Source: Eledone cirrhosa
Taxonomy: Eukaryota
Length of the DNA: 64,000 bases
NCBI GenBank assembly: GCA_964016885.1
Contig: OZ024754.1
Span: 6,882,001 to 6,946,000, forward strand
Direction of reading: 5' to 3'
Shown: in pieces, positions 1-64,000 of the stretch
How the letters are laid out: the number at the start of each line of letters is the position of its first letter
Numbering within the stretch: the first letter of the stretch is position 1
The notes under the pieces: model-generated
What the model was told of the DNA's origin: nothing
The model's input: the letters and a program-made list of their open reading frames with translations, nothing else
Databases searched by the model: none
Position numbers and translations under genes: made by a program

Positions 1-13304: not shown

Positions 13305-14769
13305 GTAAGTTAGTTACTAGTTACATTGAGAAACCTGGACATTCTCTTTCTTGCAGTGGTTTTCTTTAGTTATCATCATCATCAACGTTTAACGTCCGTG
13401 TTCCACGCTTGCATGGGTTTGGACGGGGGTTTTCCCACTTGAGGCAAGAGTGGTTGTCTTGCTCGCATAGGACTATCTGGCGGGTTTTCTACAGCTGGAT
13501 GCCCTTCCTAACACCAACCACATTTACAGTTTTATATTATATATATTATATATATATATATAAGGGTGGTAGATTGGCAGTATCGGTAGAGGGTCGGACA
13601 CCATGCTTAGCAGCATAGAGTTACGGTCCTTTATCGTCTGAGTTCAAATCCCGCCGAGGTTAACTTTGCCTTTCATCCTTACGGGGGTCGATAAAATAAA
13701 GTACCAGTAATACACTGGGTAATTGCTGGCCTTGTGCCAACAGTAGAAACAATTATATATATATATATATATATATATGTTTATATTTAAACCTTTGGAT
13801 ACAAGCGAATGAAATGGGGATACACTGTTCCACTAGTGTGTGTATATATATGTATATATAGGGCAAAGGAGCTCTTAAGAGTCAATGGCCATCCAAAATC
13901 ACCGGGAGAGATGACCCCTTAGCCTTTGTCAAGGCAGAATTCTAGGAGAAGGAAAACTCTGATATAACACCTGCAACCCTGATGGTATCCAATGATGTTG
14001 ACTTGTTCTTCTTTTTGGTAAATATCATCTTGGTTAAGAGAGTGGGACTGGCTTTGTGCAGTGCCTTTGCTCACTATAAAAGCTTCACGGCACAGGCATT
14101 GCTTTATATCTGCAGATCTCTCTGCACTTGTCGTCACATGGTACCATGGGCCCAGCACTATGTGTCAGTAATTGTCACAAGTGTATAGTGTTTGTACCAG
14201 AGTTTTCAAGTCGCTGGCTCTGACTAAAAAGTCACACTCGTTCAGCGCATCGGTAGGGGTTCTCCTACATGGATATAAAGTAGTGGCCGTACTCGAAAAC
14301 GAGTTGGCAGCCACCATATATATATATATATAATGAAGGAGTTGTGGTAAGGAACCAGATGGACCATAACGCACCAGAGTACTCAATACTTAGGGTAGTA
14401 GAGTGGGTAATAGGAAAATGTATGACCCCCGACGGCAGAGCTCAAGCCATTTTGACGGCTATTCCTGAGTCTACTTATTGCACCTGAGCATCGGCCATAT
14501 ATAAGATCTACGTTCTTAGATAGCTTACCTGTGATCCCACTACATCTTTTATGTACCCATAGTTTGCATTTATATATATAGACACATCCATATATACACC
14601 AGTCCACTAGCATATATATATATATATATATATATACAATGTATATATATATATAACACATACATACAAATGAGTATACAATTTTAATCTTTTCTTTGTC
14701 TCTTGGTACTATCTACTCTGACCTGAATAGTCTCAAATGTGGGTATGAAAGGTGTGTGTGTTGGTGGGA

Positions 14770-15139
14770 GGGTGAAGTAGTGGTAGTGGTGGTAGTAGTA
14801 GTGGTGGTAGTGGTAGTGGTGGTAGTGGTAGTAGCGGTGGTAGTGGTAGTAGCGGTGGTGGTGCTAGTAGTGGTGGTGGTGGTAGTAGTGGTGATAGTGG
14901 TAGTAGTAGTAGTAGTGGTGGTAGTGGTAGTGGTGGTAGTGGTAGTAGTGGTGGTGGTGGTAGTGGTGGTGGTAGTAGTGGTGGTGGTAGTGGTAGTGGT
15001 GGTAGTGGTAGTAGCGGTGGTGGTGGTAGTAGCGGTGGTGGTGCTAGTAGTGGTGGTGGTGCTAGTAGTGGTGGTGGTAGTAGTAGTAGTGATGGTGGTA
15101 GTAGTAGTAGTGATGGTGGTAGTAGGGGTGGTGGTAGTG

Positions 15140-15170
<31 letters not shown>

Positions 15171-15357
15171 TAGTGGTGGTGGTGGTAGTAGTAGTAGTGA
15201 TGGTGGTAGTAGGGGTGGTGGTAGTGGTAGTAGTGGTGGTGGTGGTAGTGGTGGTGGTAGTAGTGGTGGTAGTGGTGGTGGTGGTAGTGGTGCTGGTAGT
15301 AGTGGCAGTGGTGGTAGTAGTAGTAGTGGTGGTGGTGGTGGTGGTGGTAGTGGTGAT
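14770..15357. repeat. (GTG/GTA)n trinucleotide repeat
   Basis: Read directly; gives the spurious poly-V/T/P ORFs. Confidence 0.95.
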
Positions 15358-15874
15358 GGCAATGTTATTTAAGTAGGTGAAAGAGGTAATTCTCTTCAAG
15401 ACAGTCCTCGAAACAGTTGTATTGAACACTTAATTATTGAATTGAAGATAATACTTCAGATTGGGACATTAAAGGTGGTGGTGGCGGTGGTGGTAGTGGC
15501 GGTGGTGGTGGCGGTGGGGGTGGGAGTGGTAACAGTTTTGGAGGGCTTATCGCAGTTATTCCTGGTTTGTGGGAATTATCTTAGTCAAATATTGATGCAG
15601 GCGTGGTTGTGTGGTTAAGATTGCAATCATAAGGTCTTTGGTTCAGGCCCAGTCTGTGGCACCTTCGAGCAAGTGACATTTACCATAGCCTCGGGGCACC
15701 CCAAGCCTTGTGAATAACATTTGGTAGACAGAAACTGTTTGGAAGCCTGTCGAAATGGACTCTGCCTGTAATTCAAAGGTCCTGCCTCCTCACACATGTC
15801 CTGTTTTGCTGATTCTGCCTGAGAATTACATTGATGGTATATGTGTCAGTGGAATACTCAGCCACACACACATG

Positions 15875-15942
<68 letters not shown>

Positions 15943-16036
15943 GGTACACTTGTTCTTACAAACACATAACTGTAAAGCTGAGTGTGTGTGTGTATGTATG
16001 CAGTTATGTATTTGTAAAGGCAGATGCCTCTGTGTG

Positions 16037-16071
<35 letters not shown>

Positions 16072-16237
16072 CATCATCATCATCATCACCGTTTTAGTCC
16101 ATTCTTCCACGCTAGCATGGGTTAGACGGTTTGTCCTGTTATGGGCAGTGTCTGGTCGGCTGACCTTATCTTGCTCATACGGGAACTGATTCTGGCTTGA
16201 TTTCTACAGCTGAATGCCCTTCCTAACACCAACCTCA

Positions 16238-16823
16238 TTTACAGTGTGGGATGGGTGCTTTTTTGCCGTGGCACGTCCACTTTACAGTGTGGGCTGGGTG
16301 CTTTTTTGCCGTGGCACCTCCATTTTACAGTGTGGGCTGGGTGCTTTTTTTGCTGTGGCACCTCCACGTCCACTTTACAGTGTGGGCTGGGTGCTTTTTT
16401 TGCTGTGGCACCTCCACGTCCACTTTACAGTGTGGGCTGGGTGCTTTTTTTGCTGTGGCACCTCCACGACCACTTTACAGTGTGGGCTGGGTGCTTTTTT
16501 TGCTGTGGCACCTCCACGTCCACTTTACAGTGTGGGCTGGGTGCTTTTTTTGCTGTGGCACCTCCACGTCCACTTTACAGTGTGGGCTGGGTGCTTTTTT
16601 GCTGTGGCACCTCCACTTTACAGTGTGGGCTGGGTGCTTTTTTGCGATGGCACCTCCACGTCCACTTTACAGTGTGGGCTGGGTGCTTCTTTTGCCATGA
16701 CACCTCCACGTCCACTTTACAGTGTAGGCTGGGTGCTTCTTTTGCCATGACACCTCCACGTCCACTTTACAGTGTGGGCTGGGTGCTTCTTTTGCCATGG
16801 CACCTCCATGTCCACTTTGCAGT
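16238..16823. repeat. ~50-bp tandem array (~12 units) amplified inside a SINE B copy
   Basis: Unit TTTACAGTGTGGGCTGGGTGCTTTTTTTGCTGTGGCACCTCCACGTCCAC, directly after the SINE B segment at 16070-16240. Confidence 0.9.
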
Positions 16824-16897
16824 GGGAGGGGTTTGGGGCATATTGTCTATATGCTTCAGCTTCGGCTTGTATCCATGGGGGGGGTCGGGTCTCTGTG

Positions 16898-16932
<35 letters not shown>

Positions 16933-16961
16933 TTATGTATGCAGTTAAGTAGACATATGCA

Positions 16962-18617
16962 TGTTGTGGTGGTGGTGTTGGTAGTGAGTGTTGTGGTGGT
17001 GGTGGTAGTGAGTGTTGTGGTGGTGTTGGTAGTGAGTGTTGTGGTGCTGGTGTTGGTAGTGAGTGTTGTGGTGGTGGTAGTGAGTGTTGTGGTAGTGAGT
17101 GTTGTGGTGGTGGTGTTGGTAGTGAGTGTTGTGGTGGTGGTGGTCGTGTTGGTAGTGAGTGTTGTGGTGGTCGTGTTGGTAGTGAGTGTTGTGGTGGTGG
17201 TGGTGGTAGTGAGTGTTGTGGTGGTGGTGTTGGTGTTGGTAGTGAGTGTGGTGGTGGTGGTGTTGGTAGTGAGTGTTGTGGTGGTGGTGGTCGTGTTGGT
17301 AGTGAGTGTTGTGGTGGTCGTGTTGGTAGTGAGTGTTGTGGTGGTGGTGGTGGTAGTGAGTGTGGTGGTGGTGGTGTTGGTAGTGAGTGTGGTGTTGGTG
17401 TTGGTAGTGAGTGTGGTGGTGTTGGTAGTGAGTGTTGTGGTGGTGGTGTTGGTAGTGAGTGTTGTGGTGGTGTTGGTAGTGAGTGTTGTGGTGGTGGTGT
17501 TGGTATTGAGTGTTGTGGTGGTGGTGGTGGTAGTGAGTGTGGTGGTGGTGGTGTTGGTAGTGAGTGTGGTGTTGGTGTTGGTAGTGAGTGTGGTGGTGTT
17601 GGTAGTGAGTGTTGTGGTGGTGGTAGTGAGTGTGGTGGTGGTAGTGTTGGTAGTGAGTGTGGTGTTGGTGTTGGTAGTGAGTGTGGTGGTGGTGGTGTTG
17701 GTAGTGAGTGTGGTGATGGTGTTGGTAGTGAGTGTTGTGGTAGTGGTGTTGGTAGTGAGTGTTGTGGTGGTGGTGTTGGTAGTGAGTGTTGTGGTGGTGG
17801 TGTTGGTAGTGAGTGTTGTGGTGGTGGTGGTCGTGTTGGTAGTGAGTGTTGTGGTGGTCGTGTTGGTAGTGAGTGTTGTGGTGGTGGTAGTGAGTGTGGT
17901 GGTGGTAGTGTTGGTAGTGAGTGTGGTGTTGGTGTTGGTAGTGAGTGTGGTGGTGGTGGTGTTGGTAGTGAGTGTGGTGATGGTGTTGGTAGTGAGTGTT
18001 GTGGTGGTGGTGTTGGTAGTGAGTGTTGTGGTGGTGGTGTTGGTAGTGAGTGTTGTGGTGGTGGTGTTGGTAGTGAGTGTGGTGGTGGTGTTGGTAGTGA
18101 GTGTTGTGGTGGTGCTGTTGGTAGTGAGTGTTGTGGTGGTGGTGTTGGTAGTGAGTGTGGTGGTGGTGTTGGTAGTAAGTGTTGTGGTGGTGGTGTTGGT
18201 AGTGAGTGTGGTGTTGGTGTTGGTAGTGAGTGTGGTGGTGGTGGTGTTGGTAGTGAGTGTGGTGGTGGTGTTGGTAGTAAGTGTTGTGATGGTGGTGTTG
18301 GTAGTGAGTGTTGTGGTGGTGGTGGTCGTGTTGGTAGTGAGTGTTGTGGTGGTCGTGTTGGTAGTGAGTGTTGTGGTGGTGGTGGTGGTGGTAGTGAGTG
18401 TTGTGGTGGTGGTGGTCGTGTTGGTAGTGAGTGTTGTGGTGGTGTTGGTAGTGAGTGTTGTGGTGGTGGTGTTGGTAGTGAGTGTGGTGGTGGTGTTGGT
18501 AGTGAGTGTTGTGGTGGTGGTGTTGGTAGTGAGTGTGGTGGTGGTGGTGTTGGTAGTGAGTGTTGTGGTGGTGGTGGTGGTAGTGAGTGTTGTGGTGGTG
18601 GTGGTGGTAGTGAGTGT
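16962..18617. repeat. 1.65-kb G/T-rich minisatellite (GTGTTGGTAGTGAGT + variable GTG run)
   Basis: Fixed core with a variable (GTG)n spacer; explains the 600-850 aa low-complexity ORFs. Confidence 0.95.
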
Positions 18618-19427
18618 CGTGTTTGTGATGGCGGTGGTGTTGACAGGTATGATAGGGATAGTGCATAAGATAGAAGTGGAGGCAATTATCTCTACCATTT
18701 CTCCACTGCCAACAAAAGCCCCCCACCCCCCCCCCACCCCCACATCCCCACACCCATGTCCCCACACTCAATCACATTTGCTGCAATATAGACATGAATG
18801 TTAATTTATGTAAATATGTTGTATGCCTCTGAATATATTTGGCCATCCCTCACTTCCTATTATATATCTACATGTCTCTGTAATGGTATGTATGTGTGTA
18901 TATATATATATATCTACACACACATATACACACATATATATATATAGTGCGTGTATATATGTGTGTGTATTTTTTTTTTTCCCACACACGCCACCTACAT
19001 CCACAATACGTATAAACACCACACACACGTGCGTACCCCCACATATTTACACACTCACCCTCCGGAATCCCCCACCCCCACCCCTCTGACCCCTTTTCAT
19101 CCACACACACACACACCGACCTACACCCCACCCCACACACACCTTTTCCTGAACATGGAACCTCGTTCTTACCCCAACTCTCACACACACACGCACCACC
19201 TTCAGCCCTCCCCGCTCGGACACCCCGCCTCCCTCTCCCCACTCCACCCACCACCACCCTACACACCCCACACCCTTCCACCACTTGTTTATCTTTATTT
19301 TTATTATTTTTTTATATTTATTTTCATTTGTACCCCTTCCACCGTTTCCTCTCACCCCCTTTTTTCTAATTGTCTCTCCCCCACTCCCCTACACACCCTT
19401 GGAACTCTCTTCCCACACACTTTTCCC

Positions 19428-19459
19428 CTGAAGAAGGGCTTCTGCCCGAAACGGCGTTC
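19428..19459 (+). ncRNA. Hammerhead-like core lacking stem I (Penelope-type terminus)
   Basis: CTGAAGA AGGGC-ttct-GCCC GAAAC GGC GTT; the flanks are not complementary; AATAAA and (TA)n follow. Confidence 0.4.
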
Positions 19460-19546
19460 CCCACCACTCCCCCACGCTCAAGAGCGTGAAACTAATAAAC
19501 CTTTGTTCGTACTGCCTCTCTGTTTTGTTCCCGTTCCATTTTTCAC

Positions 19547-19578
<32 letters not shown>

Positions 19579-19651
19579 TACAAACACACATTATATATAT
19601 ATATGCACACACACAAACTATATAGCATGGAAAATGGACGTCAAACGATGA

Positions 19652-19698
<47 letters not shown>

Positions 19699-21720
19699 TA
19701 TATTTAAGAGTTAAACAAGGTTCAATGAATACATCAAAGAATGAGTTTTTCAATAGATTGGAAGCACTCAACAGAAAAAATGTTTTCCAGAGTTATTAAT
19801 ATTAATTCAAAATATTAACAAAATAGATATTCTTGTGATCAATTATATTTTATTATACATATTTCAGAGGTACTGAGTTAAGCTCAACAGTACGTCCTCA
19901 TCAGATAAAATAAAATGACACATGACATACCCTGACATAGTAGATGCTTAAGATTCAGTCATGGTAGTGATTAACTTATGACAAAACTCAATATTTATAC
20001 CCTAATATTGAGAACATGAGATAACATAATACAAACAATAGAGAGGGTGCGTGTAATAGATTTTAAGAAATATATGGCATCAATATAACAGTTATAAAAT
20101 TTTTATTTTTTAAAATTTACTGGAGAAAGAGGAGGGAAAGGAAAGCATAGAGGAAGAAACAGCTGATGTGATAATATATTTAGTAGGTGGCTTGAGAAGA
20201 CAGATGAAAGATGATTAAAGAGAGAGAGAGACAAAGGGGAGTAATTTATGTTCAAGTTTATATACACACAGATTTCTATATAATCAACACGTGTCCAGAA
20301 TAATATAGTTGGCAGTTAATTTTCAAAACATGCGAGCGTGGAATATGGACGTTAAACGATGATGATGATGATGATAGTAAAAATAATGGAGCAAAGGACT
20401 CGCGTATAATCCTGTACACACACTATATATATATATCATCATCATCATCATTTAACGTCCATTTTCCACGCTAGCATGGGTAGGACTGGCCGTCACCCCT
20501 TTGTGAGTGATCAGGTCAGAGGACCATGTTTTGCTCACACAGAACTGATTTTGGCTTGGTTTCTACAGCTGGATGCCCTTCCTAACTCCAACATTTACAG
20601 TGTGTGAACTGAGTGCTTTTTGTTGTCACACACACCTACAGAATAAGCACCAGACTGATGTACCTCCAGGCTTCGGACAGATGCTTTTTGTTTTTTCTTT
20701 CTTTAAAAACCTTCCATCATAATTTTATGTAAGAACCTTTCTTGAGTTATGCTCCAAACACCAGTTTAATAATGATAAAGTTAGTTATATCAGTAAGTCT
20801 AAAGTCTGTCTTAAGCCAGAAGGCTCCTTTAGCCGGTGCTTACCCTGGTTTCATGACGTGAAGCGAGTGAGAGTGCAACACTCCCCCCCCCGGACAGGAT
20901 GCCAGTCCATCACATGGTTAAACCCCCAGCTATTGCTGCTACTCATTTTCAGCTAAGTACACTGGAGCAACGTGAAATGAAGTGTTTTGCTCAAGGACAC
21001 AACACACAACCCAGGAATCGAACCCACAACATTATGATCATAAGTCCAACACCCCTTACCACTAGGTCACATTCCTCCATAGTTATATCACTAAACCCCT
21101 CCATATTCTTAATTATTTTTTCAATTGTTGGGAAACCATTGGTAGTGTCTTTCATTTGATATATGGTAATGAAAGGGTTAATATCAAATAGCCGTAAGCA
21201 ATATAAGTAATTATATAATTAATATAAATAATTATATCATGAGTAATATAATTAGAACAATAGCACCTAATGCTAGTTTTCAACAGTTTTTGTGACAGCA
21301 ATTTGGTAGAGTTGTTGCAGTGTCACATTAACCTCTTAGTATTTAAACTGGCCACATCCGGCCTGAATTCTCTCACCTCTTTCTGTTCAAACCAGCTGTA
21401 ACTTAGCCACTCATACTCATGTTAAGGTATTGTTCTCAAAATAAATAATATCAAAATCTCATAGATTCAATATTATGTGAGATAATTAAGTGAGATAAAA
21501 TCTTCACCGGGAAAATACAATAGTATATAGAGAGTAAGGTAAATGTTCTAGGACAGAAATTGGTATTTTAAGGTGTTTAAATGCTGTGTGTATCCCAGTT
21601 TTTAGAATAGATATATGTCGTAAGAGATGACTAAGAGAGTTGGTGTCAGGAAGGGCATCTGACTGTAAATCATTGTTTCAAAACATCCCGTTTAACTCAT
21701 GGAAAAGTAAACATGAAAAT

Positions 21721-21908
21721 AATTGTTTCTACTTTAGGCACAAGGCCAGCAATTACCCAGTTCATTACTGGTACTTTATTTTGTCGACCCCGTAAGGATG
21801 AAAGGCAAAGTCAACCTCGGCGGGATTTGAACTCAGATCGTAAAGGGACGTAACTATGCTGGAAAGCATGGCGTCCGACCATCTACCGATACTGCCAATC
21901 CACCGCCC
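21721..21908 (-). mobile_element. SINE family A, full length with target-site duplication
   Basis: Flanked by the direct repeat GTAAACATGAAAATAAT (~21707-21723 and ~21910-21926), consistent with target-primed insertion. Confidence 0.88.
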
Positions 21909-22142
21909 TGTAAACATGAAAATAATGATGATAGTTATATTTATATTTATATAGATATCTGTTATAATTTTATGTATGCACCTTTGTTAAGTTATGTTCC
22001 AGACAGATAAATAATGAGAAAGATAGCTACACTAACTAAATTCTTCAAAATTCTTGATTAGTTTCAAAATAATTTGAAAATAATGAGAATATGCAGTGCC
22101 TTTCATTTGAGATATGGTAATGACTGGGGTAAGCAATTTCCT

Positions 22143-22617
22143 ATGTATTTCAGCTGGTCACTCACCAGTACTCCAGCCAGTAGGAGAGAATGAGGGACTA
22201 TTTAACAACTGGTCACTCCCATGTAATTTCAGCTGGTCACTCACCAGTACTCCAGCCAGTAGGAGAGAATGAGGCGCTATTTAACAACTGGTCACTCCCA
22301 TGTAATTTCAGCTGGTCACTCACCAGTACTCCAGCCAGTAGGAGAGAATGAGGCCCTATTTAACAACTGGTCACTCCCATGTAATTTCAGCTGGTCACTC
22401 ACCAGTACTCCAGCCAGTAGGAGAGAATGAGGGACTATTTAACAACTGGTCACTCCCATGTAATTTCAGCTGGTCACTCACCAGTACTCCAGCCAGTAGG
22501 AGAGAATGAGGGACTATTTAACAACTGGTCACTCCCATGTAATTTCAGCTGGTCACTCACCAGTACTCCAGCCAGTAGGAGAGAATGAGGGACTATTTAA
22601 CAACTGGTCACTCCCAT
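22143..22617. repeat. 79-bp x6 tandem repeat
   Basis: CAGCTGGTCACTCACC recurs at 22151, 22230, 22309, 22388, 22467 and 22546; units are nearly identical. Confidence 0.95.
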
Positions 22618-22704
22618 CTGTCCTCCCTATGGCATCGTGGGTTAGCTATGCAGTTTGTTACTTTGGTACATCTGGCAATGAGGTGGGGACTCTGCTCTAC
22701 TTTC

Positions 22705-23660
22705 TCCCACCACCACCATTACTATCCCACCCACCACCACCACCACTACCACTACCACCACCACCACCACTACCACTACCACCACCACTACCACCACCAC
22801 TACCACCACCACTAATACCAACCACTAGCAGCACTACAACTACAACCACCACCGCCACCACAATCAGACCACACCGCCACCACAATCAGACCACCACCAC
22901 AATCAGACCACCACCACCACCACCACAATCAGACCACCACCACCACCACCACCACCACAATCAGACCACCACCACCACCACCACAATCAGACCACCACCT
23001 CCAACACCACCACAATCAGACCACCACCACCACCACAACCTCCACCACCACCACCACAATCAGACCACCACCACCACCACCACCACCTCCACCACCACAA
23101 TCAGACCACCACCACCACCACAATCAGACCACCACCACCACCACAATCAAACTACAACCTCCACCACAATCAGACCACCACCACCACCACCACCACAATC
23201 AGACCACCACCACCACCACCACCACAATCAGACCACCACCTCCACCACCACCACCACCACAATCAGACCACCACCACCACCACCACCACAATCAGACCAC
23301 CACCTCCACCACCACCACCACCACCACCACAATCAGACCACCACAATCAGACCACCACCACCACCACCACCACCACAATCAGACCACCACCACCACCACC
23401 ACAATCAGACCACCACCACCACCACAATCAGACCACCACCACCACCACCACCACAATCAGACCACCACCACCACCACAATCAGACCACCACCACCACCAC
23501 CACCACCACCACAATCAGACCACCACCACCACCACCACCACAATCAGACCACCACAATCAGACCACCACCACCACCACAATCAGACCACCACCACCACCA
23601 CCACCACAATCAGACCACCACCATCACCACCACCACCACAATCACCACCACCACCACCCT
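22705..23660. repeat. (CAC)n / CACAATCAGAC(CAC)n minisatellite
   Basis: Read directly. Confidence 0.95.
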
Positions 23661-24251
23661 CTTGATTATTTCTCTCCATTTTTAGTATTTCCCACCACTG
23701 AGTCACACACACACACACACACACACACACAGTGGCACATACAGAGATAATAGACACATGCTAAAACACACAGATAACGTACACAGACATATATATACAC
23801 ACGGATAACACAGCTAAAATACACACAGCACCACACACTTACACACACATACACACATATACACACACGTTTATACAAACGTATATCACATGTATACAAC
23901 ACTAAATAGATCACACACACACACATACACACACTTCAATGACTCACACACACTTATACACACACACTTACACACATATATACACACACAAAATGTAATT
24001 CCAATTGTAACTGTATTTCAAATATTGAAGATAATGGGAAGTAAAAACGAACAATACCAGCATTCCTTGCACCACCACTACCACTACTACTGCTACTACT
24101 GCTGCTACTACTACTGCTGCTGCTACTACTACTGCTACTGCTACTACTACTACTACTACTACTGTTGTTACTGCTACTACTACTGCTGCTACTACTACTA
24201 CTTCTGCTACTGCTACTACTGCTGCTATTGCTGCTACTACTGTTGCTATTG

Positions 24252-24290
<39 letters not shown>

Positions 24291-25142
24291 GGGGTTTGCT
24301 AATTAACAAACTTTCTCATTATGTTTAGAACTTAACAAAGGTTCCTACATAAAATTACAATGAATGGGTTTGTTGTTTTCAGATAAATATAAACTGTTTA
24401 AAGGAAATATCTTAGCTTTGTATCATACATTGAGGTGCAGTTTGGACCAGTTTGGGGCAGTCTAGGGCAGTTTGGCGCAGTCTTGTAGCTGAAGGGTTAA
24501 TGGCTCAAAAACTTGATTATACTTTAGTAACATAATTTAAACTAAATTAAACTGAAAAAAAAAGAGAAGAAACAAAATGAAATAAAATAAGGTGTTGAGA
24601 AAACCCTACATTCTCAGCTGCACACTGAAGATGGGATGGTGATGAAAGTGTTGCCCTGGAGAACAGCCAGCAGTATCTGCTACATTAGCCATTCCACCTC
24701 ACAGGCTCCTTTTCCCGGTATGATGCCATTGTCCTGATTTGGTAGAGGAAAACAGCAGCCATTAAACAAAGGACTCTGGAGGTCTCATTGATGGCCAACA
24801 CAAAAAGGAAATGGTCAGTTAAGGACTAGTATTTGGTCATCTTCCACTCCTTTTTGGTTGGGGACTGATGACACTGGGGGTCTCAATGATGGCCAACGCA
24901 CAAAGAAAATGGTCAGTCAATGGCTGGTAGTTCATCATTGTTCACTCCTTTGTAGCTGTCTGAGGACCAAAGACACTGGAGGTTTCGATGGTGACCAACA
25001 CAAAAAGAAAATGGTCAGTCAATGACTTGTATTTGGTCATCTTTCACTCCTTTATGTTGCAAGGTGGCAATGCCTAGGTTTATGGCCAAAGTGATGAGGT
25101 TAGCACTAGAGAAAGCATTACAACAATAGGTAGTATCCTGGA

Positions 25143-25958
25143 GTGACCAATCCAGGAGGACTCCATGACAGAGGCTGACAGGTTCTAGAATGTAATGTCC
25201 TAAATAAGTGACCAATCCAGGAAGAATCCATGACAGAGGCTGACAGGTTCTAGAATGTAATGTCCTAAATAAGTGACCAATCCAGGAAGAATCCATGACA
25301 GAGGCTGACAGGTTCTAGAATGTAATATCCTAAATAAGTGACCAATCCAGGAAGAATCCATGACAGAGGCTGACAGGTTCTAGAATGTAATGTCCTAAAT
25401 AAGTGACCAATCCAGGAAGAATCCATGACAGAGGCTGACAGGTTCTAGAATGTAATGTCCTAAATAAGTGACCAATCCAGGAAGAATCCATGACAGAGGC
25501 TGACAGGTTCTAGAATGTAATGTCCTAAGTAAGTGATCAATCTAGGAAAACTCCATGACAGGCTGACAGGTTCTAGAATGTAATGTCCTAAGTAAGTGAC
25601 CAATCTAGGAAAACTCCATGACAGAGGCTGACAGGTTCTAGTATGTAATGTCCTAAATAAGTGACCAATCCAGGAAGACTCCATGACAGAGGCTGACAGG
25701 TTCTAGAATGTAATGTCCAAAGTAAGTGACCAATCCAGGAAAACTCCATGACAGGCTGACAGGTTCTAGAATGTAATGTCCAAAGTAAGTGACCAATCTA
25801 GGAAAACTCCATGACAGAGGCTGACAGGTTCTAGAATGTAATGTCCAAAGTAAGTGACCAATCCAGGAAAACTCCATGACAGGCTGACAGGTTCTAGTAT
25901 GTAATGGCCTATATATGACCAATCCAGGAGAACTCCATGACAGAGGCCTACAGGTTCC
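25143..25958. repeat. 65/62-bp tandem repeat, ~12-13 units
   Basis: GTGACCAATCCAGG at 25143, 25208, 25273 and onward; some later units lack 3 bp. Confidence 0.95.
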
Positions 25959-26156
25959 AGTTGGAACTGAATTACCTTTGATAAGCTAAACCAAACTTTT
26001 ATCAAACCTGCTGTTCTCCCCTTGGATTGGTTGTTGCTAGGTAACTGACTGTGGGGTGGTGACTGGGGTGGATCAGTGGTGTTAGAAGTAGTAATGGTAT
26101 TGGTAGTAAAAATAAAGTGAGCCACAAACTGGCCTGGGAGGAAGTACTCTCTAATA

Positions 26157-26477
26157 CAGGGGTGTGCAACAGGCGGCGCATGGGCCTCAATCCGGGCCTG
26201 CCAGACCAGTCAGAGTGGCCCCGGATGACCGTTTTTAATGTTTACCTTGTAGGCTTATTTAGAATTTTTTTCATAACCATAATACAATTCTCTGTTAGTT
26301 GACCTATACTAAAGGGCTTCACTGATAAGGTTATGTTTGTTATAATTTCCCAGTTCCATGTTATGGAAAGAAGTTGTGGTGAATCTTTGGAATAGTCTTT
26401 AATAAATATTAATGGCCCTAATAGTTGTTCCAATGTTAAAAAAATGACCAGCCAATGGAATATGTTGCACACCTCTA
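26157..26477. mobile_element. hAT-type MITE
   Basis: TIRs CAGGGGTGTGCAAC / GTTGCACACCTCTA with an exact 8-bp TSD CTCTAATA (26149-26156, 26478-26485). Confidence 0.85.
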
Positions 26478-26819
26478 CTCTAATATAAATCTTGAGATTT
26501 TATGTCCTTTATATTTCTTTGTGTGTGTGTGTGTGTGCCTGCACCTGTCAATTTTATAGGACAAATCCTGTTTCACAAAAGCTGTTCTGGGTTATTCTAA
26601 GCTTTTTTGTTCTAATCAAGGTTGGGTTTGGGTAGGGCCAGAGATATTGTATGTTGGTATTTGAGTATATTTGTGTGTGTGTGCTGACTTGATCTGTAAC
26701 AACTGGGCTTACATAACCAGTCTATACTAGGATATAAAAACTGACAATTAAATGGTGCATTTCGTCTGATGCTTTAATGACAACTGCCTCTCCACCCCCT
26801 ACACCCCTACACCGTGAGT

Positions 26820-27128
26820 TGAAAGAGAAACAGTGTATAAGAGGGATAAGCTGTAGTGTGCGGGAAAGAAGACTGCAATGGTATAGACATGTGATGCGCA
26901 TGGAGGATTACCACTGGGTAAAGAAGTGCCAAGAAATCCCAGTGGAAGGAAGACACAGTAGAGGAAGACCACGAAAATCATGGGCGGAGGTGGTGAGAGC
27001 AGACCTCAGATCGCTGAAGCTCACGGAGGAGATGACAAAGGATTGTGACAAATGGAGAAATGCTGTGCTGAATAGGACCCGTCCCACCCTTGCAAGCAGG
27101 GAAAAGAGGACATAAAATGATGATGATG
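26820..27128 (+). mobile_element. RTE-clade LINE 3' fragment
   Basis: RERRLQWYRHVMRMED...GRPRKSWAEVVRADL...WR motifs and a (GAT)n tail. Same or related family on the minus strand at ~37570-37880, 41718-41870, 42258-42530 and 45555-45850, and decayed at ~62165-62520. Confidence 0.88.
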
Positions 27129-27730
27129 AAACTTATATTTGTAAATTCTTTCAAATTCTTGATCTCCTCTTCTTCTTCGCCCACTTATTCCTGAGAGGGT
27201 CGTGGGGTCCTCAAGCACTCCTTCAAGTGGGTCCTTGTAAATTCTTTCAAATTCTTGATCTTCTGTTTTTCTTCTTCACCCACTTATTCCTGAGAGGGCT
27301 GTGGGGGCAGAGTCCTAAAACACTCCTTCAAACGGTTCCTTTCAGAAGCAACTGTCTCCAACTGATCTGGCTGGGTCCCCCAAGCGAGACCAGCCAAACT
27401 CGTGGATGTTATCCAACCATCTTGCTCAGGGTCTACCCCTGGGTCTCAAAATTATTTGAAAATTGTAGGCTGTATCATCTTTTCTTAGAAATATGGTAAC
27501 AAAAGGGTTAAATTGGTTTAGCAGATTTTAACTTTAACTTTTATAATCCATGCCAGCATTAGAAGAACGCGTGATGGTGATAGTGATGGTGGTGGTGGTG
27601 GTGGTGGTGGTGGAGGTGGTAGTAGTTCTATATCTTACACATGACAACCTGCCCCCCCCCCCAAAAAAAAAATAACAACAAAACAAACAAACTAAAAAAT
27701 AAAGGGGAAAAAAAAAGAAAGAAAAGCTCT

Positions 27731-27810
27731 ACATAGAGTGTCCCCCAAAAATGTATACACATTTATTAGAATACTGTTGAAGTGTGTATACATATTTTGG
27801 GACACAGTGT
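27731..27810. mobile_element. Short Tc1/mariner-type MITE
   Basis: Imperfect TIRs GTGTCCCCCAAAAATGTATACACA / TGTGTATACATATTTTGGGACAC in TA context. Confidence 0.55.
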
Positions 27811-28039
27811 ATATATATATATATATATATACATGTGTAAAGACCATTTATCAATTTTCTGTCAACTGATTACTTAAGTATTAATTAAAAAGAAGGATAC
27901 TGTGCTGTTGTCAAGGTAAACGGTAACTTACCTGCAGCTACCTGGATTTATGGCACTCCTCTGCTTCATCTATACACACCTTCACACATAGGTATGTTTA
28001 TGTGTATACGTACATATCTACACATCTATTATCTATGTT

Positions 28040-29090
28040 AGCACATATGTATGTAGTATATATGTATGTAGTATATATGTATGTAGATAGTATCTATGTA
28101 CATAGTATCTATATACATACTATGTATATACATACTATGTACATACATACTACGTATATACATAGTATGTATGTACATAGTATGTATAACAGTATGTATG
28201 TACATAGTATGTATGTACATAGTATGTATGTACATAGTATGTATGTACATAGTATGTATGTACATACTATGTACATACATACTATGTATATACATAGTAT
28301 GTATATACATAGTATGTATATACATAGTATGTATATACATAGTATGTACATACATAGTATATATACATAGTATGTATATACATAGTATGTATGTACATAG
28401 CATGTATATACATACTATGCATATACATAGTATGTATATATATACTATGTATATACATAGTATATATATACATAGTATATATATACATAGTATATATACA
28501 CATAGTATATATATACATAGTATATATACACATAGTATATATACACATAGTATATATACAAAGTATGTATATACATAGTATGTATATACATAGTATATAT
28601 ATACATAGTATATATATTCATAGTATGTATATACATAGTATGTACGTACATAGTATATATATACATAGTATGTATATACATAGTATGTATATACATAGTA
28701 TGTATATACATAGTATGTATATACATAGTATGTATATACATAGTATATATATATACATAGTATGTATATATATATATACTATATATATACATAGTATATA
28801 TATATACATAGTATGTATATATATATATACTATATATATACATAGTATATATATATACATAGTATGTATATATACATACTATGTATATACATAGTATGTA
28901 TATACATAGTATATATATATATATACATAGTATGTATGTACATAGTATGTATGTACATAGTATGTATGTACATAGTATGTATGTACATAGTATGTATTTA
29001 CATAGTATGTATTTACATAGTATGTATTTACATAGTATGTATGTACATAGTATGTATGTACATAGTATGTATGTACATAGTATGTATGTA
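28040..29090. repeat. 15-bp satellite (CATAGTATGTATRTA)n
   Basis: Read directly; ends ~75 bp before the exon at 29165. Confidence 0.95.
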
Positions 29091-29164
29091 CTATGCCTTG
29101 TTAGTCTGTTGAATGTTAAAATGTCTTCTTTGCCGATGTTCTAGAATTCTCTTCTTCTTGGCAG

Positions 29165-29292
29165 GTTTTGTCAACGATGAGTTAGATTTTGGTGAAAACA
29201 TCAATCTACAACATGAGGTTAACCAGTTACGATCTAGAGTGCAGCATCTGCATTCTGAGTGCAAGCATTGGAAGGGCATCGCATCTCAGAGG
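29165..29292 (+). CDS. TRIP11: TRIP11 coding exon ((G)FVNDELDFGENINLQHEVNQLRSRVQHLHSECKHWKGIASQR)
   Basis: Acceptor cttcttcttggcag|, donor AGG|GTAGGT; 128 nt, phase 1 in, phase 0 out; matches human [40 protein letters not shown] (from memory). Confidence 0.92.
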
Positions 29293-29690
29293 GTAGGTTA
29301 CATTGTCTTTTTCTTCCTTGTATACATGCCCACACGCATGCACACGCGTACACATATGTATGGTTATATATATATATATATATATATATCATCATCATCA
29401 TCATCACCGTTCTTCCACGCTAGCATGGGTTAGACGGGTTGTCCTGTTGTGGGCAGTGTTTGGTCGGCCGACCTTGTCTTGCTCATACGGGAACTGATTC
29501 TGGCTTGATTTCTACAGCTGGATGCCCTTCCTAACACCAACCTCATTTACAGTGAGTGCTGGGTGCTTTTTTGCCGTCGTGCCTACATGTCCACTTTGCA
29601 GTCCTATCATCTCATTTCTACAGCTAAGTAAACTGGAGCAATGTGAAATAAAGTGTCTTGCTCAAGGAAACAACACATCACCAGGTCCGA

Positions 29691-29729
<39 letters not shown>

Positions 29730-30334
29730 AAAAAATAGAGGTGTAACACACGAGTTGTAATATATTAGTAAAAGGAAAAGAAAATCCTGACAAATTTTTC
29801 CCAGTGAAAATTAGTTTAATTAGGAATAAGTATAAATTAGTAATAAGTATTGGTTAGTATTCAGTTTTAGTTTTAAGTTTTTACCAGTTGCGCATTTCTA
29901 ATGCTTTTCAAAAATAATTTTGAGATAGAGCGAGCGCTCGTGATTTTTGCTCTAACCTGATTAGAGCAAACATCACGGGCGCTCTATCGCAAACTGATTT
30001 TGGCTTGATTTCTACAGCTGGATGCCCTTCCTAACACCAACCTCATTTACAGTGAGTGCTGGGTGCTTTTTTACCATGGCACCTATTTGACCACTTTACA
30101 GTGAGTGCTGGGTGCTTTTTGTCGTGACACCTACATGACCACTTTACAGTGTCGGCTGGGTGCTTTTTGTCGTGATACCTACATGACCACTTTACAGTGT
30201 GGACTGAGTGATGAATATATGTATATAGACATAGACACACACACACACACACACACACAGACACATACACACACGCACATATTATAAGACATATATCCCC
30301 CTGGTCAAGCTTTAACCATTTCAGTGGCTATTAA

Positions 30335-32190
30335 CATCTAAAACTACCACTACATCACTACTACCACTACCACCACCACCACTCTAACAACCACCACCAC
30401 CACTACCACTACCACACCACCACCACCACCCTAACCACCACCACCACCACCACCACTACCATAACCACTACCACCACCACCACCACTACCACACCACCAT
30501 CACTACCACTACCACACCACCACCACCACCACTCTAACCACTCTAACCACCACCACCACCACCACTACACCACCACTACCACACCACCACCAGCACCACC
30601 ACCACCACTACAACTACCACCACCACCACACCACCACCACCACTACCACACCACCACCACCACACCACCACCACCACCACCACCACCACCACCACCACTC
30701 AACTCTCTATGTCTGTGAACAAGAAAGCCTGTGTTGTCTTGTTTTTAAAGTCTCATGTCTCTGTTGTTTGCTCTGATCTTAAACATCCTCTCATCTCACC
30801 CTCTCTAATATCTCTCACACTCTCTAATAGCTCTCACTCATTCTCTCTCTCCCTCTCTTTCTCTCTCTCCCTCTCTTTCTCTCTCTCCCTCTCTTTCTCT
30901 CTCTCCCTCTCTTTCTTCTGATCTTCTCATCTAACCCCCTCTAATATCTCTCACTCACTCTAACACCTCTCACCCTCTCTAACACCTCTCACCCTCTCTA
31001 ACACCTCTCACCCTCTCTAACAGCTCTCACTCACTCTAATACCTCTCACTCACTCTAATGCATCTCTCTCTAATAGCACTCACTCACTCTCTTTCTCTCT
31101 GTAATAGCTCTCACTCACTCCCTCTCTCCCTCCTGATCTTCTCATCTAACCCTCTCTAATATCACTCTCTCTCCTCTCCCCCCTCTCTAATGCCCCTCTC
31201 TCCTCTCTTCCACTCTCTTTTCTGATCCAGTCATTCAACCATCTCTAATTCCAACTCTCTCTCTCTCATGCTTACTCTCTCTTTCATGCTTACTCTCTCT
31301 CTCTCTCTGATGCTTACTCTCTCTCTCTCTCTCTCATGCTTACTCTCTCTCTCATGCTTACTCTCTCTCCCATATTTACTCTCTCTCCCATGTTTACTCT
31401 CTCTCTCTCACCCCCCTCTCTTACTCTCTTCCTTCCTCCCCTTCTCTCTCTCTCTCTCTGATCTTAAAGATCCAGTCATGAAGTCCTCTAATAAATACCC
31501 TCCCTCTCCCTCCCCTCCCACCACCATCACTATACCATAAAGCTCTCTATAATGGTTGTTATCTCTCTCTCTCACATCTCTCTCACACTCTTCTCTCTGA
31601 TTCTCTCTCCCTCTCTCTCTATCTCTCTCCCCTTCACCACCACCACCACCACTCTATACCATAAAGCCCTTTATAATGGTTACTAACTCTCCCCTACCCC
31701 CTCTCTCTCTATCTCAGACCACCTCCACCACCACCACCACCACTATATACCATCTCTAATGGTTACAAACTCTCCCCTACCCCCTCTCTCTCTATCTCAG
31801 ACCACCACCACCACCACCACCACTATATACCATGAACCCCTCTATAATGGTTACAAACTCTCCCCTACCCCCCCCCCCCCTCTCTATCTCAGACCACCAC
31901 CACCACCACCACCACTATATACCATGAACCCCTCTATAATGGTTACAAACTCTCCCCTACCCCCCTCTCTCTCTATCTCAGACCACCACCACCACCACCA
32001 CCACCACTATATACCATGAACCCTTCTATAATGGTTACAAACTCTCCCCTACCCCCTCTCTCTCTCTCTCAGACCACCACCACCACCACCACCACCACTA
32101 TATACCATGAACCCCTCTATAATGGTTACTAACTCTACCACCCCCCTCTCTATCTCAGACTACCACCACCACCACCACCACCACTATATA
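30335..32190. repeat. Compound (CAC)n / (CT)n low-complexity block ending in ~90-bp x6 composite repeats (31660-32190)
   Basis: ATGGTTAC(A/T)AACTCT recurs at ~31676, 31759, 31847, 31939, 32031 and 32122. Confidence 0.9.
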
Positions 32191-32548
32191 CTAGTTAGGG
32201 CTGGACACCAATCACCTTCCTTTTTCCTAGGATTCACAACCATAATCACTCTTGCTATTGTTAAATACATACTTCCACCATGTCATACATATATGTGTGT
32301 CTTTGTGTGTTTGTGTAGCCATTAAACGGTGATGATGATGATGATGATGATACTTGAAAGTGGGACTTTCAGGTATCATCATTACTGTTTAACGGCTACA
32401 CAAACACAGACATATACAAACATATATATATATATACACACGTGTGTGTGTGTGTATATATATATGTATATATATACATTATGAAGAGAGAAGAAACATT
32501 TAGATATAATTAGTAATAAAATGTATCATACCTAAACTGTTCCTAAAT

Positions 32549-32636
32549 TCCTCGACTACGTAGTTTCGTGGCATAAACAAAAACAATATATCAAAGATAT
32601 AGGGTCCTTGCGAGGTCTGCCGACTTATCAAGAGGA
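32549..32636 (-). ncRNA. Type I hammerhead ribozyme, U3-A8 core variant
   Basis: Minus strand: stem I TCCTC/GAGGA, core TTGATAA, extended stem II GT(C)GGCA...TGCCAC, GAAA, palindromic stem III ACTACGTAGT, GTC cleavage triplet. Confidence 0.75.
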
Positions 32637-32899
32637 TACCTCATTTTACTAGTCTCAAGAACGCGTCTACACGACGTGAGAAAGAATCCCAAAAGGCGGA
32701 GGGGGAGATAGTCACGCGATATAACGGTCGAGAAACAGAGCTAAGCCTCTTATAACCACGAAGAAAATACCACGGAGGCGGAGGGGGTATTCATATCGAG
32801 GCCGTAGAAGAGGTAGTGAAGAAGGTGAGAAGTATGAGTAATGGAAGCTTTCCAGTTGTCCCCACACTTCAAAGATTGCTCGACCAGAGGGAGTTATTA

Positions 32900-33219
32900 A
32901 TATATTTAGAAACACACAGATACATGCGGACACACACATATATACATGAATGCATCCGCACCCAACTGTGAGTTAAGGGTGCCAACTTCACCGATGTTGC
33001 TCAATGAATGACTGGGACAGACCAATTCAGTTTGAACCAGACTGAACCAGTATCAGAGTTAAAAATACATTATGAAGTCTGGTTCAAACTGAATTGGTCT
33101 GTCCCAGTCATTCATTGAGCAACATCGGTGAAGTTGGCACCCTTAACTCACAGTTGGGTGCGGATGCATTCATGTATATATGTGTGTGTCCGCATGTATC
33201 TGTGTGTTTCTAAATATAT
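32900..33219. repeat. Apparently perfect inverted repeat, 144-bp arms, 32-nt spacer
   Basis: 32900-33043 is the reverse complement of 33076-33219 by direct reading. Confidence 0.92.
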
Positions 33220-33401
33220 GTATATATATATATATTTATATATATTTATATATATAAATTTATATATTTATATATATTTATATATATAAATTTATATATT
33301 TATATATATTTATATATATAAATGTATATATTTATATATATTTATATATATATATATATTTATATATATTTATATATATTTATATATATTTATATATATA
33401 T

Positions 33402-33773
33402 TTGTGTGCAGAGGATATACGCAGACTAGAGAGGAACGAAGCTTGCATGCTCCGCTGGATGTGCAATAGTAATATACGTGAACGGCAAAGCATAAACGAA
33501 CTAAGGAAAAAATTAGAAATAAGAGGATCAGATGTTGTTCTACTCGAGAGAAGGCTACGTTGGTACGGTCACGTGATGCGCATGAAAGACGACAGCTGTA
33601 TAACAAAGGGCAGGGCAATAAAGATAGACGGTAGCCACGGAGTAAGCAGACCCAGAAAAACATGGGACGAGCTGATAAATTCCGACCTCACACGCTTACA
33701 CCTCTCCAAGACAATGTCACTGGACCGAGACCTTTGGCGGTACTCAGTAATAGAGAAGACCCGCCTTACCTAA
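33402..33773 (+). mobile_element. RTE-clade LINE ORF C-terminal fragment (different subfamily)
   Basis: [14 protein letters not shown]...[13 protein letters not shown]...[14 protein letters not shown]...DRDLWR. Confidence 0.88.
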
Positions 33774-34304
33774 ATACAAAGTAAAAACCTACTACAGTCA
33801 GTAGGCATCTCTATCAAAACACCCCCCCGTCCCACCACCTCCACCCCATCCACACCGCCCCTTTCAATGTACAGTTATGTTGGTCCCACAACATCCAGGC
33901 CGAAACAAATGAGATCGTGTAGGTGTCACGACAAAAAACACACAGTCCAACGCTGTAAATGTGGCCGTGTAGGCAACACGGTAAAAACCTCCAGCCCCAC
34001 ACTGTAAATGTGGTTGGTGTTAGGAAGGGCATCCAGCTGTAGAAAACCCGCCAGACAGTCCACGCTGTAATGTGGCCGTGTAGGCAACACGGTAAAAACC
34101 TCCCAGCCCCACACTGTAAATGTGGTTGGTGTTAGGAAGGGCATCCAACTGTAGAAAACCCGCCAGACAGTCCTATGCGAGCAAGACAACCACTCTTGCC
34201 TCAAGTGGGAAAACCCCCGTCCAAACCCATGCAAGCGTGGAACACGGACGCTAAACCTGATGATGATGATGATGATGATGATGATATTTATATATATTTA
34301 TATA

Positions 34305-34348
<44 letters not shown>

Positions 34349-34730
34349 ATATATACCGTCTAAAGCCAGTCTAAAGCCATGCTAGTGTGGAAGATAGACG
34401 TTAAACGATGATGATGATGATGATATATATGTTTGTGTGTATAGATAGATAGATAAATTGATTTATGTACAGTAGTGTATGTTGATTTTGTATCATGTTT
34501 TTATTCAGATAATTTAGGACACACTCAAACACACACACACACAGAGATGACAGCTATTGTCGTGTATATATATATATATACATACCCCCCCCCCCCCCAT
34601 ATATATATAAATTTAAAGGCATAGTATTGGGGAAAATGACTAGGCAAGAAGTAAAGGTTAGAGAGGGAATATTTATTTAGAGTCTGTTCTTTAACATGTG
34701 ATTCAATCCAATATCAATATTTAATGTGGA

Positions 34731-34804
34731 AATATAGAAATGGCATTCCTGATGATTTCATACGAATGAAACTGTTCTAGTCTTGTAGAAGCCATTTCTA
34801 TATT
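34731..34804 (+). ncRNA. Degenerate hammerhead-like motif inside a 14-bp stem
   Basis: AATATAGAAATGGC...CTGATGA-TTCatacGAA-GAAA-CT..AG-TC...GCCATTTCTATATT; proximal stem I is poorly paired. The 3' half recurs at ~59401-59432. Confidence 0.45.
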
Positions 34805-34825
34805 AAATATTGCTATACATATACA

Positions 34826-34859
<34 letters not shown>

Positions 34860-34956
34860 ATATATGTAGGAGGTGAGTTTTATTGTAGTACAATAAAGCA
34901 ATGCAGATATCGGATAAGTAGCACTCTACAGTTTGTAGGACTGGAGTATAAATAAT

Positions 34957-35276
34957 ATATAAGATCAAAAGATGGTTAAAAGAGTTCCATGTATTTTATT
35001 ATGCGCATTTCAAAAACAAATATCATCATGCGATGACATTTGCGTTTTCGTCAAATAAAATAGGGAGACATGATATGAAGGTTAAGAAACACTTGTGAAT
35101 AGTGCAGTTTTATGTTGATTTAAAACTGCACTATTCACAAGTGTTTTTTAACCTTCATATCATGTCTCCCTATTTTATCTGACGAAAACGCAAATGTCAT
35201 CGCATGATGATATTTGTTTTTGAAATGCGCATAATAAAATACATGGAACTCTTTTAACCATCTTTTGATCTTATAT
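34957..35276. repeat. Near-perfect inverted repeat, ~156-bp arms, 8-nt loop
   Basis: Centre GCAGTTTTA-tgttgatt-TAAAACTGC; only two mismatches seen between the arms. Confidence 0.93.
35171..35241 (+). ncRNA. Type I hammerhead ribozyme (intact core)
   Basis: Stem I TATTTTAT/ATAAAATA, CTGACGA, ~12-bp stem II closed by GCAT, GAAA, palindromic stem III ATGCGCAT, ATA triplet (cut after 35233). Confidence 0.8.
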
Positions 35277-35591
35277 TATATATTTATATATATATATCAT
35301 CATCATCATCATCGTTTACTGTCTATCTTCCACACTAGCATGGTTTAGACGGGAGTTGTCCCACTTGAGGCAAGATTGGTCGGTGACCGTGTCTCGCTCG
35401 TATAGGACTATCTGGCAGGTTTTTCTATGGCTGGATGCCCTCCCTAACACCAACCACATTTACAGTGTGGACCAACACATTTACATATCTATATTATATA
35501 TACATATATACATATACATATAATTATGGGATAAAGCTTATCGAATAGAGTGGACACAGCTTCAATCATTTCCTCACTCGTATATGTGTAC

Positions 35592-35666
<75 letters not shown>

Positions 35667-35728
35667 TGGGATAAAGCTTATCGAATAGAGTGGACACAGC
35701 TTCAATCATTTCCTCACTCGTATATGTG

Positions 35729-35783
<55 letters not shown>

Positions 35784-36090
35784 TCAACATCATCATTTTA
35801 CGTCCGCTTTTCCCTGCTTGCAAGGGTGGGACGGCAGATTTCTTCCAGAGAAAGTGAGAGAGAGAGAGGAAATGAGAAAGAGATATAGAGGAAGAATCAA
35901 CCCCAGTACTAGACTGGTACTTCTTTTATAGACCTCAAAAGGATGAAAGGCAAATTTGACCTCAGTGGGATTTGAACTCAGAGAGCTGGAATGAACACCA
36001 CAAGGTATTCTATCTGACGTTCTAACGACTCTGTCAATTCACCGCCAATGCCTCTACCTGTATATATTGGAGAAATTACTTTTTATTCTC

Positions 36091-36093
<3 letters not shown>

Positions 36094-36126
<33 letters not shown>

Positions 36127-36478
36127 CTCTCTCTTTCTCTCTATCTCTTTCTCTCTCTTTCTCTCTATCTCTTTCTCTCTCTCTCTTTCTCTTTTTATTT
36201 CTCTCTCTTTCTCTCACCCTCTCCTCTCTCTCTATCTCTTTCTCTTTCTTTCACCCTCTCCTCTCTCTCTATCTCTCTCTTTCTCTTTTTCTTTCTCTCT
36301 CTTTCTCTTTTTCTTTCTCTCTTTCTCTTTTTCTTTCTCTCGCTTTCTCTCTTCTCTCTCTCTCTTTCTTTCTCTCTCTCTCTTTCTCTCTCTTTCTTTC
36401 TCTCTCTCTCTTTCTCTCTCTCTCTTTCTTTCTCTCTTTCTCTCTCTCTCTTTCTCTCTCTCTCTTTCTCTCTCTCTT
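36094..36478. repeat. (CT)n/(CTTT)n polypyrimidine tract
   Basis: Read directly. Confidence 0.95.
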
Positions 36479-37257
36479 TATCTGTGTAAACGGTGCTACT
36501 TCCTTGCTTTATATGTTCTGCTCTTCACAAGTAATATCAACATCAACATCATCATCAACATCAACAACATGCTGCAGTTGTTGCAGGTTGCTGAGAAACG
36601 GAAGAATTTCCCTGTCCTTTGTACATTACAGCACTTTATCATATACATACAGACACACACACATCTGTGTATGTGTGTGTACATACACATACACACATCT
36701 GTGTATGTGTGTGTACATACACATACACATATCTGTATATGTGTATGTACATATGTTTGGACATGTATAGTTTTGACATCGTGTATCTAGGACTTACTTA
36801 TCCAATGTGTGTGTGTATATATGTGTGTGTATGTATGTATGTATGTGTATGTATATGTGTGTATGTATGTGTATGTATGTGTGTGTATGTATGTATGTAT
36901 GTATATGTGTGTATGTATGTGTATGTATGTGTGTATGTATGTATGTATGTATGTGTGTATGTGATGTGTGTGTGTATTTAATAAAGTAAGATATGATTTG
37001 AGCCAGATTTGACTCTTATTTCTAAGGAATCAAGAGACTAAGTAGTGTTTTTTAAGGGATCAAGTTGTTGTTTAACCCTTTGGCACATGTAGCGACACAT
37101 TCTCCAGTGGCAACCTGGTGCAGTCTGTGACTCACTCAGGCTCTGCTGCACTTCGGGCCAAGCAGGGTAAACTTTCCAAATATAGGTTGGTTTGTAGTAG
37201 AGTCCATAGCAGTGGACACTTTCCTTAACCCTAGCCTGTCAAGTTTGTATTATACAC

Positions 37258-37305
<48 letters not shown>

Positions 37306-37390
37306 GTGTAATATCTGTGTATTATTGACAAAGGTGAGAAGAAATATTCAAAAATCAATTTTTGAGTCAATATGTTATAATTCTTTTGTT

Positions 37391-37513
37391 TGGCTCTGAT
37401 GAGACTACTAAATCACGCATTTATTTTTACTGTACTGATATCGATTTTTGATTGGTATTCATTTCCTTTATGTACATATTCAATATTTAGTGTTTGAAAC
37501 AAATTGTCAGCCA
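37391..37513 (+). ncRNA. Type I hammerhead ribozyme with a long stem II insertion
   Basis: Stem I TGGCT/AGCCA, CTGATGA, stem II base ACTAAAT/ATTTAGT enclosing ~70 nt, GAAA, stem III ACA-aat-TGT, GTC triplet (cut after 37508). Confidence 0.7.
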
Positions 37514-37883
37514 TTAAAAATATATATATTCCTAAACCATTGTTATTCTCTCCAGCATTTTATATATGATGATCATCATCATTTTACGTCTGCTTTTCCC
37601 TGCTTGCAAGGCTGGTACGGGTCCTATTCAGCACAGCCTCTCTCCATTCCTCATGGTCCTTTGTCATCTCCTCCGTGAGCTTCAGCAATCTGAGATCAGC
37701 TCTCACCACCTCTGCCCATGTATTTTGTGGTCTTCCTCAACTATATCTTCCTTCTACTGGGATTTCTTGGCACTTCTTTACCCAGCAGTCATCCTCCATG
37801 CGCTTCACATGTCCATACCAACGCAGTCGTCTCTCCTGCACACTACAACTTATCGCTCTTATACATAGTTTCTCTCTCAATAT

Positions 37884-38303
37884 ATGAGGGCAATCCCAAA
37901 AGTAAGGTCTCCTTCCGATATTGCAACTTCCAATATTGCAACTTTTCCGTTAAAATCCTGTGCATGGTGCTTCGGGAAACCTCAGGAACCAAAATGCAGA
38001 GAGTATCCAGAGTGTTCCGCCGATCTTTACGCATGTTTTCCTCGGAAGGAGACCTTACTTTTGGGATTGCCCTCGTATATTGAGAGAGAAACTATAACTG
38101 CGCGAAATTCGCACTTGGCGGTAGCATTCAACGAGAGCTCCGTTCTCAACGGCTGCCAAGCCAAGATTGGGCATCCCAGCGAAGCGCGCGTATGCTTGTT
38201 TGGGAGTGAAGGAAGCACCAATCACAAGTGTTGCCAACAGCCATACAAACAGTTTCTCTGCGTCCTCATCGCTTTGGAGACCTTACTTTTGGGATTACCC
38301 TCG
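37884..38303 (-). mobile_element. Rearranged mariner-like transposon remnant with three TIR copies
   Basis: TIR GAGGG(C/T)AATCCCAAAAGTAAGGTCTCC at ~37885 (+), ~38048-38075 (-) and ~38276-38303 (-). Minus-strand peptides ELSLNATAKCEFRAVI (N-terminus) and RKDRRNTLDTLCILVPEVSRSTMHRILTEKLQY (HTH region). Confidence 0.8.
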
Positions 38304-38656
38304 TATATATATATATATATCATCATCATCATCAGGTTTAGCGTCCGTGTTCCACACTTGCATGGGTTTGGACGGGGGTTTTCCCACTTGAGGCAAGAGT
38401 GGTTGTCTTGCTCGCATAGGACTGTCTGGCGGGTTTTCTACAGCTGGATGCCCTTCCTAACACCAACCACATTTACAGTGTGGGGCTGGGAGGTTTTTAC
38501 CGTGTTGCCTACACGGCCACATTACAGCGTGGACTGTGTGTTTTTTTTGTCGTGACACCTACACGATCTCATTTGTTTCGGCCTGGATGTTGTGGGACCA
38601 ACATAACTTTACATTGAAATGGGCGGTGTGGATGGGGTGGAGGTGGTGGGACGGGG

Positions 38657-38711
<55 letters not shown>

Positions 38712-38830
38712 TATACACACCCGTCTAAACCCATGCTAGCGTGGAAGATAGATGTTAAACGATGATGATGAGGACACATTTCTGCCCTACCCGTCTCCCC
38801 AATCTTTCTATATTTAGATTTTTCATTCTA

Positions 38831-38866
38831 TTTTCTGATGAAGGAGTAGCATCCGAAGCGTCAAAA
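38831..38866 (+). ncRNA. Degenerate minimal hammerhead motif (A15.1G)
   Basis: TTTT CTGATGA AGGA-gtagca-TCC GAAG CG TC AAAA, inside a ~190-bp element (38775-38960) homologous to 8641-8805 and ending in (TA)n. Confidence 0.55.
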
Positions 38867-38981
38867 CTCTTTTCCTACTATTTCAAACATAAAACTAATC
38901 GTATATTTCTCTGTTGTACTGTATCATTTGGTTTGTTATTTTTTCTGTTTGCCTCTTGCATATATATATATATATATATAT

Positions 38982-39137
38982 ATATTTATTAAAATAACAG
39001 ATTAAAATTTAAGCAAAAAATCGCCGCTTTCACCCTTAACGGGATCTTCTGAAGATCTGAAGAGTTTCAGAAGATCCCGTTAAGGGTGAAAGCAGCGATT
39101 ATTTGCTTACACTTAAATCTGTTATTTTAATAAATAT
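38982..39137. repeat. Inverted repeat (~70-bp arms) of a dispersed element terminus
   Basis: TTTCACCCTTAACGGGATCTTCTGAA / TTCAGAAGATCCCGTTAAGGGTGAAA. The same terminus occurs at ~7505, 8463-8530 and on both arms of 45037-45536. Confidence 0.88.
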
Positions 39138-39166
39138 TTGCTCTATGGTTCTTATATATTTTATAT

Positions 39167-39509
39167 ATCATCATCATCATCATCATTTTACGTCCGCTTT
39201 TCCCTGCTTGCAAGGGTGGGACGGGAACTGATTCTGGCTTGATTTCTCCAGTTGGAAGCCCTTCCTAACACCAACCTCATTTACAGTGAGTGCTGGGTGC
39301 TTTTTTGCCGTGGCACCTCCACGACCACTTTGCAGTGGAATGATATGGACCCCAGTCCCTATCATCTCATTTCTGCAGCTGAGTAAACTGGAGCAATGTG
39401 AAATAAAGTGTCTTGCTCAAGGAAACAACATATCACCTGGTCTGAGAATTGAACTCACAACCTTTCGATTGCAAGGCCAATGCTCTAACCACTAAGCCAT
39501 GTGCCTCCA
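39167..39509 (-). mobile_element. SINE family B, near full length, with the RTE tail of the 26820-27128 family
   Basis: tRNA-like head at 39509-39435; tail CCCGTCCCACCCTTGCAAGCAGGGAAAAGCGGACGTAAAATGATG. Confidence 0.88.
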
Positions 39510-39564
39510 TATATTTATCCTTATCGAGCCCTCTTTGGATTTTAGTCTTCAAATTTATTATTAT

Positions 39565-39618
<54 letters not shown>

Positions 39619-41096
39619 GGTGCGGACGATATTTGTTCGCAAGATTACTGTCTAGGAAAAAAATATGTGTATGATGCAACACTGATTCTTTATATATACA
39701 CACACACACATATATATATATATATACATACATACACATATATACATATACATATTTGCGTATGGGATAAATGACCCAGAAACATGTTGATTGTTCCTTA
39801 AAGCCAGTGTTGAAAAAACAGGTGATGAACAATCACTGGCATGGTACAGCTTCAAATTGGGCCGTTTATTTACAAACGAATTGAACATTTTTATTACTAT
39901 TCGATATAATCCATACGTACATATGTATATGTATATATGTGTGTGTATGTATATATACTGTAGAGTGCTTCGAATCTGTTATAAATAAATTTGTTGAATA
40001 ACCAACAAATTAAATACCTCTTTGCTTATATATATGTTTGATATGTCTAAGTGAAATAATACAGCCAATTTTCCACACAATACATTTAGTTAGCACCCCT
40101 AACGCTTAATTAGGAATATACTCACTTATTTCCTAATGTTTGTTGAGTGAGTTGGAATTTAGCCAGAGTATCGCTAAAAGCTTTCTACGATAATGTATTT
40201 ATATATTATATATATATATATATATGAACATGTGCATACTTAAATTTATATATCAGCTGTGCTAGGGCGAAAAATATAATTCTAATTTTATTTTTTCAGT
40301 ATATATAGTTTTATTTATTCCACACACACACACACACACACGTGGAGTAATTAATAAACCTGGCACCATACCTGTGTATAGATTTGAGAATAAGCAAGCC
40401 AAAAAAGAAAAAAAGAAAACTTCACACACCTCAGAGCATATAAAAAAAAAATTAATTTACTATAATTGAGAGTTATGTTGAATGAAATTTGAACAAATTA
40501 TTAAAAACTGTCATTGGTTACCTGTAGTTTTGGGGTCACCGTACTTGACCTCGTTTAATAAACCTAGCCTAGTTCTCCTCAATTTACAGTTGTATTACCT
40601 TTCATTTTGGCATTACTGTTTCAGTGAAGTTCACTCATGTATGAGTTGTTAGCCTTTTGACCCACAACTAATCCTGCAACTGGCAAGGAGTGTATGACAT
40701 GGCATTCTGTTTGCGAGGGAATTGTGGTTTTAAGAAATCTCAAGGAGAGAAAAAACAAATCCTTCATAATAAATGACCTGTTTGCTATTTCCTAGAACAC
40801 GCAACATGTTAGCCGCCAAATCACTTTCCAGTTAAAATGAAAGTTTGTAGTCTCTCTCTCAGGGAAGGGAAGGCAGATGTTAAAAAGCAATGATGATGAT
40901 GATATATATATATATCTGTGTGTGTGTATATATATATATATTACTTTATATATATATATATATATATTTCACAGCACCAATACTAATACGTAATTTTTGC
41001 TGGACTGGCAATCGTTCTGTTTAATCAGCTCCTGATTATTTCTGGAATTCTATAAGAATCCTGCCTCTATAATTCTTGGCAAAGGCAACTGAGTGT

Positions 41097-41146
41097 GTGG
41101 TCTTGATAAACGCTCACAAGCGAGAAACAGACTGTCTGTCGGCCGC
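41097..41146 (+). ncRNA. Type I hammerhead ribozyme, U3-A8 core variant, within a 321-bp unit (40965-41310)
   Basis: Stem I GTGGTC/GGCCGC (two G-U pairs), TTGATAA, stem II CGCT-caca-AGCG, GAAA, stem III ACAGAC-T-GTCTGT, GTC triplet (cut after 41140). Confidence 0.75.
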
Positions 41147-41685
41147 TCTCTCTTGTTTATGCCGAGAATAAGTAAGTGACATAGTCACTACTTTAAAATT
41201 CATAGCGAATGGTTTTCTAAATATTTTTAATTAAACATACGGTATATTGCTAAATATACTATACATACATTCATGTATACATCGCTATTTCAGAGCACCA
41301 ATCCTAATACCATATATATATATGTATCATCATCATCATCGTTTAACGTCTATCTTCTACGCTAGCATGGGTTGGACGGTTTAGTCCCACTTGAGGCGAG
41401 GTTGGTCAGGAGACCGTGTCTAGCTCGTACAGAACTGTCCCTGGCAGGTTTTCTCTGGCTGGATGCCCTTCCTAACACCAATCACATTTACAGTGTGGAC
41501 TGGTAGCCTTTTTACCGAGGCCATATTAGTTTGGTTTTGGTTGTAACTGCCTTAGCTCCTCAAATTGTAAACCTAAAAAATAATGAAATATTATAAAAAA
41601 TCCTTTAAATTTGGAAAAGATTTATGTTTCTTGATAGAGGGGGCCGGGCGAGCTTGTGATATTATTCCCTCACCGGTTAGCCCCT

Positions 41686-41719
<34 letters not shown>

Positions 41720-41976
41720 TCATCATCATCATCATACATCCGCTTTTCCCTGCTTGCAAGAGTGGGACGGGTCCTATTCAGCACAGCATCTCCCTACTTG
41801 TCACGGTCCTTTGTCATCTCATCCGTGAGCTTCAGCAATCTGAGGTCTGCTCTCACCACCTCCGTCCATGTTTTTTGTATATATATATATATATATAATG
41901 AAGGAAATGTGGTAAGGAACCAGGTGGACCATAACGCACCAAAGTACTCAATATTTAGGGTAGTAGAGTGGGTAAT

Positions 41977-42083
41977 AGGAACGAGTAGGACCCCGACGGC
42001 TGAGCTCAAGCCGTTTCGACGGCTAATTCTGGACGTCCAGAATTAGACGTCTAAACGGCTTGAGCTCAGGGTCCTACTCGTTC

Positions 42084-42085
<2 letters not shown>
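41977..42085. repeat. Spacer-less palindrome containing the 3' half of a hammerhead
   Basis: Centre TCTGGAC|GTCCAGA. The minus strand of the left arm reads GAAACGGCT-tgagctc-AGCCGTC-GGGGTCC. The left flank is homologous to 14332-14470. Confidence 0.8.
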
Positions 42086-42133
<48 letters not shown>

Positions 42134-42991
42134 GCAGTATTATGATGATGTGTGAGTGTATGTATATATATATATATATAAAACAGCAGTATTATGATGA
42201 TGTGTGAGTGTATGTATATATATATATATATATATATATACATACACATACACTCAGACATCATCATAATACTACTGTTTTCCATGTTTGCATGGGTTGG
42301 ACTGGTCTTCTCCACTTCTCCAGTACAATGTTTCAACATTTGTTGCCATCTCTCCTTCATCTCCTTTGTGAGGTTCAATCTCTTGATATCAGCCTTCATT
42401 ACTTCTGTCCATGTTTCTTTTGTCCAGTCTTCCTCTTCTGCAACTTCCTTCCCTTTGGCTTACTTGGGACAGTCTTTATCCTTCATACTCATCAGATGTC
42501 CATACCAACACAGTTTGATTTGGTCTATGTAGACCCATCCATGCCTTTGCTAGCATGGAAAGGGGACGTTAAATCGTGATGAAGTTGATGATCATAATTG
42601 TTTCTACTTTAGGCACAAGGCCAGCAATTTTGGAGGAGGGGAAAGTAAGTTGGGACTTAGAATGAGGTTGTTGTCTAAAATTATCAGAGATATTCTACAT
42701 TCGATTCTATGATATGAAATCTCTCATTTTATATTATCTGTATTCAAATTAAAACCATCCTTCATAATTTATGTAAGAACTTTTTATGTTATGTTATGTT
42801 CCAAACTCTTGTTTAATAATTGTTTTTACTTTTGACCCCACTATTTATGTCTGAGAAATGGGCAATATTAATCATGATTATAAGTAGACCCCACTATTTT
42901 ATGAACTGTTTCTAGCTTAGTTTCTATGGCTGAATGCCTTTCCAGCTTAGTTTCTATGGCTGAATGCCCTTCCTAACATTACATATATATA

Positions 42992-43795
42992 CAGGGTGTG
43001 GACGATATCTGTTCGCAAGATTACTGTCTAGGAAAAAATAGTTTTATTTTTTAAGATTTATTTATCAAACTTGGGTCAGTTTGTCTTCATGACTTGTTCT
43101 TTCGATCTCACTCGATAAACCCACCATTGGCTTTAATGACGGTCTCAAGGCGGCCTCGGAACCAGCTACAGGCCTCCGTCACTGTCCCCCGACTTAGGCC
43201 CCTAAAGGCACATGTGATCCTGGCCTTCAGATCGTCTTTCGTATTGCAGCTAGATCTGTTGGTGTCTCGTTCCACTGCGCCCCACACAAAGAAGTCGAGG
43301 GGGTTGCAGTCAGACGAGCTGGGAGGCCAGATGTCAGGTGAAGTGTGGTCGACGAAGTTCTCTGACAGCCAGGCTTGGGTCTTTCGCCTGGTATGGCAGG
43401 GTGCTGAGTCTTGCTGCCACACGTATGGCCTACCTGCAGCTACCTGGTCGATCCAGGGCTTTACTACCTCGCTCAGAACGTAGATGTAGCCATCGGTGTT
43501 CAGCGTGAGACCCTCAGGGAAGAAGTGAGGTGGCATGACGTCACCTTGACTGCTGACGACACCTAAGACCAATGTTGTCGCTGGAAACTTTGTCTGCATG
43601 ACTCTGGGCACGTCTTTGGATGAGACAGCGAGCCACCTGTTGTTCTGGGAGTTGATCTTCTGGTCTTATTTGTCCTCCCGGTGCAGATTACAAGAATTTG
43701 GAGGTTCAAAATTATTCATAATCAATTATTCTGAGAATAAATATGGAAATAAAATTAGCAGTTAAAAATTGCGAACAAATATAGTCCACACCCTG
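42992..43795 (-). mobile_element. Internally deleted Tc1/mariner-superfamily transposon, DD37D (maT) type; transposase C-terminal ORF at 43108-43611
   Basis: TA TSD; TIRs CAGGGTGTGGAC.ATAT.TGTTCGCAA. WQQDSAPCH...WPPSSSDCNPLD has 37 residues between the second and third acidic residues. The N-terminal half is missing. A solo end lies at ~39616-39665. Confidence 0.93.
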
Positions 43796-43983
43796 TATAT
43801 ATAACCCTAGCTAGCTGGGAAAGCAGATGTTAAATGACGATGATGATCATGATATATATAATGTGTGCAAGTATATTATGTATATTTAAATTTGTATATC
43901 TTGTGTGTATGTATATATATATATGTTTGTGTGTGGGTGTGCATGTATATTATGTATAGTTAAATATGTATATCTTATGTGTG

Positions 43984-44032
<49 letters not shown>

Positions 44033-44369
44033 GTGTGTGAGTGTGTATGTGTGGGTGTGCATATATATTATGTATATGTGAAAATATGTATATTTTCTGT
44101 ATGCGTTTCTCCACCACTTGTTTGTGCAGCTATCTTTTAATAATCTTGTCAACTGCTTGGACTTTGTACCTCACTAAGTTGAAATATTTACAAATGTGTG
44201 TGGGTTGTAGAGGTATAGACTGACACCTTACCTGTCCCCATCTCATTTACACACCTTTCTTTATTGGATACCCCCTCCTTCCATCTCACTCATGTTGATC
44301 CTCTTATTATGAGGCCATATTATTGCTTGTGCAATAAGCTCTCACTGTGCCTATGTGTGTATGGGTGTG

Positions 44370-45038
44370 CATATGTATATATAAATATGTATATATATGT
44401 ATGTATATATATATATGAATATGTATGTATGTATATATATAAATGTATATATATGTATGTATTATGAAAGTAGGGTGTTTAACTCCAACACGCTCCAGTA
44501 TTTTAACCCTTATATATATATGTATATATGTATGTATATATATATATGAATATGTATGTATGTATATATATAAATGTATATATATGTATGTATGTATATA
44601 TATAAATGTATATATATGTATGTATGTATGCATGTATATATGTATATATATATAAATGTATATATATGTATGTATGTATGTATATATATATATAAATGTA
44701 TATATATGTATGTATGTATATATATATATAAATGTATATATATGTATGTATGTATGTGTATATATATATGTATATATATATATGAGTATGTATGTATGTA
44801 TATATATATATGAATATGTATGTATATATATATATATATGAATATGTATGTATATATATATATATGAATATGAATGTATGTATATGTATGTATGTGTATA
44901 TATATATATGTATATATGATGATGATGATATATGTGAATATATATGTGTATATATATATATATGTGTGTGTGTGTGTATATATATGAATATATATATATA
45001 CACACTCACACACACACACATATTTATATATATATATA
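44370..45038. repeat. Degenerate (TA)/(TATG)n microsatellite
   Basis: Read directly; similar tracts at 50311-50760, 56770-57098 and 63120-63745. Confidence 0.95.
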
Positions 45039-45536
45039 TTATTAGTACAAATTAAAAGTTTAAGCAAACAATTTCTACTTTCACACCAAAGCGGGATCTT
45101 CTGAAACTGAGAAATATCAATCTGTGGACACAGATGTAAATATTTTGAAAAAAATTACAACCAAATTTTGCCTTTAAAAAATAGACATACATAGCAGTAA
45201 CATGTGAAGACATTCACTTGAGATATGGTGAAATTTAAAAAGAATATTAGTCTCCTGATTTTTCATAGCAAGAATTTGTTCTTCCTACTTCACTTCATTA
45301 TGTAATTAAATATTTTATTCTCTTTGCATAACATTTTGCTGTATCTCAAGTGAATGTCTTCACATGTTACTGTTAAGCCTATCTATTTTTTAAAGGCCAT
45401 ATTAGGTTGTAATGTTTTTCAAAATATTTACATCTGCATCCATGGATTGATATTTCTCAGTTTCAGAAGATGCCGCTTTAGGGTGAAAGCAGAAATTATT
45501 TGCTCATGCTCAAGCTTTTAATCTGTACTAATAATA
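45037..45536. repeat. Older diverged inverted repeat, ~190-bp arms
   Basis: CAGTAACATGTGAAGACATTCACTTGAGATA / TATCTCAAGTGAATGTCTTCACATGTTACTG and GATCTTCTGAAACTGAGAAATATCAATC / GATTGATATTTCTCAGTTTCAGAAGAT. Confidence 0.88.
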
Positions 45537-47308
45537 GATATTTATTTTACGGGTTTCATCATCATCATACGTTGTCTTTTCCCTGCTTGCAAAGGTGGGA
45601 CGGGTCCTATTCAGCACAGTATCTCTCCATTTGTCACGATCCTTCGCCATCTCCTCCATGAGCTTCAGTGATCTGAGGTTAGCTCTCACCACCTCCACCC
45701 ATGATTTTCATGGTCTTCCTCTACTGTGTCTTCCTTCTATTGAGATTTCCTGGCACTTCTTTACCCAGCGGTCATCCTCTATGCACATCACATGTCCATA
45801 CCAACACAATCTTCTCTCCCGTCTATCCCTCTTATACACAGTTTCTCTCTCATATATATATATATATATATAGTAATAATAATAATAAATGTGAAGACTA
45901 AAATCCGAAGTGGGCTCGATAAGGATAATATATATATAAAAATATATATATTTTATATATCATCATCATCATCATTTTACGTCCGCTTTTCCCTGCTTGC
46001 AAGGGTGGGACGGGAACTGATTCTGGCTTGATTTCTACAGCTGGATGCCCTTCCTAACACCAACCTCATTTACAGTGAGTGCTGGGTGCTTTTTTTCCGT
46101 GGTGCCTATATATATATAAAGAATTTACTGAGTAACCAAGAAATAACCACAAGCAGGAATCGAACCCGTTTGCTGCAGGCATCCATTTTTCCAGTTGTTC
46201 ACTCCAGTAACAATACAAGTCTCTTATGTCTGGTGAGCCGTCCTCTCATGACCTTCAAGAAGTTTGTATCTTCTATCTATATACTTGAAATTTCTTATCA
46301 GTAAGTAGCTAACTGAAGTATTATCAATTGCTATAGTAAATGCCTTTCAGTATTTACTTCAATCCTGCCGCTATGGTCTGTGTTCAAATCTCAATGAGAT
46401 TGACTTCATTTACCTTTCATCTTCCTTTCTCAATAGAGTAAGTTGGGACTTAGAATGAGGTTATTGTCCTAAATTATCAGAGATATTCTACATTCGATTC
46501 TATGATATAAAATCTCTCATTTTATATTATCTGTATTCAAATTAAAACCATCCTTCATAATTTTATGTAAGAACTTTTTATGTTATGTTATCTTCCAAAC
46601 TCTTGTTTAATAATTGTTTTTACTTTTGGCACCAGGCCAGCAATTATCCCAGTGCATTACTGGTGCTTTATTTTATTGACCCCGTAAGGATGAAAGGCAA
46701 AGTTAACCTTGGCGGGATTTGAACTCCGACCGTAAAGGGCCGTAACTCTATGCCACAAAGCATGGCGTCTGATGGTCTACCAATTCTGCTAATCCATAAT
46801 GGTCTCTGATTTAGGCCACAAGGCCAACAATTTTGTGGGAGGGGAAATTCAATTAAATCAACCCCAGTGCCTTATTGATACTTCATTTTATCGACCTGAA
46901 AAGGATGAAAGGCAAAGTTGATCTCGGCGCGATTTGAACTTGGACTCGAAATGAATACCACAAAGCATTCTATCTGACATTCTAACGATTCTACCTATTC
47001 ACCGCTTGTTTAATGATAGTTTCTGATTTAGGCACAAGGTCAACAATTTTTTTTTGGGGGGGGGTTGAATAAATTGACTCCAATGCATTACTGGTACTTT
47101 ATTTTATCGATCCCGTAAGGTTGAAAGGCAAAGCTAACTTAGGCGGAATTTGAATTCAGAACGTAAAGGGACATAACTATATACCACAAAGCATGTTGTC
47201 CGACGCTCTACCAATATTGCCAATAATAAAAGCCCAATAAATTTAAGTTTATAAAGGGGATTATTTCAGAAATAAACTATGGATAATTTCTCACAAGATA
47301 GCTTTTAA

Positions 47309-47893
47309 CCCTTTAGCATTTACATTTATATTTACTATTATATGTTCACAATAAAGGCTTTACCTCATATAATTATCACACATAATATCTCACATTACTC
47401 TATATTTACTATTATATGTTCACAATAAAGGCTTTACCTCACATAATTATCACACATAATATCTCACATTATTCTATATTTACTATTATATGTTCACAAT
47501 AAAGGCTTTACCTCATATAATTATCACACATAATATTCACATTACTCTATATTTACTATTATATGTTCACAATAAAGGCTTTACCTCACATAATTATCAC
47601 ACATAATATCTCACATTACTCTATATTTACTATTATATGTTCACAATAAAGGCTTTACCTCACATAATTATCACACATAATATCTCACATTACTCTATAT
47701 TTACTATTATATGTTCACAATAAAGGCTTTACCTCACATAATATCCCACATAATATCGAATCTATGAGATTTTGATATTATTTATTTTGAGAACAATACC
47801 TTAACATCAGTATGAGTGGCCAGTTACAGCCAGTTTGAACAGAAAGAGGTGAGAGAATTCTGGCCAGATATGTCTGGTTTCAATGCTAAAGGG
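47309..47893. mobile_element. piggyBac-like MITE with an internal 74-bp x6 tandem expansion
   Basis: TTAA-CCCTTTAGCATT...AATGCTAAAGGG-TTAA; unit starts at 47327, 47401, 47475, 47548, 47622, 47696. Confidence 0.85.
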
Positions 47894-49665
47894 TTAAAAT
47901 AAGAACAGAAAAAGCTGGAACAAATACTACAAAATATTTTGTCTGGCATTCCAAGTATTTAAAAATTGAAATGTAAAGGGAACATTATGTATAAACAAAA
48001 CAAGAAAAATAAATAAGTAAAAAAGAATGAAGAAAAGAAAAAAAATTAACCTTTCCATGCTTGGATCTTTTGGCAGTTGGTATTGGTTACCTGAAAAATG
48101 AAAAGGTCATGGAATAAATAGTATCTCTTACCTTTAAATCTATTTCTTTGCTGTATGTCATTAACAGGTTTTTAGTTACTAACCAGTTAATAAATTGAAA
48201 TTCAGTCAAAATCTCAAATGTTTATTGACCTTTTCGTGACCTCATTTCTAAAGACATAAACTATAAAGACATGAATTGATTAATGAAGATTTTGGAGAGA
48301 TTTACCAAAACTATTATGTCATTAACAAGCAATGTATGAAGCCGAATTTTCAGCTTTTGAAGCGCTGAGAATATATGTAAAGTGGTCGTGTAGGTGTCAT
48401 GACAAAAAGCACCCAGCCCACACTGTAAAGTGGTCGTGTAGGTGTCATAACAAAAAGCACCCAGCCCACACTGTAAAGTGGTCGTGTAGCTGCCATGGTA
48501 AAAAAGCACTCAGCACTCACTGTAAATGAGGTTGGTGTTAGGAAGGGCATCCAGCTGTAGAAATCAAGCCAAAATCAGTTCCCATATGAGCAAGACAAGG
48601 TCATCCGACCTGGCATTGCCCACAACAGGATAACCCGTCTAACCCAGTGCATTACTGGTACTTTATTTTATCGACCCCGTAAGGATGAAAGGCAAAGTCA
48701 ACCTCGGCGGGATTTGAACTCAGATCGTAAAGGGACGTAACTATGCTGGAAAGCATGGCGTCCGACTCTCTAATATTCTTATATATAATGATTGCTTATT
48801 TTAAGATTCACTTCTTTAAAAAATGTTAAATGTCAATACATTGTAATGCAGTTTATATATAATATCGTCTTTTTTAAATGTGTCATAGATTATTTTACTG
48901 ATTACAAAAGAGAGTGTAACATGGTCTCTCTTCAATTTCTGTGCTTATTGTCAATTACGATTTCATTTTATGTATCATATCTACATATCTGATGTATCAT
49001 ATCTACATACATATCAATATCAATATACACACTACACATGCTAGGATGGTTTCTACTAGTTTATATAATATTTGTAACACAACTTAACAAAATGTTCATC
49101 ATCAACGTTTAACGTCCGTGTTCCACGCTTGCATGGGTTTGGATATAAAATTATATATATTCATGGGTTTGGATATAAAATTATATATATTCTTATATAA
49201 AATTATACTGAAAGATTTTCATTTAAATAGGAACCCTTTACCATTAAACATCCTGTATGGCATTAAATCACATTAGTTAGACATTCTTCAAAAGTACAAA
49301 ACAGCACCATAACTGCATCACATTTATAATTTAAAGTCATTAGTTTATTGTATATTTCTAAACGCTCGGTCCACTAGTAAAGATACTATAAACATTTGAA
49401 TCAGTAAACCTGGTTTTAGATATTTTCTGCAAAAATCATTCCGGTTCCCCAGCAAGACCTTAGCCTGTCGGCTGGAACACATAATAGAGTTAAAATGGGT
49501 CGTTTCATTCCATAGATCCTAGGGGTAACTAGTCAATGTCTGTAATGTTTATTACAACTGTTTAGCTTCTATATGGTAGCAAATCTTTTAATGATGTGAC
49601 TATTGTTTAATCTTACTATTTAGTCAGTGATGGAAAGGTATTTCCCAGGCACTCATTTTTGTTCC

Positions 49666-50020
49666 AGCTGAGTAGACTGGAGCAATGTTAAATGAAGTGT
49701 CTTGCTCAAGAACACAAGCTGAGTAGACTGGAGCAATATAAAATGAAGTGTCTTGCTCAAGAACACAAGCTGAGTAGACTGGAGCAATGTGAGATGAAGT
49801 GTCTTGCTCAAGAACACAAGCTGAGTAGACTGGAGCAATGTGAGATGAAGTGTCTTGCTCAAGAACACAAGCTGAGTAAACTGGAGCAATATAAAATGAA
49901 GTGTCTTGCTCAAGAACACAAGCTGAGTAGACTGGAGCAATGTGAGATGAAGTGTCTTGCTCAAGAACACAAGCTGAGTAGACTGGAGCAATGTGAGATG
50001 AAGTGTCTTGCTCAAGAACA
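49666..50020. repeat. 51-bp x7 tandem array of the SINE CORE-like segment
   Basis: Unit AGCTGAGTAGACTGGAGCAATGTGAGATGAAGTGTCTTGCTCAAGAACACA; continues into a minus-strand SINE head to ~50097. Confidence 0.92.
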
Positions 50021-50310
50021 CCACAGCCCTTTCTGGTTCAGAAATCAAACCTTCAATCTCATGATTATGAGCCAAACACCCTAACCACTAGGTCACATCA
50101 CATCACATCACACACACGCCCACAAAGTGTTAGAGGGAAAGTAATTGGTAGCAACTTGAGAAAAAAAAGACGTTCCTTAGTAAATGCTATTGATAAAAGC
50201 TGTGTGTGTGTGTACGTGTCTTTGTCTTTGTATGTGCTTATGTGTGTGTGTGTGTTTGTGTGGGAGTGTTTGTGTGGGTGGGAGAAGGGGAGTCTTTTTG
50301 TTCTTTTACC

Positions 50311-50376
<66 letters not shown>

Positions 50377-50397
50377 TATATATACATATATATATAT

Positions 50398-50481
<84 letters not shown>

Positions 50482-50565
50482 TAAATATGTATATATATAG
50501 AGATAGATAGATGTGTGTGTGAGTGTGTATGTATATATATATATATAGATAGATAGATGTGTGTG

Positions 50566-50682
<117 letters not shown>

Positions 50683-50683
50683 G

Positions 50684-50727
<44 letters not shown>

Positions 50728-50914
50728 TATATAAAATATATAGATATGTGTATATATATATAACCAAAGATTAATATGGTTCATTGATTACTCAATGAAT
50801 ACAGTTTTACAATAGATTAAAAGCACTCAACAAGAAAAATTTTCCTGGAGTTATTAATATTATTCAAAATATTAACAAATGAAGATATTCACATAATCAA
50901 AATATATGCTTCAT

Positions 50915-51143
50915 TATATATATTTCGAAGGTACTGTGTTGTTTTTTTCAGTACGTCCTCGTCAGATAAAATATATGATTTGATATATGACATATGTCTA
51001 CTGTCTTGATATTTCAATTCCAGTACTGCCAATACTGGAATTGAAATATCTAGGCCAGAGAGGTATGTCATATATCAAATCATATATTTTATCTGACGAG
51101 GACGCACTGAAAAAAACAACACAGTACCTTCGAAATATATATA
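50915..51143. repeat. Inverted repeat (~110-bp arms) with a CTGACGA-stem-GAAA motif in each arm
   Basis: Centre TTCCAGTA-ctgccaa-TACTGGAA; cores at 51093-51135 (+) and 50965-50923 (-). A homologous single copy lies at ~19710-19930. Confidence 0.85.
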
Positions 51144-51176
51144 TATATATGTATATAGATAGATGTGTGTGTGTGT

Positions 51177-51219
<43 letters not shown>

Positions 51220-51877
51220 GATAGATAGATGTGTGTGTATATATATATACACACACATATATATATATATACATATACACACACATATATATATTTAATG
51301 AATAATAACCCAACCCCAAAAATCAAAGTATTTTTATATATAAGAGAAATGATGAACCTTCTTTTTCTCTTTTTACCTCTACCTCCTCACACCAGCCCCT
51401 CCTACCACATTACCTTTTACCTCCACCTCCTCTTCAGTATCGCCCCCCCCCACACACACCACCCCTCCTACTACCATCTTACCTTTTATCTACCTGTAAT
51501 CATAACATATGTTGCCTAAGCAACTATTTCTCTCTTTTTCTTTTCTTATCTAACCCCCTCCCCCGCCCCTTCTCTGCTAGTGTATATTTATATATATATA
51601 CATACATATATACATACACACACACATATATACATATACACACATACACATTCATACACACACAGATATATATATATATATATTTATCTATCTTTATAAA
51701 TACTTATTCACTTCTTGAGAGAAATACCACAAAACATAACCCCCCCCCCCATTTCTCCTTACCTCTCTTCTATAAATATTTTTCATGGTGAGACCTCTTC
51801 CCCTCCCAGTTAACTTTGGTTGACAATTTTGTGCACAAATTTGTTAGACCTCGAGCAAGAAGGTTGGATAACAAGAA

Positions 51878-52040
51878 GGTTGCAAAACCAACTGGCAGGA
51901 GACCCAATGGAGTTGAACCCCAAGCAAGATGGTTGCAAAACCAACTGGCAGGAGACCCAATGGAGTTGAACCCCAAGCAAGATGGTTGCAAAACCAACTG
52001 GCAGGAGACCCAGGAGTTGAACCCCAAGCAAGATGGTTGG
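51878..52040. repeat. 53-bp x3 tandem repeat
   Basis: GGTTGCAAAACCAACTGGCAGGAGACCCA at 51878, 51931 and 51984. Confidence 0.9.
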
Positions 52041-53045
52041 ATAATATCCATGATCTTGGCTGGTCTCGCTTGAGGTTCCAGCCTGATCAGATGGAGATAA
52101 CAGCTTCTGACAGGACCCACTGGAAGGAGTGTTTGAGGACTCTGTTCCCAAGACCTTCTCAGTAATAAATCCCCCCCCCCCCCTCCACCCGATCATTAAT
52201 CCCCCCACCCCCCACCCCACCACCACCACCACCATCTTTCGCTTATTAAATATTGCTAATCTATCTCCAGCGAAATTAAATTTTATTGTAAGTGATGCAT
52301 ATTGTCATATTGATACGGTCATATTGATACAGTCCACGCTGTAATGTGGCCGTGTAGGCAACACGGTAAAAACCTCCCAGCCCCACACTGTAAATGTGGT
52401 TGGTGTTAGGAAGGGCATCCAACTGTAGAAAACCCGCCAGACAGTCCTATGCGAGCAAGACAACCACTCTTGCCTCAAGTGGGAAAACCCCCGTCCAAAC
52501 CCATGCAAGCGTGGAACACGGACGCTAAACCTGATGATGATGATGATGATGATGATGATACAACAGGTGGAGAATCTAATAATAATTTTATTTTACATTA
52601 AAAAAACTTTATATATGACAAAAAAAAAAGAACATTATTAGAAGTCCCATATTTACGAACATACAATTATCGATTCCCCTCCCACTTTATTACACCCCAC
52701 TCGCACGCTCTTATAAGAATTTAAGCAGATGTCCAATACCCCACACACACATTCCAACCCCATCTATTATTTGGGACTCGAGTAGGTGGGAGTCTGTGAA
52801 TAATAATAATAATATTAATGAAATTATTGTATACAGAGCTCAGGTGCACTACAACTCATCAAAGGTGTATGTATAGTACATAGAATAATGTACAAATGTT
52901 AGGAAAATGAACAGTGTATGAGTTATGAAATACATGTATGCGTGTGTATGGAGGGGGAATATTAGGTGTAGTGTTGGCAAATCTTAAGAAGCATGGAGGT
53001 TTTAAAGGATGCAGTGTCTCTACAGCTAATAACTGGAAATATACG

Positions 53046-53094
<49 letters not shown>

Positions 53095-64000: not shown

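What the first reader, a model, noticed from the sequence alone, without database searches (positions are those of the whole stretch)
32473..33219. Second, unrelated U3-A8 hammerhead next to a perfect 144-bp fold-back
Seen: minus-strand HHR at 32549-32636 (TCCTC-TTGATAA-extended stem II-GAAA-CTACGTAG-TC-GAGGA) with a perfect 10-nt palindromic stem III. ATACATTATGAAG occurs at ~32474 and again at ~33065, suggesting a ~590-bp unit with short terminal redundancy whose distal part was then duplicated in inverted orientation (32900-33043 / 33076-33219). Inference: the same double change in two unrelated elements argues for selected covariation rather than decay. Identical arms imply a recent event or homogenisation.
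Basis: partly seen in the sequence, partly recalled or inferred. Interest (0 to 1): 0.7.

Follow-up and report, generated by a model that had tools for sequence, protein, structure and literature searches.

The report
Retrozyme copy with two-armed Penelope footprint
This is one young copy of a 591-base non-coding repeat present thousands of times in this animal genome; its unusual ribozyme core is the family norm and already published, and its mirror-image arm was likely made at insertion by a borrowed Penelope-type enzyme that would copy the RNA from both cut DNA ends at two fixed start points.

Summary
Observation confirmed: type I hammerhead (minus strand 32549-32636, core UUGAUAA, 10-nt palindrome) and a perfect 144-bp inverted repeat. 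It is one young insertion of a 591-nt non-coding retrozyme family: 6,322 of 6,338 genomic core hits are U3-A8, none C3-G8. U3-A8 hammerheads and head-to-head inverted arms with a 'tail' on one end are published for Penelope-like elements (PLEs). What this adds: copies end at two fixed sites 165 nt apart (published tails are 30-40 nt) flanking a conserved folded domain; in an unbiased sample 27 of 27 resolved two-armed insertions had one arm at each site; in 16 of 37, neither arm can be a snap-back copy of the other. This favours priming from both target strands over the published self-priming idea. A young protein-coding PLE family here has the same U3-A8 core, the same ribozyme-to-first-end spacing and similar end motifs: a candidate partner, not proven. 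The 13-nt redundancy is incidental. Independent origin of U3-A8 is not shown. Cleavage, expression and circles are untested. The scan noted this family before on other DNA of this genome.

The parts
32474..33077 (-). Arm A: 604 nt = one 591-nt unit plus 13 nt; its 3' end (32474) is the family's fixed end A, abutting (TA)n
33076..33219 (+). Arm B: unit positions 35-178 in inverted orientation; its 3' end (33219) is the family's fixed end B; 2-nt overlap with arm A at the junction
32549..32636 (-). Type I hammerhead motif with U3-A8 core, bulged and extended stem II, palindromic stem III; predicted cut between 32554 and 32553
   Evidence: family counts
32555..32564 (-). 10-nt palindrome (A15.1 to U16.1), predicted to pair with a second unit's palindrome to give a double hammerhead
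   Evidence: sequence; dimer fold
32487..32548 (-). Conserved hairpin between the ribozyme and end A; predicted to be extended by pairing of the end-A sequence with the ribozyme's cleavage strand
32900..33064 (-). 165-nt 'tail' between end A and end B; strongly folded multi-hairpin domain (z -5.7) with compensatory changes across subfamilies
32460..32476 (+). Left copy of a candidate target-site duplication in the (TA)n target, marked by a G at 32466 (8 to 17 nt, limits ambiguous)
   Evidence: low-complexity, so tentative
33214..33230 (+). Right copy of the candidate target-site duplication (G at 33220)

Best explanation
This is a single recent insertion of a 591-nt non-coding hammerhead retrozyme, likely copied into a (TA)n microsatellite by a borrowed Penelope-like RT/GIY-YIG enzyme that would prime from both cut DNA strands, one at each of two fixed sites on the RNA, so that the fold-back is likely an insertion product and not a later duplication. 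Shown: family size, U3-A8 consensus, conservation of the ribozyme and of the folded tail, two fixed 3' ends 165 nt apart, head-to-head arms with one of each end, (TA)n targets, same-source arms. Inferred: the enzyme nicks both strands; each 3' end starts reverse transcription, one at site A and one at site B; the two cDNAs run towards the RNA 5' side, stop at scattered places and are joined through 1-5 nt of microhomology. Inferred with less support: the template is a ligated circle made by dimer-dependent self-cleavage (about 55%; uncleaved multimeric transcript is the alternative), and the partner is the young U3-A8 PLE family of L144 (about 50%).
For: U3-A8 in 6,322 of 6,338 hits, C3-A8 8, U3-G8 8, C3-G8 0. 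Shared variants at 1 of 26 positions in the ribozyme's 3' part against 131 of 533 elsewhere, p=0.007; same core in a sister subfamily only 71-77% identical. In 55 loci taken from the first 100 pattern hits: 27 two-armed insertions A/B, 0 A/A, 0 B/B, 2 A/other, 1 unresolved; one-armed copies 12 A and 14 B; p about 6e-9 under independent choice. Sister subfamily: 14 A/B, 1 B/B, 1 B/other of 16. All 45 adjacent opposite pairs are head-to-head; 29 of 45 overlap by 1-7 nt. 81 of 83 A/B ends abut (TA)n. In 16 of 37 A/B insertions neither arm lies within the other. Arms are closer to each other than to the median other copy in 32 of 35. 24 of 37 A arms and 13 of 37 B arms exceed one full unit. A protein-coding family (RVT_1 and GIY-YIG) has core UUGAAAA in 28 of 30 copies, is young, has two fixed ends (33 of 44 ends) with one of each in 6 inverted pairs, first end 92 nt from GAAA against 90-94 here, and similar end motifs. 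A purified PLE protein cuts and extends both strands, starts at two internal RNA sites and is predicted to be a dimer (PMC11167929).
Against: For this very copy a snap-back origin is geometrically possible (arm B lies within arm A, loop 34 nt; 3 of 37 are like this). One B/B insertion (L177) and three insertions with an off-site end exist. No 5' end of 128 falls at the predicted cut site, and arms run through it, so cleavage leaves no direct trace. The unit has no alignable homology to any of 50 GIY-YIG loci beyond an independent copy in L139, so the partner rests on short AT-rich motifs and spacing. Folding predicts that a lone unit extended past end A does not form stem I (probability 0.00). 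Only 1 of 9 Xenopus retrozyme dimers cut in vitro (bioRxiv 10.64898/2026.07.22.740005), and ribozyme cleavage was dispensable for insertion in vitro (PMC11167929). Arm lengths are uncorrelated. No raw reads across this junction were seen.
Confidence: 0.8

Rival explanations
1. Self-priming (snap-back): one cDNA is primed at the target, folds back on itself and copies itself to make the second arm, as hypothesised for PLE inverted repeats; the second arm is then trimmed at the other fixed site.
For: Published hypothesis based on palindromes at PLE inversion junctions (PMC3846280, passages). Fits this copy: arm B lies within arm A with a 34-nt loop and 2-nt microhomology. The two 5' ends lie within 35 nt of each other in 8 of 37 insertions (p=0.07). 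Explains identical arms.
Against: In 16 of 37 insertions neither arm is contained in the other; only 3 of 37 allow a loop of 40 nt or less. It predicts same-end pairs or random second ends, whereas 27 of 27 resolved pairs are A/B.
Confidence: 0.1
2. Twin priming as above, but the template is an uncleaved multimeric read-through transcript, and the hammerhead is conserved for another step (for example freeing the RNA end or binding the protein), with no circle involved.
For: Arms cross the predicted cut site without a break and no 5' end sits on it. For the anole PLE, unprocessed RNA was the main substrate and ribozyme mutants inserted normally (PMC11167929). Private variants shared by all tandem units (33 cases) fit a homogeneous source array as well as a circle.
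Against: Arms of up to 4.9 units (L080) need long source arrays, and linear copying with 5' truncation can only shorten arrays over generations. Circles are the main form of other animal retrozymes (PMC7229834, part 4). The dimer fold gives a complete composite hammerhead.
Confidence: 0.35
3. The fold-back is a later DNA-level duplication with homogenisation, or a chimeric-read/assembly artefact, next to an ordinary solo repeat.
For: Arms are identical; no raw read across this junction was obtained (searches gave contigs for the holders).
Against: The second arm stops exactly at the family's end B and is followed by different flank; a candidate target-site duplication brackets both arms; 45 such pairs in 80 loci have different junctions but the same outer ends, and older ones have diverged arms; a second data set shows (TA)n loose ends at both fixed ends (X4).
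Confidence: 0.04

Closest known systems
Metazoan non-LTR retrozymes (Cervera and de la Pena 2020, PMC7229834; Li, Clavereau and Pollet 2026, bioRxiv 10.64898/2026.07.22.740005)
   Same: Non-coding unit of a few hundred bases, one type I hammerhead per unit, monomers to short tandem arrays, thousands of dispersed copies, PLEs proposed as the mobilising partner.
   Different: Core is U3-A8 with a bulged, long stem II, which Rfam misses. In the text I searched of PMC7229834, 'inverted', 'target site' and 'microsatellite' do not occur; two fixed ends and two-armed insertions are not described in the parts of either paper that I read. Expression and circles are untested here.
Hammerheads in PLE pseudo-LTRs, including the U3-A8 variant of Schistosoma Cercyon elements and the bulged-stem-II, palindromic-stem-III variant of Drosophila virilis Penelope (PMC4209133)
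   Same: U3-A8 covariation, short stem I, long stem II with a bulge, palindromic stem III, predicted dimer activity, pairs on opposite strands 100-700 bp apart.
   Different: Here the motif sits in a repeating non-coding unit, is nearly invariant across thousands of copies, and has a 10-nt palindrome.
Endonuclease-containing PLE insertions: inverted 5'-truncated arm and a 30-40-bp tail on one end (PMC8557442, PMC3846280); two RT start sites of the anole Poseidon element (PMC11167929)
   Same: Head-to-head arms, optional 3' extension on one arm, AT-rich or (TA)n targets, microhomology at the 5' junction.
   Different: No ORF; the two ends are 165 nt apart (68 nt in the candidate partner) and flank a conserved folded domain; one-of-each pairing is nearly strict, and arm geometry argues against self-priming.
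Natural U3-A8 hammerheads (Perreault et al. 2011, PMC3088659)
   Same: Same compensated core pair, reported there as natural and active in vitro.
   Different: Activity of this RNA is not tested.

Membership tests
Type I hammerhead ribozyme | Three stems around the conserved core, with a Watson-Crick pair at positions 3 and 8 | tested here: met
   U3-A8 core, GAAA, UC, stems I-III present; helices 96.7-100% paired in 12 sequences, the core stems nearly invariant and so uninformative on covariation
Type I hammerhead ribozyme | Match to an Rfam hammerhead model | tested here: not met
   No hammerhead hit at E up to 10 in 32490-32900; expected for a variant core and long stem II (inference)
Type I hammerhead ribozyme | Site-specific self-cleavage | not testable with these tools
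   Conservation and a composite dimer fold are indirect only
Metazoan non-LTR retrozyme | Non-coding tandem unit of about 150-1000 nt with one type I hammerhead per unit | tested here: met
   591-nt unit in arrays at many loci; no ORF of 100 codons within the element. This copy alone has one ribozyme, a monomer in the terms of Li et al.
Metazoan non-LTR retrozyme | Dispersed high copy number | tested here: met
   6,338 core hits; 55 loci in the first 58 Mb of C1
Metazoan non-LTR retrozyme | Expressed as linear and circular monomer RNA | not testable with these tools
   No RNA run was available to lay
PLE-mobilised element | Head-to-head inverted 5'-truncated arm | tested here: met
   45 head-to-head pairs and 0 tail-to-tail in 80 loci
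PLE-mobilised element | Two alternative 3' ends (tail), present on one end of the insertion | tested here: met
   Ends A and B, 27 of 27 resolved pairs one of each; tail is 165 nt, not 30-40
PLE-mobilised element | AT-rich or (TA)n target, with short target-site duplication | tested here: inconclusive
   Target met: 81 of 83 ends. Duplication weak: 11 of 37 against a shuffled mean of 6.0, p about 0.04
PLE-mobilised element | Sequence homology to the pseudo-LTR of an autonomous PLE | tested here: inconclusive
   No alignable homology in 50 GIY-YIG loci of 150 scored and 10,597 candidates; only end motifs, spacing and core match the L144 family
Autonomous PLE | ORF with RT and GIY-YIG endonuclease | tested here: not met
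   None in the element or attached to it in the 55 loci, whose ends abut (TA)n

The most novel reading that the evidence does not exclude
The family is a natural read-out of the unsolved PLE insertion step: a dimeric PLE enzyme holds one circular ribozyme RNA, cuts both strands of (TA)n and starts one reverse transcription at each foot of a 165-nt folded domain, rolling round the circle from both ends; the first start site also base-pairs with the ribozyme's cleavage strand, coupling protein binding to ribozyme switching; and the young U3-A8 PLE family of L144 is the enzyme donor.
Probability: 0.25. Interest if true: 0.7.

Novelty: new variant of a known kind. Interest (0 to 1): 0.45.

Why it matters
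The value is mechanistic. How PLEs make their head-to-head arms and one-sided tail is still open: self-priming was proposed in 2013 and two start sites were shown in vitro in 2024. Thousands of short young copies with ends 165 nt apart make the geometry easy to read, and it favours priming from both target strands with one start site each. It also names a small RNA substrate and a candidate enzyme in the same genome, which makes the proposed retrozyme-PLE partnership and circle copying directly testable in vitro.

Tried and rejected
Horizontal transfer: 20 of 24 listed runs, under 17 organism labels and 16 studies, hold part of the stretch. I laid runs of 5 of the 17 labels. Contigs of A, B, E and G carry the unit with 1-2 differences but no host flanks; raw DNA reads of organism G gave 0 and 3 partial reads in 1,938 million letters each, and a second sample of organism E gave none, while organism D gave a summed depth above 100,000. 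No RNA holder was listed; this says nothing on expression. Rfam over the window gave only microsatellite-driven miRNA hits among the 150 of 299 shown. A short-stem-II relative with the same 3' half: 7 hits, all looking like deletion copies. 5' ends at the cut site: none of 128; 11 in 525-550 against 5.6 expected, p=0.03 uncorrected, in a sample chosen on the ribozyme, not pursued. Equal arm lengths: no correlation. End-A pairing with the cleavage strand as a general PLE rule: holds in this lineage (0.98, 0.97, 0.55) but not in the L144 family (0.08) or the 318-nt family (0.00-0.02), and in an isolated duplex scan other parts of the unit pair better. An A-to-B closing helix appears in one fold but not in the alignment fold, and both sites are AU-rich: not relied on. 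The PLE end table was discarded because its pattern also matched internal sites; counts come. The 68 disagreements between arms at diagnostic sites (of 872) are mostly gap-placement and end effects and were not used. A possible 80-nt intron after the ribozyme was seen by eye and could not be tested. Look-ups of earlier findings by sequence and nearby gave nothing.

Full report
Observation. The motif and the fold-back are as described. The minus strand at 32549-32636 reads as a type I hammerhead: 5-bp stem I, core UUGAUAA, stem II with a bulged C and a long extension, GAAA, a 10-nt palindrome, UC. The arms 32900-33043 and 33076-33219 are 144 nt and perfectly complementary. Rfam misses the ribozyme. 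The window is microsatellite-rich DNA from a 3.0-Gb genome; no call names the organism.

The family. A search of the genome with 411 bases gave 43 matches at 93-100% among 40 candidates scored, many spaced 590-593 nt apart; the period is 591. A 19-nt pattern free at core positions 3, 7 and 8 has 6,338 hits against 1 for the control. Eight have C3, all C3-A8; eight have U3-G8. So 6,322 of 6,338 are U3-A8 and none is C3-G8. The pattern sees only copies with this family's flanks. The window copy differs from the majority of 80 loci at 3 positions, so it is young.

Selection on the RNA. In 80 loci, positions 511-529 (GAAA to stem I, not part of the search pattern) differ in 0.6% of cells against 2.3-3.4% elsewhere. 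Variants shared by two or more loci touch 1 of 26 positions in 504-529 against 131 of 533 elsewhere, p=0.007. A sister subfamily 71-77% identical keeps the same core and palindrome. On 12 sequences chosen from 110 to span the subfamilies, 98.7% of cells pair over 82 pairs, 6 pairs change on both sides, and slid controls give 30-57%; the two-sided changes lie in the downstream hairpins, the core stems barely vary, and most of the structure was derived from these same sequences. The 165 nt between the two ends fold at z -5.7.

Two fixed ends. I fetched all 55 loci behind the first 100 of the 6,338 hits and mapped arms. 3' ends fall at unit position 9-14 (end A, 80 nt past the predicted cut) or 176-186 (end B); 81 of 83 abut (TA)n. 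5' ends scatter over the unit (128 ends in 80 loci), so the 13-nt redundancy here is where this arm happened to stop. The script found 31 two-armed pairs in the 55 loci: 27 A/B (26 insertions; L053 is duplicated), 2 A/other (L049, L062), 1 called A/A and 1 unresolved. The A/A case (beside L047) is a sister-type insertion and is A/B on its own reference; L064 is a sister-type fragment left unresolved. That gives 27 A/B, 0 A/A, 0 B/B. One-armed copies are 12 A and 14 B (L072 counted B), so independent choice gives p about 6e-9. The 25 similarity-picked loci add 12 A/B and 2 unresolved. In 19 distinct sister loci, picked with a bias to end B, 16 are two-armed: 14 A/B (one is the L047 case), 1 B/B, 1 B/other. 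All 45 adjacent opposite pairs are head-to-head, 29 with 1-7 nt overlap.

One source, two primings. Arm-to-arm divergence is below the median to other copies in 32 of 35 pairs and at or below the minimum in 19; 9 pairs are identical, older ones are not. Locus-private variants are shared by both arms in 25 cases and not in 66. In 37 simple A/B insertions (L074 left out as complex), neither arm lies within the other in 16, so the second arm cannot be a snap-back copy of the first; only 3, this copy among them, allow a loop of 40 nt or less. Arms often exceed one unit (24 A, 13 B of 37) and cross the cut site unbroken; the sample was chosen on the ribozyme, which favours one crossing per locus. 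In this copy a G-marked stretch of the (TA)n flank occurs on both sides, a candidate 8-17-nt target-site duplication; across the set the signal is weak.

Artefact and other samples. A chimeric read would mirror on through the ribozyme; this arm stops at end B. Contigs of run X4 show (TA)n loose ends at 32475 and 32900. No raw read across this junction was seen. Holders under other organism labels look like trace contamination where I could test them.

Partner. GIY-YIG has 10,597 candidates, 150 scored. In 50 loci examined the unit has no alignable homology. A restricted motif scan there found 28 U3-A8 and 6 C3-G8 hammerhead-like motifs. [quoted passage not shown] Its copies end 92 nt (14) or 160 nt (19) from GAAA, of 44 ends; 6 inverted pairs have one of each, 2 have one fixed and one other end. 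End A here is 90-94 nt from GAAA, and both end motifs resemble those of L144. These are short AT-rich motifs, so this is a candidate only.

The 'second' U3-A8. The hammerhead at + 41097-41146 belongs to a 318-nt family with ends about 30 nt apart; U3 in 24 of 24 and A8 in 23 of 24 copies. It does not align with this unit. With U3-A8 also in protein-coding PLEs here, shared descent is as plausible as repeated origin; no tree was built.

Mechanism. Inferred: arrays are transcribed; palindromes of two units pair to give a complete composite hammerhead (minimum-energy fold), while a lone unit extended past end A is predicted to be blocked by pairing of end A with the cleavage strand (0.98 here, 0 of 100 shuffles as high; 0.55 in the sister; absent in two other families). 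A PLE protein then nicks both strands of (TA)n and primes once at A and once at B; the cDNAs stop at scattered sites and join by microhomology. If one priming fails, a one-armed copy results. Circle against uncleaved multimer is not settled.

Literature. PMC4209133 (parts 1-2 of 4 read): U3-A8 in Schistosoma Cercyon elements, opposite-strand pairs, bulged stem II, palindromic stem III, low in vitro activity, circles proposed. PMC3088659 (passages and section 8): natural U3-A8, active in vitro. PMC8557442 (passages): inverted arm, 30-40-bp tail often at one end only, (TA)n bias. PMC3846280 (passages): 31-bp tail on one inverted pLTR, 8-10-bp duplications, self-priming hypothesis. PMC11167929 (parts 1-2 of 4): both strands cut and extended, two start sites, predicted dimer, protein-assisted ribozyme. 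PMC7229834 (passages and part 4 of 6): retrozyme circles, PLEs as candidates. bioRxiv 10.64898/2026.07.22.740005 (parts 1-3 of 5): retrozymes derive from pLTRs; 1 of 9 dimers cut. Searches listed no paper that, by title or abstract start, describes this family, a 165-nt tail or twin priming for PLEs; subscription papers, Repbase entries and all supplements were not seen and may bear on this. Earlier scan notes describe the same family and reading on other DNA of this genome; my counts were made before or apart from them.

Verdict. A real, young retrozyme copy. Core variant and fold-back are known kinds; the long folded tail, near-strict one-of-each ends and arm geometry are a useful addition to an open mechanistic question. 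New variant of a known kind; interest 0.45.

Noticed in passing
window 40965-41315 (+): Copy of a 318-nt repeat family with a second U3-A8 hammerhead (41097-41146), two ends about 30 nt apart and inverted arms; a 77%-identical relative in L144 has different stems with the same core.
   Followed up: partly
window 34947-35286: Another head-to-head inverted pair (166-nt arms, 96%) with a hammerhead in each arm; one reads CUGACGA, the other UUGACGA (U3-G8, a probable point change). Both arms end at nearly the same place.
   Followed up: no
window 50915-51143: Inverted pair of a further C3-G8 hammerhead family; one arm ends inside the ribozyme's stem III, running into (TA)n.
   Followed up: no
window 19846-19912 (-): C3-G8 type I hammerhead related to the one at 50915-51143.
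   Followed up: no
window 45028-45545, 58623-59148, 61369-62932: Older or longer inverted repeats (72-97% arms), possibly more PLE-type insertions.
   Followed up: no
L049:1997-2390: Older copy whose second arm ends at unit position 360 next to (TA)n: a possible third start site or a deletion.
   Followed up: no
L114-L161 (GIY-YIG loci): An abundant, more decayed protein-coding PLE family has a small UUGAUAA hammerhead with a CCGG palindrome in its 3' region; L163 has a third such motif; L154 lies near tandem C3-G8 minimal hammerheads.
   Followed up: partly
L058, L073, L081, L027, L041, L063 flanks: Insertions often sit in the (TA)n tails of other PLE-type elements, or close beside them, building nested clusters.
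   Followed up: no
window 33258-33773 (+) and 26738-27115 (+): Fragments that read like the C-terminal end of a non-LTR (RTE-like) ORF, by recall only; one lies directly right of the (TA)n flank.
   Followed up: no
runs X1, X2, X8, X10: The unit assembles as a near-perfect closed 591-nt contig in runs labelled as other organisms; high-copy repeats like this can mimic horizontal transfer or circular RNA through trace contamination.
   Followed up: partly

Follow-up and report, generated by a model that had tools for sequence, protein, structure and literature searches.

A hammerhead-bearing repeat copy between (TA)n tracts

The window, the whole stretch of 64,000 nucleotides of Eledone cirrhosa DNA analysed here (contig OZ024754.1, positions 6,882,001 to 6,946,000), carries on its plus strand, at 40965..41310, a copy of a 321-nt non-autonomous hammerhead retroelement, made up of one unit plus 25 nt and identical at 307 of 321 positions to the majority sequence of the subfamily that we call A. 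With the unit numbered so that 40965 is position 1, the 25-mers at 40965-40989 and 41286-41310 lie 321 nt apart, as the preliminary description had it, and are identical at 23 of 25 positions; they differ at unit site 339, where they carry A and C, the majority alleles of subfamilies A and B, respectively. The upstream 25-mer (40965..40989, plus strand, with the A allele) is the tail copy that ends a preceding, 5'-truncated unit, and the downstream one, with the C allele, lies in a PLE-type tail (41283..41310, plus strand) between two fixed 3' ends, a model taken from the part of PMC11167929 available to us. On the left, the copy is flanked by a (TA)n-rich stretch (40902..40964) that may in part be a decayed extension of the upstream unit: 40926-40989 is 73% identical to the 3' part of the unit, so that the terminal redundancy is possibly longer than 25 nt, the match being uncertain in so TA-rich a stretch. 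On the right lies a (TA)n target tract (41312..41327) of a kind shared by most sister copies. The sequences at 40869-40918 and 41311-41357 are the ends of another very abundant repeat, which face each other across the insertion as a flanking inverted repeat. The element has no RT + GIY-YIG ORF and is a PLE passenger in its behaviour, not an autonomous PLE; five PLE proteins compared with the window gave no match.

What had been described as a unique island proved to be one member of a dispersed multi-copy family, with 62 exact genomic matches to a 28-mer of the core and 713 to a 24-mer of the tail; a genome search gave 3250 first-look candidates, 40 of which were scored. The single-copy state that the preliminary description had named as telling against a retrozyme is thus not what the genome holds. 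To describe the anatomy of the family we compared 133 deduplicated loci. The longest segment has its 3' end at 305-319 in 59 of them and at about 345 in another 50, leaving 24 that end at other positions; 109 loci thus share two fixed end points, which lie 27 nt from each other. These correspond in the window to about 41282 (unit 318) and to 41309/41310 (unit 345/346), and they recur in 30 loci chosen by the core pattern. Most 3' ends lead into (TA)n. The 5' ends, on the other hand, are scattered over the unit, and 51 of the 133 loci begin with an inverted arm. The circular permutation that a genome-wide comparison had been expected to reveal is not seen at the 3' ends of the copies; the tandem multimers sought in the same comparison did, as partial tandems, dimers and 2.5-mers, the longest insert measuring 820 nt. 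Inserts longer than one unit make up 92 of the 133 loci, lengths being biased upward because the loci are top BLAST matches, picked in part for spanning the unit junction. In 30 loci examined from the tail, the sequence continues into the unit in 21, stops in nine and runs into a PLE ORF in none.

Two 3' ends with an optional tail, partial tandems, inverted 5' copies and (TA)n targets are together the pattern of PLE insertions, and we infer that the two fixed 3' ends are start sites of reverse transcription. It follows from this pattern that the 25-mer consists of a PLE tail and of the end of a unit truncated upstream of it. It is not a TSD, because the same 25-mer recurs in hundreds of copies with different flanks; the Penelope tail, which had been offered as an alternative, was the correct reading and is compatible with retrozyme identity. 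The unit itself has the make-up of a non-LTR retrozyme monomer (321 nt, 36% GC, non-coding, one type I hammerhead); a further characteristic of such retrozymes is found in L147, L167 and L191 and not in the window copy, which has one hammerhead.

Two candidate features of the family were rejected. An array on C10 with 3-kb spacing, considered as an autonomous tandem, is a segmental repeat without a PLE ORF; at C10:51.30-51.33 Mb (L031, L032) such a segmental array of about 3 kb has a single family-A copy in each of its repeats. We likewise dismissed an intron of 179 nt that would span the unit junction: there is no spliced genomic copy (0 matches to one exact pattern), nor any among 15 joints shown of 60. 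Intron-like signals are visible in the unit, namely a donor-like motif at 41172-41177 (GTAAGT in A and B, GTATGT in C), an acceptor-like AG at 41027-41028, a branch-like CTAAT where the tail ends and, after approximately 55 nt that lack an AG, an acceptor-like CAG.

The U3-A8 ribozyme and its conservation

The compact hammerhead reported at 41097-41146 (plus strand), with its 3-8 pair kept as U3-A8 (41103/41108), is confirmed in the sequence. It is of type I, with stem I formed by 41097-41102/41141-41146, stem II by 41111-41114/41119-41122 and a 5-bp stem III by 41127-41131/41135-41139, and with an A.A mismatch (41110/41123) at the base of stem II. The core nucleotides, the 3-8 pair, the three stems and an NUH site are all in place. 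The site is GUC (41138..41141, plus strand), with C17 at 41140, and places the predicted cleavage at 41140|41141, unit 176/177, which is exactly where six sister copies are broken (L207, L265, L266, L317, L325 and L316). The hammerhead fold is the MFE of the 50-mer. The MFE of the circular monomer contains a predicted long hairpin (41072..41169, plus strand) that extends stem I on both sides by pairing 41072-41096 with 41147-41169, and the monomer folded as a circle reaches a predicted z of -4.4 against 60 shuffles.

Comparison across the family indicates that selection acts on this ribozyme. All 35 of the subfamily-A copies compared have U3 and 34 have A8, and each A of the A.A mismatch is kept in 34 of 35, which marks the mismatch as a family feature, not decay. 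In the sister subfamilies B, C, D and E, at 70-85% identity, stems I, II and III are altered in compensatory fashion, as judged by inspection of the sequences, with stem I of subfamily A taken from the 35-copy set. Across 142 parsed ribozymes, at loci chosen by BLAST, the 3-8 pair is C-G in 78, U-A in 53 and something else in 11, and thus C-G or U-A in 131 of 142. Positions 10.1-11.1 are not consistently a Watson-Crick pair: they are A.A in A, U.U or A-U in B, C.A in C and G-C in D; an active axolotl motif is likewise mismatched there (PMC7229834, as far as available). The preliminary suggestion of a retrozyme-type element with a working U3-A8 hammerhead is supported by this covariation and by junctions at the predicted cut site. 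Its description of U3-A8 as a rare variant does not hold in this genome, in which several autonomous RT + GIY-YIG families carry it.

That the 25-mer represents a long TSD, and that the hammerhead is dead or folds by chance, is on these data a very remote possibility. It could draw on the 76-nt piece around the ribozyme, which folds no better than its shuffles (z -0.79), and on an Rfam search that gave no hammerhead match, but against it stand the differing flanks of the tail motif in its 713 exact copies, the compensatory changes at 3-8 and in three stems, and the breaks at the predicted cut.

Autonomous PLEs and joins between predicted cut sites

The autonomous RT + GIY-YIG families of this genome share with the window family U3-A8 cores, two 3' ends and (TA)n targets. 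One of them is represented by a near-complete pLTR-ORF-pLTR element of Neptune/Nematis type (L063, C1:145.87 Mb), with U3-A8, a 938-aa open frame and ribozymes 4979 nt apart. Another repeat, F, bears a U3-A8 hammerhead of its own, in which stem III contains a long loop, a structure that was read by eye. In five of ten fetched loci F lies downstream of the C-termini of PLE ORFs that are 67-80% identical to the L065 protein, and an F-type tail stands before the L065 start codon; from this arrangement F is taken to be the pLTR of an autonomous PLE. The nuclease at the C-terminus of that PLE and its CX4CxxC linker agree with what the part of PMC8557442 consulted says of Neptune/Nematis elements. 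Homology between the tails of A and F is not clear. Since the hammerheads of F and L065 (L272; L065:850-1120, minus strand) have U3-A8 and a loop of about 50 nt inserted into stem III, short-stem descriptors would overlook them.

Could the unit, then, be only a solo pLTR, or the truncated end of an unsampled autonomous PLE? Its anatomy is the same as that of autonomous PLE ends, and the search for an autonomous relative covered 50 of the 150 GIY-YIG places listed, none of which has the unit as its pLTR. Of 30 loci followed from the tail, however, 21 return to the unit itself and none enters an ORF, the unit also occurs as dimers and 2.5-mers, and the PLE protein matches near units turned out to be unrelated neighbours, all of which makes this possibility improbable. 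We consider instead, with a probability of roughly 0.8, that the window island is a copy of a PLE-mobilised non-LTR retrozyme with a U3-A8 ribozyme that cut its RNA in the germline. Two observations sit less easily with this reading: 24 of 133 loci have other 3' ends, and the 50 GIY-YIG loci include no parent with the unit's pLTR. What the genome does show is capture of the retrozyme by family F.

The case for cleavage in the germline comes from junctions. L207, a locus picked by the core pattern, is a palindrome with both arms stopping at unit 176, where the cut is predicted; one of the arms is a monomer of 321 nt that runs from 177 to 176, its 5' boundary lying within a 4-nt microhomology. 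The sequence beyond unit 176 in L207 is the 3' end of F, beginning exactly at F's own predicted cut. Such blunt A|F joins, in which an A 5' product ending exactly at C17 meets the 3' cut product of the F hammerhead, are found at five loci (C1:194.90 Mb, C1:403.41 Mb, C13:13.30 Mb, C13:33.27 Mb and C27:8.01 Mb). The 19-mer that stops at the A cut has 133 exact matches, and the 15 that are followed by two non-G bases comprise five F joins at four loci, one direct break (L316), seven CpG variants, one substitution and one deletion. In L316 both arms terminate at 176 and the flanks differ. Subfamily C (L379) and two unrelated C3-G8 hammerheads (L312, L357) are also joined to F-type pieces at their own C17. 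Because the A subtype in L325 is unlike that in L207, there were at least two A events and five independent events in all; the remaining A|F loci could descend from one chimera, as only two A subtypes can be told apart. The A|F joint is spanned, by 36 and 76 letters, in one contig of run X1, a run that may come from the assembly's own sample. A further locus that resembles such a join (L380) was left out of the count, the part downstream of its junction not being F.

F is itself broken at its own cut site, with 79 matches that have a non-native preceding base against 531 that are native. Among the first 30 of the 79, 28 are non-native across the last 14 bases, three of these 28 being short internal deletions and some being arm junctions. 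A control one base downstream gave 32 matches, with six of 20 non-native, which extrapolates to about 74 breaks at the cut site against about 10 one base on. At L295, L297, L299 and L302, L065-like PLE ORF fragments are fused directly to the F 3' cut product. At L385 (C10, about 5.163 Mb), a 37-nt GC-rich insert is enclosed by two 3' pieces of F in inverted orientation, each of which begins at the cut site.

The common subfamily B, in the same searches, has neither a join to F nor a foreign join at its cut site. No A/B crossovers were found at the cut site, which suggests that jumps between different monomers are uncommon there, and a 5' barrier at the cut site, considered for families A and B, was not seen. 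Whether the joins arose by ligation or by jumping, A RNA ended at C176, and the junctions at predicted cuts indicate that the hammerheads of PLEs and retrozymes are likely to cleave in the germline. In the literature surveyed by title and abstract we found no cut-site-to-cut-site genomic chimeras; a prior mention may stand in supplements or subscription journals.

Origin of the joins and the proposed cycle

Two routes to the joins were weighed. RNA ligation of the RtcB type, joining a 2',3'-cyclic phosphate to a 5'-OH before reverse transcription, would alter only the final step of the mechanism. Hammerhead products bear exactly such ends, and these chemistries match the ligation route. The joins, moreover, are blunt, without microhomology and involve four different hammerheads, and the same join is present in both arms of palindromic insertions. 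RtcB closes retrozyme monomers (PMC7229834), and chimeras of U6 and L1 have been proposed to form by such ligation (PMC6789731), both sources being known to us in part. Against ligation stands L290 (C1, about 349.429 Mb), in which the 3' end of a tRNA-Gly(GCC) is joined, in both arms, to the F cut site with a CCA that is absent from the two gene copies compared, one base being deleted. A mature CCA end is a 3'-OH, which to our knowledge RtcB does not use, and this 3'-OH donor favours end-to-end template jumping over ligation. That the L290 join, too, is in both arms means that joins shared between arms do not prove a ligated RNA. Most F breaks, in addition, join F to non-ribozyme sequence such as PLE ORF fragments or A-rich ends. 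End-to-end template jumping of the reverse transcriptase is accordingly the route that we favour as rather probable, with ligation holding a lesser, though appreciable, chance. A tandem array with a spacing of about 2.5 kb at C1:141.18-141.28 Mb carries a tRNA-Gly(GCC), as called by ARAGORN, in the three loci scanned.

The preliminary description took the window copy for the cDNA of one 321-nt circle, which implies that the enzyme ran once round a single circular template and that the 25-mers were identical at insertion. This is not borne out, given that 3' ends are not permuted and that the two repeats differ at the subfamily-diagnostic site 339 (A vs C), and we regard it as unlikely for the window copy. 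Across the family, five of 15 informative A tandems are discordant at 339, against a background A-to-C rate of 0.5% (P 2e-7 unless the site is a hotspot), A tandems share two rare variants with 2.0 expected, and two mixed tandems, L151 (a B and an A unit) and L145 (an A and a C-like unit), are joined in register. In-register tandems or mosaics of different subfamilies are seen in L151, L145 and L016, the switch in L151 lying between unit 277 and 339, an interval that spans the 318 start site. On the side of a circle, monomers cut at both ends existed, as the L207 arm documents, and the monomer folds well as a circle in prediction. A copies, furthermore, have no 5' pile-up at 177, with 0 foreign joins among 65 3' pieces (only those preceded by a purine being visible) against about 5.6 expected at F's rate; only two of 133 5' ends fall at 173-181; and inserts reach 2.5 units. 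Units within B tandems have 48 rare variants in common where 5.1 would be expected, clustered in a few loci, and one of these loci may have arisen by local duplication at a later time. What looked like a systematic contrast between the upstream and the downstream unit in B was traced to gap placement. A covalent circle somewhere in the family's cycle has, taken together, about even odds.

Metazoan non-LTR retrozymes, for which an origin from or mobilisation by PLEs has been proposed before, resemble the window family in having a low-GC, non-coding unit of about 300 nt with one type I hammerhead per unit, in monomers and short tandems (PMC7229834 and 10.64898/2026.07.22.740005, in the parts consulted). 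In the axolotl ribozyme HHR_Amex2 the base of helix II is likewise mismatched, in that case as U.U. Unlike these retrozymes as the same parts describe them, most subfamilies here have U3-A8, and the copies are mostly dispersed 1-1.5-mers with a PLE tail and inverted arms, not long arrays; genomic cut-site joins, which those parts do not describe, are present here, in a family known from genomic DNA alone. With PLEs the family shares the optional tail, partial tandems, inverted 5' copies and (TA)n targets (PMC8557442), and with PLE pLTR hammerheads an extra nucleotide after position 9, U3-A8 covariation having been reported for Schistosoma PLE ribozymes (PMC4209133). As those partial sources portray PLEs, the window family differs in having no ORF, a stem III of 5 bp that is not minimal and a tail of 27-28 nt, not 30-40.

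Two further systems bear on the mechanism. In the Poseidon element PAc, following the available part of PMC11167929, two internal RT starts downstream of the ribozyme define the tail and targets are AT-rich, as here, and both strands are cut and extended, which fits the two-armed insertions of this genome. Cleavage was there dispensable in vitro and no RNA-seq reads ended at the cut, whereas genomic copies here begin and end at cuts. U6/LINE-1 chimeric retrocopies, in the part of PMC6789731 consulted, similarly couple an RNA with a defined 3' end to the 3' portion of a retrotransposon before integration; here, by contrast, both ends are ribozyme-made, the carrier is a PLE and the tRNA-CCA example points to template jumping.

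A cycle consistent with these traces would begin with longer-than-unit transcripts that self-cleave after C17 into 177-to-176 monomers. A PLE protein of Neptune/Nematis type (RT + GIY-YIG) would nick (TA)n and prime internally at unit 318 or 345, leaving the optional tail, and reverse transcription would continue past the cut site because the template was uncut or re-closed as a circle, or by an end-to-end jump, producing the terminal repeat. When running off the cut 5' end of F, the enzyme would jump to other RNA 3' ends, including the cut end of the retrozyme. The wider proposal has the hammerheads of PLEs and of retrozymes cutting RNA in the germline and PLE reverse transcriptase stitching cut RNA ends together end to end (retrozyme monomers, ribozyme products, tRNA and fragments of its own mRNA); we put it forward tentatively, at slightly under even odds.

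The class of element was already known, and the value of this family lies in the traces of mechanism, not in the window copy itself. What is new are the joins from cut site to cut site as unusually direct traces of ribozyme activity, the evidence for cleavage being indirect but specific, as read from sequence. The role of hammerheads in PLEs has been called unclear (in the consulted part of PMC8557442). Junctions fixed in DNA at the predicted cuts of five ribozymes (A, C, F and two others) speak for cleavage in the germline, including by a U3-A8 core with a 10.1-11.1 mismatch, and the A|F joins place retrozyme RNA and a specific autonomous PLE on one cDNA, giving a named pair of enzyme and RNA. 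If the proposal is true, the end-to-end step could rebuild PLE and retrozyme tandems without a covalent circle and would create new chimeras of ribozymes and retroelements, and genomic junctions would provide an in vivo read-out of ribozyme activity.
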